The notes below the pieces were generated by a model, which saw nothing but the letters and a program-made list of their open reading frames with translations, was not told the origin of the DNA and ran no database searches. DNA of 64,000 nucleotides from an uncultured Candidatus Micrarchaeota archaeon (GTDB taxonomy: Archaea; Micrarchaeota; Micrarchaeia; Anstonellales; Bilamarchaeaceae). The position numbers and the translations under genes are program-made. The DNA lies in assembly GCA_963714085.1 (NCBI GenBank), contig OY970229.1:1184001-1248000 (forward strand), given 5' to 3'. This document shows positions 1 through 64,000 of this stretch, piece after piece. Every line of letters starts with the position of its first letter. Position 1 is the stretch's first letter.

Positions 1-1457
1 AACGCGGCGCGCCTTATCTCGTCGCGCAGCGCGGCCTGCTCGCCCTTCCTGAAATGCAGCATGAGCTTGGAGGTGACCGCGGAGTAGTCCTCGTCCTCCT
101 CGTAGTCTATCCATCCGGCCACCTTCCGCACGCCGTCAGCGACCTGCTTCGGGAAGTACTGGAGGTTGGCCATGTTGAGGTACTTGGCCGAGTCCGTGAG
201 GTCCTCGTCGAGCTTTATGTACATGGTGTGCAGCTCGTCGAACTCCTTCTCGTTCAACGCGCACAGCCCCAGCAGCTCGGGCGGCAAGCCGAGGGAATAG
301 AACGCGGCGCAGAACGTGATCGCCCGCGGCAGGCTCACGCCCTTCAGCGAGCGCGCGTAGCCGAACAGTCCCACGTGCAGCTTCCTCGCTCTTCTCGCAG
401 GCACGAGCGGCGAGATGCCGTTTATGGTATCAGCCAGGAGCCCTATCTGGGACTGGTACTCCTTCCTTATCTTCTCCACTAACTTGAGGGCCGCCTTGGC
501 GTCCATGGGCCTGGGCGGCCTCCTCCTGCCGTGGTTTATCATGTCCACCGCGTTCGCCACGTCCCGGAACGGGTGGTCGTACTTGAAAGATGACTGTATG
601 GTGTATGTCTGGACCGACGGGTACTCCTCCCCGCAGTTCATCACGTTGTCCGGCCTGAAGTTGCCGCGGAACGGGGCGGAGCCGACACCTATTATGGGTA
701 GTATCTCGGTTCCGCTCTCCTCCTCCAGCTTCTCGAGGTCCTGGAGCGCCACCTTCGCGAGCAGCACCGCGCTGACCGAGCCGTAGTTGAGCGCCGGGTC
801 GGAGCGCGCGAGGAACACCCTCTGGTACTCCAGCCGTTTTCCTTCCAAATAAGTCTTCAGGATGCTCCCCGCAGCGAGGAACGAGTCCGAGTTCTCGAAA
901 AGCGGGATGACGTTTATTCCCTCGGGCTGGAAGTCGCCGACCCACTCCTTGACCGTGCGCCTGGACTTCCCGCTCCCCAGCATGGTGTTCTTCTGGCCCA
1001 CTATGACGCGCTCGTAGTACGCGCGGACCATCTCCACCTCCTCGGCCGAGGTGGTCATAGGCAGTATCACCTCGAATATGGGCGGCACGCCTTTGTTCAC
1101 CGCCTGCGCGACGTCGAATGCGCGCGGTATGGAATGCAACGTCTCAAGCAGTATCTTGCCCTGCTCCCTTTCTATGGCAGGGTTCGGCACCCTGTAGGTG
1201 AGGAAGAACTCGCTGCCCAGCTTGTGGCTGCCGAAGAACTCCGTGTAGCGTGAGAGGAGCTTCTCCACGACCTGGTTGTCCGCCTCCTTGCCCTCGCTGT
1301 CCCACATCTGCTCGTTTATGCCCAGCTGAGCGAAGACGTAGTACGCCTCTTTCACCTCGCCCTCCCCTGCAAGCACCTCGCTGTCGGAGAAGAACGGGGT
1401 GCTGATGTTGTCCGGATGCTGGGTGGACATCGTCCTCGGAATCCTTCTGGCTCCCAT
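1..1457 (-). CDS. ppcA: Archaeal-type phosphoenolpyruvate carboxylase (3' end beyond left edge)
   Basis: Hand translation from the ATG at 1457 gives MGARRIPRTMSTQHPDN, then EQMWDSEGKE, FEVILPMT, RVFLARSDPALNYG, GSAPFRG and LPRAITF, all PpcA motifs. Absent from the ORF track because no stop lies in the window. Confidence 0.95.
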   Translation of the reverse strand, partial: MGARRIPRTMSTQHPDNISTPFFSDSEVLAGEGEVKEAYYVFAQLGINEQMWDSEGKEADNQVVEKLLSRYTEFFGSHKLGSEFFLTYRVPNPAIEREQGKILLETLHSIPRAFDVAQAVNKGVPPIFEVILPMTTSAEEVEMVRAYYERVIVGQKNTMLGSGKSRRTVKEWVGDFQPEGINVIPLFENSDSFLAAGSILKTYLEGKRLEYQRVFLARSDPALNYGSVSAVLLAKVALQDLEKLEEESGTEILPIIGVGSAPFRGNFRPDNVMNCGEEYPSVQTYTIQSSFKYDHPFRDVANAVDMINHGRRRPPRPMDAKAALKLVEKIRKEYQSQIGLLADTINGISPLVPARRARKLHVGLFGYARSLKGVSLPRAITFCAAFYSLGLPPELLGLCALNEKEFDELHTMYIKLDEDLTDSAKYLNMANLQYFPKQVADGVRKVAGWIDYEEDEDYSAVTSKLMLHFRKGEQAALRDEIRRAA

Positions 1458-1520
1458 GATGAGGAATGAGGGAAATTCATTTATATATCTTGCTGGAGAT
1501 ACGTCCCCCTAGGTGGTAGG

Positions 1521-2252
1521 TTGATACCCTCCCTGAAAAGAGCGATAGCGCAGTTCGTGAAAAAACCATTCCCCTTCGCCTGGTCATCGATAATGTACCT
1601 CGTGCTCCAGCTGCTGTTCGCATTCGCGGCCGTGGGCCTGTTCATGATATACTTCATCATCGCATCGGTCTTCGGGATGCCCGTGACCGCGAGCAGCGTG
1701 CCGACCGCCCTCGCCGCGGTGTTCGTGCTGGCCGTGCTGGGGTTCTTCTCCTGCGGCCTCAACGCAGGCCTGTTCAGGAGCTATGCGGCGGCGCTCGAAG
1801 GCAGGAAGACCACGGTGGCCGACTTCCTAAGGTATTCTTTCAGGAAATCCGCGCCCATGTTCGCGGTCCTGCTCCTGGCCGGAGTCGTGCTCACCGTGCT
1901 CGTCGGTCCGGCCATAGCGCTCTATAGCGTCTCGCTCAAGGGCATAGCCTACATGGACGTCGTCCTGTGGCTTTACTCCCTGGGCGCGGCGTTCCTGGTG
2001 TTCTTCCTGTTCACGCCCGCGTTCGTCGCAATAGGCGCGTTCGGCACCGAGTTCGTATCCTCGCTGCGCGGCACGATAATGCTCCTCAGGAGGAAGCACG
2101 TCAACGCCCTGGGGCTCTACATACTGTTCGCATTCACCTGGGTGCTGAACGCCATTCCGCTCGTGCAGATAGTATCATTCTTGGTCATCTATCCGGTGAT
2201 CGCTTCGGCGTTCGTCGTCATGTTCCAAGGGAGCGGCGGCCGCCCCCGGTGA
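1521..2252 (+). CDS. Multi-pass membrane protein, unknown function
   Basis: 243 aa, about six hydrophobic segments, host-like codon usage, TTG start. Confidence 0.75.
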   Translation: MIPSLKRAIAQFVKKPFPFAWSSIMYLVLQLLFAFAAVGLFMIYFIIASVFGMPVTASSVPTALAAVFVLAVLGFFSCGLNAGLFRSYAAALEGRKTTVADFLRYSFRKSAPMFAVLLLAGVVLTVLVGPAIALYSVSLKGIAYMDVVLWLYSLGAAFLVFFLFTPAFVAIGAFGTEFVSSLRGTIMLLRRKHVNALGLYILFAFTWVLNAIPLVQIVSFLVIYPVIASAFVVMFQGSGGRPR

Positions 2253-2256
2253 TCAT

Positions 2257-2565
2257 ATGCGAAGGGTATACGAGTGCGAGCTTTCCAAGCAGAAGGACCT
2301 CAAGGCCATAATCGAGGCCGACCCATATGCCGAGGGCAGCTTCGCCCGCGCCGGCTACAAACTGCGCGACGGCGGCTCGCTCAACGAGGACAAGGCGAAG
2401 GTCTACCTCTACATCTCGGCATCCGACGATTTCATAAAAAAGGCCGACAACGCGCTCAAGGACGTGGCCAAGCCCCTCAAGGGCGAGGCCGAGAAGCGCA
2501 TAATAGACAAGATAGTCGCTGAAGAGGAGAACGCCGAATCCGGGTTCGGCAGCATGTTCGGCTAA
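2257..2565 (+). CDS. Small conserved-looking archaeal protein with acidic/hydrophobic C-terminal tail
   Basis: 102 aa, GGTGA SD upstream, ends EEENAESGFGSMFG. Confidence 0.8.
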   Translation: MRRVYECELSKQKDLKAIIEADPYAEGSFARAGYKLRDGGSLNEDKAKVYLYISASDDFIKKADNALKDVAKPLKGEAEKRIIDKIVAEEENAESGFGSMFG

Positions 2566-2569
2566 TCAG

Positions 2570-3136
2570 TTACGTGCTGACTCCGTTTCCACCGCGCGCG
2601 TCCAGCATCTTCGCAAATTCTAAATGGCCGTATTTGGTGGCGTATCCCCTCACATTCCATCCCTTGTGGACCCCCACTGTTACCACCGCGTTCACATTCG
2701 CTCCATTCTCAATAAGCAGCTTTCCGTTTTCAATGCGGTCATACATGGCAGCCCACATGAGCGCCGTTACGCCATCAGCGTCACTCGCCTTCGGATTCGC
2801 TCCCCAGCTAATTAGCGTCTTCACCATTATCACGTTGCAGTCCCCGCTGGCTATGCACAGCGCCGCCTGCTCCATCGCGTTCGCATCCGCTCCATCATCC
2901 AGCGCCCGGCGCGCTGCTCGCACATTCTTGCGTCTGACAGCATCGATCAGAGCCCTATCAAGCTCACTCTGTTGCTCCAAGGCCGCATCCTGCTTCCCTT
3001 TTTGCTCCGGGCTCGGCTTTACACTCGTCGTAAGCGGTTCGACTGCCTCTTTTGCCCTTGTTTTCCTGCGTGTGTACGGGCCCCGCCCAGTCCCGTGCGC
3101 GGTTTTTTTCACGACTATGCTCGGTTCCAATGCCAT
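2570..3136 (-). CDS. Ankyrin repeat protein with basic disordered N-terminus
   Basis: ALIDAV...GADANA, ALCIAS...LISWGANP, GVTALMWAA...LIENGANVNA ankyrin repeats. Confidence 0.9.
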   Translation of the reverse strand: MALEPSIVVKKTAHGTGRGPYTRRKTRAKEAVEPLTTSVKPSPEQKGKQDAALEQQSELDRALIDAVRRKNVRAARRALDDGADANAMEQAALCIASGDCNVIMVKTLISWGANPKASDADGVTALMWAAMYDRIENGKLLIENGANVNAVVTVGVHKGWNVRGYATKYGHLEFAKMLDARGGNGVST

Positions 3137-3231
3137 GACGATTCCCTACACTATTGTGCCAACAAATGTTTATAAATAGTGATTTTTAGTGGTACGCCAA
3201 CTCTTTTATTCTTTCTTCCCCTATCCTACTC

Positions 3232-3750
3232 ATGGACGAGCCGCAAGCACCTATCCAGGAGAAGAAATCCATCGCCTCGCGCGGGGTGCCCTCATCCGAA
3301 TCCATCTATCTGCCGCCCTACAACAGCGAGGAGCTGCGGAGCTTCCAGGACGCCTCGGAGAACCCGACCAGGAACCTCTGGTCCGTGGAGGAGGTCGCCA
3401 ACTTCGTCTTCTCACGCAGGTACCAGCCGAAATACTACGAGATCGCGCTCGCGTTCCTGCGCCTATTGTCCGCGCAGTCGCACCTGGACGGGGCCATGAT
3501 ATCGAAATTCGTGTCCGACAACAACGTGTCCAAGGCGACGTTCTACAACCGCGTGCTCCCGCGCCTCAGGCGCGTCGGCATGATAAAGATAGAGCGCGAC
3601 ACCATCGTCGCGGTGGAGAGCAAGCGCAAGTTCAGGCCCATGCGCATAAGCCTGAGCAAGACCTTCGGTAATTATCTGATGAAAATAGGCGATTCCTGGC
3701 TCGCGATAGTGGACGACACCAGGACCATGAAAAAACAGGAGAAGCTCTGA
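3232..3750 (+). CDS. Hypothetical protein, probable winged-helix DNA-binding fold
   Basis: VSKATFYNRVLPRLRRVGMIKIER resembles a recognition helix plus wing; core-like codon usage. Confidence 0.6.
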   Translation: MDEPQAPIQEKKSIASRGVPSSESIYLPPYNSEELRSFQDASENPTRNLWSVEEVANFVFSRRYQPKYYEIALAFLRLLSAQSHLDGAMISKFVSDNNVSKATFYNRVLPRLRRVGMIKIERDTIVAVESKRKFRPMRISLSKTFGNYLMKIGDSWLAIVDDTRTMKKQEKL

Positions 3751-3814
3751 TTATTTCGTCGCTCCGGCAGGCTTCGCCTCATCCGGTGCGATCGGGCACG
3801 TGATCTTGGCCTCC

Positions 3815-4477
3815 TTATATGCCATGCCATTGAATACGATAGTGCTTCGCCTCGTCCGATGCGGCCGGGCACGTGAACTCGACAAGCGCGCCTTTTCCTG
3901 AGCGTTTTACGGCCTTGATTTTGACGACAAGCGCAGCCTCGCCAAAACTCGCCGTCTTGCCATACTTGATTCTACAGGCTCCCATGTCCATGGCGAGTTC
4001 GACACCCTTGTCATCTATCTTCGTGAACGTGACATTGAAATGAACTGGTGTTTCAGGGGCGACCCGATACGTGCTGAGGATGGTATCGCCTTCATGTACA
4101 GTGTGTTTTACTTTCTTGTACGCTGTCACGTTTGCTGCCGGAACGACCGTGGCACCAAGGTCGCTCGGCTTGGCGCTGTTCTCCACGTGCGTCACCGCGA
4201 CGGCCTTGAACATCGTGGCGTGCTGGGCATTGCCCATCTGGCCCGCGAGCTTGTCTATCTCGTTTTTGGCGGAAAGGCTGATCTTGCCCATATCGATGAT
4301 GCTCGACCTCGCGTAGACGAGGCCTGCGTCAGCCTTGGCCTTGATGCCTGCTGGCTTCGAAGGTTCGCTCTTCCTCACACATCCCCCGCAAAGAGGCAGG
4401 ACAGTCGCAAAAACCAGCGCTCCTACCTTCAGCGTGTCCACGAACCTTCTTTGAGTCGTTCTCTGCATCCATGCCAC
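3815..4477 (-). CDS. Hypothetical exported or lipoprotein-like protein
   Basis: Basic N-terminus, hydrophobic stretch ending GGC, beta-rich remainder. Confidence 0.55.
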   Translation of the reverse strand: MAWMQRTTQRRFVDTLKVGALVFATVLPLCGGCVRKSEPSKPAGIKAKADAGLVYARSSIIDMGKISLSAKNEIDKLAGQMGNAQHATMFKAVAVTHVENSAKPSDLGATVVPAANVTAYKKVKHTVHEGDTILSTYRVAPETPVHFNVTFTKIDDKGVELAMDMGACRIKYGKTASFGEAALVVKIKAVKRSGKGALVEFTCPAASDEAKHYRIQWHGI

Positions 4478-4484
4478 CCTGGTT

Positions 4485-6371
4485 TCACTTGCGCTTCTTC
4501 CCCTTGAATTTCTTGGCGTTCCTGGTCGGTTTCCTTACCGGTTTCCTCGATGGCCTCGCGGAATACGAGCGCCGCGGAGACGTAACCGTCCCCCTCGCGG
4601 CGCGGATGTCCTCGCCGAGCATCTGCCGCTCGGTCTCCTTCTCCGCGAGCAGCTGCGTGACGCTGCCCAGCTTGTTCTGGGCCTCCTGCCTCACGGTCTC
4701 GAAATCCGCTATGCCCGAGGTGTCGGTGCGCAGCTTGGCTATCATCTCCTTGCTGTCCCGGACTAGGTCTGCCAGGCGCCTCTTCGAGTCCGCGATTTTG
4801 GACTCCACGTCCTTCTCCTCCCCGGTCGCCCTGTTGAGCTCCGAGTCGTAGTTCGCGGTCATGCCGTCCAGCTCGCGCAGGTACTTCTTGATGTATGCCG
4901 CCTCGGCGCTCTCCTGGAGCGCTGAGAGCTCATCGTCCCCGGCGCGCACGTAGCTCGTTATGCCGTCTATCTTGGACTCGTAATCCTTGACGTATTCGCG
5001 GACCCACTTCTCGACCTTCTCGATGCTTGCCATCTGGCCCTCGAGCCCGTCCAGCTCCGCCTCCTTGGAGTCCATGGAGCTCCTCACACGGTCCACCATG
5101 TCGGCGATCTCCACCTTCATCTGCGTGGCGTCCTCCAGGTCCGAGAGCAGCTCCTTCATTGCAGAATTGAGCTCCCCTATCTGCTCCTGGGTCTCGTCCG
5201 CGGACTTCCTGAGGTCCGCGACCCTGCCCTCCACGTCTCCGGAGAGCCTTTTGAGCTCCGCGATCCTCCCCTTCTCGCCGTCTATCTTGGAGCGCGCGTC
5301 CGCCATCCTGCCCTCGAGCTCCTCCTTGGACGCGTCTACGGTCTCCATGAACGCTTCGACGTCGGCCCTGGCCTTCTTGAGGACCTCGCGGCCGTCCGTC
5401 TCCAGCTTCGTTATCATCCTGTGGACCTTCTCCACTTCCTCGACCTTGTCCGGCAGCTCCAGCACCCGCTCCTTGAGCGCGAGCACCCTGCCCTCCTTCT
5501 CGAGTATGCGTTCTGTGATGGACGCGATGTCCGCCTCCACCTTGGATTCGAGCGACAGGTACCTCTCGCGGTATACCCTGTCCTTCTCGGCTTTCAGCTT
5601 CTCCAGGTTCGCCCTCTCCTTGTTCATCTCGTTGAGATAGGCGTTCACCAGCTCCTTCGCCTTCGCGGACTCCCCTGTCATCCTCGCCGGCTTCCTGACC
5701 TTCTCCGGCTCCACCGCATCCGGCTCCGCCCGCTGCTCGACCTCGTCGTGAGGGACTGCGGCGAAGCTTTGCTCCTCAGCTTCGAGCTCCTTGCGTTCGG
5801 TGAGCATCTCGCGCGCGACCACCTGGAAGTCCTGCCTTTTCGTCTCGATAGCGGATTCCATCCTCTCAGGCTCCGGGCCTTCTGGCCCCTCGGGCGCGTC
5901 CGGATGGGCGCTCGCCACCGACCTCACGCCGCTGTCCCTGCGGGAATCGAGCTTGCCGAGTATGCTGCTCTTGATGTCGCCCTCGTCGTCCCTCTGCGCC
6001 TGCTTCCTCTTGAGGTACTCCTCGAGGCGCCTCTCCGACTCGTCGCCCTTGCTTATCTCGCTGAAGACCTCGTCGTAGGCCTCGTGGGTCTGCTTGGTCT
6101 CCATGCCGCTCAGCGCAGCGTCCAGGTCCTTGTCCGAGTGCCTGGCCTCCTCGCCGAGCCAGAGGATATTGGTGCCCCTGAGGCCGTAGACTATGCTGAT
6201 GTATCCTTCGTCCTCGAGCACGCGCACCCATTTGTCTATCGCGCGCCTGTCCATCCCCGTGAGCCTCTCGAGCTCGGCCAATTCGATCCGCCTCTTCTCC
6301 GATATGGTCCTTATCAGCCTGTCCACGTCTGTGCTGACAAGTGCTCCGTTAACAGTTATCTTGTCTGACAT
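4485..6371 (-). CDS. Long coiled-coil protein with N-terminal winged helix and basic C-terminal tail
   Basis: 628 aa; N-terminal TDVDRLI...KWVRVLEDEGYISIVY; about 350 aa of E/K heptad-rich sequence; tail KKFKGKKRK. Confidence 0.8.
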   Translation of the reverse strand: MSDKITVNGALVSTDVDRLIRTISEKRRIELAELERLTGMDRRAIDKWVRVLEDEGYISIVYGLRGTNILWLGEEARHSDKDLDAALSGMETKQTHEAYDEVFSEISKGDESERRLEEYLKRKQAQRDDEGDIKSSILGKLDSRRDSGVRSVASAHPDAPEGPEGPEPERMESAIETKRQDFQVVAREMLTERKELEAEEQSFAAVPHDEVEQRAEPDAVEPEKVRKPARMTGESAKAKELVNAYLNEMNKERANLEKLKAEKDRVYRERYLSLESKVEADIASITERILEKEGRVLALKERVLELPDKVEEVEKVHRMITKLETDGREVLKKARADVEAFMETVDASKEELEGRMADARSKIDGEKGRIAELKRLSGDVEGRVADLRKSADETQEQIGELNSAMKELLSDLEDATQMKVEIADMVDRVRSSMDSKEAELDGLEGQMASIEKVEKWVREYVKDYESKIDGITSYVRAGDDELSALQESAEAAYIKKYLRELDGMTANYDSELNRATGEEKDVESKIADSKRRLADLVRDSKEMIAKLRTDTSGIADFETVRQEAQNKLGSVTQLLAEKETERQMLGEDIRAARGTVTSPRRSYSARPSRKPVRKPTRNAKKFKGKKRK

Positions 6372-6462
6372 TCTCTCCCCTCCTATACGTAGTTGTGTGG
6401 GGAAACGTTTAAAAAGATAGTATATGAAAGTGGAGGAATGTGTGCGGTAGCGCGGGACGACC

Positions 6463-6978
6463 CTACGACGTTATGACGGCGTAGTTGCCCGATATCTTCC
6501 TCATCGCGCGGTCGAACGCCACCGACGCGACGGCCGCGTTCGCCTTGTAGGTGTATATGGAGAAGAGGTCGCTGCCCTTGGCGAGCCTGGCCGCCATGTC
6601 AGTGGGCCTGCCGAAAGCGCGTCTCATGCCCTTCTGCAGACGGTCGGCCCCTGCGCCGGCGATCATCTTGTTCTCCCTTATGACGTGGTGCGGGTAGACC
6701 CTCACGATGAAGTAGTACTCGCCCGGGGCCTCCTTCTCGAGCTGTTTGTTCGCGCTCATGCGCGCAGCCTCGATGGCGTTGTCGCGCAGTATGACCGGCG
6801 CCAGCGCCCGGAGGTGCATCACCAGGTCGTAATCGCGCTTGTCCACGCCCATCCTGAACTGGTGGAGGTCCTTGTGCGGCATGGCCTTTATGTAAGACCT
6901 TCTCGGCTTCGACCTGCTGAACCTGGTCCATGCGACCTTGTCAGCGTCCCTTATGCTCCTGCCTGGTCTGATTCCCAT
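6463..6978 (-). CDS. rpl10e: 50S ribosomal protein uL16 (L10e)
   Basis: [31 protein letters not shown] signature. Confidence 0.97.
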   Translation of the reverse strand: [171 protein letters not shown]

Positions 6979-7105
6979 GAATGCTCACCTTGATGTTTTC
7001 AATAACGAGTGTCAAAAGTGTGTTGCGTTAGGATTTTAAACGCTCGCGTTGGCGGAGGAAGACCCGGAGCGGTCCGCTTGGCGTCGTTCGCAGCATAAAA
7101 ATAAT

Positions 7106-7178
7106 TGCGGTCGTCGGGATTTGAACCCGAGTTATAGGCTTGGAGGGCCTAAGTCCTACCAGGCTAGACTACAACCGC
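7106..7178 (-). tRNA. tRNA-Gly(TCC)
   Basis: Reverse complement GCGGTTG...TAGGC-CT-TCC-like loop (ccTCCaa)-GCCTA...GGTTCAAATCC...CGACCGCA forms a cloverleaf; no CCA encoded. Confidence 0.95.
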
Positions 7179-7249
7179 GTTGGTATCTAAAGACCTTTTA
7201 TCGTGGGGGAAGGGTTAAAAACCCTTTAAGTGCGTCCGAAGGCAAGCAC

Positions 7250-9368
7250 TCATTTGATCCCGAATATGGATTTGATGAAGTCGATTATGCCATCGAAGAA
7301 CCCTGCCGGTTTGGGCGCTCCGTTGGTTTCACCGGATACCTGCTGGATGCTCGTGTTCTGCTGCGCCGTGGCATTTGAAATATTCTGCTGCGCGCTTGCG
7401 TTTTGCTGCGCCGCGGTGCTGGAAGCATTCTGCTGCGTCCATACTCCTGAAGAGCCGCCCTGCCGCGTTCCCGCGCCGTTCTGCGGGATGGTCGGGCCGC
7501 TTGCAGCGCCAGTATTCGTGGTTATGTTCAGGCTGCTCCAGTTGAAGTTGGCATACTTGGTCGAATTGGCCTCTTCCGGCAGCGTGAATCCGACCGCGTT
7601 CGAAGTGATGGTGCGCGCGGACGAGATGCTGGTCGCCAGCGGGGTGATATTGATGATGTTCGTAGTGTTCTTGGTCGTGAAAACCCACTGGAAGTCCGAG
7701 TAAAGCGGGGTTCCGTTCACGGATCTGATGTCTTTGGACAGGTACACCACGTAATCCGTATCCGGTTCGAGCTGCCTGTCCGGTGTGAATATAGCCAGGT
7801 TCTTCGCGACCGTGATCTGGCCCGACACCGGGGTCCCGGACGCATCCGTGACGCGGAACGTCGTCGAGTTCACGGTCGTGTTGTCAAGAGGTTGCGTGAA
7901 GATCGGGCAGACGCTGAAGTAGTCTTCGAGATACTGGCTCGCGAAGGTGCCATTCTGCGGGTAGACCTTTTTCACGAACATCATGTCCGCCCCAGCGATC
8001 AAGCCGGGCGAAACACCCGGGAAAAGACCCTGGACGAGCTGGTTGTCGGAGCCTGGCTGGAAAGGTATCTTATCTCCTGCGACCGCGATATCTATCCAGG
8101 AGCCATTGGTGCCGATGCTCTGGAGCTGCTCCATATCATCCAGGTCGTAGACCAAGACAGTATCCCAGAGGGTCTCACCTGGCGAGTCGCCGAAAGAGGT
8201 TGTCACGAAAGCGAGCTTGCCGTCGCTGGTCGTTGCGATGGTCGATGGGCCCTCGGTTTTCGGAACGGTGAGGTATCCTCCCACGTCCGAGGAATACAGC
8301 TCATCGTTCGGCACGATATTCATATCCGTCATGCTGTTGACGAATGGTTCCGCTGTCTTGAGCCCGGAGTATTTGTGCGTCGTGTACGTCTTAACGTAGT
8401 TGGAATCCATGGTGTACCCTATGACATAGAGCGTGTTCCCGTCCTCCGAGACAGAAAGTGCGACCGGGTAGTACCAGGTGATCATGAATTGCATCCCTCT
8501 CGTCTGCGTGTTCATCACCACGATTCCGGTCTCCTGGGCGTTCGTAGCATAAAGCATGGTGCCGTTCGCGCCTATGGCGATGTCCCGGGTGTAGACGCCC
8601 TCAGCCCCGCCTCCAAGAAGATTGATGGCGCTCACCGTGTTCGTGGACCAGTCGAGCTCGTAGACCTTCGGGGCCTGGAACCACGGGGCGAAGTAAACTT
8701 TCGAGCCGTCGGAAGAGAAGGCCATGCTGTTATACATGGTCGGGGTCTTGCCCGGAAGATTCCAGGAGACGCCTTTCGAGAAATCCATTATATACAAGCC
8801 GCCATTGGAGGCGTTGTCCTGATAAGCGAGGTAGAGCTTGCCATCCGGCGCGACCGCCAGGTGATCCGGGGTTATCCCGTCGAACTCATACTGGTCTATG
8901 GGCTGCTGCGTGCTCGCATTGAGGCGGACCACGCGCGTGGTGCTGATTTTCGGGCATTCGTCGTATTCGGAACAGCCTGGAGTGAGATTCTCCCATGTGA
9001 CCGCGGCGTAGACGAACTGGCTGTCAGGAGATACTGCGACGCCGCCGATGTACGCGCCTGAGATGCCCGGATTTATCTTCGAAACGATCTTGAGGGTCGA
9101 GGAATCTATCACCAGGGCGGAGCTGCTCGCTACGTAGACCATCGGCCCGCTTTCGAGCTCGAGTTCGGCGGCTGCTAGCAATGAGCTTGTGTTGATGCCG
9201 GTCAGGCTGATGCGCTGGAGCGTGGTGTTGCTAAGAGGCGGTGTGGCTATGCTTGTGTTGAGCGCGGCCACGTGAATCAGGGGTTGGCCTGATCCGAGCG
9301 AGACTGCGTAAACCGGAGAGGATCCTAGAATCAGCAAAAGCAGAATGACACAGGATAATTTCATCATC
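7250..9368 (-). CDS. Secreted surface protein: YVTN-like beta-propeller, Ig-like (Big_5-like) domain, S/T/Q/N linker, C-terminal amphipathic helix
   Basis: Signal peptide MMKLSCVILLLLILG; repeated VAVSPD/LAVAPDG/AFSSDG blades; FTQPLDNTTV...FTPDRQLEPDTDYVV; ends GFFDGIIDFIKSIFGIK. Confidence 0.8.
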
Positions 9369-9620
9369 ACAACCCCGGTCTTCACTTGCCGGGTTATATT
9401 TATAATGCGAGGCCCCCCGGCGTCATAGCTTGCAGCGCAGTTCCATATGGAAATCCCGGAAGCCCCGGCAAGCACGGTGTTTATAACTGATAAAGGAAAA
9501 GAACCCGATCTGTGCCTGACCGCGTGAATGTTCTTCTATCGTGAGGGTTAAAAAGCCTTTAACTCGCGCCCGGAGGAAAGCTCCAGAAAATATTAAAATC
9601 TTAAGTCAGAGGTAAACGCG

Positions 9621-10019
9621 GTGATATCCATGGGGCTTTCGTATGTAAGCATAAGGGTAAAGGATATGAAGAAGTCGCTGGCTTTCTACACCCGTAAGAT
9701 GGGCCTGAAGGTCATCGGCAAGAGGGAGATGCCCGGCGAGCTGATCATGCAGCTGGAGGACAAGGCAACGAAGCAGCGCCTGAACCTCATGTGGTACGCG
9801 AAAAGCAACAGATGGTACACGCCATACAAGATGAACGGGGTCGAATTAGACCATCTGATGTTCCAAGTCCCGGACGCGAAGAAGGCCTACGCCAAGCTTC
9901 TGAAGGGTGGCGCGATCAAGGCCACGGACATCTGGGATGGCAAGGAGCGCGTCATGGGCCTGGTCAAGGATCCCAACGGCATCTGGATCGGCGTGATGAG
10001 CGTCAAGAAGAAAAGATAA
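9621..10019 (+). CDS. VOC/glyoxalase family protein
   Basis: IRVKDMKKSLAFY...GL, LDHLMFQVPD, VKDPNGIWI. Confidence 0.9.
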   Translation: MISMGLSYVSIRVKDMKKSLAFYTRKMGLKVIGKREMPGELIMQLEDKATKQRLNLMWYAKSNRWYTPYKMNGVELDHLMFQVPDAKKAYAKLLKGGAIKATDIWDGKERVMGLVKDPNGIWIGVMSVKKKR

Positions 10020-10020
10020 T

Positions 10021-10680
10021 TCAGAACACGGCCGCGAGCCCGCTGAGGAACTTCTTCGGGTCCTCGGCCTTCACGAACGCGCTCGAGAGCAGGACGCCTT
10101 CTGAGCCCAGCTCCAGCGCCTTGCGCACGTCATCCGCGTTGCTGACCCCCGCGCCGCAGAGCACGGTGATCTTCGAGTTTATCTTTTTGATTTCCTTCAC
10201 TGTCTCAGTGACAACTTCCGGCTTCGCGGTCGATACGCTCACGCCCGAGCCTATGAGCTCCGGCGGCTCCACAGCGATATAAGTAGGTTCGAATGCCGCG
10301 ATCTCCGCCGCCTCTTTCGTGCTTGCCGCGCATACGAGCGATTCCAGGCCGTTGGACTGCAGCGCCTGCACCGTCGCCTTGACCTTGTCCATCCGCAGCT
10401 TCTTCTCCGAATGGTTGACCAGCGAGCCCTTCACCTTTATTATCTTGAGCGCGTCCACGGGTATGGAGCCGGTGAAAGCCCCGGGGCTCTCCGCGTCCAC
10501 GTGCTGCGCGAACACGTCGCCGAACCTCTCGGTCGCCTCCTTGAGGTATATCGCCGGGGGGCACACCACTATGCGCACTCCGGTCTCGGCCACCACCTCG
10601 CTCGCGATGTCCGTGAAAAGAAGCGACCTTTCCAGGCTTTGCGTATATGTCTTAAGATTGAGGACTATCAAGGCATTCAC
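10021..10680 (-). CDS. tpiA: Triosephosphate isomerase, archaeal type
   Basis: NLKTY, AQHVD, GSLVNHSEK, AVEPPELIGSG, LCGAGV. Confidence 0.97.
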   Translation of the reverse strand: MNALIVLNLKTYTQSLERSLLFTDIASEVVAETGVRIVVCPPAIYLKEATERFGDVFAQHVDAESPGAFTGSIPVDALKIIKVKGSLVNHSEKKLRMDKVKATVQALQSNGLESLVCAASTKEAAEIAAFEPTYIAVEPPELIGSGVSVSTAKPEVVTETVKEIKKINSKITVLCGAGVSNADDVRKALELGSEGVLLSSAFVKAEDPKKFLSGLAAVF

Positions 10681-10779
10681 CCATTCATGAAATGATTGAA
10701 AGTCTTTAAATGGTTGGGCAACCCACCGCGGAAATGTGGTCGAGTTAAGTTAATAAAGTCGAATTCTCCTGCATCTGTC

Positions 10780-11469
10780 ATGGATTTAAGCGAAATCAAC
10801 AGGAAAAAGATTCTGATTCGTTGGGGGAGAATTCATGCAGCCGAACAAGAATACATCACTATTCATGCAATGAAGAACGAACCCCTCAAGGCAAGACTCC
10901 ACGGTTATCTTTGTGGCGACGGAAGCGTATCCTGCAGAAAGGAACGCAAAAATGGAAAGATGCATCATGAAATCCGCTTCTATCCGGACCATGTCTCCAT
11001 GGCGGCTTCTTACATAGATGCCTTTCATCTGGTTTATGGAAAGCGATTGAAATTGAAAGAACTAACGAACCATTATCTCGTCAATGTAAACTCCCAAGTC
11101 ATAGTCCACGACCTTCTTCGTGATGGTTCCTTTTCAAGCATGGGATGGCGCGTGCCTATTTGGGTGGCGCGCAATCAAGAGAACTCCAAAGAATGGCTCC
11201 GTGCGTTTTTTGATGCCGAAGCGTATGTCAGTGACAAGGAAATTCGTGTCCAATCCGTTAACAAAATCGGGCTGCGCCAGGTGAAGTCGATGCTCGAGGC
11301 TTTTGGAATCACGTGCAGGGAGTATACCTACAAAAGGAAAAACAAAAGATGGAATATCAACTATCATCTGGCAATTCGTGGACAGGAGAATCGATACTAT
11401 TTCTTAAAAAAGGTTGGCTTCAATCATATAAAAAAATTGAACAAATTAAGTAGTGCCGACGTCGCATAA
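10780..11469 (+). mobile_element. Free-standing double-motif LAGLIDADG homing endonuclease-like ORF
   Basis: Motifs LHGYLCGDGS and WLRAFFDAEAYV; visibly AT-richer than its flanks; likely start is the ATG at 10780 after a TATA-like TTAATAAA; stop lies inside the tRNA. Confidence 0.88.
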
Positions 11470-11572
11470 TCCGGTAGTGCGTCGGAAACCATTACGGTTG
11501 ACGAATCTCGAACCGGATTAATCGAGAAAACCGATCCCTCTGGGATTGCAGGTTCAAATCCTGCCGTCGGCG
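11455..11572 (+). tRNA. tRNA-Ser(CGA) with two introns (11486-11505 at position 30/31; 11513-11528 at 37/38)
   Basis: Acceptor GCCGACG/CGTCGGC-G, long variable arm TCCCTCTGGGA, T arm GGTTCAAATCC; removing both introns gives TCGGT-CT-CGA-AA-ACCGA. Confidence 0.88.
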
Positions 11573-11586
11573 TTTTTTCTCACCGA

Positions 11587-12348
11587 TCAGCAGATGAGCA
11601 GCGGTCTGGAGAAGTCGCTTTCCAGGAAGATGGCGGCGCGGACCTTCTGGTCCCTGGCACGGGGGCCGTCCGCCCTGAAAAGAGGCGACATCCCCCTCAA
11701 AAAGGTTTTGGCGAACCCAGGTTCATTGAGCACGGCGTCCTGGAGATCCTCCTTTAACCGGGCCGGCATCACGAAGTTGATCAATACCGGGAGCGGCTTG
11801 GAACCCCTGCCGCCAAGCAGATCTTCGTTTATGCTGGTCGCCATGCAAACAACCAGCTCATCCCCGCGGATCCTGAGGTGTATCTCGCGTGGGTCCGGCT
11901 TCAAGTCCATATAATTCTGCACGCACACGCCCTGGAGCTCTCTCATATTCGCTCTTTTTGCAAGTTCCGGAGCCGCGTGCATCCCGCAGAAAATAAAACC
12001 CTCTGGGTACGGCAGCATCGCTATCCCCCCGATGGCATGGCGCTTTATCTCTACTATGACCTCGGCGGGCGATAGTTCTCGTTCCGGTTCGGATATGACG
12101 CTCGGAACTCGGGCCGCTGGTGCATGCGTGGCCGGAGGCGTACGGGTCTCCAAAATCCCGCTTGCGGTCCGGCCAGCCGGGGCTTGGCCAGCGGTTCTCG
12201 GCTCGGTAGTCGCGCCCTCGGCAAGCGGGAGCGGCGACGGCGCAGCCGGCTTACTTGCTGGCGGTGGAGCCGTCGGGCCAGCTCGCTTCGTGGTGCGAAG
12301 AGCCATTCCGAGCGCCCGCAACGGATCGTCAGGACCGAGTTTTCTCAT
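11587..12348 (-). CDS. Hypothetical protein with Pro/Ala-rich N-terminal region
   Basis: Likely ATG (MRKLG) follows a TATA-like TATATTT; low-complexity N-terminal half, globular C-terminal half. Confidence 0.55.
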   Translation of the reverse strand: MRKLGPDDPLRALGMALRTTKRAGPTAPPPASKPAAPSPLPLAEGATTEPRTAGQAPAGRTASGILETRTPPATHAPAARVPSVISEPERELSPAEVIVEIKRHAIGGIAMLPYPEGFIFCGMHAAPELAKRANMRELQGVCVQNYMDLKPDPREIHLRIRGDELVVCMATSINEDLLGGRGSKPLPVLINFVMPARLKEDLQDAVLNEPGFAKTFLRGMSPLFRADGPRARDQKVRAAIFLESDFSRPLLIC

Positions 12349-12483
12349 GTGATAATCTATGTTAAGAAATATATAAAAATGTGCCTGTCCGGGCTGGCGC
12401 ACAGCTTTTCAGGATACGGGCGCCCCGATTCCGCAGTCCGCTGTATTTTTACTGTTTGCCGGTTTCTTATTACCGGTGCTTGC

Positions 12484-13302
12484 ATGGAAGACTCACGAAA
12501 TGCGCGCAAGGTCGTCATAATAACAGGCGCGTCATCCGGCATAGGGCGCGAGGCCGCGCGCCTGTTCGCGCAGAAGGGGTGGCAGGTGGTCGCCACAATG
12601 AGGGACACCTCGCGCGGGGAGGACCTCGCCGCTTTGGGCAACGTGGACCTCATGCGCATCGACGTCAGGGATTCCGGATCCATCAGGAGCGCCTACGACA
12701 AGACGATGAAGAGATACGGCAGGATAGACGTCCTGGTGAACAACGCGGGATACGGGCTCGTGGGTCCGATCGAGGCCGCGAAAAGGGAGCAGATGGAAGC
12801 GGAGGTCGACACCAACCTCATCGGGCTCATGGACGCCACCGCGCAAGTGCTGCCGCACATGAGGAAGAACAAGTCGGGGACCATCGTCAACATCTCTTCC
12901 ATGGCCGGGAAGGTCGCGTTCCCGTATCACAGCGCGTACAATGCCACCAAGTTCGGAGTGGAGGGATTCACCGAGGCGCTGCAATACGAGGTCAGGAAGT
13001 TCGGGATCAGGATGAAGCTCGTGGAGCCCGGGATGGTCGAGACCGATTTCTACACGCGTTCGATGGAAAAGCTGGCGCATCCCGCCTACGGCGACTATTC
13101 CGGGATGACGAAGCGGACCGGCTCGAGAAAGGGGATCCCGCCCACGCGCGTCGCGGAAGTGATCTACCGCGCGGCGAACGATGCGAGCGGCAGGCTGCGC
13201 TATCCGGTGGGGAGCGATGCCGCCATGCTATTGCTCATCAAAAAAGTGCTGCCGGACGGCGTCTTCTCCTGGTTGATAATGAGGGTAATGGGTAGTTCTT
13301 GA
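12484..13302 (+). CDS. Short-chain dehydrogenase/reductase
   Basis: TGASSGIG, NNAG and YxxxK (YNATK) motifs. Confidence 0.95.
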   Translation: MEDSRNARKVVIITGASSGIGREAARLFAQKGWQVVATMRDTSRGEDLAALGNVDLMRIDVRDSGSIRSAYDKTMKRYGRIDVLVNNAGYGLVGPIEAAKREQMEAEVDTNLIGLMDATAQVLPHMRKNKSGTIVNISSMAGKVAFPYHSAYNATKFGVEGFTEALQYEVRKFGIRMKLVEPGMVETDFYTRSMEKLAHPAYGDYSGMTKRTGSRKGIPPTRVAEVIYRAANDASGRLRYPVGSDAAMLLLIKKVLPDGVFSWLIMRVMGSS

Positions 13303-13703
13303 TGGAAAAGCGAATGACCACGAAGGAGCTTCTGGACAGATACTACGAACGGCTCTCAGGAAAAGGCGAATTGGGCCCCTTGCTTTCCGAAGACTTCATG
13401 CTCGCAGGGACCGGGGCGAAAGAGGCCCGGGGAAGGGACGCGCACGCTGACAACCTTTTTTTCAGGTTTGTCAAGAGCCTGGAAGTCAAAACAATGATTA
13501 TTGACGGCGAGCGCGCCTGTGCGGTGGTCCATTACGCCCTCGTGTCCCCGCAGGGCGACGGCTTCTCGTGCGACGTCGCCGAGGTCTGGGAGATGAAAAA
13601 CGGGAAGCTCGCTTCGCTGGCGATGTATTTCGATACGGTGGAGTATCAGAAGTTCATGCTTCCGATTCTGTTTCCACTTACGCGGCTTAAGAAGAAAAGA
13701 TAA
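13299..13703 (+). CDS. NTF2/SnoaL-like protein
   Basis: LLSEDF...IDGERAC...EVWEMKNGKL...YFDT pattern; overlaps the SDR stop. Confidence 0.75.
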   Translation: MMEKRMTTKELLDRYYERLSGKGELGPLLSEDFMLAGTGAKEARGRDAHADNLFFRFVKSLEVKTMIIDGERACAVVHYALVSPQGDGFSCDVAEVWEMKNGKLASLAMYFDTVEYQKFMLPILFPLTRLKKKR

Positions 13704-13706
13704 GAT

Positions 13707-13779
13707 AGCCTCGGAAGGGATTTGAACCCCTGGCCTCAGGTTTACGAAACCCGCGCTCTACCAGCTGAGCTACCGAGGC
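13707..13779 (-). tRNA. tRNA-Thr(CGT)
   Basis: GCCTCGG-TAGCTCAGCTGGTAGAGC-CGGGT-TT-CGT-AA-ACCTG...GGTTCAAATCC-CCGAGGC-T. Confidence 0.95.
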
Positions 13780-13842
13780 GAATAAAGCGTGGGTTATGTA
13801 GCGCCCCACTTCTTTTATATATTTCCCTTTACCATCCAAATC

Positions 13843-14469
13843 ATGGAAATAGAGCCTATCACTACCGGCAAGACCGAGGATAAAGTGGAATTCGCCACCG
13901 CGTTCAAGGCGATCCAGGTCGCGCTGGACAACTACCAGGACATATTCTCGGACTTCGACACCGGGCCCTACAACTACAGGACGCTGTCCAACGACTTCGT
14001 CAACGAGGTGGAGCGCCGCTACGTGGAGACCAAGCCCGGCGAATTCGAGGTGCGGCTGACCCTGCCGGCCAAGGAGCGCGACCAGAGGGTCGAGATGGTC
14101 ATAAAGAAGCGGCTGAGGGACTACTTCACCGGCCGGCTCAAGGAGAAGGACGAGGAGATCACCAAAAAGAGGAACATCGGCATCGTCAGGATCCTGGCGG
14201 GTATCGTGATAATCATCTCAGTCTTAGAACTGCCCATAGCAGATAGCGCCGCGGTGTCGAACATACTCTTCGTCCCGGGGTGGTTCTTCATATGGTCAGG
14301 GTTCGAGAACATCATGGACATCCCGGGCAAGCTCGCAGAAGAGCGCCAGTTCCTGAGCAGGTTCTCCAAGGCGAAGTACCATTTCTACTCCGAGGACGAG
14401 CTCACCGTGGTGGCTGAGAAGCTCCCCGAACCGCCCCCGGTCCCGCCCCTGGAGCCGAGGCATACCTAG
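13843..14469 (+). CDS. Hypothetical membrane protein (2 TM)
   Basis: LDNYQDIFSDFD N-terminal domain, then two hydrophobic helices with GWFFIWSG. Confidence 0.75.
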   Translation: MEIEPITTGKTEDKVEFATAFKAIQVALDNYQDIFSDFDTGPYNYRTLSNDFVNEVERRYVETKPGEFEVRLTLPAKERDQRVEMVIKKRLRDYFTGRLKEKDEEITKKRNIGIVRILAGIVIIISVLELPIADSAAVSNILFVPGWFFIWSGFENIMDIPGKLAEERQFLSRFSKAKYHFYSEDELTVVAEKLPEPPPVPPLEPRHT

Positions 14470-14598
14470 ATTCCTTCCCCTGCAAAACTTACCATTACTT
14501 GTATTTGCATGTAGGATTTTGCATCAGGGTAGTGAGAGAATATCGCTCTCAGGCTGTTCGAGCATAATTCTCCTGCAAAATTTTACCATTTACCCGCA

Positions 14599-15561
14599 CT
14601 AGAAATACCTCAACGCGAGCACCTCGGTCATGCGGAACGTGTCAAAGGTCCGAAGCATCGAGCCTCCCTTGTCTTTCAGCTCTGAAATCAGGGATTCGAA
14701 CTTATCCGGCTCGATGAAGAACTCGGCCTCTATGTCCGCATAACCCGTCGTCCTGTCCAGATAGACCAGGTTCGGGTGCGACTCAATAATACTCATCAGC
14801 GCTTTCGCTACGCTCCTATCCGACAAGAATACGTCCAGCTTGAGGTATTCCCAGCCAAACTTCTCGAAATCTATAGTCGGTCTGAACGCCAAGATAACGC
14901 CCTCTTTTCTCAACGCATTCATTCTTCTTTTCAGGGTGACCGGATTCAGTCCAAGCTTCGAAGCGAGATTGTTGAGCCTGATGCGGCCGTCCTTGGCGAG
15001 CTCGGACAGCATCACGACGTCCTTCTCGTCCACCTTCACGATCCTGTCTTTTCCGCCTACGATAATGGGATTGCCCTTCTCCACACCCGGAAATGGATAA
15101 GGATAATGCACAGCTTCGTAGTAAGGCGATGACTCCACAACGAGCAGAAACCTCGCGAATCTGTCCGCGAACCCCTCCCATACCCTATGGAGCTCTTTCT
15201 GCGAGCGGTAGATGACCATCCAGCTGATGTCGAACTTGCCGGAAACCTTTCCGAGGAACCACGTCTGGGGCAGCGAAGCCACGTAAGCGAGGATCTCCTT
15301 TTCGCTCATGCTGTCAGTGCCTTGGAACTTCGCGTAGAACCTGTGGAACGAGTAGCCTATAAGGGAGGTGTCTATCACCGCGTGGTAGCCTTTTATGACG
15401 CCTGACTTTTCGAGCTTCGAGATGCGCTTGGAGACCGCCTCCTTGCTCAGCCTCACCTTCCTGCCTATGACGTTCAGGGACTGGCGGCAGTTCGCGTCGA
15501 GCTCCTTCAGTATCTTCTGGTCTATTGCATCCAATTTAATTGACAAAGCATCATTTTTCAT
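14599..15561 (-). CDS. Tandem (double) Lrp/AsnC-type transcriptional regulator
   Basis: Two HTH+RAM units: LDAIDQKILKELDANCRQSL...RISKLEKSGVI and VDEKDVVMLSELAKDGR...RMNALRKEGVI. Confidence 0.9.
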   Translation of the reverse strand: MKNDALSIKLDAIDQKILKELDANCRQSLNVIGRKVRLSKEAVSKRISKLEKSGVIKGYHAVIDTSLIGYSFHRFYAKFQGTDSMSEKEILAYVASLPQTWFLGKVSGKFDISWMVIYRSQKELHRVWEGFADRFARFLLVVESSPYYEAVHYPYPFPGVEKGNPIIVGGKDRIVKVDEKDVVMLSELAKDGRIRLNNLASKLGLNPVTLKRRMNALRKEGVILAFRPTIDFEKFGWEYLKLDVFLSDRSVAKALMSIIESHPNLVYLDRTTGYADIEAEFFIEPDKFESLISELKDKGGSMLRTFDTFRMTEVLALRYF

Positions 15562-15631
15562 ACAAATTAGTATTGTTTGTCAAGATTCTTAATGATTGGT
15601 GTTAAGTATATGTTTTGCTTTGTTATAAAAC

Positions 15632-16771
15632 ATGGCAACAAAAGAAATTTACAACAAGGAAAAAGCGTTTGCTTTCTCAGGACAGGTCTCATCGCAGGTC
15701 TCGGTCGCCATCCGGGACGCGGTACACTCGAGGGGCCCGAAATACGCTGAAGCCTTGATGGATATCCCGCTGAAGAAGGCGAGCGGCACGACCCTCCAGC
15801 GTGCGACGCTCTTCTCCGCAGTGCTCCAAGACAGCGGAAAGGACTGGACAAGGCACGTCAGAGCCGCTGCCTCGCTTGAGCTCCTTGTGTCGTACATGTA
15901 TTTGCATAACAGGATATACGACAACAAGGGAGGCATCAACTTCTCTGATCCGCCAACCGTCGGAAGGCACATTCTCGCAGGAAACCTATGCAGAGAGCTG
16001 GCGTGCTCGGTGCTGCGGCATGATGCGGGCCCGGACACTGAGCGGGTGTTCAGGTGGGCCTCCGAGGTCTTCGATTACGGCCAGGTGCTCGCTTTCGATA
16101 GCAGGCAGGCATTCGAGGGGCCGCAGGAGCGCATGGACACGCTGATGCTTATGCTGAAGCGGACTTACTGCATAAACGCGGCATACTTCCAGGGAATCGG
16201 CGCGCTCGCGGGTGCCGTATCCGGCGCAAGCCCTGAGAGAATCGACATGCTCGCGAGATGGTCCTACGGATTCGGCATGCTCGTGCAGTTCGTGAACGAC
16301 ATCGCGGATTTCGTCCCATCGACATTCGGAGAATCCACAGTGGAGAAGGTTCCGGATGACGCCTTCGCGGATTTCAGGAAAAAGGAGCTCAGCCTGGTGC
16401 ACCACAGGCTCATACATGCGGGCGCTGATTTCTCTTCGGAGGAATCGTGCCTCGCGTCCGCAGGCAGTTCGGGCGTCATCCGGAGCTCCATGCGCCTCTG
16501 CAGAAGCATCTCCCGCGCACTAGGGAAATGGGCTATGGACGAAGGCATGGAAACGCTCGCAGGCACGTCGTTCCTGGGAATCTCGAACAAATACTTCAAG
16601 GATTTGATGCGCATGAAAGAAACCGGTCGCATCCAGTGGGGCGCGGTCTCAGAAGCGGATTCGCGCGAGAACCAGGCGATACTGGAAGCGCTCATCCGCC
16701 ATCCTGGGCCGGTCTGGGGCGGGCTCCCGGAGCATCTCCAGCCCCGCTTCTCCTATCTTAGAACGAGATGA
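15632..16771 (+). CDS. Class I isoprenoid (polyprenyl/terpene) synthase-fold protein with altered Asp-rich motifs
   Basis: AAASLELL...LHNRIYD at the FARM position, FGMLVQFVNDIADF at the SARM position, then AFADFRKKEL. Confidence 0.75.
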   Translation: MATKEIYNKEKAFAFSGQVSSQVSVAIRDAVHSRGPKYAEALMDIPLKKASGTTLQRATLFSAVLQDSGKDWTRHVRAAASLELLVSYMYLHNRIYDNKGGINFSDPPTVGRHILAGNLCRELACSVLRHDAGPDTERVFRWASEVFDYGQVLAFDSRQAFEGPQERMDTLMLMLKRTYCINAAYFQGIGALAGAVSGASPERIDMLARWSYGFGMLVQFVNDIADFVPSTFGESTVEKVPDDAFADFRKKELSLVHHRLIHAGADFSSEESCLASAGSSGVIRSSMRLCRSISRALGKWAMDEGMETLAGTSFLGISNKYFKDLMRMKETGRIQWGAVSEADSRENQAILEALIRHPGPVWGGLPEHLQPRFSYLRTR

Positions 16772-16777
16772 CATGGC

Positions 16778-17941
16778 ATGAAGATCGCAGACAGAAGCAG
16801 GACCGGGATCTCACGGTATTGCCCGACGTTCAGCGATGCGTTTTCACGCCCCTTCAGGAAGGCGAAGGAGGCTGTCGACCCGGATCCGATTCTTCCCGGG
16901 CAGGCTTACCGGAAAGGCGAAGTCAGAGAGCGGCTAGCCAAAGGAGAAACATCACAACTGCGTGAGATGGTGGCGCGCCATCCAGAATCCACGCGAATCA
17001 TAGCCGGCCTGCTTTCGGATGCTGATTGGCATGTAAGGAAGAATGCCGCTTGTGCGTTGCTCGATACGTTGGGCAGCGATGACGCATCAGTCAATTTCCC
17101 AAGATGGTTAAGCGATCTCCCTCGCGATGCTACTCCGCTGGAAATGGTGTTTTGCTACCTGGAGCATTTCCATCATGGCATCATAGTCGCTCTTCCTGCG
17201 CTTAAGGATACACTTTCGGACAAGGACCCGCGCATCTTATTGCGTACTCTGGCAGCGTTGAAACACACCGCGCAAAGATGGGACGTTTCTGCGCTCATGC
17301 CAGTTGTCGCGAAGGCGTTCTCCGAAGCGGATTCAGACATCCGGGATGACATGAGCGCGGCGGACTGGGTGCATGCCTACTCGAGTTACAAATACGATTA
17401 TTCGATTGCCGTACCAGAGCTCGCGGAGCTATTCGATAGTCGCGAGTGGCGAATCAACTGCTACGCCGCCAACGCCCTTGGCGATGCTGCAGCGCATGGA
17501 TGCGACATATCTGTCGCCGTACCAGCTCTTGCGGGAGAGATTTCATGCTTCGGCACACGCGCCGAATGCGCGGCCGATGCTTTGCGCACGGCCTCGAAAA
17601 CGACGGATATCAATATCTCCGACACGATTCCACGCATTATCGATCAGATTTGGTACGAATACGGCAAGTACTTCTTTGACTACCCGGACGATGCGGACCA
17701 CAGGCTTTTCCTCTGCAATCGCCTTGTCGGGGCATTGGAGAATCTGATACGTTTCCACACCTCGGACATCGAAAATATGTATCCCATATTAAGAGTACTC
17801 ACTTATCTCAGTGATTCCGAGCGGGTCGAGTCGGACCTGAATAAAGCCACGTTCGCCAGAGTGGTGCTCACCAAGGAGCAGGCCCGCTACGTGCTGGGAC
17901 TCGCCGAGCAGACGTACACCAAGAGCGGGACAGCAACATGA
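16778..17941 (+). CDS. HEAT/ARM repeat protein
   Basis: LLSDADWHVRKNAACAL, LSDKDPRI, DSREWRINCYAANALG, repeated DISVAVPAL-like units; lower GC than core. Confidence 0.8.
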   Translation: MKIADRSRTGISRYCPTFSDAFSRPFRKAKEAVDPDPILPGQAYRKGEVRERLAKGETSQLREMVARHPESTRIIAGLLSDADWHVRKNAACALLDTLGSDDASVNFPRWLSDLPRDATPLEMVFCYLEHFHHGIIVALPALKDTLSDKDPRILLRTLAALKHTAQRWDVSALMPVVAKAFSEADSDIRDDMSAADWVHAYSSYKYDYSIAVPELAELFDSREWRINCYAANALGDAAAHGCDISVAVPALAGEISCFGTRAECAADALRTASKTTDINISDTIPRIIDQIWYEYGKYFFDYPDDADHRLFLCNRLVGALENLIRFHTSDIENMYPILRVLTYLSDSERVESDLNKATFARVVLTKEQARYVLGLAEQTYTKSGTAT

Positions 17942-18076
17942 AAAGTTATCAGATACGTGCTAAGCCAGAAACTCAGGAAAGAGCTCAAGCCGCAGCCCAA
18001 TGCATGAACCTATAAATGTTTTCCCTGAGTCATATCGTAAAATCGTGCTGGATGCTGCATGATCGGCGAGCGTCTT

Positions 18077-18601
18077 TTACCTCGGAATAGGCAGGCTTCC
18101 CAGCTCTTCCCTCGCCCGCGCGAGAAGGAATCCCATGCAATCGGCCTTTTTGCCCCTTCTCTTGTTCCACTCAGCGACTATCTGCTTGTAGGTGCCCAGC
18201 TCCCATAGATAAGTCGGCCTGAGCTGGGCCCCGAAACCCAGGGTCCGGAACATGAGTCCTGAGACGCCAGGGCAGAGCCGCGTCTTCCACCTGCCGTCTA
18301 TCCCTTTAGGGAACGCCTTGCAGACCGAAGGCGAGAATCCGTATATCGTGCACCTCTTGCCATCGAGGAACAGGCATGGATGGGATTTGAGGCAGAGGAT
18401 GTGCTCCTCCAGGTATTTCCTGTCATGGAACTCGAGCACGGTGTCGTTGTCGAAATTGAGCAGCCGCAGAGGGTAGAGCACCGCGAACTCTTCCGGCTTC
18501 TGCTTCAGGTTGTCCTCTATCCTGACTATGTCGAATATCGTCACCGTGATATAGAGGTCCTTGCAGCACGATGCATCGCAGATCGTGCAGGGATTCGCCA
18601 T
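18077..18601 (-). CDS. YkgJ-like Cys-cluster (Zn/Fe-S) protein
   Basis: CxxCxxxCC at N-terminus; CLFL...CTIY...PSVCKAFP. Confidence 0.85.
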   Translation of the reverse strand: MANPCTICDASCCKDLYITVTIFDIVRIEDNLKQKPEEFAVLYPLRLLNFDNDTVLEFHDRKYLEEHILCLKSHPCLFLDGKRCTIYGFSPSVCKAFPKGIDGRWKTRLCPGVSGLMFRTLGFGAQLRPTYLWELGTYKQIVAEWNKRRGKKADCMGFLLARAREELGSLPIPR

Positions 18602-18650
18602 AATGAGATATTTACCATGCCAAACGTTTTAATCATGGCGGGAAAACCGA

Positions 18651-18723
18651 TGGGGGAGCTGAGATTTGAACTCAGATAACAAGCTCCCAAAGCTTGCAGC
18701 ATACCAGGTTGGCTCACTCCCCC
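18651..18723 (-). tRNA. tRNA-Pro(TGG)
   Basis: GGGGGAG...CAAGC-TT-TGG-GA-GCTTG...GTTCAAATC...CTCCCCC-A. Confidence 0.95.
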
Positions 18724-18771
18724 GTATGGGACAGGATGGTGTTTGAAAGCGATTATAAATAAAATAGTCAG

Positions 18772-19161
18772 TCAGTTCACGCACTTCCTCTCGAGCAGGT
18801 GGATGGAGCCGAACCTCTTCACCCTGAAGCCGTAATGATGGTAGAGCTCCAAAGCCGGATTCGACATGGTCGTGGTCAGCACCATGGGCTTGTCGCTCCT
18901 GGAGAACACCTGGAACAGCCGGTCAAGGAGCGCGGTCCCGATGCCGTGCCCGCGGGCGGACTCCTCCACCCCCAGGCCCTGCAGTACGATGCGCCTCTCC
19001 TCCTCCACCGCATGGCAGAACCCGACCGCCTTGCCCTTGGATTCTGCGAGCAGCACCACGTCCCCCTCGCAGATGTCCGGGTCCGCTTCAGGGAACACGT
19101 TGGCTATGAGCTCGAGCGCGTCCTCGATCTCCTCAGGCTTGAGCATCCTCACGGTTATCAT
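18772..19161 (-). CDS. GNAT family acetyltransferase
   Basis: True start MITVRM at 19161; LGVEESARGHGIGTALL and LYHHYGF motifs. Confidence 0.9.
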   Translation of the reverse strand: MITVRMLKPEEIEDALELIANVFPEADPDICEGDVVLLAESKGKAVGFCHAVEEERRIVLQGLGVEESARGHGIGTALLDRLFQVFSRSDKPMVLTTTMSNPALELYHHYGFRVKRFGSIHLLERKCVN

Positions 19162-19784
19162 AGCATCACGAACTCCACATCCAGCTTCCTGCCGTCCGTC
19201 TCCGCGACCACGGCCCGCAGCGCGTTGCCGGCCGGGACCTTCACGAGTTTCGTCGGCCCCAGCTGCGAGGTCCCGCTGTGCTCGTGGATGTGCCCGAAGA
19301 ACGCGGCGAACGGCTTCTTCTCCTCTATTATCCTGAGTATCGAATCGCTTCCTGCATGCGAGCCGCGCGCCTCGTCGAAATGCCCCTTGGGCGGGCAGTG
19401 GAGCGCGAGCAGCGTGTTCCTGTCTATCGGCAACGAAGACATCCCCTCGTATATCTTCCCTTCGGTCAGTTCGCCGTGGGTGTGGAACGGGGTGATGCCG
19501 GAATAGCCGAAGCCGACCAGGTTGAACCCCTCTCCCAGGTCGAAGCGCTTCCCATGGGCGTAGTTCCTCGCCTTGCGCATGATCTCGTTCACGCCATCCG
19601 AGTCCCAGTTCCCCGGTATGACGAACGCGTCCGGGAACTTCGAGAGGAAGTCTTCGGCGAAGGAGGCGCTCCTGGCCAGGTCCCCGCACACGAGCAGGTG
19701 GTCGACTCCCCCGGCCATTCTCGCCTCTATGCGCGAGACCGCCTCCTCCTCTTCGTGGATGTCGCACACAACGAGCAGCTTCAT
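19158..19784 (-). CDS. Calcineurin-like metallophosphoesterase
   Basis: DIH, GD, PGNWD, HCPP, GHIHE motifs. Confidence 0.93.
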   Translation of the reverse strand: MKLLVVCDIHEEEEAVSRIEARMAGGVDHLLVCGDLARSASFAEDFLSKFPDAFVIPGNWDSDGVNEIMRKARNYAHGKRFDLGEGFNLVGFGYSGITPFHTHGELTEGKIYEGMSSLPIDRNTLLALHCPPKGHFDEARGSHAGSDSILRIIEEKKPFAAFFGHIHEHSGTSQLGPTKLVKVPAGNALRAVVAETDGRKLDVEFVML

Positions 19785-19800
19785 ATGACCCCCTGCAAGT

Positions 19801-20622
19801 TCATTGGTTGGCGGCCGGCCTCTTCGCTTTCTCGGCCGCATAGGCGGCCATTATCTCCGCGTAACGCTTGTCGAAGTCCGCGAGCAGCCCGGCGCCTATG
19901 TCCCGTTTCGTATACGCGTCGGCCTTGGCCGCTATGCATATCTTGGCAGCCAGAGCCCTGGCTATCCTGCCGCGCACCGCCTTGGGCGAGCCGGATATCC
20001 TCGGGTGCTGGAATATGATGCCGTGCTTGGGCGGGCTTATCCTCCTGTTCTTCAGGTGCTTGAACAGGGCCTTCTCCGCGCCGAGCACCTGTATGGTGGA
20101 CGATGGCAGCCTGGCCAGCCTGGCAAGGGAGCCGACATGGGACACGAGCTTCGCGGCCACCTCGGGCCCGGCGACCTTGGACATGTTCGGGCAGATCTCC
20201 GTCGCGAGCTCGCACTGGTACTTGAGGTAGCGCTCGCGCATGCCGTGCAGCCCGATTATGGAGTTGGCGAAGAACCTGCACTGCGCAAGGTCGTTGTCCG
20301 AGAGCCCGGCGCCAAGGGTCCGCGCGGCCTGCGCGGATATCTCGTCTGCCTTCTTCTGGCCCACGGAGCTCGCCAGCTCCTTCTTGTCGAGGTTCGCGCG
20401 GTCTATGCTGAGCACGAGCTCAGCGTACTTGAGCTTGTCCTCGACCTTCATCTCCGGGAAGTAGATGCCGTACCATTCCTCCAGCCTCTCGCCCAGGAGG
20501 TTGATGACCTTGTCCAGGTCCTCCATGGTCTTGGTGACCCCGCTGAGCAGCATGTCGCGGGACATGAGGGCGGCCTTCACCCGCTCCCTGGCCCTTTTCA
20601 TAAATATGTCTCGTTTCTCCAT
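19801..20622 (-). CDS. nop5: Box C/D RNP protein Nop5 (coiled-coil and Nop domain only)
   Basis: ERLEEWYGIYFPE, PSSTIQVLGAEKALF, PKHGIIF, RGRIARALAAK. Confidence 0.95.
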   Translation of the reverse strand: MEKRDIFMKRARERVKAALMSRDMLLSGVTKTMEDLDKVINLLGERLEEWYGIYFPEMKVEDKLKYAELVLSIDRANLDKKELASSVGQKKADEISAQAARTLGAGLSDNDLAQCRFFANSIIGLHGMRERYLKYQCELATEICPNMSKVAGPEVAAKLVSHVGSLARLARLPSSTIQVLGAEKALFKHLKNRRISPPKHGIIFQHPRISGSPKAVRGRIARALAAKICIAAKADAYTKRDIGAGLLADFDKRYAEIMAAYAAEKAKRPAANQ

Positions 20623-20685
20623 GGGGCATTGATGAGCATAACGTTATAAAAAGTTAGTTATACCCAATCCTTCCAAGGTAATCTC

Positions 20686-21222
20686 ATGAACCAGGTCCAG
20701 AAACTCACGAACGAGACTGTCAAGAACGGCGGAGTGCTCGCGCTGCTCTATTTCGACATACACACGAAGACCAAGGACCTGGCGCAGGAGGTGGGCGCGG
20801 GATTCGTCAACGACCTCCTCAGGTACAACGGCGTGGTCTACGCCGTGGGCGAGATAGACGAGCCCCTCGAGAGCAAGGAGGGCGACTCCATGTTCTCCAC
20901 CTCGGTGCAGGTGAAGGTGCTCACCAAGAAGTTCGGCCATCTCATGCTCATCTGCGCCACCTTCAGCCCGTTCACGGTCGAGATACTCCAGCCTGACGAG
21001 ATACGGCTTCCTCTGAACGAGGCCCACGAGCTGCTCAGCACGATCGGCGCGATCACACTGGACTACAAGAAGTTCATAGTTGAGCGGATCAAGTCGCCGG
21101 CGGAATCCAGGCAGTACACCGAGCTGCTCTCCCGGAGGGCGGCGCTCGGCAGGCAGATCCTTTCGAGGAAGTCGGCAGCCGAGGAGGCGAAGAAACCGGC
21201 CGCGGAAGAGGCGAAGAAATGA
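20686..21222 (+). CDS. Conserved hypothetical protein
   Basis: 178 aa, core codon usage, ATGA overlap with the downstream ATPase. Confidence 0.75.
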   Translation: MNQVQKLTNETVKNGGVLALLYFDIHTKTKDLAQEVGAGFVNDLLRYNGVVYAVGEIDEPLESKEGDSMFSTSVQVKVLTKKFGHLMLICATFSPFTVEILQPDEIRLPLNEAHELLSTIGAITLDYKKFIVERIKSPAESRQYTELLSRRAALGRQILSRKSAAEEAKKPAAEEAKK

Positions 21223-21917
21223 AGCGCGAGTTCATCAAAAGCGGGATACCCGGCCTGGACAAGATAACCGGGGGCGGGCTGCTCGAGGGCTCCGTGGTCA
21301 CGCTGAGCGGGCCTACGGGGAGCGGCAAGAGCACGTTCGCGATGCAGTTCCTGGTGGAGGGGGCGCTCAAGTTCAAGGAGGCCGGCGTCTACATCGCGAT
21401 AGAGGAGAGCAAGGACTCCATGTACTTCCACATGAGCGGCTATGCCTGGGACCTGGACAAGATGGAGAAAGCCCGGCAGCTGGTCTTCCTGGACTACCCG
21501 GTCTACGAGGTGGACCAGTTCATGAACCAGTACTCCGCCATATTGGAGATCATCAACTCAGTGGGCGCGCGTCGCGTGGTCATAGACTCCATAATGCCCA
21601 TAGCCCTGTTCTTCCCCAACGACGAGGAGAGGAAGAAGGGGTTCCTCAAGTTCATAGACAACATCCGCAAGTGGAACACCACGACGCTCATAGTGTCCGA
21701 GGACACGACATCCGCGGCCGGAGAGGCGCTCCCGGAGACCAAGTACGGCATAGAGACCTTCACGGACGCCTGGATACACATATACAACATATTCTCAGAT
21801 AAGACGAAGGAGCGCACCCGCGAGATCGAGGTGCTCAAGATGAAGGGCGCGGCCCACAGCACGAAGAGATACCCGGCGAAGATAGACGCGAACGGGTTCA
21901 CGATACTGGTCAAATAG
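21219..21917 (+). CDS. KaiC/RAD55-like (RecA-fold) ATPase, single domain
   Basis: SGIPGLD, GPTGSGKS, EES, RVVIDS, LKMKG. Confidence 0.92.
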   Translation: MKREFIKSGIPGLDKITGGGLLEGSVVTLSGPTGSGKSTFAMQFLVEGALKFKEAGVYIAIEESKDSMYFHMSGYAWDLDKMEKARQLVFLDYPVYEVDQFMNQYSAILEIINSVGARRVVIDSIMPIALFFPNDEERKKGFLKFIDNIRKWNTTTLIVSEDTTSAAGEALPETKYGIETFTDAWIHIYNIFSDKTKERTREIEVLKMKGAAHSTKRYPAKIDANGFTILVK

Positions 21918-22431
21918 GCCTGAGAACGCCCCAGACCAGTTTCCGCTCCTTCTCATCCAGCTTGTCGTAATCGGATTCGTACAGGATTATGCGCTTGCCC
22001 AGCTTCAGGAAACGCGCGGCCGACTCTTTCGTGGCCTCCTCGATTATGACATCGTGCACGATCTCCGCATCTCCGTGGTAGCCCGAAGTTGCGACCCCCA
22101 CCAGCAGCCGCTCGCTTTTTTTCCATTCCGAGAGGTCGGCTCCCAAGTCCAGGACCACCCGCGCCTTCACCTTGATGAGCCTCTCGATCATGTCCTTCTT
22201 CACGCTGCACTCGACCTGGATGTTCACGAAATAGGTGAGCTTGTCGTAGATGTCCATGTTGGACGTGGTCCCCCTGATCGCGTCCAGGTCAGCGATGTGG
22301 ATGAGCTTCGCGCCTTTCTCCGAGAGCTTCCTCACGAGCTGCGTGGGGTTCCCCATCATGCGGAGCGAGCCGTGGTCCATCCTGTACGCCTGCTTGTCCT
22401 TCACGTAGAAAAGAGGTATGTCGAGCGTCAT
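21910..22431 (-). CDS. Truncated, degenerate HisA/HisF-like barrel protein
   Basis: GNP...GAKLIHIADLDA...IQVE resembles the HisA N-terminal half; only 173 aa. Confidence 0.65.
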   Translation of the reverse strand: MTLDIPLFYVKDKQAYRMDHGSLRMMGNPTQLVRKLSEKGAKLIHIADLDAIRGTTSNMDIYDKLTYFVNIQVECSVKKDMIERLIKVKARVVLDLGADLSEWKKSERLLVGVATSGYHGDAEIVHDVIIEEATKESAARFLKLGKRIILYESDYDKLDEKERKLVWGVLRPI

Positions 22432-22472
22432 CGTTTCCCTTTATCCATGCGATCAAAATATTGAACGATCGT

Positions 22473-23714
22473 TCATTTTATTGAACGCACTCTCCCAATC
22501 GCGTCCTCTATCTTCAGGGCCTCCTCCTTCCCGCTCGCCATGTCCCTGAGCGTGACTGTGCCGGCCTCCTTCTCGCGCTCGCCTACGACCGCGACGTAGG
22601 GGATGGACAGAGTGTTCGCGTAGTCAAGTTGTTTTCTTAGGTTGCGCTCGTTGAGGTCGGTCTCGCATTCTATTCCCCCGATGCGGAACTTCGCCGCGAC
22701 CTCTAGAGCATAGGAGTATAACTCGGGTTTTACCACCGCGAGGAAGACACGGGTGTCGGTCTTCTTGACCGCCGTCTTCTTCTCGGTTATGAGTGTCACC
22801 AGCCGTTCGATGCCCACCGATATCCCGGTGGCTGGCGCCGGCTGGCCGTAAACCCCTAATAAGTTGTCGTACCTTCCGCCTCCCATGACGCTGCCCATGC
22901 CCTCGCTGAGACTGACCTCGAACACCGGCCCGGTGTAATATCCGAGGCCGCGCGCAAGCGGAAGGCTTATCTCGATCTCGATTCCGCTGCACAGCTCCAG
23001 TATCTGCTCCAGCTCCTTCGCGCCCTCGGGGCTGTATTTGGCCGCGAGCGATAATTTCTTCTTGTTGTCGCCCTCCGCGTTTATCACGTCGAGGAGCTCC
23101 TTCGCCTTCTTCTTGCCGAGTATCTCCTGGAGCAGCTTGTCCACTTCGGCCTCGCCTATCTTGTCGAGTTTGTCCAGCACGCGGAAAACTTCCCCCTTGC
23201 TCTCGTCAAGCCCGAGCTTGGCGGATATCCCGTCGAGTATCTTGCGGTTGTTGAGCAGGATGCGCGGCTTTCCGAACCCGAACGCGACGCAGAGCGTGTT
23301 CGCGATGGAGAGCAATTCCGCTTCGCATCGCATGGACGGGCTCCCTATTATGTCAGCGTCAGCCTGGTAGAACTCGCGGAACCTTCCTCTCTGCGGCTCC
23401 TCCTTCCTCCAGACCACGTCGACCGCATACCGTTTGAAGGGCTTGGGCGTGTCCGTCCCGGCCGCGTATCTGGCGAGCGGCACCGTGAGGTCGAACCTGA
23501 GCCCGTACTCGTTGCCTTCGATCACGAATATCTGCTTGTCCACCTCGGGGCCGGCTTTTGCCCGGAGCGTCTCAAGGTATTCCATGGCCGGGGTCTCCAG
23601 CGGCCGGTAGCCGTAGAGCTGGAAGGTGCGCCGTATGCCGCCTATGACCTCCTCGCGCACGAACATGTCCTCGGGCCCGATGTCCCGCATTCCTTTCGGA
23701 GTGAGCTTTGCCAT
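22473..23714 (-). CDS. hisS: Histidine--tRNA ligase
   Basis: PKGMRD, LRFDLT, RKEEPQRGRFREFYQ, ARGLGYYTG, GGGRYD. Confidence 0.97.
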   Translation of the reverse strand: MAKLTPKGMRDIGPEDMFVREEVIGGIRRTFQLYGYRPLETPAMEYLETLRAKAGPEVDKQIFVIEGNEYGLRFDLTVPLARYAAGTDTPKPFKRYAVDVVWRKEEPQRGRFREFYQADADIIGSPSMRCEAELLSIANTLCVAFGFGKPRILLNNRKILDGISAKLGLDESKGEVFRVLDKLDKIGEAEVDKLLQEILGKKKAKELLDVINAEGDNKKKLSLAAKYSPEGAKELEQILELCSGIEIEISLPLARGLGYYTGPVFEVSLSEGMGSVMGGGRYDNLLGVYGQPAPATGISVGIERLVTLITEKKTAVKKTDTRVFLAVVKPELYSYALEVAAKFRIGGIECETDLNERNLRKQLDYANTLSIPYVAVVGEREKEAGTVTLRDMASGKEEALKIEDAIGRVRSIK

Positions 23715-23757
23715 GGTAACCACTTTCTACTTTCGGATTTAAAAAATGGAAAGAAAA

Positions 23758-24168
23758 TCAAGGGATGGCCGGGTAGCGCTGCCCCTTTTTCTTCGTCATG
23801 GTCCGGCGCAGTATCTCGCCCAGCACGTCCTCTATCCGGACGCCCCTGTTCACGAGGTACAACTGGACGAAATACAGCAGGTCCGCCGCCTCCCATATCA
23901 GGTTCCTCTCCCCGCGCGCGGTTATCAGCTCGACCGATTCCTCTATGACCTTCTTGCGTATCTTCCTGGGGTCGGCTAGGAGCTGCGACGTGTACGACCC
24001 CGGGTCGGGATTCCGCTCGCGCTCCCGTATCATGGCGGTCTCGAGCTGCAGGGCGAGCGCTGACGGTCCGGACCGCCGGATCATCGCGTCGATATCCCTT
24101 TTCCCGAAAACCTCTGCCGGGTCGGGCAGGGCCTGCTTTTTCGGCGTTCGTATTTTTCTCATGGCCAT
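23758..24168 (-). CDS. hisE: Phosphoribosyl-ATP pyrophosphatase
   Basis: GSYTSQLL...KKVIEESVE...WEAADLLY. Confidence 0.92.
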   Translation of the reverse strand: MAMRKIRTPKKQALPDPAEVFGKRDIDAMIRRSGPSALALQLETAMIRERERNPDPGSYTSQLLADPRKIRKKVIEESVELITARGERNLIWEAADLLYFVQLYLVNRGVRIEDVLGEILRRTMTKKKGQRYPAIP

Positions 24169-24172
24169 CGCC

Positions 24173-25021
24173 TCAGAGGACTATCAGCCTGGGCTCTGTG
24201 ACAACGATGCCAGAGCCCCCGTTCCCTTTCAGCGCCACCACCAGGTCCTCTATGCCTTTCTCCGGCACCGCCGCGGTCAGGGCGTAACCGCCGCCCACGA
24301 TGGGGCTGACGTCAGGATTTTTCAGGGCCGGAAGGATTTTCACCAGCTCGTCCCTTATCAGGTCCGTAGCCGCGTTTACCCGGACCATCAGGCGTTTTCG
24401 CGCTTCTATCACCGCTCTCAGGCAAAGCTCAATCCGGTCGATCTCCGGCTTCCTGCTTTTCAGGGATGCGGGATTCGCTAAAAGCCTCACCCGCGATTCC
24501 ATCAGCACCTTCAGGATGCGCAGGCCGTTCTCGCGCAACGTGGTGCCGGTGTCCACCTGGTCCACTATGGCTTCGGCTATGCGGAAGAACGGCGCGGTCT
24601 CAAGCGCGCCCTGGAGCCGGATTATCTTCGCGCTGCGGCAGTAACGCTCGGCGAGATTAGGCATCGTGGTGGCGATGCTTTCCGGCTCCCTTATCCTCGG
24701 CGGTGCCGCGAGGGCCACCTTGCAGGCCCCGAAATCCAGTTCCATCACCACCGCGAGGTCCCTTATGCGCCCCCAGGAGGGCGTGGTACAAAGGCCGCAC
24801 TCCGCAACGGCATCGTCGCCGGCAATGCCGATGTCCGCGGCACCGCGCGCCACGAACAACGGTATGTCCATGGCGCGTGCCAGCAGCAGCCGCACCCCTG
24901 CCCGAGACGTCGGGACGATGAGCTTCCGGTCGTCTCCGCCAAGGGCCTTCATGCCCGCGTCCTCAAGGAGCCTGAACAACGGCTCCCTCATCCTGCCCTT
25001 GTTGGGCACCGCTATGGTCAC
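24173..25021 (-). CDS. hisG: ATP phosphoribosyltransferase, long form
   Basis: IAVPNKGR, RAMDIP, DIGIAGDD, IVDQVDTGTTLRENGL, plus C-terminal regulatory domain. Confidence 0.95.
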   Translation of the reverse strand: MTIAVPNKGRMREPLFRLLEDAGMKALGGDDRKLIVPTSRAGVRLLLARAMDIPLFVARGAADIGIAGDDAVAECGLCTTPSWGRIRDLAVVMELDFGACKVALAAPPRIREPESIATTMPNLAERYCRSAKIIRLQGALETAPFFRIAEAIVDQVDTGTTLRENGLRILKVLMESRVRLLANPASLKSRKPEIDRIELCLRAVIEARKRLMVRVNAATDLIRDELVKILPALKNPDVSPIVGGGYALTAAVPEKGIEDLVVALKGNGGSGIVVTEPRLIVL

Positions 25022-25333
25022 TTCATTCGTGAAGTAAACCCCTTCCTTTTTTCACCTTGTTTTCCATTCCATTCATTTTTCACACCTCCTTGTTTTTTCT
25101 CTACATAGCTCCCGTTTCGGGAGAATGCGCACGATTCAACGTTTTCCGGAGCTCTCGCTATGCTTGCGTTTATCCTGCCGCCTTGCGCGGCGCTCACGTT
25201 CAGGAGTATTTTTTCCCCGGTTCTGATCCCGATGGCGTCCCTTATCTCCAAGGGTAAGACTAGCCGGCCCTTCCTGTCAAGCCGGATGAAGCAAATCCCT
25301 TCCCATGAAGGACATCCCTTCCTTGTTTCTCCA
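25018..25333 (-). pseudogene. AbrB/MazE/SpoVT-like DNA-binding protein, apparently frameshifted near the N-terminus
   Basis: Reading frame contains IRLDRKGRLVLPLEIRDAIGIRTGEKILL; stop overlaps the hisG GTG; the SD-preceded ATG at 25333 is in a different frame. Confidence 0.6.
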
Positions 25334-25478
25334 TCGTTTTCACCTTGTTCGCATGGTCATTGTGATTTTTCCCACTATTTATTTGTTTGTAACAAAATCC
25401 ATCCTCGTCTATTGCTCCCCTCTCCCCGGGTTTTCTGTTGCAGTACGTCTTTTAAACTGATTCAACGAAATTAGCGTA

Positions 25479-26483
25479 ATGGCGATCATGCGGAACAAGC
25501 AGCCGCGCCTGTGGTGGGTGAACGCACAGACCCCAGGTAACGGCCAGCCCCTCTCAAGAAGCAACTCCGCGATACTGCCGGCTGACAGGCAGAACAAAGC
25601 CAGGATATTCTGCAGCCGTAAAGAACTCTCGTTCTCCGCGCAAATGCTCAAGGGAAGGGAGAGGAGCATATGCCAGGATACCATCGCGATGCTCGTGCGC
25701 GACGACATCATCATGGCAGCGGTGCTCGACGGCCACGAAAGCTGGGGTCATTTGTACTCCCTTGAGATGGCGCGCTGCCTGGTCCGTTTAGCCAGGCACC
25801 TGCGGACGCCGACCGGGCCCGATGCCAAGCAGCTCATCATCGAAGCTGCGAAGGCCATGCCGTTTCTCCCCAGCGAAGACTATCTCGAGGCCTTGCTCGG
25901 AGCCCCGAAGAAAGGAGGCACCACGGTGACAGTGGCGCTGTTGGGCAGGGACCGCAGGTACAGCATAGCCACGCTTGGCGACTCGCCGCCGTACCTGGTC
26001 GGGCACGGCTCCGCGAAGCGGCTGTCTGACAGCTCCTGCATCTTGGACATCGATAGAAAAGACGAGGGCGGCCGCCTGTTCATAGGCAAAGACATCGTCC
26101 AATGGGATGATTATCTCGAAGTGCGGAATTACATATTCGGAGCGGTCAACGGATTCGTCACCACCAAGTCGGAGATACAAGTCAAGGAAGGCGAGCTGGA
26201 ACGCGGCATGAAGCTGGTGCTGGTGAGCGACGGGATAACGAAGAACCTCTCATGCGTCACGGACCTTTCCATGAACGTGCTTGATGTGAGCGGCAATCTT
26301 GACATGGCCCGGATCATGCGCGATGGCATGACGCTGACCGAAGCCACCTCGCGCTTGTTATCGGTCGCCCGCAGCCGCGCGGATGGCAAGAGCGGACCCA
26401 CTTTCCGGTCCAACGGTGAGCGCCTCGAGGTCGTTTCACCGGCTGACGATGACATGACCGTGATAGCGCTCGCAGCGGACTGA
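25479..26483 (+). CDS. PP2C/PPM-family protein phosphatase-like protein
   Basis: CQD, VLDGH, GGTT, LGDS, VSDG, DDMTV motifs. Confidence 0.85.
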   Translation: MAIMRNKQPRLWWVNAQTPGNGQPLSRSNSAILPADRQNKARIFCSRKELSFSAQMLKGRERSICQDTIAMLVRDDIIMAAVLDGHESWGHLYSLEMARCLVRLARHLRTPTGPDAKQLIIEAAKAMPFLPSEDYLEALLGAPKKGGTTVTVALLGRDRRYSIATLGDSPPYLVGHGSAKRLSDSSCILDIDRKDEGGRLFIGKDIVQWDDYLEVRNYIFGAVNGFVTTKSEIQVKEGELERGMKLVLVSDGITKNLSCVTDLSMNVLDVSGNLDMARIMRDGMTLTEATSRLLSVARSRADGKSGPTFRSNGERLEVVSPADDDMTVIALAAD

Positions 26484-26530
26484 CGCTCCATGCGAATATT
26501 TTTATGCATGTCGCTGCGTAAAACGGTTCT

Positions 26531-27025
26531 ATGGAACTCTACGATAATAAATTCCTGCCGATGGACTCGTTCGTCCGCATCTTCGCGCTCGCTTCCATAG
26601 CGGTGCTCACGTTCTCGCTCAGCTTCATGGTGCTCCCGTTCATGAGCTGGGAGTTCCACTTCTTCCAGCTGGGGATATTCCTGTCCGCGTTCCTTTTCGG
26701 TCCGTTCGCGGGCGCCGTGGTAGGCGCGTTTTCGTCATCCTATAACGGCCTCTTCATAATCCACAACCCATGGATAATCGGGGGCAACGCGCTGCTCGGC
26801 TTCTCCGCCGCATACTTATATACTAAGACCACGCCGTTCAAGGCTGCGATGGCAGCATACGCGATACAGCTGCCCTACCTGGTTGCGACCGACGTGCTCT
26901 TTGCCGGCATGGCACCTATGATCGTGCTCGGGCTCGCGGCCACGCTCCTGGCCGAGAACGTGCTCTGCGCCTTCATGGCAGTCTCCATGGCGCCGCATGT
27001 GAAGGCGCTCCTCTCACGCTCATGA
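26531..27025 (+). CDS. ECF transporter S-component-like membrane protein
   Basis: About five to six TM segments; LSAFLFGPFAGAVVG motif. Confidence 0.7.
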   Translation: MELYDNKFLPMDSFVRIFALASIAVLTFSLSFMVLPFMSWEFHFFQLGIFLSAFLFGPFAGAVVGAFSSSYNGLFIIHNPWIIGGNALLGFSAAYLYTKTTPFKAAMAAYAIQLPYLVATDVLFAGMAPMIVLGLAATLLAENVLCAFMAVSMAPHVKALLSRS

Positions 27026-27450
27026 AACCCATCCCGGTCTCCTACGGAGAGATAATGGATTCCACCCCCTGGGTCAGCCTCAGGGCTTTCTCGCCCGACA
27101 TGGTGATAGGGGTGGAGCGCGGGGGAATGGTACTCGCCGCGATAACCGCGTTCCGGTTGGACGCCGCGCTCGCCACGGTGCGCGCTTCATTATACGATGA
27201 TTCGAAACCTGCCAAGGAGAAGCACCCGGAGCCCGAGATCATGCCCGCCCCGCTTCCGTCTCTTGCGGGCAGGCGCGTCCTCATCGTGGATGACGTGTGT
27301 AATACAGGCAGGACACTTGCCGCGGTCAGTAGGCTCGTGCAATCCGCAGGCCCGAAGGAAGTGAAGACGTTCGTCTATGCGGGCAACGCGGATTTCTCCT
27401 GCAAGCCGTTCGAGAAATGCCTGAGATTCCCTTGGGAGGAAGTGCGGTAA
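27022..27450 (+). CDS. Type I phosphoribosyltransferase
   Basis: IGVERGG and VLIVDDVCNTGRTL. Confidence 0.92.
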   Translation: MKPIPVSYGEIMDSTPWVSLRAFSPDMVIGVERGGMVLAAITAFRLDAALATVRASLYDDSKPAKEKHPEPEIMPAPLPSLAGRRVLIVDDVCNTGRTLAAVSRLVQSAGPKEVKTFVYAGNADFSCKPFEKCLRFPWEEVR

Positions 27451-27488
27451 GTTTTTATTCTCTTCTCCGCGAAACGAATACCCTATAC

Positions 27489-27581
27489 AGCCCCGTCGTC
27501 TAGTGGTCAAGGATAGGAGGCTCTGGCTTTTCCTAAAAAAGGAGAAACCTCTTGACATCGGTTCGAATCCGGTCGGGGCTA
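27489..27581 (+). tRNA. tRNA-Gln(CTG) with canonical 37/38 intron (27527-27546)
   Basis: AGCCCCG/CGGGGCT-A; GGAGG-CT-CTG-G[intron]A-CCTCT; intron GGAG pairs with CTCT in a BHB. Confidence 0.92.
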
Positions 27582-27604
27582 AAAACTTCCCATCGCCGTC
27601 GGAA

Positions 27605-28018
27605 TCAGGCCGGCTTGAACATCTCGGCGTCCACGCTCTCTATCCCGACGACCTCGCTGTACTCCCTCGGGTCGAACGACGCCCCTTCCCACACCACCAG
27701 TATGGTGTTCCTCGAAACGCGCACGGCGATCAGGACCTCGCTGCGCTCCGCTATCTTCTTTCCGAGGTTGGACACGAGCCTGGGGCCGAGCTCCGAAAGG
27801 AGATAGTCCTTCACCCTGAGGTTCGCGGCTTTCATGAGGCCTCTTTTCGAATTGCCCAGCACCACGTTGAATCCCCGTATCACGCCGTCCTGCTTCATCC
27901 TGTTGAACCTCAGGTATACCGTAGGCCTGGGAACTCCGATCATGTCGGCTATTTTGGACAGCGGCGTGCTCGCGTCTTTCTGGAGGATATCTATGATCCG
28001 TTTGTCAAGATCGTCCAT
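27605..28018 (-). CDS. Lrp/AsnC family transcriptional regulator
   Basis: MDDLDKRIIDILQKDASTPLSKIA...TVYLRFNRMKQDGVIRGF. Confidence 0.9.
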   Translation of the reverse strand: MDDLDKRIIDILQKDASTPLSKIADMIGVPRPTVYLRFNRMKQDGVIRGFNVVLGNSKRGLMKAANLRVKDYLLSELGPRLVSNLGKKIAERSEVLIAVRVSRNTILVVWEGASFDPREYSEVVGIESVDAEMFKPA

Positions 28019-28133
28019 GTGACCCCTTCCCTTTGAATATTTTTTATTTTGCTGCTCTTTTTATACCTATCTAAGGTGGGCAGGCATTATAATCCTCACG
28101 GTAATGCCCTGACAAGCATTTTATAAACTTTTT

Positions 28134-28883
28134 ATGGATGGTATATGTGATTCTATGAACTTCGCATCGTTTCATTCGTTCCGGGGCATTCTCAAGGACG
28201 GCATACCCGAAGGGGACCAGATCCTCATCTCAGGCCCTCCCGGCTCCGGGAAGAGCATCATGGCGATGCAGTTCCTGATGGAAGGGGTCAAAGCGGGCGA
28301 GAGCGGAATATTCTTCACGCTCGAGAACCGGCCCGAGTTCCTCGTTGACCAGATGGAGGGGCTTGGATTCGACGTGAAGAAGGCGGTCGCGGACGGGAAC
28401 CTCGAGATAGTCGAGCTCCAGCCCAACGACGTCTACGTGCTCCTGGACGAGATGGGCGAGCGCGTGAGGAAGCTCGGCGCCAAGCGCATCGTGCTCGACT
28501 CCCTGTCCGTTTTGGCGGTGTACTGCGGCTCGTACCGCAATCTTCCGGAGGATTTGATAGCGTTCATGGAGAAGACCCCGCACAGGCCCCCGATAGCGAT
28601 AGGGGAGCAGGTGAAGAAGCAGATGCTCTACCACGTGCTCTCGGAGATACGCAGGCTCAAGTGCACGACCATCATGATATCCGAGCTCGCCAAATCCTCG
28701 AAGTTCTATTCCCGGGACACCGTCAGCGAATTCGCATGCGACGGGCTGATCCTCCTGGATTACAACCTTCTCGGCTCCGCCGGGGTCACGAGGACCATGT
28801 CCGTGGTCAAGATGCGGCGTTGCTCCTACAACGAGGGCATGCACGAGATATCGATAGGCGCCAAGGGCATCAAGGTCCACTGA
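28134..28883 (+). CDS. KaiC/RAD55-like ATPase, single domain
   Basis: GPPGSGKS, LEN, RIVLDSLS, VVKMR. Confidence 0.92.
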   Translation: MDGICDSMNFASFHSFRGILKDGIPEGDQILISGPPGSGKSIMAMQFLMEGVKAGESGIFFTLENRPEFLVDQMEGLGFDVKKAVADGNLEIVELQPNDVYVLLDEMGERVRKLGAKRIVLDSLSVLAVYCGSYRNLPEDLIAFMEKTPHRPPIAIGEQVKKQMLYHVLSEIRRLKCTTIMISELAKSSKFYSRDTVSEFACDGLILLDYNLLGSAGVTRTMSVVKMRRCSYNEGMHEISIGAKGIKVH

Positions 28884-28888
28884 CGAGC

Positions 28889-29476
28889 CTATTTCGCTTT
28901 GAGGCGCTTGAACTCAAAAACGCATTCCGGCGCCATTCCCGTAGCCCTGCATTTCGTTTCCACTACTGAATACGCGTGTCCTGACACGCTTTCCGCGACT
29001 CCAGCGAGCAGTCCGCGCAGATAATGGCAGACCGGCCCCTTGCTCTTCCCGTACGTGGTCAGGTAGGTCTCAGCGATGGGCGAATTCTTGGTCGTGGCGA
29101 TCGCTTTCTCCCCTTTCCCGATGAACTCGCTCAGACGCGTGTCTCCCCAGCCTGCCAGTTTCAGAGCCTCCCAGCCCATTTCCATGGAGGCGTCGCCGGT
29201 TACAGGCAGCTTCTGATACAGCCTGGAGAGCATGTCCTTGTCCTCCAGGTATCTCTTGCTTCCGGTTTTCGTCTGGTGGAGGCCGCATTCGTAGATGAAC
29301 TGCGCAGCCTCATCCTTTCCGGTCCTCTCCGAGAGCCGACGTTCCATATCTAACAGCGTTTCCGCGGGAATCATCATGAATAGCCTTCCCTTCACTCGTA
29401 TATTGCCCTTGTCGAACCTGAGTATGCTCAGGGCTATCATCTTTGAAACTAGGTCTACGCTCAACAGAAACACCAC
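28889..29476 (-). CDS. V4R domain protein
   Basis: AGWG...NSPIA...PVCHYLRGLLAGV...ETKCRATG...CVFE. Confidence 0.88.
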   Translation of the reverse strand: MVFLLSVDLVSKMIALSILRFDKGNIRVKGRLFMMIPAETLLDMERRLSERTGKDEAAQFIYECGLHQTKTGSKRYLEDKDMLSRLYQKLPVTGDASMEMGWEALKLAGWGDTRLSEFIGKGEKAIATTKNSPIAETYLTTYGKSKGPVCHYLRGLLAGVAESVSGHAYSVVETKCRATGMAPECVFEFKRLKAK

Positions 29477-30309
29477 GCTATCATTTGCAGGAGAAGCACG
29501 AGCCTAAAATTATTAAGGATAACCTTCGCGTTGTCCGGGCTCGGGTTAGCGAGAAGCCTCGCCCCGAACGAGATGCGGATCGCTATCGCTGCCAGGTAGA
29601 TGACGAGGAAAGCGTTGGAGAGATCGAGTATCTTCCATGGCAGCCACACGACCGCGATGGGAAGGCAGAGTCCTATGAACGTTATCCTGGCCGCTTCTTC
29701 CACCCCTATCTGGACCGGCAGGGTTTTCATCCCGGTCTTCCTGTCGCCTTCCACGTCCTTGTAATCCTTTATGGAGAACGCGAATATCTCTGTCACGAAC
29801 ATGAACGCCGACGCGAACACTATCTTCTCGTCAAGCGGGTGGAAGAGCAGGTATCCTATCAGCATGGGCGTGACGATGTGCGTGGTGACGAGGGTCATGT
29901 ACGAGAGGATGCCCATGGATTTGGTGAACTTGGAGTATATGATCCCGAAGAAGACGTAGAGGACATTGCTCAATGCGAAGACCCAGGACACGACCAGGGA
30001 GAACGCGACGCCTGCCATCGCGAGCGCGAACATGAGCGCCCATGCGAACCTCATGCTGAGCGAGCCGCGCGCGAGCGGCCTCTGAGGGTCGTTTATCCTG
30101 TCCCCTTTCACGTCGCAGATGTTGTTGAACACCGCGTACGTGCAATATACGCAGATGCATGTGAGCACCCCGAAGACGATGAACACGGGGTCGAAATGCC
30201 CGCTCATGAGCATGCCCGCGACCAGCGCCAGGCACGCGGTGAAGGAGCGGTTGGGCATCGTTATCGAGATGACGTCTGCGATGAAGCCGTCCTTGCCCAC
30301 GTCAATCAC
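29461..30309 (-). CDS. UbiA-family prenyltransferase
   Basis: NNICDVKGDRINDPQRPLARG and KDYKDVEGD...KTLP; multiple TM segments. Confidence 0.92.
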   Translation of the reverse strand: MIDVGKDGFIADVISITMPNRSFTACLALVAGMLMSGHFDPVFIVFGVLTCICVYCTYAVFNNICDVKGDRINDPQRPLARGSLSMRFAWALMFALAMAGVAFSLVVSWVFALSNVLYVFFGIIYSKFTKSMGILSYMTLVTTHIVTPMLIGYLLFHPLDEKIVFASAFMFVTEIFAFSIKDYKDVEGDRKTGMKTLPVQIGVEEAARITFIGLCLPIAVVWLPWKILDLSNAFLVIYLAAIAIRISFGARLLANPSPDNAKVILNNFRLVLLLQMIAWCFC

Positions 30310-31063
30310 CTTCGAGGCGGCCGGCGTACTCGTATTCCATCTCCTTGAATCCCGGGTGGATGATGTCCAGGGCGCTGAAGGGCTTGTTCTTGTACTCCTC
30401 TATGATATGGGCGGTCATGGACAGCGACCTCCCGATGAGGAAGAACGCCGGCCCGAACGACGGGTCCTTGAATCCGAGGTCGAGGAGTATCGCGCCGCCT
30501 ACGCCGTCTATGTTGCCGTATATCCTCTTGCGTTCGGAGAGGATTACCTCTATCCTGTCGAACTTCCTCACCGCGTCCCCTTTGATGCCGGATTCCGCGA
30601 ACAGCTTGCGCAGCACCTGCGGCCTGGGGTCCCTGTCCAGTATCGGATGCCCGAATCCGGGTATGCGCTCCCCTTTCTCGAGCGCGCTTTCAACGTATTT
30701 GTCTATATCGTCAAGCGGCGTGGACGCGTAGACCTCCATGCTCTTCTGGATGGCGGACGTGTGCGACGGCCCGCCCGCGCAGAACCCCGCGGCGAGGCAT
30801 TGCGCCATCGGCGCCCGAGTCGTAGCCGCGAGGCGCGCCGAGAGTATGACCGGCACCGTGATGCTCCAGCCACCGCAGAACGCGACCATCAGGGAATTGA
30901 GCATCTTCTTCTCGGCATGGGAGGCTTTCTTGTGCAGCCACGTGTGGAAGATGGCATCGATGAAATCGAATTCCTTTATCATGCTGAGCAGTTTCCTGTC
31001 CCGCACGTACAGCGTCTCGGTCTCCAGATCCACCCAGTCCACAGAGCTTTTCGTCCTTACCAT
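30302..31063 (-). CDS. Citrate synthase family (citryl-CoA lyase-like) protein
   Basis: GPSH, RIPGFGHP, DPR, NIDG motifs; about 253 aa. Confidence 0.85.
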   Translation of the reverse strand: MVRTKSSVDWVDLETETLYVRDRKLLSMIKEFDFIDAIFHTWLHKKASHAEKKMLNSLMVAFCGGWSITVPVILSARLAATTRAPMAQCLAAGFCAGGPSHTSAIQKSMEVYASTPLDDIDKYVESALEKGERIPGFGHPILDRDPRPQVLRKLFAESGIKGDAVRKFDRIEVILSERKRIYGNIDGVGGAILLDLGFKDPSFGPAFFLIGRSLSMTAHIIEEYKNKPFSALDIIHPGFKEMEYEYAGRLEGD

Positions 31064-31064
31064 G

Positions 31065-32249
31065 TCAATCACCAGCCATTTCCCCGAAGAAGCATTGCGA
31101 GCGCAGCCTGGACGTGCCCAGCTTCCCGCAGAGCCCGCTGGCAGCCGCCGCCTCACCGACTTTAGGAGGGATGATGAGCGCGTTGCGCTTCTTCTTCCGC
31201 AGGAGGTCCGAAGCGCGGAGGTAGAGCACCTCGCTTTCGTCCTCGTCCATCCAATCGTCCATCACCGCATGGAACGTGGAATGCGGGTCCTCCCCTATCT
31301 CCATCCTCTCGTATTCCTCCTTGACCTGGCGGACGGTGCTGCCTGGCCGGGAGGATATCTCGTAAACCCTCTTCGAGCGGAAACCGGCGTCGGCCTCATG
31401 GACCCTTCGTACCGGCACCAGGCCGGAAGCGTTCCCGCTGAGGAGGACCTCGTCGGCGCCGACAAGCTCGTCCGGACCAAACGTCCCGAAACGGAACCTG
31501 AAGCCGTGTTTGCGCGCGGCCAATGATATGAATCGTAACGAGATGCCCGGCATCGCCCCTTCCGAAGGAGGCGGCGTTATGAACTCGTTGTCCCTGACGA
31601 GTATGACGCTCCCTCCGGTCCCCTCTACCAGGGACCCGCGCGCGTTCGTGAAGATGGCCTCCGAGCACTCGGAGCCGTTGAGGATGTTGAAGAACGTCAG
31701 CTTCTTCTTCGCTTGGATGGAGAACTGGTAATTGGACGACGCCCTGGTCCCCGGGAACGGAAGCGCCCGCGGATTGGGGTATATCATGGTGTCGACGCCT
31801 CCGCCCAAGCATTCCCCCATGGGCTGGATCATCATCGCCAATCGCGAACGCGAGGCCGCGCCGAGCTCGAGCCCTTCGGATTCGGAGAACAGGAGAGGCC
31901 GGACGTAGAACCTGCCGACCGACCTGCCCGCCCTTTTTATCCTGGGGATGTGCGCGTTCTTCCGGTGGAGGCCGCACATCGCCGCCAGGCGGAAGACGTT
32001 CTCCACCACCGCGTCGTCCGAGAATTCCGCTTCCATCCCGACCGCCGCGGCGCTCTCGCGCAGGCGCTCGAGGTTGAGCCACGGATGGAAGATGGAAAGC
32101 CGGCCGTCGTTCTTGATTATGCTCATGCCCTCGAACACCGCGTGGCCGTAATGGAGCGAGGCCGAAAGCAGGGGGATTCCCATCTCCCCAAGCGGCATGA
32201 ACCTCTCCAGGTCAAGCGATGCGAAAATGCGCCTGTTCATCCCAATCAC
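31065..32249 (-). CDS. Class IV (BCAT-like) aminotransferase homologue, degenerate active site
   Basis: LHYGHAVFEG, ERLRESA, YVRPL, LVEGTG, PGIS, ADEVLLSG; Arg at the expected Lys position (GTRASSNY). Confidence 0.8.
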   Translation of the reverse strand: MIGMNRRIFASLDLERFMPLGEMGIPLLSASLHYGHAVFEGMSIIKNDGRLSIFHPWLNLERLRESAAAVGMEAEFSDDAVVENVFRLAAMCGLHRKNAHIPRIKRAGRSVGRFYVRPLLFSESEGLELGAASRSRLAMMIQPMGECLGGGVDTMIYPNPRALPFPGTRASSNYQFSIQAKKKLTFFNILNGSECSEAIFTNARGSLVEGTGGSVILVRDNEFITPPPSEGAMPGISLRFISLAARKHGFRFRFGTFGPDELVGADEVLLSGNASGLVPVRRVHEADAGFRSKRVYEISSRPGSTVRQVKEEYERMEIGEDPHSTFHAVMDDWMDEDESEVLYLRASDLLRKKKRNALIIPPKVGEAAAASGLCGKLGTSRLRSQCFFGEMAGD

Positions 32250-32427
32250 TTATAACTTTTTTATAAATAATGTAGAATTTATATACATTCCTGTGATTTC
32301 TCTATATTTTATATCTTATTAAGATATTTTTTAACACTAAAACATGGGTGATTCTGCTGTTTTAATAAAAATCCTGCGAGCCTTCGAATGGGCCGCTTTA
32401 GGGCAGATGAGCTTCAGAAAAAGTGGG

Positions 32428-32491
32428 AACAAGACGGGAAGCAGTAAGCATCATAAGGTGCGACCCTTCTGATTTGGCTTCCCGCCTTGTT
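32428..32491 (-). ncRNA. Candidate structured RNA (15-bp closing stem, inner hairpin, followed by a U-run)
   Basis: AACAAGGCGGGAAGC pairs with GCTTCCCGTCTTGTT; the single imperfect pair is G-U only on the minus strand. Confidence 0.4.
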
Positions 32492-32617
32492 AATTATATA
32501 AAATAATACACTTTTTATAGCTTTGTGTTCGGGGTTGTAGGGTTGTCGTACGCTCCGTATCAGGCCAAGACGAGCCGCTATATTCCTATTTTATTCGTTT
32601 CCCCCTCAATCCACTCC

Positions 32618-32905
32618 ATGGAAGTCCGCCATCTGGTGAAGCCGCCGCACAGCAAATCCCTCAAAAGCGCCCGCGTCACGCTCGCTCCTGGCGAGGAGGT
32701 CGGCGAGCACGTCACTGAGGAACGCGAAGAAGTGATTACTATTCTTAAAGGCAAGGCGCAGCTGGCGCTGGATGGCAATACGATTTCGCTTTCAGAAGGT
32801 GAGTCCCATTTCATCCCGGAAGGCACGCGGCACAACGTGAAAAACGAATCAAAAGAACCGCTCGACTACGTTTACGTGGTCTCTATTTTTGCGCCACGTA
32901 GGTGA
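32618..32905 (+). CDS. Cupin domain protein
   Basis: GEHVTEEREEVITILKG...HFIPEGTRHNVKN. Confidence 0.9.
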   Translation: MEVRHLVKPPHSKSLKSARVTLAPGEEVGEHVTEEREEVITILKGKAQLALDGNTISLSEGESHFIPEGTRHNVKNESKEPLDYVYVVSIFAPRR

Positions 32906-33635
32906 AGAACTCCACGTCCTCCGGGCGATAGGACTCCTTGTAATCGCCGAACGTCCTTATCTCTCCGAATCCCGCTTCCTGCAGCAGGCCGCGGAGCTCG
33001 CCTCTTTTGAACGGGTACATCCCGAGCTCCCCCATGTCCCCTGTCTGCAGGTGCTCGTATTCCATCACGACTAGGTCCGGGTCCGCATGCACCAGCCTGC
33101 AGGCGACCTTGTCGATCCCGCAATAGACATATTCGCCGCTCTGGTAGAACCTTCCCCCGAGTATCCTCGGGTAATTCCTTTCGTCTATCATCAGCACCCC
33201 TTCCCTGCGGAGCAGCTCCCTGAAATTCCTGAGCACCTTTAGCTGCTCGTCATGGCCGAACACCATCGTCAGGGCATTCCCCAGGCAGGTGACGACATCG
33301 AACATATTCGGGATGGATGATGCCGCCACCCGCCAGTCGCAGGAGGTCGTGAACAGCTTCACATGGTTCTTTTCCGCTTCCAGGCGCGCTACCCTGAGCA
33401 TCTCGGCGTCTATCTCGTTTGAAAGTATATTGCTCACGCCCGAGAGTTTCAGGCCTATTGTCGTGGCGCCTGTCCCGAGGCATGCGTCGAATACGCGAGG
33501 GTCGGGGTTTCCCGAGTGCCTGAGTATGAACGGGACCTCCTTTCCCATCCTCCGCTCCAGGCATACGAAATCCGGCCATATCCTGGCGATCCTCTCCGCG
33601 TTCCCGGGTCCGGTTTTGCTTGTCTTACATTTCAT
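32883..33635 (-). CDS. SAM-dependent methyltransferase, glycine/sarcosine N-methyltransferase-like
   Basis: VFDACLGTG, VTCLGNA, IDERNY...YVYCG, FGDYKESY...EFFTYVAQK. Confidence 0.85.
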   Translation of the reverse strand: MKCKTSKTGPGNAERIARIWPDFVCLERRMGKEVPFILRHSGNPDPRVFDACLGTGATTIGLKLSGVSNILSNEIDAEMLRVARLEAEKNHVKLFTTSCDWRVAASSIPNMFDVVTCLGNALTMVFGHDEQLKVLRNFRELLRREGVLMIDERNYPRILGGRFYQSGEYVYCGIDKVACRLVHADPDLVVMEYEHLQTGDMGELGMYPFKRGELRGLLQEAGFGEIRTFGDYKESYRPEDVEFFTYVAQK

Positions 33636-33728
33636 GTTGATTTATGTAGCTAATCTCTTTAATATAAATAACTCGATATTTTTGTTCCAAAACGATAATA
33701 TTATATGGATATTTTACATAATAGCTCC

Positions 33729-34682
33729 ATGGTTGGCCTGAAAGACCTGGACAGGAAAGACCGCTTGATACTCGCGGAGCTGGACAGGAACTGCAGGCAG
33801 AGCAATGCGGAGATCGCGCGGAAGCTCCGGCTCGGCAAGCACGTCGTCTCCTACAGGATAGCGCAGCTCGAGAAAAAGGGCGTCATAACGAACTATTACG
33901 CGGTCATCGACATGTCCAGGCTCGGCTGGCAGTCCTACCGCATATACCTGAAGCTCGCGCCGATGGAGGAGAAGGAGCACCGGCTGCTGCTCGACCACCT
34001 GACCGGCTCCCAGAGCACCTGGTGGATCGGGGAGATGGACGGCCAGTGGGACCTGGGAGTCGTCGTCTGGGTGCCGGGCCATTACGAGTTCGAGAGATTC
34101 TGGAATGCTTTCGTGGAGAAATTCCAGCCGTTCATAGAACAGAGCAGGGTGTCGGTCTACCTGCGCATGCACGCCTATTCGCAGGCCTCCTTCACAGGAG
34201 ATGCGGCGGATAGAAAAGAATACCTGACCGGCGCCGGGACAAAGGCGGATGTGGACGAAGTTGATTTGAAGATCCTCCGCGTGGTCTCGGGCCAGGGGAG
34301 GCTCGGGACGCTTGAAATCGCCAGGCTGACCGGCCTGACCCCGGTGCAGGTCGCCTACCGCATGAAGAAGATCGTCAAGAGCAGGATAATAGCCGGTTTC
34401 AGGGTCAACACCCTCCTCGACGACCTGACCTTCTACAAGGCCGACTTCCAACTGAAAAGCATGAGAAAGAAGCAGGAGATGCTCGCATTCGCTTCGTCCG
34501 ATGTATGGAGCGCGTACGTGGACGAGACCATCGGGTTCGCAGACTTCGAAATGGGGCTGCTCTGCCCGTCCTACCAGGACTTCAAGCGCTCAGTTGGGCG
34601 CTTCAGGAAGAGGTTCTTCGCCGAGATACGCGGTTACAATTTCGAGATTTACAGCCGTATCGTCAAAATACGCTACTTCTGA
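33729..34682 (+). CDS. Tandem (double) Lrp/AsnC-type transcriptional regulator
   Basis: LDRKDRLILAELDRNCRQSN...and VDEVDLKILRVV...; paralogue of 14599-15561, both end RYF. Confidence 0.9.
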   Translation: MVGLKDLDRKDRLILAELDRNCRQSNAEIARKLRLGKHVVSYRIAQLEKKGVITNYYAVIDMSRLGWQSYRIYLKLAPMEEKEHRLLLDHLTGSQSTWWIGEMDGQWDLGVVVWVPGHYEFERFWNAFVEKFQPFIEQSRVSVYLRMHAYSQASFTGDAADRKEYLTGAGTKADVDEVDLKILRVVSGQGRLGTLEIARLTGLTPVQVAYRMKKIVKSRIIAGFRVNTLLDDLTFYKADFQLKSMRKKQEMLAFASSDVWSAYVDETIGFADFEMGLLCPSYQDFKRSVGRFRKRFFAEIRGYNFEIYSRIVKIRYF

Positions 34683-34687
34683 ACCAT

Positions 34688-35467
34688 TCACTGTTTTCGC
34701 GCCACGTACGTGAAGAACTCGACATCCTTCGGGTTATACGGCTCTTCTTTGTAATCCCCGAATAACTGGATCCGTCCGAATCCCGCTTCATGCAAAAGGG
34801 CGAGAAGCTCGCCTGTCTTGAAGGGGTATGTCTCGACCTCGACCTTATCTCCTGTCCCAAGATACCTGTACTCCATGACGACCGATCCGCTCGACGCCCG
34901 CACCAGCCTGGGAACGACCTTGTCGATCCCGCAATAGACGTACTTGCCGCTCGGGTTGAACCTTCCTTCGAGTATGCTCGGATAGTTGCGCGTATCGATT
35001 ATAAGCGCTCCTTTCGGTGTGAGGAGCGATGCGAAGTTCTTGAGCGACCTGAGCCGCGCATCCCTGTCGAAAACACGGGCAAAGGAATCCCCGAAGCAGG
35101 TGACCATGCCGAAGAGGCCATGCAGGTGCTGCGGGATGTCCGTCCATTCGTGTGAGAGCGCCTTTATGCTCACGCCCCTTTTCGCAGCCTCTGAAACCCC
35201 GACGTCGAGCATGTCCTGGTTCGTCTCGTTCGGGAGCACGTTGGCGATCTCCTTCAGCCTGAGCCCGATGGTGGTCGCCCCGCAGCCGAGGCAGGCATCG
35301 AAAACCAGGGGTTTCCGCCCCGGGACCTGGCTCGCTATGAATGGAACTTCTGTTTTCATCCTTTCCTCTATGTTCACGTAATCCGGCCACATCCTCGCTA
35401 TTTTTTTGGAATCGGATCGTCTGTCGCGTGCGAATGAACCGTCCTGCCGCTTCGTATATTCCTGCAT
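34688..35467 (-). CDS. SAM-dependent methyltransferase, paralogue of 32883-33635
   Basis: VFDACLGCG, TCFGDSF, IDTRNY...YVYCGIDKV, EFFTYVARK. Confidence 0.85.
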   Translation of the reverse strand: MQEYTKRQDGSFARDRRSDSKKIARMWPDYVNIEERMKTEVPFIASQVPGRKPLVFDACLGCGATTIGLRLKEIANVLPNETNQDMLDVGVSEAAKRGVSIKALSHEWTDIPQHLHGLFGMVTCFGDSFARVFDRDARLRSLKNFASLLTPKGALIIDTRNYPSILEGRFNPSGKYVYCGIDKVVPRLVRASSGSVVMEYRYLGTGDKVEVETYPFKTGELLALLHEAGFGRIQLFGDYKEEPYNPKDVEFFTYVARKQ

Positions 35468-35570
35468 ACGCCGTTATTTGTGGCAGATTATTTAAAAAAG
35501 TTGTCTTTGCGCCGACCGCGGAAATCCACCCGGCTCATGCTTATAAACGGGGTCCTGCCAATTGTGCGCT

Positions 35571-36371
35571 ATGCTCGGCCATCTCATCTCCTTCCGCTCG
35601 GACCCGGAGCGCATCCTCTTCTGGAAAAAGGAGGAGACATGCGAGATGGAGCTTCCTGGCAAAGAGCTGCACATGCGCTTCTCGGATTCCATCCTATGCA
35701 CCGGATACCGCGACCTGGAGGGCATATACCGCTGCCCGCACGGCATCCGCGGCATGAAGCAGTGCGCCCACTGCAAGAACCGGGATATCTTGAAGGTGTA
35801 CACGCGGCTCGATTTCACTGGCTACGAGAGCATGAAGGACGAGTATGTGCAGCAGGAGTTCAGCGTCTACTTGGCCGGGTTCGGCGATTCGATCGTGAAA
35901 TGCGGGGTCACGCGCAGCGCTCGCGTGGAGGAGAGGACGCATGAGCAGGGCGCGGACTTCTGGGTCGAGCTCATGCGGTTCGACAACGGAGAGAACGCAT
36001 ACATGGCAGAAAACGCGCTGCAGCAGAAATTCGGGCTCCGCAATTTCGTGCGCAACAGCACCAAGCTCGAGCTCCTCGGGAAGCCCAAATCAAAACTTGC
36101 GCTGGAAGCGAAGGTGAAGGAGATAGTATCGCAGAACGTCCCGGGCGGAGCGCTGGACGGCATCGGAAGCGTGCTTGACGGAGCGGAGATAAGGGAGAAC
36201 TCGTATCCGGTCCCGCAATCGTTCGAGATATCCACCTCGATAGACGGCAAAATCACAGGCTCCAAGGCGCAGATGCTCTTCTACGAGAAGGAAGGGAAAC
36301 ACTTCGTTGTGCCCATGAGCGACGCGATAGGACGGGTTTTCCTGCTCAAAGAGCGCGGATCAAGCGAATAG
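35571..36371 (+). CDS. DUF2797-like Cys-containing protein
   Basis: CTG...CP...QCAHC, VYLAGFG...KCGVTR...R-HEQGAD. Confidence 0.7.
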   Translation: MLGHLISFRSDPERILFWKKEETCEMELPGKELHMRFSDSILCTGYRDLEGIYRCPHGIRGMKQCAHCKNRDILKVYTRLDFTGYESMKDEYVQQEFSVYLAGFGDSIVKCGVTRSARVEERTHEQGADFWVELMRFDNGENAYMAENALQQKFGLRNFVRNSTKLELLGKPKSKLALEAKVKEIVSQNVPGGALDGIGSVLDGAEIRENSYPVPQSFEISTSIDGKITGSKAQMLFYEKEGKHFVVPMSDAIGRVFLLKERGSSE

Positions 36372-36818
36372 CCTCTTGATAGAGACTCCTATGAGCTGGC
36401 TCGCCACGAGCACCAGCCCCGTGACGATGAGGTGCTCCGCCACCACGCGTCCGGTGTCCATCCGGTAGGATTTCGCGATGAGGTAGCTCAGCACCGCTAT
36501 GACGCCCAGTCCGTAGACGACCGACGCTGCGATCGCATAGTCCAGGGGGAGAATCACCACTAGCGCTATTATCACGAGGGATATGGCCAGCCGCGTCATG
36601 TAGTTGGAGAGCGTGCTGAGCTTGGTATGGGCCCTGGACTTGGATTCGGAGTAGATGTGCATCCCGAGAGAGTCCGCGATGTTGTCCGCGAAGGCGATGA
36701 CCAGCAGCGCGCCTATTATCCCTATCTTGGAGACCGCCAGCTGGTTGAGCCCGATGAGCAAGGCCAGGCAGCTGGTGACAGCCGAAGTCGCGCCGAAGCT
36801 GAATCTGCTTAAGTCCAT
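36360..36818 (-). CDS. VIT1/CCC1-like membrane protein
   Basis: FGATSA...AFADNIADSLGMHIYSE; about five TM segments. Confidence 0.65.
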   Translation of the reverse strand: MDLSRFSFGATSAVTSCLALLIGLNQLAVSKIGIIGALLVIAFADNIADSLGMHIYSESKSRAHTKLSTLSNYMTRLAISLVIIALVVILPLDYAIAASVVYGLGVIAVLSYLIAKSYRMDTGRVVAEHLIVTGLVLVASQLIGVSIKRLFA

Positions 36819-36864
36819 GGTTGGATAACAGGGATTAGATATTAGATACTTCCGGACCGGCGCT

Positions 36865-37620
36865 CTATGCCTCTTCCAAAGGAGGGGCTGTAGTCATGAA
36901 TCTGCAATAGGTGGCGGTTTTTGGTTCAAAATAATCGATGCGTACGGGAAGTTCTCCGTCCATCAGCGCGAAAAGACGTAAGTTCGCCAGATGACTCATG
37001 CAAACGCCTGTCGGTTCGCTGAGCGAAGGTCTCGGTTCGTGATCGAATATATCCAAGGTATTCTCCCAGGTAGGGGGGAAATCGGCAAAAGATTGCGGGT
37101 GGAAGTCGTTCAAAATCTGCTCCTGGGATGGAGCAGGAGTCAGGACGGCGAAATGCTTCTGCCCTATAAGGCCCGTTTCTCTCAGGGCTTCCGTAAGCCC
37201 TCTGCTTGCGTCATGGCTGATCAAACGCTGGACGATGCGGACGATCTGTCCGCATACGGTGTCTATATGCGGTTCGACGTAACCGAGGTCGAAAACCTCT
37301 TTTTCGGTCAGGACCTGGCCGAGCTGGAGGCGGGCATCCGAGAAAAAATGCCTTCTCCGCTGTTCGAAGCCGTCCGTTCCATTCCCTATGAAAGCGACCG
37401 TATGAGCGAACCGGCGGGCTTCGTACGAAGCGTCGGTGCCAGGGAAACGTTCCGCGAACCCGGCGGAACCAGCCCGGCTCATCAGCAGGAGGTCCACCGA
37501 TCTTTTGCCGCTCTGATCGCTGTACGCATTGTCGACCAGTAGGAGCCGGGGCACGAAAATCTTTTTCGGATCGCGGTTTTTTGCGGGCGCATCCAGCAAG
37601 CGCGCTATCTCAGAAGCCAT
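36865..37620 (-). CDS. Hypothetical protein, paralogue A
   Basis: Aligns along its length with 37769-38494 (AKNxDPKK, PRLL, ERFP/QRFP, QLGxVLTEK, FDLGYVxPH, LRExGLIGQK). Confidence 0.8.
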   Translation of the reverse strand: MASEIARLLDAPAKNRDPKKIFVPRLLLVDNAYSDQSGKRSVDLLLMSRAGSAGFAERFPGTDASYEARRFAHTVAFIGNGTDGFEQRRRHFFSDARLQLGQVLTEKEVFDLGYVEPHIDTVCGQIVRIVQRLISHDASRGLTEALRETGLIGQKHFAVLTPAPSQEQILNDFHPQSFADFPPTWENTLDIFDHEPRPSLSEPTGVCMSHLANLRLFALMDGELPVRIDYFEPKTATYCRFMTTAPPLEEA

Positions 37621-37640
37621 CAAATCCCCCAAGTACGACA

Positions 37641-37695
37641 ACACAGTGAGAATATTTAAAGATGCTGATTTTTACCATCTTGGGCGACTTTTACG
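37641..37695. repeat. 55-bp imperfect direct repeat, copy 1 (promoter region of paralogue A)
   Basis: acacagtgagaatatttaaa...tttttaccatcttgggcgacttttacg matches 38496-38550. Confidence 0.9.
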
Positions 37696-37707
37696 ATGAT
37701 AGGCTCT

Positions 37708-37733
37708 TACCAGTCCACCTTCTCCAGCCTTCC
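37708..37733. repeat. 26-bp exact copy of the tyw3 3' end
   Basis: taccagtccaccttctccagccttcc identical to 39149-39174. Confidence 0.92.
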
Positions 37734-37768
37734 CAGTAAATCGTGCTTTTTGTAGCGGCTACAGCTGA

Positions 37769-38494
37769 TTATCCTTCCAAAGGCGGAACGCTGGTACAGA
37801 ACCCATTGGAAATGCTGGTTCCTGGAACGTGGTAAGCGCCACCGACAAAAAATCCATCTCCCTTGCGCCCAAAAAGGTATAGCTGTATTGGATGAGATTC
37901 GCAAACTAATTTCGGTATGTTTTCATGGTCGGATTCGTGATCCAACACATCCAAAGTATGTTCCCATGTCCCTGTCAAATCATGATGCATCGTGGCAAAA
38001 TATTTTTGGCCGATGAGGCCTGCTTCTCTCAGGGTCTCGGTCAGTTCGCTGCGTTTGCCGTGTTTGCATAGATACTCAGCAACGCGGGCGATCTGTCTGC
38101 ATACGGTGTCCATGTGCGGGTCGACATAACCCAGGTCAAAAGCCTGTTTTTCGGTTAAAACACGGCCGAGCTGGAAATTGGTACCCGGAAAATGGTGCGT
38201 TTTCGTATGCGGGTAGTCCCCTGCTCCATTCCCCATAGACGCAAGTGCATTGTCATGGGCGAATTGTAAAGCGGCAGTAATATCGGTAACTTCCGGAAAG
38301 CGTTGTCTGAACTCCGCAGAAGCTGCCCGGTTCATAAGCACGAGATTTACCGTTGTTTTTCCAGCTGCCACATCATGAGTTGCACCATCAACTATGAGGA
38401 GCCGGGGTCCGAAAACCTTTTTCGGGTCTGGATTTTTTGCGGATGATTCTATCAATCGCAATACTTCTGAAGCCATTAAAAACACCGAATCCAT
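37769..38494 (-). CDS. Hypothetical protein, paralogue B
   Basis: See paralogue A; lower GC than core genes. Confidence 0.8.
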   Translation of the reverse strand: MDSVFLMASEVLRLIESSAKNPDPKKVFGPRLLIVDGATHDVAAGKTTVNLVLMNRAASAEFRQRFPEVTDITAALQFAHDNALASMGNGAGDYPHTKTHHFPGTNFQLGRVLTEKQAFDLGYVDPHMDTVCRQIARVAEYLCKHGKRSELTETLREAGLIGQKYFATMHHDLTGTWEHTLDVLDHESDHENIPKLVCESHPIQLYLFGRKGDGFFVGGAYHVPGTSISNGFCTSVPPLEG

Positions 38495-38495
38495 T

Positions 38496-38550
38496 ACACA
38501 GTGAAAATATTTAAATATACCAGTTTTTACAATCTTGGGCGACTTTCACG
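38496..38550. repeat. 55-bp imperfect direct repeat, copy 2 (promoter region of paralogue B)
   Basis: acacagtgaaaatatttaaa...tttttacaatcttgggcgactttcacg. Confidence 0.9.
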
Positions 38551-38628
38551 GGTGCGTCCGCGGATATTTGTCATTGTAGTACCTATTCTCATAAGCCATC
38601 AAACTGTTTTTGGCGATAAGGTCCGGTT

Positions 38629-39090
38629 TTATTCGTTTGTATCCTCGTCGCCATCCTGCCTGGGGCGCCTGCACCGTATTATTCCATGCCTGCGCATCCT
38701 TACCAGCGCTTCCTCCACGCAAATCCGGACCGTCAACGGTTTTTTCAAGGCCTCCTCCGGGTTGCCTCCGGTTTCCTCCATCGCGACCCGGAGTTCTCTG
38801 ATTTCCCACCGGCTGGCTTCGCTGGTCGGCCCTTTCCTGGTGAATGGCACCAAGTGCTTGGGAAACGCCTTGCCTGCCACCAGATCCATGGCGTCGGCCG
38901 CTGCGGCGCTTATCTCCTCAGGTTTCGCATCAGGCCCGTTTATGAGTATGGCTTCTGTCAGCACCCTGTCCCGCAATCCCCGCACCGCAGCATCGAGCCT
39001 GCGCCTCAAGTTCGGGTCTTCTCTCACTTTCTCGAGCATCGCTGCCGCCAGCCTTTGGCGTTCTGGCGTCGTTTGTTCAACTTTGGCCAT
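38629..39090 (-). CDS. Hypothetical protein
   Basis: 153 aa, ATG just downstream of a TTTTATATAAA box. Confidence 0.6.
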   Translation of the reverse strand: MAKVEQTTPERQRLAAAMLEKVREDPNLRRRLDAAVRGLRDRVLTEAILINGPDAKPEEISAAAADAMDLVAGKAFPKHLVPFTRKGPTSEASRWEIRELRVAMEETGGNPEEALKKPLTVRICVEEALVRMRRHGIIRCRRPRQDGDEDTNE

Positions 39091-39147
39091 ACTAGTTTAT
39101 ATAAAACAACATAATAAAAAGATTTGCGAAAGTTCATCAGCGCGGGC

Positions 39148-39699
39148 CTACCAGTCCACCTTCTCCAGCCTTCCAATCAGTTCCAGGTTCTTCTTCATCA
39201 TCCTGTTTGCCATGTCCAGTATGCCGTTCCACTCGCCTTCCATGGGCTCCACAGGGAACGACATGTAGCTGCTGCCCGAGACCTCGATTGCCACCCGGCT
39301 CTTGCCTATCGCCTGGATGCCGCCGCGCCTCACGCCGTTGGCCCGCATCCTCTTCACGAACGCGTCCGCTGTCCCGATATCCCTGGCAGCCACGTGCAGT
39401 ATGAACGGCTCGCATTTGAACCAGAGGGGGAGCTTCCCGGAATATGCGTTCAGCTTTATCTCGAAATCCTCGTGCTCCACGGGATTGTGCCATTTCGCGT
39501 AGTGTGACGACTCCCTCTTGCCCTTGTCTATGTCGTAGACCAATAGATCTATCCTTCCTGAGCAGGAGGAGAGCGTCACGAGGTCCGGATTCGAATTGAG
39601 GATGTCCAATAGCTTGACCGCCGGGGCGTCCACCTTGCCTTCGGAGAGCGCCTTCTTGTAGGAAGCGAGGCGGCTCTTCCTATAAGTCGTCCACGACAT
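39148..39699 (-). CDS. taw3: tRNA(Phe) wyosine-pathway methyltransferase Tyw3/Taw3
   Basis: GKVD...VTLSSCSGRI...KWH...EPFILHV. Confidence 0.92.
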   Translation of the reverse strand: MSWTTYRKSRLASYKKALSEGKVDAPAVKLLDILNSNPDLVTLSSCSGRIDLLVYDIDKGKRESSHYAKWHNPVEHEDFEIKLNAYSGKLPLWFKCEPFILHVAARDIGTADAFVKRMRANGVRRGGIQAIGKSRVAIEVSGSSYMSFPVEPMEGEWNGILDMANRMMKKNLELIGRLEKVDW

Positions 39700-40279
39700 G
39701 ATGAGCCCCCAGGAAATTGCCGAGGATCCGCTCGCCGTGCTCAGTGTGCCAGACCTCGGGATGGAACTGCACGCCGAAGATTTCCTTTTCCTCATGGCAC
39801 ATGGCCTCCACCGGGCAGGTGTCGGAGTGCGCGAGCGTCACGAATCCCTCGGGCGCTTCCTTGACCTCGTCGAAATGCGACACCCACGCGTTGAACGTCT
39901 TCGGCACGTCCATGAACAGCCCGTCCTTCTCGTCCACGTATATCTCGGATATCCCGTACTCGGCGTTCACGCCCTTGGCCACCCTCGCGCCCGCCAGCTG
40001 GCCGATTAGCTGGTGGCCGTAGCAGATGCCGAGGAGCGGCTTGTTGAGGCTGCCGTCCAGTATTTTCTTCACTATGACCTCGCTCAGGCCGTTGTTCCCG
40101 GCATACACCGAGCCAGGCCCGCCGCTCAGGATGATCTTCTCTATCTTCTTCTGGTTGGGTGCGACCGAGCGCTCGTAGGACGAGGAGTTATTCACGATCT
40201 GCGATTCGTAGCCCATGTCGCGGCAGTTGCGCATTATCAGGTGGGTGTACTGGGAGCCGTTGTCTATTATGAGGATCAT
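39680..40279 (-). CDS. guaAA: GMP synthase glutamine amidotransferase subunit A
   Basis: IDNGSQY, LSGGP, LGICYGHQ, SHFDEV, GVQFHPEV. Confidence 0.95.
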   Translation of the reverse strand: MILIIDNGSQYTHLIMRNCRDMGYESQIVNNSSSYERSVAPNQKKIEKIILSGGPGSVYAGNNGLSEVIVKKILDGSLNKPLLGICYGHQLIGQLAGARVAKGVNAEYGISEIYVDEKDGLFMDVPKTFNAWVSHFDEVKEAPEGFVTLAHSDTCPVEAMCHEEKEIFGVQFHPEVWHTEHGERILGNFLGAHHVVDDL

Positions 40280-40430
40280 GAACGGTGTTTTGCGGCTTAA
40301 TTATATAATACGTGGCTCCAATAAGCGGTTTTCAGCACCAAAAGGCATCATTAAAAACCTTTCTAAATTAACTATAGCGATACCGGAGAAGGCTAGCTTT
40401 AATGCTGCGGTACGTTCCAGGTGGTCCTGC

Positions 40431-40682
40431 TTGAAGAAGAAGGTCGCTAAAACAATCGATGTGCTATCTCACGGGCTCGTTCCCGAGATGTCGGTGCTCT
40501 CATCTGATGAGAAGGCCAAGGTGCTCAAGAAGTACGGCATCAGCGAAAGCCAGCTGCCGGTGCTTCTGGACACCGACCCTACAGCCGTGGCGTTGAAGGC
40601 CTCGGCCGGGGACCTCGTGAAGATAACGCGCGAAGGGGAGACTGGGAAGTACGTCAACTACAGGATTGTGGTCTCGCAGTGA
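40431..40682 (+). CDS. rpoH: RNA polymerase subunit H (Rpo5)
   Basis: HGLVPE...LKKYGI...QLP...DP...GDLVKITR...YRIVV; TTG start after AGGTGG. Confidence 0.95.
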   Translation: MKKKVAKTIDVLSHGLVPEMSVLSSDEKAKVLKKYGISESQLPVLLDTDPTAVALKASAGDLVKITREGETGKYVNYRIVVSQ

Positions 40683-40770
40683 GGCGCTGCGTTTGCATTC
40701 GTGGGATAACGGTTCGGTTCAGGCATCCTTGCCGGAACACGAAACCTAAAAATCAAAACAGGGTGTATGG

Positions 40771-42231
40771 ATGGACAGTCTAGTAGAAGCTTATTACAGG
40801 GTCAACCCGCTCGTGAAGCAGCAGCTCAGCTCGTTCAATAATTTCCTGGACTACGGGCTGCAGGGAGTGGTGGACCGCATAGGGAGGATACAGACGAATG
40901 TCGAGGGCTTCGAGCTCAAGCTCGGCAAGGTCCGCATCGAGCAGCCAAGGTACTACGAGGTGAAGGGCGGCTACCGGCAGATCCTGCCGAACGAGGCGCG
41001 GCTCCGCAACCTCAACTACGCATCACCGGTGTTCCTTGAGATGGTGCCGGTGTTCAACGGCGTGGAGAGGCCGGTCTACTCGGACGTGTTCATAGGGGAG
41101 ATACCGGTCATGGTGAAATCCAAGCTCTGCTACCTGGCCGGCCAGAGCAAGGACCAGCTCATAGAATCAGGAGAGGACCCGGACGATCCGGGAGGCTACT
41201 TCATAGTGAACGGGAGCGAGCGCGCGCTGGTCTCCATAGAGGACCTGGTGCCGAACAAGCTCATGGTCACCAAGGAGCGCGCGGGCGTGGTCTCGAAGAT
41301 ATTCTCGACCCACCACGGGTTCCGCGCGAGGTGCGTGGTCACGAGGAACAACGAAGGCGCGTTCATAGTGGAGTTCCCGTCAGCGCCCGGAGGGCTCTCG
41401 CTCGTCCAGGTGCTGCGCGTGCTCGGGATGGAGCGCGACGCTGACATCGTGAAGGAGTTCTCCGAGGACAAGCGCATCAGGAACGACGTCACGCTCAACA
41501 TGGAGATCGAGGAGACCAAGAACAGGGAGGAGGCCGTGGACGTGCTCAGCAGGAAGCTGTCCCCTGGCCAGCCGCCGGAGTTCAGGCTCACCAGGATGGA
41601 GAACCTCCTGGACAATTACCTGCTCCCGCACGTGGGGGTCACCAAGACCGCCAGGTTCGCGAAGGCGAAATACCTGATAAAGATGTCGGAGCGCGCGACC
41701 CAGATATTCAACCACGAGGCGGCCCCGGACGACAAGGACCACTACTCGAACAAGCGCGTGAAGCTCGCGGGCGAGCTCATGGAGGAGTTGTTCCGCTACG
41801 CGTTCCAGTTCCTGATAAAGGACCTCGTTTACCAGGCGTCCCGCGCGGACGCTAGGGGCAGGAGGCTCCAGGTGCACACGCTGATAAGGCAGGACGCCAT
41901 GGGCGACAGGATACGCTACGCGATGGCGACAGGCAACTGGATAGCCGGGCAGACCGGCGTGTCCCAGCTGCTCGACCGCGTGAGCTACCTGAGCACGATA
42001 TCGCACCTGCGCAGGATAATCTCTCCGCTGAGCAAGAAGCATCCGCATTTCAAGGCCAGGGACCTCCATGGCACCACGCTGGGCAAGCTCTGCCCGTGCG
42101 AGACGCCCGAAGGCCCGAGCTGCTCGCTGGTGAAGAACCTGGCGGTGATGGCCGAGGTGTCCACAGGGGTGGACGAGGAGGAGATAGTAAACCTGCTCAA
42201 GGCCTACGATGTCAAAGAGGGGGCAGTCTGA
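40771..42231 (+). CDS. rpoB2: RNA polymerase subunit B'' (Rpo2N)
   Basis: PNEARLRNLNY, DPGGYFIVNGSER, ATGNW, GVSQLL, ETPEG. Confidence 0.97.
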   Translation: MDSLVEAYYRVNPLVKQQLSSFNNFLDYGLQGVVDRIGRIQTNVEGFELKLGKVRIEQPRYYEVKGGYRQILPNEARLRNLNYASPVFLEMVPVFNGVERPVYSDVFIGEIPVMVKSKLCYLAGQSKDQLIESGEDPDDPGGYFIVNGSERALVSIEDLVPNKLMVTKERAGVVSKIFSTHHGFRARCVVTRNNEGAFIVEFPSAPGGLSLVQVLRVLGMERDADIVKEFSEDKRIRNDVTLNMEIEETKNREEAVDVLSRKLSPGQPPEFRLTRMENLLDNYLLPHVGVTKTARFAKAKYLIKMSERATQIFNHEAAPDDKDHYSNKRVKLAGELMEELFRYAFQFLIKDLVYQASRADARGRRLQVHTLIRQDAMGDRIRYAMATGNWIAGQTGVSQLLDRVSYLSTISHLRRIISPLSKKHPHFKARDLHGTTLGKLCPCETPEGPSCSLVKNLAVMAEVSTGVDEEEIVNLLKAYDVKEGAV

Positions 42232-42244
42232 CCGGGTGATCACG

Positions 42245-44083
42245 ATGGTTAAAAAACGACGCAGAAGGGTCATGGGAGCTACTTCGATCTACCTCAACGG
42301 GAGGCTTGCGGGCACGCACCCGGACGGCGAGAACCTCGCCAAGCGCCTCAGGGATCGCAGGCGCATGAACGAGCTCAACGGCCAGATAAACATATTCTAT
42401 GACAGGCGGCTCAACGAGCTGCACATCGTCTCCGACAAGGGGCGCGTGCGCAGGCCGTATATCGTAGTCGAGGGCGGCAAGTCCAGGCTCACGCCCGAGG
42501 TCATGGCAAGGCTCAAGAACGGGGACCTCAACTGGCACCACCTCGTGAAGATGGGCATAATAGAGTACCTCGACGCGCTCGAGGAGGAGAACACGCTCGT
42601 GGCGTGCAAGGAGGCGGACCTGACCGAGGAGCACACGCACCTCGAGGTGGACGCGTCGTCCATATTCGGCGTCGTTTCCGGCGTGCTGCCCTATCCGGAG
42701 CACAACTCGTCGCCGAGGATCACCATGGCCTGCGCCATGGCGAAACAATCTTTAGGAACGTTCCTCACGAACTTCAACCTGCGCTACGACACGAGGAACT
42801 ACGTGATGTACTACCCGCAGCAGCCCATGGTGCAGACGAGCATCTACAAGGCGCTCAACCTGTCCAACAAGGCGGCTGGCCAGAACTGCGTGGTCGCGCT
42901 GACAAGCTACCACGGCTACAACATGGCGGATGCCATAGTGGTGAACAAGTCGTCCATAGACCGCGGCCTGGAGAGGGTCACGATGTTCAAGACCTACGAG
43001 ACCGAGGAGCGGCTCTACCCCGGAGGCCAGAAGGACAAGATAGAGGTCCCGACAGCCGAGGTGGCCGGCTACCGCGGCGAGGAGGCATACAAGCACCTCG
43101 CGCCGGACGGCATAATCATGCCGGAGAGCGACGTCGGCGGCAAGGAAGTGCTGGTCGGCAAGACGTCCCCGCCGAGGTTCCTCGAGGAGATATCCGTGTT
43201 CGGCACGGTCGAGGAGAAGAAGAGGGAGAGCTCGCTCGCGCTCAAGCCTGGCGAGCAGGGCCGCGTGGACTCGGTGCTCGTGACCGAAGGCCCGAGCGGC
43301 AACAGGCTCGTCAAGGTGCGCATACGCGCGAACAAGACCCCGGAGGTCGGGGACAAGCTCGCGTCCAGGCACGGACAAAAGGGAGTGATAGGGCTGATGG
43401 TGCCGGCCTCGGACATGCCTTTCACGGCTGACGGCGTGGTCCCGGACCTCATAGTCAATCCGCACGCCATACCCTCGCGTATGACCGCAGGGCACCTCCT
43501 GGAGATGCTCGGCGCCAAGGCGGGAAGCTTCAACGGCAAGCTCGTGGACGGAAGCGCGTTCTCCGGCAACACGGAGGAGGAGTTCAGGGCGTCGCTCAAA
43601 TCCATAGGGTTCGACGAGTACGGGGAGGAGGTCCTCTACGACGGCCTCACCGGGAAGCAGATAAAGTGCAAGATATTCGTGGGCGTGTGCTACTACCAGA
43701 GGCTCCACCACCTGGTCTCGAACAAGATGCATGTGAGGAGCAGGGGGCCTGTGCAATTGCTCACCCACCAGCCGACCGAGGGAAGGGCCCGCGAGGGTGG
43801 CCTCAGGTTCGGTGAGATGGAACGCGACTGCCTCATAGGCTACGGCGCCAGCATGCTCATCCGCGAGAGGCTGCTGGGCGAGTCGGACAAGACCGTGCAG
43901 CTGGTGTGCTCCGAGTGCGGCTCGATCGCGATACACGACTACGCGAGGAACCGCGACGTGTGCCCGGTGTGCGAATCCGAGAACGTCGAGCCATTGGAGA
44001 TGTCCTACGCGTTCAAGCTTTTGCTGGATGAGATAAAGTCCCTCTACATATTCCCGAGGATAATGACGAGGGAGAAAGGATAG
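42245..44083 (+). CDS. rpoB1: RNA polymerase subunit B' (Rpo2C)
   Basis: GDKLASRHGQKG, NPHAIPSRMT, GGLRFGEMERD, C-terminal Zn ribbon; start could be 42245 or 42272. Confidence 0.97.
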   Translation: MVKKRRRRVMGATSIYLNGRLAGTHPDGENLAKRLRDRRRMNELNGQINIFYDRRLNELHIVSDKGRVRRPYIVVEGGKSRLTPEVMARLKNGDLNWHHLVKMGIIEYLDALEEENTLVACKEADLTEEHTHLEVDASSIFGVVSGVLPYPEHNSSPRITMACAMAKQSLGTFLTNFNLRYDTRNYVMYYPQQPMVQTSIYKALNLSNKAAGQNCVVALTSYHGYNMADAIVVNKSSIDRGLERVTMFKTYETEERLYPGGQKDKIEVPTAEVAGYRGEEAYKHLAPDGIIMPESDVGGKEVLVGKTSPPRFLEEISVFGTVEEKKRESSLALKPGEQGRVDSVLVTEGPSGNRLVKVRIRANKTPEVGDKLASRHGQKGVIGLMVPASDMPFTADGVVPDLIVNPHAIPSRMTAGHLLEMLGAKAGSFNGKLVDGSAFSGNTEEEFRASLKSIGFDEYGEEVLYDGLTGKQIKCKIFVGVCYYQRLHHLVSNKMHVRSRGPVQLLTHQPTEGRAREGGLRFGEMERDCLIGYGASMLIRERLLGESDKTVQLVCSECGSIAIHDYARNRDVCPVCESENVEPLEMSYAFKLLLDEIKSLYIFPRIMTREKG

Positions 44084-44091
44084 GTGTGCTT

Positions 44092-47795
<3,704 letters not shown>

Positions 47796-47809
47796 TCCAG
47801 GTGATATGA

Positions 47810-48304
47810 GTGGCAAAGGACGAAGACGAGGAAGCAGAAAACGCAGAAGAAGTTTCTGAGACTACCGAGGAAGCGGCACAGATCACGGAAGAGGCGGAAG
47901 GCCAGCAGGAAGGCGAGGCCGGAGCCGAGACCGAATCGAAGTCAGCCAAGAAGAAGAAGACCAGGAAGGTCGTGCGCAGGCGCAAGTCCAAGAAGGAGAA
48001 GGAGAAGCCCCTGACATCCGCCATCCGCCTCTGCGTGGAGAGCGGCAAGGTCGGCATGGGCGCAAGGACCGGCATCTCGGCAAGCCTGCTCGGCAAGGCG
48101 AAGCTCTTCGTGGTGGCGTCCAACACGCCGCTTGAGGTGAAGAGCCAGGTCGAGAAGTACTCGGCGGCGTCCGGCATACCGCTCATCGTGTTCGACGGCA
48201 GCTCCGTGGAGCTTGGTTCCGTGTGCGGAAAGCCGTTCCCGGTGTCCGTGCTCTCTGTCTACGAGCCGGGCAGCTCGCCCATAATGGAACTGGCATCCAA
48301 GTGA
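47810..48304 (+). CDS. rpl30e: Ribosomal protein L30e with N-terminal acidic/basic extension
   Basis: ESGKVGMG...AKLFVVASN...ELGSVCGKPF; canonical operon position. Confidence 0.92.
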   Translation: MAKDEDEEAENAEEVSETTEEAAQITEEAEGQQEGEAGAETESKSAKKKKTRKVVRRRKSKKEKEKPLTSAIRLCVESGKVGMGARTGISASLLGKAKLFVVASNTPLEVKSQVEKYSAASGIPLIVFDGSSVELGSVCGKPFPVSVLSVYEPGSSPIMELASK

Positions 48305-48855
48305 TCCATGTGGTCGAGCTGGACGGAAAAGGCCTGGGCTACTTCACGCAGTTCGAGAGCGTCACCCGCGTGATGCCCTCCGACTACCTGGAGACCGCGG
48401 GCTGGCTGCTTTTCCTGGTGGACATGCCGCACCTGGGCAAGGCCATAGGCAAGAAGGGCGCCAACGTCCGCAAGCTCGCTGACATGTTCAGGAAGAAGGT
48501 CGTGGTCATAGGCGACAGCGGCGACATCGAGACCTTCGTGCGCAACTTCTTCAACAACGTGGAGATCACAAGCATAGAGCTCATCGACATCATGGGCGAG
48601 AAGAACATAGTGCTCACCGTGTCGGAGAACGACCGCGGCATCGCCATAGGCAAGGAGGGCGAGCGCATAAAGGCGGCCAAGGAGTTCCTCAAGAGGAAGT
48701 TCAACGCGACGATCGTGCTCCGCACGAAACGCTCCATGGACTCGGGCTACGGGGTGGAGAGCCACGGCGTAGAAATGGTGGCCGAGGCCCCGATGGAGCA
48801 GGCAGCCAAGATAGAAGTGAAGAAGGAAGAGAAGAAGGACGAATCCTCAGAGTAA
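48301..48855 (+). CDS. nusA: Archaeal NusA-like KH-domain transcription factor
   Basis: KAIGKKGANV and IAIGKEGERI KH loops; follows L30e; start 48301 or 48310. Confidence 0.93.
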   Translation: MIHVVELDGKGLGYFTQFESVTRVMPSDYLETAGWLLFLVDMPHLGKAIGKKGANVRKLADMFRKKVVVIGDSGDIETFVRNFFNNVEITSIELIDIMGEKNIVLTVSENDRGIAIGKEGERIKAAKEFLKRKFNATIVLRTKRSMDSGYGVESHGVEMVAEAPMEQAAKIEVKKEEKKDESSE

Positions 48856-48906
48856 ATCGAAAATATCCGTAGTCTGATTATCCGGAATCCGTGCTGCATC
48901 CAGCCG

Positions 48907-49281
48907 CTATCCTGACGCGCCCTGGGACCCGAACACCGAAACGCAATAATCCTTTTCCGTGGCGTTCGTGAACGCGTTGCAGATCGTGATGTCGCCCGCT
49001 GCCTTGGCGACCGTGCCGTAGCACGAGGGCCGGTTGGCCATGTCGATGAGGGTATCGCACCGCGCGGTGCTCTTCGTGTCAGCTGCCTCCTGCACGGCGC
49101 ACCCGTCCTTGCACAGCGTGCCGTTCCCGGAGTTGCCCGCCCCGCATTGGCTTATGCACCGCTGGAAATTGGCGCTGCCGGATGAGGACATGTTAGCGCT
49201 CTGAGCCGGAGCCTGCTGCCCCAGGCAGCCTGCGAGCAGCAACGCAAAAGCCAGTCCGACGAACATCATCGATGTTTTCAT
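48907..49281 (-). CDS. Cys-rich lipoprotein
   Basis: Lipobox LLLAGC, eight further Cys residues. Confidence 0.75.
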   Translation of the reverse strand: MKTSMMFVGLAFALLLAGCLGQQAPAQSANMSSSGSANFQRCISQCGAGNSGNGTLCKDGCAVQEAADTKSTARCDTLIDMANRPSCYGTVAKAAGDITICNAFTNATEKDYCVSVFGSQGASG

Positions 49282-49292
49282 TGGAAGCACCC

Positions 49293-49547
49293 CTAGAACC
49301 CGAGCCCTAGGAAATGGATGAGCAGCACCAGCACGACGCCGGGAATCCCTCCTATCGCGGCAATCCCGACTGAAAAGATGTTTATGGGTATGCCTACCCC
49401 CGCGAGATTCAGGATGAAGAAGATGACGATGCCCACGACCGAGTTCGCTATTACGTACACCGGGTTCTTCAGGAACGTCAAAAGCAGGTAGACTATCAGA
49501 AGGGCGACCAACAACCCGACCAATCCGAACACGACCACGGCGCACAC
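49293..49547 (-). CDS. BofA-like small membrane protein
   Basis: NSVVG...LN...IPIN...IGGIPGVVL pattern. Confidence 0.75.
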   Translation of the reverse strand: MCAVVVFGLVGLLVALLIVYLLLTFLKNPVYVIANSVVGIVIFFILNLAGVGIPINIFSVGIAAIGGIPGVVLVLLIHFLGLGF

Positions 49548-49548
49548 C

Positions 49549-49806
49549 TCAGACGAATGCCACTTTCATCAGTCTCAGCACGATTATCAGCAGGAGGCCG
49601 ACCAGGCCGCCGATCACCACGATCAGCACTGTAAGGATGTTGATCGGGATACCGAAGCCGAATATGGCGTTTATGAGGAACAGGATGAGGATCGCTATGA
49701 GAGAGTTGATGACCAGCGCGATCGGGTTCTGTATGAACATGAGCAGGAAGAGGAGCACGAGCAAGGCGAATACGACGCTTCCGATTTCGACATAGTTCGT
49801 TGCCAT
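49549..49806 (-). CDS. BofA-like small membrane protein (paralogue)
   Basis: INSLIA...IN...IPINILT...IGGLVGLLL. Confidence 0.7.
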   Translation of the reverse strand: MATNYVEIGSVVFALLVLLFLLMFIQNPIALVINSLIAILILFLINAIFGFGIPINILTVLIVVIGGLVGLLLIIVLRLMKVAFV

Positions 49807-49916
49807 GGTTAGACCCCACATCGAAGCTTTAAATGCGTTCCTGTACCATCGAAAGCCGCTTTCTGATAGCGGCGCCTGACCGCTCCTGGAAATATGAAAA
49901 AATAAAAAAGAGGGAT

Positions 49917-50357
49917 CTATTTCTCCTCGCTGCTAGCGGATTTCTCAGTCACGACCTTCTCGACGCGCCTGCCCGGCTTGTACTGGCCGCTGCTAGCGCT
50001 CCTATTCGGAGTGCTGGTCGTGACGGTGGTCTCGCTGCTGCTTTTTGCTTCGCCACTGTCGCTGCTATAATAATAACCGGCGATGAACATCAGTATCGCG
50101 ATTATTATCGACATACCCGGCAAGCCCACATAGATCGCCGGAAGCAGGAGGGTCGGGACATCGGCCCTGAGCTTGACCAGTTCGGCCGGAGGGGTTATCC
50201 CGCAAGCGGTAAGCTTGCCCATCTGGTCCGATGACGCGAAAGCCACGGCCGCGTTCAAGACGCCCGTGAAGTAATTCAGCACCAGATACGTGGATATCAC
50301 GATCATCAAGATGACGACTAAGACGAGGACTCCGGACACTACGTTGTGTTTACCCAT
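49917..50357 (-). CDS. Hypothetical 2-TM membrane protein
   Basis: Two hydrophobic helices, S/T-rich tail, GGGGATGA SD. Confidence 0.75.
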   Translation of the reverse strand: MGKHNVVSGVLVLVVILMIVISTYLVLNYFTGVLNAAVAFASSDQMGKLTACGITPPAELVKLRADVPTLLLPAIYVGLPGMSIIIAILMFIAGYYYSSDSGEAKSSSETTVTTSTPNRSASSGQYKPGRRVEKVVTEKSASSEEK

Positions 50358-50383
50358 ATCGAATCATCCCCTTCACAATGAAT

Positions 50384-50503
50384 TCAGGTTCTCATGATCC
50401 TTTTTCCCGCCGGGCGGTTCTTGACCATGCCCTTTCCACCCTTTCCCTTCGCCGCGCGCCTTTTGGCCGCGGTCATTCTTCCACCCCTGCTTTTTTTCGC
50501 CAT
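50384..50503 (-). CDS. Very small, highly basic protein (39 aa)
   Basis: GAGGTG SD before the ATG; MAKKSRGGRMTAAKRRAAKGKGGKGMVKNRPAGKRIMRT. Confidence 0.65.
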   Translation of the reverse strand: MAKKSRGGRMTAAKRRAAKGKGGKGMVKNRPAGKRIMRT

Positions 50504-50654
50504 ATTAACACCTCTTCGGTGGGACATCCGGGCATCGCACCATAAAAGACAACTTACCCAAGTATTAAAAACCATCCGCTAACCGCACCCCGAGGGAACG
50601 CGGGCCATGGGCGATTGGAAAGCCATTAATAAATGCGGCCGCGAAAGGATTTCG

Positions 50655-51470
50655 ATGGCAAAGAAACTCGGATCCAAGATATGGGATGCTTGGGTATGGG
50701 TAGTGTCGGGCACGCTCCACATCCTCTATTCGCTGGCCAAATCAGCCGTCGGGTTGATCGGTTCCATCTTCTCCAAAGCGCGCAAGGCAGGGGAGCGCAA
50801 GGCCAGGGCGAAGTACGGCGAAGCGGTCTACCTGCCGCTCGCAGTGGAAAAAAGCATGGCAGGGGACATAACCGAATTCGAGAAGAGACTCTCGTCCAAG
50901 AGCACCGTGGGGCTGATACTCGGCGCGCGCGGAAGCGGGAAATCGGCCCTTGGCATGCGCATCTTGGAGAACATGGCGGCCAAGGGCAGGAAGGTATGCG
51001 CCATGGGTTTCGACAAATCCGCGATTCCGGGATGGATCGTGTCCGTGGACGAAGTGGACAGGATACCGAACAATCATTTCGTGCTCGTGGATGAAGGCGG
51101 GATACTCTTCTCCTCGAGATCCTCGCAGTCCTCGGGGAACAAGCTGCTCTCATCCCTCCTTTTTGTGGCCAGGCACAAGGACGTGTCCGTGCTCTTCATC
51201 TCCCAGAACTCGGCCAATCTCGAGATAAACAGCATACGGCAGGCGGACTATCTCCTGATGAGGAAGCCGTCGCTACTGCAAAAGGAGTTCGAGCGCAAGA
51301 AGATAGGCCAGATATATGACGAGATAGACTTCAGCGGCCTGCCGGACGGGGGAAAATACTCGACTTACGTGTATTCGGACGAGTTCAGGGGCTTCGTGGC
51401 GAACGGGCTCCCTGGTTTCTGGAGCGACAAGGCGAGCAAGTCCTTCGCGCAGCTGAAGCTGAAGCAGTAG
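50655..51470 (+). CDS. Membrane-associated P-loop NTPase, Zot/FtsK-HerA-like
   Basis: GARGSGKS, VLVDEGG, ARHKDVSVLFISQN; hydrophobic/amphipathic N-terminus. Confidence 0.75.
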   Translation: MAKKLGSKIWDAWVWVVSGTLHILYSLAKSAVGLIGSIFSKARKAGERKARAKYGEAVYLPLAVEKSMAGDITEFEKRLSSKSTVGLILGARGSGKSALGMRILENMAAKGRKVCAMGFDKSAIPGWIVSVDEVDRIPNNHFVLVDEGGILFSSRSSQSSGNKLLSSLLFVARHKDVSVLFISQNSANLEINSIRQADYLLMRKPSLLQKEFERKKIGQIYDEIDFSGLPDGGKYSTYVYSDEFRGFVANGLPGFWSDKASKSFAQLKLKQ

Positions 51471-51497
51471 TCCCGGCAGCGACGGAGGAATCCTGAT

Positions 51498-52073
51498 TCA
51501 AACCCGGATCCCGTAATGCGCTAACAAGATGTTCGCGGCGATTGCCAGGAATATCAGTCCGCCGATGATCTCTATCCTGTTGTCTATCAGATGGCCGATC
51601 CTCTTCCCGGTCTCTACGCAGACGAACGCCATCACCGCGGTCACCATGGCGACGATGATCGCGCTCCCCCAGATCATGCCGCTGGCGAATCCGATGCCCG
51701 CCCCCACGACGAGCGCGTCCATGCTCGTAGCGACGGCGAGCAGCGCCAGCACGCGGATGTCCAGGAGGTCCGCCCTCTTGCGCCCAGGTCCGCGGAAGGA
51801 TTCGTAGACCATCCTGAGTCCGACCGCCGCGAGGAGGATGAACGCGATCCAGTCGGCTACGCCGGAGAAGGACGCCCTGAGCACCTCGCCGCAGGCGCCC
51901 CCCAGGAGCATCATGGCGCCCTGGAAGGAGCCGAAGAACAGCGCCGCGAGCAACCCGGCCTCCGCGGTCCTCGCGCCGCCTTCCTTCCCGATGTCCGCTC
52001 CGCCGGCGAGGGAGACGGCCGCGCAGTCGCTCGCGAGGCCGATGCCGAGGAATATGTTCGTGATAATATCCAT
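51498..52073 (-). CDS. mntP: Manganese efflux pump MntP family
   Basis: GLASDCAAVS, FGSFQG, ATSMDAL, EIIGGLI. Confidence 0.9.
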   Translation of the reverse strand: MDIITNIFLGIGLASDCAAVSLAGGADIGKEGGARTAEAGLLAALFFGSFQGAMMLLGGACGEVLRASFSGVADWIAFILLAAVGLRMVYESFRGPGRKRADLLDIRVLALLAVATSMDALVVGAGIGFASGMIWGSAIIVAMVTAVMAFVCVETGKRIGHLIDNRIEIIGGLIFLAIAANILLAHYGIRV

Positions 52074-52220
52074 GGAAACCTAGGTTCCATGTGGCGCTTC
52101 AAATCTTAATGATATCGTGAAAACGCCGGTTGAAGGCGGAAGTACGGGCGTGGCTGCTCATCCGTGAAACGATCGCCGCTGGCTTCGCCTGATGGGGAAG
52201 AGGAAAATAAAATAAGCTGG

Positions 52221-52967
52221 TTATTCATCCACCGAGACCTTAGCGCTCTCGTCTGCGAAGCTCAGCGGGACCTCGGTTATGGTGACGTTCTTGTTCACCG
52301 ATATCTCGTAGAGGTCCGTGCCCTTCTCGACGTCGTTCTTGGCACCGGATATCCAGTAGTACGCCTTGCCGTTCGGGTCGAACCTCTTGGTGACCTGGGT
52401 CTTGTACCTGATCTTCTGCATCCTGTGCGAGTCGATCATCTTCGGAGCCGAGAGGTCGTCTGGCAGGTTGACGTTGAAGAACGCGTCGCCCCTCAGCTTC
52501 GGCTTGAGCGTCTTTATGACCTCGGCCAGCACCTTCTTGAGCTTCTTCGGGTCGCCCCAGCCGCTCTTGTCCCTCCAGTCCCGCCTGGTCTGGTACATGG
52601 ACAGCGCGATGGACGGTATGCCCTCAAGGGCCGCCTGCCAGCAGGCGCCGAGCGTGCCGGACGATATCAGAGCGGAGAAGGATGCGTTGTCGCCCCAGTT
52701 CACTCCTGAAAGCACCAAGTCCGGGGTCTCCAGCTCCCTCGAGTGCGTCGCGAACAGGACCGCATCCGCCGGGGTGCCGTTTATCTCGTAGAAATCCTGG
52801 TCGAGCTTCTCAAGGCGTATCGCCTTGTGGAGCGTGAGCGCGCTCGAAACCGCGCTCCTCTGCCTGTTTGGCACGAGGGCGTAGGCGTTGCCGAACTTCT
52901 TCGCGACATCCAAAAGGATGCGGAGCCCCTCAGTCTCTCCATCGTCGTTAGTAACCAGTATGTTCAT
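52221..52967 (-). CDS. surE: 5'/3'-nucleotidase SurE
   Basis: MNILVTNDDG, NGTPADAV, SGVNWGDN, SGT. Confidence 0.95.
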   Translation of the reverse strand: MNILVTNDDGETEGLRILLDVAKKFGNAYALVPNRQRSAVSSALTLHKAIRLEKLDQDFYEINGTPADAVLFATHSRELETPDLVLSGVNWGDNASFSALISSGTLGACWQAALEGIPSIALSMYQTRRDWRDKSGWGDPKKLKKVLAEVIKTLKPKLRGDAFFNVNLPDDLSAPKMIDSHRMQKIRYKTQVTKRFDPNGKAYYWISGAKNDVEKGTDLYEISVNKNVTITEVPLSFADESAKVSVDE

Positions 52968-53213
52968 AGTGTATCCCTCTATAATGAGAGGTGGACAGAC
53001 GTTATCTTGCATCCACCATATCCCACAATATACTATATGTACCGAACTCTTTATAAACGGTGCGCGGCTGATACTCTCCTCTCATTCTGTCCGACAGCAT
53101 GCCATGCGCGTTCCAAAACCCCGAAATACCAGTGCGAGCGGGCCGATGCGCCGGTACGCGCTCTCGAAACGAATTAAAGACCAAAGCCCGCTAATAAGCG
53201 TGATAATATGGTG

Positions 53214-54461
53214 ATGGCGAAGATATCCGAACCGCGGCCCGAGGCTCCGAAGCTAGCCGAACAGCCGCCGGTGACCGAGGTGCTCAGGAACGCGGGCCTT
53301 GAGCCGAAGAAGCTGAATCCCATCGAGCTCGAGTACTTCAAGATCGCGCTCCCGAGGCTGATGGCCGGATGGCAGGCGGCAGGCAGGAAGGTCGAGCTGG
53401 AAGCCGCCCGCTGGCTCGAGACCCAGGTCGCGCAGAAGCAGGAGTTCCTCAAATCCACGAACGCGTCCCCTGCGGAATTGCGCAATGTCCAGACGGACCT
53501 CAGGCACGTGCATGAGAAGGTGCTCGCCCTGGAGAAGGCCGGGCTCGTCGCGACGAAAACCGAAAGATTCCCCTACGGCATGATGCAGAGGCAGGTCGAC
53601 GAGCTCAAGAAGATGGGCATCGGTGATCCATACAAATCCACGTGGGAGCAGCGGAGGATCGCGGGCATCAGGTCCATGTACTCGAACCCGTTAGAATCAC
53701 GCGAGGGCAGGAGGGTGGAGCTCGCCGCATCGAAGCGCATGAAGGCCCTGCGGGATGCCGATATAGCCAGGAACGGACCGATGCAGGAGAGCCCTTTCAG
53801 CGACGAATACAGGATAAAAAACATGAAGAACGTCCAGGAACAGATGATGGCGAGCGCGACGTACAGGAAAGCCATCGAGGATCAGAACTCCAGGTTCCCA
53901 GCGCATCAGAAGACCGCCGCCAATATGATTATGGATGCGATAGCGAAGGCGCGCAACCCCAAGGCCGACATCGGGCCAGCGAGCTCGCTGTACGCGCGTG
54001 CCGTGAGGGAGTACTCCAGTATGCTGGAGATATACTCGAAGGACCGCGCCTTTGGCAGGGACCCGAAAGAGCGTATGGTCGCGGGCCTGGTCTCGGAGGA
54101 GAGGGCGATCAGGATCGCCATGGCCGAGAAGATCTCAAAGACTCTGATCGCCCAGCAGAAAGCCAGGCCGAGGGAGCCCGAGGACGCCATCGTGCACAAT
54201 TATGAATTCACCGTCGCAGGCTTCGGTTCCGAGGAGAAAACTACCACTTATCAGTTCTCCACCACGAATCCGATCGATTCGAGGCTATTCCGCCATGCGC
54301 TGGACGTCTCTTCTCCTGAAGAGGCGCGGAGCAATCTGGCGGCCCTGGGCGTCGTAGGTCTGTCTGCCAGGGCGATCGCCGAGATGCGCGAAGGGATCCA
54401 GGATCCGATCGCCCAGACCCAGCTCGTCGAGATCAAGGCCAAGAAGGGTACTAAGGGTTGA
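53214..54461 (+). CDS. Hypothetical helical protein
   Basis: About 415 aa ORF with coding-like codon bias; no recognised motif. Confidence 0.7.
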   Translation: MAKISEPRPEAPKLAEQPPVTEVLRNAGLEPKKLNPIELEYFKIALPRLMAGWQAAGRKVELEAARWLETQVAQKQEFLKSTNASPAELRNVQTDLRHVHEKVLALEKAGLVATKTERFPYGMMQRQVDELKKMGIGDPYKSTWEQRRIAGIRSMYSNPLESREGRRVELAASKRMKALRDADIARNGPMQESPFSDEYRIKNMKNVQEQMMASATYRKAIEDQNSRFPAHQKTAANMIMDAIAKARNPKADIGPASSLYARAVREYSSMLEIYSKDRAFGRDPKERMVAGLVSEERAIRIAMAEKISKTLIAQQKARPREPEDAIVHNYEFTVAGFGSEEKTTTYQFSTTNPIDSRLFRHALDVSSPEEARSNLAALGVVGLSARAIAEMREGIQDPIAQTQLVEIKAKKGTKG

Positions 54462-55221
54462 TGGTAAATCCGCCCTTCGGGTTCGGCATCGGGCTTATCT
54501 TCGTGCTCCCGAAACGGACTTCTCCGCCATTTTCCGTGAAAGAGGATCCGTAGTCGGAGCGGGGCAGCTGCACGTCAACTGAAAAATCGGTCCCTATCTG
54601 GTCCACTACGATTTTACCGCCCACGGGCGCGAAGAACAGGAAGCCGGGCACCACCGCCATCTTCGCGTTCGTGACGTCCATCCCGTCCCCGTGTATGATT
54701 GTGTCGCCATGGATCGGGATCTCGCGTATCCTGTCCGTCTGCACGAAAATGCGGTCATCCGTAGCGACCCACGAGACGAACGGCCTGCTGAAGATGCGGG
54801 TCATGTCCTTATGGGAGAACAATTCGCCGAAGCTCCCCTGGCCCAGCGTTTCCTTATCCTGCTTCGCCTCGATGATGATCCATTTCCTGCTCGTGAGCAT
54901 GAAAGCGCGCTTCTCGCTGCACCAGACGCCATGGACCGTTTCTCCCTGACCCAGCATCTTCTCCGATCCAATCTCGCGCACAGTGGCGCCCGAGCGCTTG
55001 TACCTGAAGGTCTCGCCGTCGAATTCGCATTCGGCCTTGCCTGATTTGTGGCTCTTTTTCTGCGCCAGGGGCAAACCTCTTTTTCCGCTGGTCGCCTGCG
55101 TGTCCGCGAGGGGCGCCTTGCCCGTGAACGCGCTAGCATACGCGGGCGAGCGTACCCCCAGCACGGCTGAGAGCGCGAGCGCAGTGCATACGACCTTGAA
55201 TCCGCTTTGTGCCGGGCGCAA
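54451..55221 (-). CDS. Hypothetical exported beta-rich protein (N-terminus uncertain)
   Basis: Signal-like VVCTALALSAVLG...AYASA; upstream ATG ORF at 55360 is out of frame. Confidence 0.55.
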   Translation of the reverse strand: MRPAQSGFKVVCTALALSAVLGVRSPAYASAFTGKAPLADTQATSGKRGLPLAQKKSHKSGKAECEFDGETFRYKRSGATVREIGSEKMLGQGETVHGVWCSEKRAFMLTSRKWIIIEAKQDKETLGQGSFGELFSHKDMTRIFSRPFVSWVATDDRIFVQTDRIREIPIHGDTIIHGDGMDVTNAKMAVVPGFLFFAPVGGKIVVDQIGTDFSVDVQLPRSDYGSSFTENGGEVRFGSTKISPMPNPKGGFTINP

Positions 55222-55456
55222 TCTTATCCCCTTAAACAGTATTGTCGGCTCCTTCTTTTCTTCCTTCGCTTTTCCTCAATTCCGTGAAGAACAATCCCTG
55301 TTTGCACACGGGCCTCCTCACGCCGTCCTCGGAGTAGGCTAAGGTTTTGTGTTTGAGCATATGGTATATTATGTACATTAGAGTTTATAAAGATTGGTGT
55401 TTGGTTGCATGACCGATACAGAACAACGCCCGCAACGGCTCCTTCTGGAACCTGAT

Positions 55457-56749
55457 TCAGGGGTGCAGCCTGGTCCTGTCCCTCGGGAACAGCGTCGCGT
55501 CGCGGATGTTCTCCAGGTTGCAGATCTTCATGGTGAGCCTTTCCAGCCCTATGCCGCACCCTGCGTGCGGAGGGGCGCCCATCCTGAACGCGTTCAGATA
55601 AAACTCGAACTCCGCGGGGTCAAGGCCGCGCGAGCGCAGTGCGTCCTCGAGCATGGCCGGGTTGTGGATGCGCTTGGCACCTGAAGAAATCTCCAGCCCG
55701 CGGTAGACCAGGTCGAAGGCGTGGCATATCTTCTTGTCCTTCGGGTCCGGCATGGAGTAGAACGCGCGTATCGCGGTCGGCCAGTCGTATATGAAATACA
55801 GGTCCTCATCCATTATATCGAAGAGCTTCTTCTCGGCCTCCTTGGTGAAATCCTCGCCCCACTCCATCTTCATGCCGGCGGCGTTCAGCTTCTCCACGAG
55901 CTCGGTGTAGGAATAGCGGGGCACCTTCTCAGGGACCTCGAACTCCGGGTGCAGGGCCACTATCTCCGGGCCCATCTTGGACTTCACCTGGTCGAGTATG
56001 TGCAGCGTGACCTTCTCCAGCACGTCCATTGCGTCAAGGTGGTCAGCGAAGCCCATCTCGATGTCCATCATCACTATCTCGTTCAGGTGCGTCGTCGTGT
56101 TGTGCTTCTCGGCCCTGAACACGGGCATGGTCATGAACACCCTGTCGAAGCCGCCTATCACTGCCAGCTGCTTGTAGAGCTGCGGCGACTGCACCAGGTA
56201 GGCCTTGTTCTCGAAGTACTGTATCGGGAACACGTCCGCGCCGCCCTCGGTGGCCGCGCCGGTTATGGCGGACGGATGGATCTCCACGAATCCCAATTCG
56301 AGCAGCTTCTCCCTGAAGGCGGTCGCCACCACGGATTTTATCTTGAAAACGGAAGCGGACTCCTTCCTGCGCAGGTCCAGGTAGCGGAAGTCCATGCGCG
56401 TGTCTATCTCGCACGGCACCACGCCCGTGGGGTCCACCGGGAGCTTGCGCTCCACCTTGTTGAGCAGCCAGAACCCGTCCGGCACCATCTCCACCCCGTC
56501 CGGGGCGATCTTGTTCTCCTTCATCATGCCCTCGAAGGCAACAACGTCCTCCTTGTTCAGCGCCACCTGGGAGAGCAGCTCCTCGCTGACCACGCCCTTC
56601 TTCATGGTGACCTGGAGTATGCCGCTCCGGTCGCGTACGAGCGCGAACTTGAGCTTGCCCAGGTCGCGGAAATCGTGCACCCAGCCCGCTATTTTCACCT
56701 TCTCGCCCGCATGGGCCCTGGCATCCGCGATATAGTGAGTCCTGTCCAT
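55457..56749 (-). CDS. aspS: Aspartate--tRNA ligase, probably non-discriminating
   Basis: GWVH, ATEGG, QSPQLYKQ, FRAEK, PPHAGCGIGLER; His in GWVH and Pro in KIAPDG match non-discriminating determinants. Confidence 0.96.
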   Translation of the reverse strand: MDRTHYIADARAHAGEKVKIAGWVHDFRDLGKLKFALVRDRSGILQVTMKKGVVSEELLSQVALNKEDVVAFEGMMKENKIAPDGVEMVPDGFWLLNKVERKLPVDPTGVVPCEIDTRMDFRYLDLRRKESASVFKIKSVVATAFREKLLELGFVEIHPSAITGAATEGGADVFPIQYFENKAYLVQSPQLYKQLAVIGGFDRVFMTMPVFRAEKHNTTTHLNEIVMMDIEMGFADHLDAMDVLEKVTLHILDQVKSKMGPEIVALHPEFEVPEKVPRYSYTELVEKLNAAGMKMEWGEDFTKEAEKKLFDIMDEDLYFIYDWPTAIRAFYSMPDPKDKKICHAFDLVYRGLEISSGAKRIHNPAMLEDALRSRGLDPAEFEFYLNAFRMGAPPHAGCGIGLERLTMKICNLENIRDATLFPRDRTRLHP

Positions 56750-56825
56750 GTGAACCAACCAGAAATGACCTGCTGTCTTCTTCTATAGGGAGCATTTTTA
56801 ATCATAATTACAGAAAGGAAGGAGC

Positions 56826-58082
56826 ATGGATCTGACCATGCCACTGCTGATCTTTCTGCCAGACACCGCCCTGGTCATGATCGGAGTCTCCCTCATGCTC
56901 AGCGTCGTCGTGACCGCGCTGTTCTACATGCTCGCCTACACGCTCCAGCACCCCCCGTTGTTCACCCTGGCCAAGGAGGAGCTCTCGGCGCTCCTCTTCA
57001 GCGTGATAATAATAGTGGCCTGGATGTCGTCGGCCAGCCTGATGGATCCCATCGCGAAGGGGCTCATCGCGCCCGTCGCGGTCCAGGTGCCGTCTCAGTC
57101 TTCGGACCTGTTCTCCTCGCACGTGACGCTTGCCATCGCCTCCACCGAGATCATGTTCAACAAGCTGCGGGAGATGTACATCTCCATGTACCTTTACGAG
57201 GCGCTCATAGGCTTCCTGTCCACGCTGAGCTTCCCCATAATATCGGCCGTGGCCGGCCCGGCCATAATCTCGTTCACCCTCATGCCCTTCGACGGCCTCA
57301 ACCTGCTCAGCAACGCGCACACCATCGTGGTCGAGGCCATAGGCACCATGATGACCCTCATCTGGGCCAAGGAGTTCATACTGATATTCTGCAGGGACGC
57401 ACTGCCGGTGCTGTTCCTCCCCCTGGGCCTCGTCATGAGGTCCATACCGTTCCTCAGGAAGACCGGCTCGTCCATAATCTCCATATGCTTCGCCGGATAC
57501 TTCGTGCTGCCCTTCGCCATCCTGTTCTCCAACTTCCTGATATTCGACGTCTACCAGCCTCCGGACTTCGTCTACGCGCCCGAGCACTTCAGCATATACA
57601 AGACGGACCTCACCGAGACCAGCGCGCAGAACGAGATAACCGGCGCGAGGGACAACGCGTCGTCCAGCCTGACCAAGCTGTTCTCCGCGCCCACCGCGGC
57701 GCAGCAGGCCACCACCACCGCGTCCTGTTCGGGCAACAGCGTCGTGCAGATGTTCTGCTCCGCGGGCAACATCGTGCGCAACATAGGCACCGGCATAGTC
57801 GACTTCGCCAGCTCGGTGTTCAACATCTGGAAGTTCATGATGGGCCTCACGGGCGATTTCGCATCCACGTTCCTGTCCGGGGCGAACCAGCTCCTGCCCG
57901 CGTCCGCTACGGCCGGGATGTTCTTCTTCATCATAGACTCCGTGGTGAGCGAGAGCCAGTTCCTGGTCCTCGTGATGATCTCCACGGTGATAGAGATAAT
58001 ATTCACCATAACCATGTACCGGAACATAGCGCTCATAATCGGAGGCGAGCTCGACATCGCGGGCCTCTCCAAGATAATCTGA
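56826..58082 (+). CDS. Polytopic membrane protein, CedA/VirB6-like paralogue 1
   Basis: YML...AKEEL; LGLVMRSIPFLRKTG; C-terminal IGGELDIAGLSKII. Confidence 0.7.
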   Translation: MDLTMPLLIFLPDTALVMIGVSLMLSVVVTALFYMLAYTLQHPPLFTLAKEELSALLFSVIIIVAWMSSASLMDPIAKGLIAPVAVQVPSQSSDLFSSHVTLAIASTEIMFNKLREMYISMYLYEALIGFLSTLSFPIISAVAGPAIISFTLMPFDGLNLLSNAHTIVVEAIGTMMTLIWAKEFILIFCRDALPVLFLPLGLVMRSIPFLRKTGSSIISICFAGYFVLPFAILFSNFLIFDVYQPPDFVYAPEHFSIYKTDLTETSAQNEITGARDNASSSLTKLFSAPTAAQQATTTASCSGNSVVQMFCSAGNIVRNIGTGIVDFASSVFNIWKFMMGLTGDFASTFLSGANQLLPASATAGMFFFIIDSVVSESQFLVLVMISTVIEIIFTITMYRNIALIIGGELDIAGLSKII

Positions 58083-58090
58083 GGTTGCAT

Positions 58091-59638
58091 ATGAGGAAGA
58101 CGCTGTTCGCCCTGCTGCTGCTGGCGCTTGCCGTCCAGGCACAGGCCGTGCCAACCACCGCGCCGCAGTCTCCGGTGTCCGTCTTCAGCTCCCAGCTGGA
58201 CGTCGCGATGGCGCTCATAGGCGCGATCATGGCCGCGCTGATAGCCCTCGCCGCGGTGGTCTACGCCGTGGGATCGCTTTTCGGGTCCGAGACGCAGGCG
58301 AGGGCGAGCGTCTGGGCCAAGTCCATGGTCAGTGCCGTGGGCGTCGCCGCGGTCCTGGTGGTCATCCTGTTCTTCTTCCTGCCCAACTACCAGCTCGCGA
58401 CCAGCGTGGATCTTGACACCATGATCGGCAGCCTCATGACCACCGCACGCGTGGTGCTGGGCGCGATACTGATGGCCCTCATCGTGCTGTCCGCCGCGAC
58501 GTACGCCCTGGGCCAGGTCGCCGGGGCGGAGACCCGTTCAAGGGCGACGGTGTGGGCCACCGGCATGCTTGCGGCCGCGCTACTGTGCGCCGTGTTATAC
58601 GTCCTGGTCTTCGTGGTGTTCACCCAGTTCGGCGACACGCTGCTGGTCGGCACCGTGCTCGAGCCCTACAAGAACATCGTGATAGACATCGCCTTCTTCG
58701 TGGCCGCCATAATACTCATCACGTACACCGCGGCCCGCGTGTTCGGGAACACGGAATGGGAGGCCTACCTGAACGTGGAGATGACCAACCTGGCCGGCTC
58801 CTTCCTGGTGCTGGTCTTCGTGCTGGGTTTCTTCGCCGCGGGCACCGTGTTCTCCACCTTGGTCATCGGCAACTCCAGCACCCCGCCGGCGGCGGCGCTG
58901 ACGTTCATGCGCCAGACCGTGGCCAGCAGCCTGCTCTCCGGGATGTACGACGTGTTCAGCATACAGACCTGCACCTCGATGCTGAGCACCTTCAGCAGGA
59001 GGTTCGGGGAAGCCGCCCTCACCAACGTGATAAAGGTGTTCCCTGGCATCAACGTCTTCGTCCAGATAACGAACGTGCTCGGCTACGGGTTCGTGACCAT
59101 CTACACCAGCGTCTCGGCGCAGATGACGGTGCTGAACCTGGTGGACGCCTTCATGGTGCCCTTCGTCCTGCCGGCCGGGCTGATACTGCGGTTCTTCCCG
59201 CCCACCCGCGACGCCGGCTCGTTCCTCATCGCCTGCGCGTTCTCGGCCCAGTTCATCTTCCCCCTGCTCTACATGATAAACTCCATGGTGCTCAGCGACC
59301 TCCAGGTCCAGGTCTACGACCAGGCGAAGTCCGCGCTCATCATAAGCTCTCTCTGCGGGCCGTTCAAGTTCGGGGTGACCGGCGTGCTGTTCCAGCCGAT
59401 CTCGAAAGGCGTCACCGCGATACCCCTGTTCTCGAACCTGCCGGGGATGGACACCCTGTTCAAGGTCATACTGTCCGAGCCCACGCTCAACATGCTGCCC
59501 ATGCTCGAGTTCGTGCCCGTGATGCAGTCCCTGGCGCTGCTGTCGCTGTTCGGGCTTTTCGTGCCCGCGTTCGCCCTGACAATGACCATAGCGTCCATAA
59601 ACGCTATAACTAAATTCCTGACTGCGAAGGTGTCATGA
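58091..59638 (+). CDS. Polytopic membrane protein paralogue 2 with signal peptide and two pilin (VirB2-like) repeats
   Basis: True start MRKTLF after GAGGT; repeats ETQARASVWA and ETRSRATVWA; AGLILRFFPPTRDAG. Confidence 0.7.
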   Translation: MRKTLFALLLLALAVQAQAVPTTAPQSPVSVFSSQLDVAMALIGAIMAALIALAAVVYAVGSLFGSETQARASVWAKSMVSAVGVAAVLVVILFFFLPNYQLATSVDLDTMIGSLMTTARVVLGAILMALIVLSAATYALGQVAGAETRSRATVWATGMLAAALLCAVLYVLVFVVFTQFGDTLLVGTVLEPYKNIVIDIAFFVAAIILITYTAARVFGNTEWEAYLNVEMTNLAGSFLVLVFVLGFFAAGTVFSTLVIGNSSTPPAAALTFMRQTVASSLLSGMYDVFSIQTCTSMLSTFSRRFGEAALTNVIKVFPGINVFVQITNVLGYGFVTIYTSVSAQMTVLNLVDAFMVPFVLPAGLILRFFPPTRDAGSFLIACAFSAQFIFPLLYMINSMVLSDLQVQVYDQAKSALIISSLCGPFKFGVTGVLFQPISKGVTAIPLFSNLPGMDTLFKVILSEPTLNMLPMLEFVPVMQSLALLSLFGLFVPAFALTMTIASINAITKFLTAKVS

Positions 59639-60972
59639 TGACGACCCTAGACGTGTGGTATTCCACCTGGATCCCCCTCGCCGGGGCGGCCCTCGGGCTC
59701 GCCATCACGCTATCCGCCCTCGTCTACATGCTCGGCACGGCGCTCATGAACGACAAGATGAAGGGCTGGGCGAAGATGGAGCTGGTGGAGGCCTTCTACT
59801 CCGCGGTGATAATCGCGCTCATCGCCACTCCAGGGCTCGGCGCCCTCATGCTCGTGGACTCCGCGGTCCAGGGCGGCCTTTTCCTGAACCAGGCCAGCCC
59901 GACGGTGTTCATAGCCGAGAGGGGCATCTCCCTCCCGCTGTGCGGGGATGCCATAGCCTCGGACCCCAGTTCGATATACTACGACGTGACCGCCTGCCAC
60001 ATGCGGCTCGGCATCTGGTACCTGCACACGCTGTTCCAGGAGGAGCAGAGCCTCGCCTACAAGGACTACCTCACCTACATCTACACCTCCACACTGGCGG
60101 ACTTCACGATAAACTACGAGTTCATAACCCAGGCCGCGGGCATGTTCAGCATCACGCCCTGGAGGGGCTTCTTCACGACGGGCAACACCATAAGGAGCAT
60201 GGTGTTCGACTACCTCATCAAGCTGATGATAGTCACGAAGTTCCAGGAGGTGCTGCTCTCCTTCACAGCCACGGCCCTGTTCCCCGCGCTGTTCGTGAGC
60301 GGCGCGGTGCTGCGGACGTTCACCTTCAGCAGGCGCCTGGGCGGCCTGCTGCTCGCCATGTCGCTCGCGCTCTACTACGTGTTCCCCGCGTTCTATGCCC
60401 TGGGCGGCCTGCTGGTGTACCAGATCAAGGTCCAGATGGCGGGGGACCCGAGCTTCACGGCGATCTGCGGCCAGCTCGGGGCCAACGCCTGCAAGGACCC
60501 GCCCATCACGAACTTCATGTACGTCACCGGCCAGATCCCGCTTCCGGGGAGCAACCTGAGCACGGACGACGCGCAGGCCGCGTACAACACCCTCCAGGGG
60601 CAGACCATGGAGCAGCGGCTCAAGACCGACGAGAACGGCTCGGGCGGGTACATGGCGCTCAATTCGCAGAACGGCAACCCGGCCGCGGATTTCGCGCAGA
60701 TCCAGACCCTGGCCAACCGCGACCAGGCCATGAAAGACGCCAGCAACAAGACCAACTCCTGGTTCAACCTGGTGACCTCCTCGTCCAAGCTGGACACCAG
60801 CATCTTCAGCGCATACATGGCAGGGGGGCCGGTGGACGCGCTCGCGCGCCTCGCGTTCTTCTCCACGTTCTTCGCGCTCTTCGGCATACTCGCCACGATA
60901 GCGACAATACGATCGATCTCCGCGACGCTCGGAGGGGACCTGGAGATAGCCGGGCTCACGCACCTGATATGA
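59635..60972 (+). CDS. Polytopic membrane protein paralogue 3
   Basis: YMLG...WAKMEL; GAVLRTFTFSRRLGG; LGGDLEIAGLTHLI. Confidence 0.7.
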   Translation: MMTTLDVWYSTWIPLAGAALGLAITLSALVYMLGTALMNDKMKGWAKMELVEAFYSAVIIALIATPGLGALMLVDSAVQGGLFLNQASPTVFIAERGISLPLCGDAIASDPSSIYYDVTACHMRLGIWYLHTLFQEEQSLAYKDYLTYIYTSTLADFTINYEFITQAAGMFSITPWRGFFTTGNTIRSMVFDYLIKLMIVTKFQEVLLSFTATALFPALFVSGAVLRTFTFSRRLGGLLLAMSLALYYVFPAFYALGGLLVYQIKVQMAGDPSFTAICGQLGANACKDPPITNFMYVTGQIPLPGSNLSTDDAQAAYNTLQGQTMEQRLKTDENGSGGYMALNSQNGNPAADFAQIQTLANRDQAMKDASNKTNSWFNLVTSSSKLDTSIFSAYMAGGPVDALARLAFFSTFFALFGILATIATIRSISATLGGDLEIAGLTHLI

Positions 60973-60976
60973 GGAT

Positions 60977-62218
60977 ATGAGGATGGACAAGAAAACGATG
61001 GTTCTCCTGGTGGCTGTTCTGCTCGTCGCCTTCGCCGGCATAGCGCTCGCGGACAGCCTCACGGACATGCTCAACACCCAGAACAGCACGCTGGCCACCG
61101 AGGGGAGCGCGTTCGTCAAGGCCACCCAGGCCGGCGTGGGCACGATACCAACCGTCTTCAACTCGGTGTTCGAGGCCTTCGATCCGGGCTTCTGCGGCAA
61201 CGACATGTTCACGGCGAACATCGGGTGGATAGAGGCTACCCTCGCCGCGCTCCTGGCGCTCGCGTTCGCGATCGCGCTGGTCTACATGCTCGGCGAGCTC
61301 ATGCAGATGCCGGGCCTGCTCGCCCTCGCCAAGGACGAGGCGGTCCAGATGCTCTACACCATCCTCAGGGTGGTCTTCATATTCGGCGTGCTCTTCGTGG
61401 CACAGACCTGGTTCACGATCCGGGTCTCGGGCAGCACCGACCCGGTGTACTCCATAACCAGCCCGGACCCGCTGAACCCCGGGGGAGCGCCCACGATCAT
61501 AGACGCGGCGATGGCGTTCTGCCGCTCCGTGATAGTCGAGATGATAACGAACTACTCCAACCTCGTGATGTACAACATGGTGATAAACACCGTGTACTCG
61601 TCCACGATGTGGTTCGGGGTCACCTGGCGCACGATGTACTCGTTCAACCTGGGCCCGGTGCTAAAGCCCCTCATAGACATCATCGGCATGGCGTTGCAGT
61701 ACCTGGGCCTGGGCATGGGCGAGTGGATGGCCCACCTGGCGATCCTCTGCCTCATAAAGAAATGGACCTGGACGATGTTCATCCCGGTGGCGATATTCAT
61801 GCGCGCGCTTCCCCAGACCCGCACCGCGGGCGAGGCGCTCTTCGCCATCACGTTCGCCCTGGCGCTGATATACCCATTCATGTTCCTGGTGACCTACGAG
61901 ACCCACAAGCTCATGAAGGGCAACCTCGTGGACAGCAGCCAGGCGCTGCAGTCGTTCGTGCAGAAATCCGGCATACTCAAGGTGGCCGGCTCGATGCTCA
62001 TAATCGTGTTCCTGGCCGCGGGCGTGTTCTTCCCGTTCTTCCTGGGCGCGGGCCTCAACATCGCCCTCGAGATGGTCAAGAGCTCGGTTTATTACGTGGT
62101 CATACTATCATTGTTGCTGCCGTTCATAAACATATTCGTGACCCTCACGGCGGCCAGGGAGTTCGCGAAGTTCTTCAACGTGGATGTGTCGTTCATGTCG
62201 TTCGTGAAAGTGATATAG
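60977..62218 (+). CDS. Polytopic membrane protein paralogue 4 (signal peptide)
   Basis: YMLG...AKDEA; AIFMRALPQTRTAG. Confidence 0.7.
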   Translation: MRMDKKTMVLLVAVLLVAFAGIALADSLTDMLNTQNSTLATEGSAFVKATQAGVGTIPTVFNSVFEAFDPGFCGNDMFTANIGWIEATLAALLALAFAIALVYMLGELMQMPGLLALAKDEAVQMLYTILRVVFIFGVLFVAQTWFTIRVSGSTDPVYSITSPDPLNPGGAPTIIDAAMAFCRSVIVEMITNYSNLVMYNMVINTVYSSTMWFGVTWRTMYSFNLGPVLKPLIDIIGMALQYLGLGMGEWMAHLAILCLIKKWTWTMFIPVAIFMRALPQTRTAGEALFAITFALALIYPFMFLVTYETHKLMKGNLVDSSQALQSFVQKSGILKVAGSMLIIVFLAAGVFFPFFLGAGLNIALEMVKSSVYYVVILSLLLPFINIFVTLTAAREFAKFFNVDVSFMSFVKVI

Positions 62219-63298
62219 ATGCTGACCGCAGACCAGATAGTACAGAACACTGCCTGCCCCCCGTCAGCCGGGGCCTTCCAGCAGTTCCTCTGCGGCTGGC
62301 AGGGAACCATGGTGCTCGCCCTCACGGTGTCCGCGGTGTTCCTCGCGGCGTTCTACATACTGTCCGTGCTCATGAGGAACGAGGGGCTCAAGGGCTTCGT
62401 GAAGCTCGAGGTGTCGGAGCTGTTCGTGACCGTGGTGCTGGTGATGATACTCCTGGGCGCGATGGGCGCGGTCTCGGACCTCCCGTTCGGCTCCCTGGTC
62501 TCATCAAGCAAGCTGCCCGGCGTCACGGACAGCGCCAGCATCTACAACGTGACGGATACCTATTTCAATACGCTCGGCGATTTAATACCGTACTTCCTCG
62601 AGACCGATTACGTTCTGGGGGTCATGGTGGACTCCTTCGCCTCGGTGCAGTCCCAGCCCAGGCCCATGGGGGTCGGGATCGTGGCCCCGCCGTTCGCAGG
62701 GCTCGCCTCGCCCATCAAGCAGCTCCTCTACAGCATGTCCAACGCGCTCGCCATCGCGTTCGTCGTCAATTACGCGCAGCTCTACGTCTTCCTGTTCATG
62801 CTGGAGGGTTCGCTGCACTATTACATACCCCTGGGCATAATCCTGCGTTCCCTCACCCCCACGCGCAGGATAGGCGGCGCGCTGATCGGGCTCGGGGTGA
62901 GCTTCCTGTTCGTGTTCCCGGTGATATACTCGCTGACCTTCGTCATGTTCTTCGACGGGGCCGGGCCCATGGAGACCCTGCGCTCGTTCACGGAAAGCCG
63001 CTTCGACATGAGCCCGGGCGTGGGCAACCTGATAAAGAACTTCTACAGCAGCAAGGCCAACCTGGGCTTCCCGGACCTCGTGGTCTCGCTGATAGGCGAC
63101 CTGGGCAGCATGTTCGCGTCGTTCGTAGGGGAGCTGTTCACCCTGGCCATGGTGCTGCCGATAGCCGTGGTCGGCTTCGTGGGGGCCGCGGGCCTGGTAT
63201 CGGTGTTGGACATACTGCTCATGGTGCAGGTGACGTCCGCGCTCAGCAAGACCATGGGGGAGGAGGTCGACATCTCCACGTTGACGAGGATGGTCTGA
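62219..63298 (+). CDS. Polytopic membrane protein paralogue 5
   Basis: YILS...VKLEV; LGIILRSLTPTRRIGG; MGEEVDISTLTRMV. Confidence 0.7.
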   Translation: MLTADQIVQNTACPPSAGAFQQFLCGWQGTMVLALTVSAVFLAAFYILSVLMRNEGLKGFVKLEVSELFVTVVLVMILLGAMGAVSDLPFGSLVSSSKLPGVTDSASIYNVTDTYFNTLGDLIPYFLETDYVLGVMVDSFASVQSQPRPMGVGIVAPPFAGLASPIKQLLYSMSNALAIAFVVNYAQLYVFLFMLEGSLHYYIPLGIILRSLTPTRRIGGALIGLGVSFLFVFPVIYSLTFVMFFDGAGPMETLRSFTESRFDMSPGVGNLIKNFYSSKANLGFPDLVVSLIGDLGSMFASFVGELFTLAMVLPIAVVGFVGAAGLVSVLDILLMVQVTSALSKTMGEEVDISTLTRMV

Positions 63299-64000
63299 AT
63301 GGCATTCCTAGACGTTCTCTACCAGGACTGGCGTACCATCGCCGTGCTCGCCGCCGCAGGCTCGGTGCTCATCTCCATAGCCGTCATCATGCTCGCCCGC
63401 CTCTTCGACATGAAGAGCCTGGAGCAGGCCGCGAAGGCGGAGTTCGTCTATGCGGCGTCCACGGTGTTCATAGTGCTCTTCGTGGTGGGCATGATCGGGT
63501 TCGGCGACACGGTGCTCAAAAGCATCCTGGTGCAGATGTACATCAACACCATAACCGCCTGCCCGCCCGCCCAGGCCGCGGTCGCCGGCTCGCCCTGCAA
63601 CCAGCTCCAGGAGGCCGCGCCGACGCTCCAGGTCAACGTGGACACGCTGCCCGACATGATGACGCTGTACATGGACGGCCCGGCCAAATGCAGCCAGCAG
63701 TTCCTGGACTACATGTACTACGCGGCGATCCCGATAGACGCCTGCTCCTCGGTGTACATGGAAGTGTACATGTCCGAGCAGCTCACATGCTGGGGCCTCA
63801 AATGGGCGTCCGAGCGCATCACCAACGGGGTCCAGATACTCACGTTCTACATGTTCGCCTACTACCTCATCGGCCACGCGATGCAGTTCGTCAAGTACTA
63901 CGCGGGCTTCTTCTTCTCCCTGGGCGTGGCCCTGCGCGCGTTCCCGCCCAGTCGTGGCGGCGGCGCCTATCTCATGGCGCTGGCGGTCGGATTGTACTTC
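63299..64000 (+). CDS. Polytopic membrane protein paralogue 6 (runs off right edge)
   Basis: Hand translation MAFLDVLYQDW...IMLARLF...AAKAEF...LGVALRAFPPSRGGGAYLMA; open to the window end. Confidence 0.75.
   Translation, partial: MAFLDVLYQDWRTIAVLAAAGSVLISIAVIMLARLFDMKSLEQAAKAEFVYAASTVFIVLFVVGMIGFGDTVLKSILVQMYINTITACPPAQAAVAGSPCNQLQEAAPTLQVNVDTLPDMMTLYMDGPAKCSQQFLDYMYYAAIPIDACSSVYMEVYMSEQLTCWGLKWASERITNGVQILTFYMFAYYLIGHAMQFVKYYAGFFFSLGVALRAFPPSRGGGAYLMALAVGLYF

Follow-up and report, generated by a model that had tools for sequence, protein, structure and literature searches.

Six VirB6/CedA-family genes in a fixed Micrarchaeal array, the candidate membrane core of a domesticated type IV secretion-like machine

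Six consecutive genes on this archaeal chromosome encode VirB6/CedA-family membrane proteins, a family that is accompanied by VirB2-like pilins and by a VirB4 in separate pieces. Sequence trees indicate that each of the six positions is its own ancient orthologue. The system is very probably derived from a type IV secretion system (T4SS), and the six subunits are likely to form one heteromer; whether the machine performs host-directed transfer is an even call. Taken whole, the reading of the six genes as membrane core for a T4SS/Ced-like machine that is domesticated and chromosomal, and both heteromeric (6 or 5+1) and host-directed, falls slightly short of an even chance. Our literature search found no description of this six-subunit system, and a candidate six-subunit VirB6-like cell-contact machine in Micrarchaeota has apparently gone undescribed so far.

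The window, which is the whole 64,000-nucleotide stretch analyzed, ends within a run of six co-oriented ORFs (56826 to 64396) separated by gaps of 8, −4, 4, 0, and 0 bp (Table 1). A first-pass annotation of this DNA had proposed at least six genes. There are six but no more, and an array of >6 genes was rejected because the gene after position 6 encodes a PIN_5/RNA-ligase-partner nuclease. The gene before the array encodes a divergent class II tRNA synthetase. The genome contains 13 family members, namely the window array, a second six-gene array, and one singleton. Gene 2 carries two fused pilin repeats, which had previously been overlooked, and its product (P0002) begins with a probable signal peptide, as judged by eye. 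In other arrays, very long Cys-rich inserts (up to 1378 aa) are found at position 3.

Table 1. Features of the six-gene array, in window numbering
Feature	Coordinates	Strand	Observations
Position-1 VirB6/CedA-like subunit (P0001, 418 aa)	56826..58082	+	Position clade; best match is position 1 in 17/17 same-type arrays
Position-2 subunit (P0002, 515 aa)	58091..59638	+	Two pilin repeats; VirB6-like core without C-terminal tail
First VirB2-like pilin repeat fused in gene 2	58190..58399	+	36% identity to stand-alone pilin, same genome
Second VirB2-like pilin repeat fused in gene 2	58421..58639	+	44% identity to stand-alone pilin
Position-3 subunit (P0003, 445 aa)	59635..60972	+	Position-3 clade in trees
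Position-4 subunit (P0004, 413 aa)	60977..62218	+	Probable signal peptide; position resolved worst in trees
Position-5 subunit (P0005, 359 aa)	62219..63298	+	AlphaFold model available (pLDDT 88.9); fold closest to TrwI/VirB6
Position-6 subunit (P0006, 365 aa)	63299..64396	+	Last array gene; ends 396 bp beyond window

Genes 2–6 are paralogues of gene 1, with which they share 20–23% identity. E52, R205, R211, G214, and P229 are invariant across the six proteins, and the conserved R, R, G, and P are retained in 90–99% of 151 family members. The three shared motifs that had been noted are present, but the patterns as written were too strict: the N-terminal motif matches 4/6 proteins and the central motif 3/6, whereas a relaxed R-x5-R-x2-G is found in all six. 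The C-terminal motif, described as clearest in paralogues 1, 3, and 5, matched these three of the six genes with a pattern one residue longer, and the pattern search found no C-terminal tail in gene 2. Each protein contains between 2 and 8 Cys. The array GC3 of 0.89–0.92, compared with a genome median of 0.82, agrees with the core-like codon usage reported earlier and, together with the housekeeping neighbors, with a chromosomal, core-like system. These features and conservation across the order set the array apart from the mobile-element location of a conjugative T4SS. Neither a relaxase nor a VirD4 coupling protein was recognized in the gene content of the loci inspected.

Kinship to VirB6 and CedA is indicated by both fold and profile matches. 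When an AlphaFold model of the position-5 protein was compared with 48,161 chains, TrwI/VirB6 ranked first (Z 9.0, rmsd 6.2, 225 aligned) and DotA second (Z 8.9, rmsd 9.4, 292 aligned), with the next row at Z 7.0; a second comparison with R388 TrwI gave Z 10.6 (rmsd 6.6, 242 aligned). The fold tool warns at Z under about 13, and these scores, at rmsd 6–9, are middling for a helical protein; a designed helical repeat also reached Z 8.9. Foldseek with the channel model returned no match at E ≤ 0.001. TTYH2, its top row by E-value, was rejected (TM 0.15, rmsd 20), and no unrelated transporter family was accepted as a match. CedA and TedA were absent from the fold-search rows, which excludes nothing. 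Among 111 relatives, the NCBIfam profiles for CedA and CedE match 9 (best E 2.4e-6) and 3, respectively. Searches of the six window proteins against Pfam and NCBIfam, including the CedA, CedE, and TrbL/VirB6 profiles, gave nothing relevant, as did the 111 relatives against Pfam, and the channel-alignment profile had no match to PDB sequences below E 0.47. Orthology to CedA, CedE, or CedB at the curated level does not hold, as the window proteins are unmatched, their relatives match weakly, and the ATPases score far below the CedB cut-off. Each of these lines is weak alone; together, TrwI at rank 1, DotA at rank 2, and the CedA/CedE matches in relatives identify a VirB6-type polytopic subunit, as the first-pass annotation had proposed.

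The VirB4-type ATPase and pilin partners that the first-pass annotation suggested looking for beyond position 64000 are encoded in the genome, but at distant loci. VirB4 is split into membrane-anchored N-terminal-domain pieces, which are two-helix proteins, and a separate ATPase gene, so that the ATPase and its N-terminal domain are both present. The protein beside the ATPase folds as the TrwK/VirB4 N-terminal domain (Foldseek probability 0.99–1.00; Z 9.6, rmsd 3.1, 163 aligned). The adjacent ATPase matches CedB/VirB4/HerA profiles below cut-off, the two ATPases reaching 98.5 and 79.3 of the 700 bits needed for CedB, and the ATPase sequence scores higher on HerA structures than on VirB4. There are two ATPase modules in this genome, as there are two six-gene arrays. 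A full-length VirB4 (C1:293780-296035) was rejected as the partner because it lies inside a low-GC element with an integrase, and HerA at C1:657906 was set aside, by inspection, as a repair helicase.

Three stand-alone pilins, predicted from sequence to be of the VirB2 type, are present in the genome. They do not match PF18895 or PF04956; among relatives' pilins 3/6 match one of these, below cut-off. Against PDB, the pilin profile scores best on TrwL/VirB2 (E 0.0021), and an Atlas cluster of 78 members carries PF27251 CedA1 on 23% of them (score 0.90). The pilin profile also matches 22 of 151 channel cores, in every case at the N terminus; hhalign of pilin against channel gave a probability of only 11.5%. 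For Ced, a pilin-like channel N terminus has been reported for CedA and CedA1 (PMC9905601).

In other families, pilins and split VirB4 flank the array. A run of pilin, six channels, and two partners occurs in 5/5 genomes from three other families, with the ATPase next in 4/5. Of 80 named loci, 46 have a channel gene immediately before that of the partner. Additional conserved genes encode coiled-coil/winged-helix proteins, Cys-rich proteins with two helices, and proteins of about 800 aa. At the loci shown, type-B arrays are followed by a Cys-rich protein of 1131–1637 aa, whose counterpart in this genome has 1533 aa. The array family was found in 178 of 201 genomes and the VirB4 N-terminal piece in 177 of 201, the two co-occurring, and the array is kept across the order and most Micrarchaeota genomes sampled. 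Since at least 20 Micrarchaeota genomes that are 88–97% complete have no detectable system, it is not required by the whole phylum, within which several families lack it. A plasmid tblastn search with one relative (P0069) gave no match. RNA runs listed no holder of an RNA, a result that weighs neither way. The outcomes that the first-pass annotation had set against itself, namely an unrelated fold, no VirB4/HerA ATPase or pilin, and no conservation, were not encountered.

One possibility is that the same machine has no host role and, as a Ced/Ted equivalent, serves DNA exchange or repair between Micrarchaeal cells. We consider this rather unlikely. The nearest profile matches are CedA, CedE, and CedB, the loci we inspected showed no relaxase gene, and Ced and Ted are described as domesticated T4SSs that import DNA (PMC9905601, PMC11823120, PMC11868833). 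However, Ced has one or two CedA-type genes rather than six, and it is induced by damage, yet the probable ATPase of the cultured Micrarchaeon ARM-1 is abundant in co-culture. The big variable surface inserts and adjoining giant Cys-rich proteins also argue against equivalence, as does the canonical six-gene locus, in which we found no CedD-like second ATPase.

It is also conceivable, if improbable, that the VirB6-like proteins assemble a VirB2-type filament as a pilus or adhesion scaffold that displays host- or biofilm-binding surface domains without transfer. The large Cys-rich domains in loops and neighbors would suit such a scaffold, as would the PMT-family glycosyltransferases adjoining the pilin genes, the role of R388 VirB6 as a pilus-assembly base (PMC9259494), and the main module, for which no coupling protein was identified at the loci inspected. 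On the other hand, singleton loci in two families encode a second HerA/DUF87-type ATPase, which suggests substrate handling and has no clear orthologue in this genome, and the archaeal relatives characterized to date reportedly all move DNA (PMC9905601, PMC11868833).

Copy number was six in 44/44 arrays retrieved (24/24 and 20/20), gene order is conserved, and whole arrays have been duplicated as blocks. In trees, the proteins cluster by array position (12 changes, compared with at least 84 in 500 shuffles), which argues that the six are old, non-equivalent subunits. Support for the position clades (SH-aLRT) is 62–99; the members of position 4 are dispersed across the full tree, and sequences that share a position are hardly more identical (23.5%) than sequences within one array (21.1%). 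No array has the shared C-terminal tail at position 2. An alternative, which we find quite improbable, is that the genes supply VirB6 variants, alternative to or interchangeable with one another, that form separate or mixed pentamers with no fixed heteromer, as has reportedly been proposed for the VirB6 expansion of Rickettsiales. Singleton loci get by with one gene, loops differ strongly among paralogues, and the solved VirB6 is pentameric (PMC9259494), but gain and loss would be expected of such variants, and the fixed six therefore speaks against them. That these are an unrelated helical membrane family, with convergent VirB6 likeness and incidental ATPase linkage, is highly improbable: fold scores are middling and Pfam matches none of the 111 members, but channel, pilin, and ATPase partner each point to an R388 or Ced counterpart, and the three lie in one operon-like run and co-occur across genomes.

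We favor a T4SS/Ced-like machine in which each subunit would be used once in a single asymmetric oligomer, made either of six different subunits or of five tail-bearing subunits with position 2 for pilin loading or priming. The constant number of six genes favors a heteromer, and the odd position 2 allows 5+1. CedA and CedE are both reported to be required for import, and a hetero-oligomer has been proposed (PMC11868833). The solved R388 VirB6 is described as a C5 homopentamer, the base for pilus assembly, with "no continuous central channel" (PMC9259494), a misfit with a six-subunit pore. Complex prediction for positions 4, 5, and 6 (trimmed, 24-row alignments) scored 0.01 and is no evidence either way. 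If the machine works as R388 does, its N-terminal hairpins would draw pilin out of the membrane and a cytoplasmic VirB4 ring would power pilus growth. Most speculatively, a pilus or stalk may span to the host cell and move macromolecules, the likeliest cargo being nucleic acid, inward as in Ced, and the variable Cys-rich loops might read the partner surface. With six-gene arrays and ATPase modules each present twice, this genome could encode two differently decorated versions.

The source archaeon is tiny and probably host-dependent. In the cultured Micrarchaeon Microcaldus ARM-1, cryo-tomography shows a 21-nm envelope barrel at host nanotubes; the nanotube was attributed to the host, and host protein could also make up the barrel (PMC11329633). 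The ARM-1 proteome includes an abundant gene run, BCS90994–BCS90999, that, from mass and order only, appears to match the ATPase module. When the partner profile was used to seek the ARM-1 array, no record recognizable as ARM-1 was among the matches listed (120 of 437). A tentative possibility is that Micrarchaeota use the system as their chief organelle of host contact, in which an obligate asymmetric VirB6 ring (six different subunits, or five together with position 2 as pilin loader) and a three-piece VirB4 motor form or feed the 21-nm barrel and the ARM-1 nanotube junction and draw in host nucleic acid or other macromolecules. If so, each of the two arrays found in this order would be specific to a host or a cargo.

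For the question of how DPANN archaea connect with their hosts and draw nutrients from them, our analysis provides a specific set of genes present almost throughout the phylum, consisting of pilin, six VirB6-like subunits, split VirB4, and accessory genes, that can be searched for in existing tomograms and proteomes. It extends domesticated T4SSs beyond Ced/Ted and Patescibacteria, and if the six form one oligomer, no two subunits of the VirB6 core would be the same, in contrast to the homopentameric structures determined to date.

Among known systems, Ced (Sulfolobales, Desulfurococcales) and Ted (Thermoproteales) are likewise chromosomal, T4SS-derived kits of VirB6-like (CedA/CedE/TedA), VirB2-like (CedA1/TedC), and VirB4-like (CedB/CedD/TedB) parts. 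Their pilin resembles the channel's N-terminal hairpin, as the Micrarchaeal pilin may, and the Micrarchaeal proteins show weak CedA/CedE/CedB profile matches. However, Ced and Ted belong to another phylum and have one or two paralogues rather than a fixed six, and Micrarchaeal scores are below curated cut-offs where shown. In Micrarchaeota, moreover, VirB4 N-terminal domains reside on separate two-helix membrane proteins, the additional conserved genes described above are a further difference, and genomes of this order have two arrays and a singleton system. Tandem VirB6 expansion with added surface domains also occurs in the rvh T4SS of the host-dependent Rickettsiales, diderm bacteria with a full VirB set; this expansion is presumed to be independent in origin.

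R388 (PDB 7o3v, 8rt9, 8s6h, 7o42) provides the best match for the channel (TrwI/VirB6), pilin (TrwL/VirB2), and ATPase partner (TrwK/VirB4), and DotA of Dot/Icm (9ngy) the second-best fold match for the channel. R388 differs in that its VirB6 is a C5 homopentamer from a single gene, on a plasmid that also encodes a relaxase, a coupling protein, and an outer-membrane core; no such components were identified at the Micrarchaeal loci. Nanohaloarchaeal SPEARE resembles this system as a VirB4-based DPANN secretion system for which an action on the host has been proposed, but it has a giant VirB4-fused Ig-repeat surface protein, and the cited part of its description includes no VirB6 array or VirB2 pilin (PMC10266531). 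The T4SS of Patescibacteria is bacterial and MPF-FATA-related, with no fixed six-gene VirB6 array in the portion of the report cited (PMC12102498). Like the Micrarchaeal system, it is chromosomal; it lacks a relaxase, occurs in tiny episymbionts and, with virB6 reported to be essential for growth in one strain (PMC12102498), is, by analogy, the best functional counterpart.

The stop of the sixth array gene, 396 bp beyond the window end, is followed by a PIN_5 nuclease gene, so the array comprises exactly six genes and the first-pass annotation, which counted at least six paralogues, was right as far as it went. Its three strict motifs fared less well, matching only 4/6, 3/6 and 3/6 paralogues; the shared residue pattern is E...R-x5-R-x2-G...P. 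The other paralogues are 20–23% identical to the first array protein, and GC3 is 0.89–0.92 compared with a median of 0.82. No Pfam or NCBIfam family names any of the six window proteins. Named homologues are hypothetical Micrarchaeota proteins, and the family profile matches 3,217 clusters at 50% identity. The source genome, a single contig of 1.57 Mb in which the window spans G000:C1:1184001-1248000, encodes 13 family members: the window array, a second six-gene array and a singleton (Table). Upstream of a tRNA synthetase gene in the window, two unannotated ORFs of 417 and 256 aa have no meaningful Pfam match.

Table. Locations of arrays, modules and other features (G, genome; C, contig; L, fetched locus; G000, source genome)
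Feature	Location	Strand	Remark
Array of six co-oriented ORFs	window 56826-64396	+	gaps 8, -4, 4, 0, 0 bp
417 aa ORF	window 53208-54461	+	
256 aa ORF	window 54451-55221	-	
Second six-gene array	G000:C1:677450-669904		1533 aa Cys-rich secreted-type protein comes next
1533 aa protein (L003)	G000:C1:665302-669903		after second array
1117 aa protein (L003)	G000:C1:677549-680902		divergent from second array
Singleton family member	G000:C1:778903		adjoins ATPase module
Paralogous ATPase module	G000:C1:477067-470821		
Three small two-helix genes (pilins)	G000:C1:1144782-1148070		
Pilins and neighbors (L006)	G000:C1:1144782-1149766		
Low-GC integrated element (L007)	G000:C1:284680-304170		
823 aa ATPase (L008)	G000:C1:223747-226218		
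Second ATPases of singleton loci	L024:10899-13199; L026:1888-4095		
1047 aa module ATPase (G043)	L022:4484-7627		
Giant open frames	G113:C1:781272 and 792482-794882; G144:C9:29657; G162:C14:36189; G155:C2:290617		

Every multi-gene array fetched has six genes (24/24, from 15 genomes and 11 families), as do 20/20 further arrays, the first gene of one being cut by the fetched edge; regions were chosen from clustered matches in well-assembled genomes, and one array split over contig ends (in G064) was omitted. In a 151-protein tree there are 12 changes of position label, and 500 shuffles within arrays all gave 84 or more. The nearest protein from another genome shares position in 136/144 cases (singletons, 7/7), and position 4 is scattered on this tree. 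Median identity is 23.5% for the same position versus 21.1% within an array. IQ-TREE analysis of 88 of these proteins, from which one singleton and six genomes that were more divergent or redundant had been left out, recovered positions 2, 3, 5 and 6 in 14/14 (SH-aLRT 95, 91, 99 and 70) and positions 1 and 4 in 12/14 (62 and 87). Both arrays of the source genome fall within position clades, so divergence of the six subunits came first and the whole array was duplicated later as one block. The C-terminal tail pattern occurs at position 2 in 0/65 arrays, versus 40–63/65 at other positions. Two pilin repeats are present in 11 position-2 proteins and at no other position; the two fused N-terminally in window gene 2 are 36–44% identical to the three small two-helix genes of the genome.

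The proposed VirB6/CedA kinship was supported. For the gene 5 model (pLDDT 88.9, 111 aligned sequences), Foldseek returned nothing at E ≤ 0.001, with TrwI, the R388 VirB6, having the highest probability (0.69) and TTYH2 the best E-value. A fold search of 48,161 chains ranked TrwI first (Z 9.0, rmsd 6.2, 225 aligned) and DotA of Dot/Icm second (Z 8.9, rmsd 9.4, 292 aligned), the next entry scoring 7.0, and a second comparison gave TrwI Z 10.6 and a designed repeat 8.9, values that may be generic for helical bundles. Independently of the fold search, NCBIfam CedA matches 9/111 family members (best E 2.4e-6) and CedE 3/111 (best E 1.2e-5); an Atlas cluster has PF27251 CedA1 on 23% of its members. 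The best PDB match of the pilin profile is TrwL/VirB2 (E 0.0021), and 3/6 pilins of relatives match T4SS_pilin or TrbC below cut-off. The ATPase-adjacent partner (pLDDT 89.9) matches the N-terminal domain of TrwK/VirB4 (Foldseek probability 0.99–1.00, E 0.0015–0.016; Z 9.6, rmsd 3.1, 163 aligned). The best profile match of the ATPases is CedB, far under cut-off, and by E-value against structures HerA comes ahead of VirB4. Three weak-to-moderate lines, for channel, pilin and partner/ATPase, thus point to a single kind of system. The genes amount to a VirB2/VirB4/VirB6-type set on the chromosome, and its six VirB6 subunits are not equivalent.

Both the VirB4/HerA ATPase and the pilin that the first-pass annotation expected as partners are present in the source genome, away from the array. 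Gene order is the same in 5/5 genomes drawn from three other families: one or more pilins, then six channel genes, then two partner genes, the pilin being followed in three of these genomes by up to two extra membrane genes. In 4/5 the run continues with the ATPase and then with genes for a 100 aa protein, a two-helix Cys protein and a coiled-coil protein. Of 80 named ATPase loci, nearly all labelled Micrarchaeota and possibly overlapping our genomes, 46 have a channel gene directly upstream of the partners: six in 24 (a seventh being possible beyond the 10 kb flank in 23), more in 5 (apparent gene fragments in four, a pilin in one) and one to five, at the locus edge, in 17. The other 34/80 have no channel gene within 10 kb.

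Several further features deserve mention. VirB2-like pilins (L006, L019, L022) sit among membrane glycosyltransferase-type genes (PMT_2 in one relative) and many have Cys near both ends of the mature part, which suggests that they may be glycosylated and disulfide-closed. The giant proteins flanking the second array have no Pfam or NCBIfam match; similar proteins flank arrays in relatives. Two singleton loci from two families end in a second HerA/DUF87-type ATPase (735–766 aa), which may correspond to CedD/VirD4 and for which the source genome has no clear orthologue. The module ATPase of G043 has a large insert, probably an intein, between profile positions 77 and 74-511. The full-length VirB4 of the source genome was rejected as part of the system; it belongs to a probable conjugative element of low GC that also encodes a tyrosine integrase, PrgI/TcpE-like and membrane proteins, and DNA methylase-like proteins. 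A membrane-anchored CedB/CedD/VirD4-like ATPase lies in another lower-GC stretch.

Conservation across Micrarchaeota, which the first-pass annotation had left to be checked, is extensive: the array family occurs in 41/41 genomes of the order and in 178/201 genomes of a phylum sample (≥80% complete; the source genome is counted, and scoring was limited to 9 candidates in each genome). The partner occurs in 177 of those 201 genomes and shows the same pattern across families; G214 and G063, which are unpublished, count in both tallies. Since kin genomes are not independent, this pattern amounts to few events. For the 20 of 23 negative genomes listed, a deeper channel profile found 0/20 positive, and there was no orthologous ATPase (best E 1.9e-17 versus ≤1e-185 in positives). 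One locus from a mostly negative family (L046, G166) has a minimal run of pilin, single channel, partner and ATPase only. Several Micrarchaeota without the six-gene system have giant open frames (2509–5337 aa) with a weak VirB4/HerA-like piece, one adjoining a 450 aa ATPase (G113); these resemble nanohaloarchaeal giant VirB4-fused proteins and may be an alternative contact system. Four loci labelled Saccharimonadales, "bacterium" or Marsarchaeota (L102, L100, L053, L068) carry the Micrarchaeal ATPase at 60–70% identity, probably through mislabelling or misbinning.

How might the six subunits work? They would assemble as one heteromer. R388 VirB6 is described as a C5 pentamer at the base of the pilus that recruits pilin via helix 1 and has no continuous central channel (PMC9259494, in part). 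"Pore" is therefore not established for the array and, by analogy with the pentamer, five tail-bearing subunits plus position 2 would be as plausible as a six-subunit ring. CedA and CedE are both required for import, and a hetero-oligomer has been proposed (PMC11868833, in part). We tentatively favor host-directed transfer, at somewhat under an even chance; Ced-like exchange among kin cells is rather unlikely, and adhesion only is improbable.

The available text of PMC11329633 describes, in the envelope of the cultured Micrarchaeon ARM-1, a 21-nm barrel docking a nanotube judged host-derived, gives the components of the barrel as unknown and does not mention T4SS, VirB or Ced. In its proteome, BCS90994-90999 are at 56.5, 12.6, 15.1, 28.3 and 90.9 kDa, and the 56.5 kDa protein has an iBAQ of 2.3e9 versus 4.7e8 for the other "HerA". 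ATPase modules at six loci have masses of 56.8–58, 11.4–12, 13.6–17.9, mostly 24.6–29.6 and 87–91 kDa, one locus departing. By mass and gene order, not sequence, BCS90994-90999 resembles this module. The six channel genes of ARM-1 were not located: among the 120 partner-profile matches listed of 437, no record could be assigned to ARM-1.

We found no description of a VirB6/CedA array or such a system in Micrarchaeota, although subscription papers and some supplements could hold one; the literature covered included the available parts of PMC9905601, PMC12102498, PMC11823120, bioRxiv 10.64898/2026.06.04.730037 and PMC8975820. The Micrarchaeal six-gene system is not a member of Ced/Ted proper, the archaeal T4SS-derived DNA-import systems. 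A further comparison for its VirB6-type array is provided by Rickettsiales.
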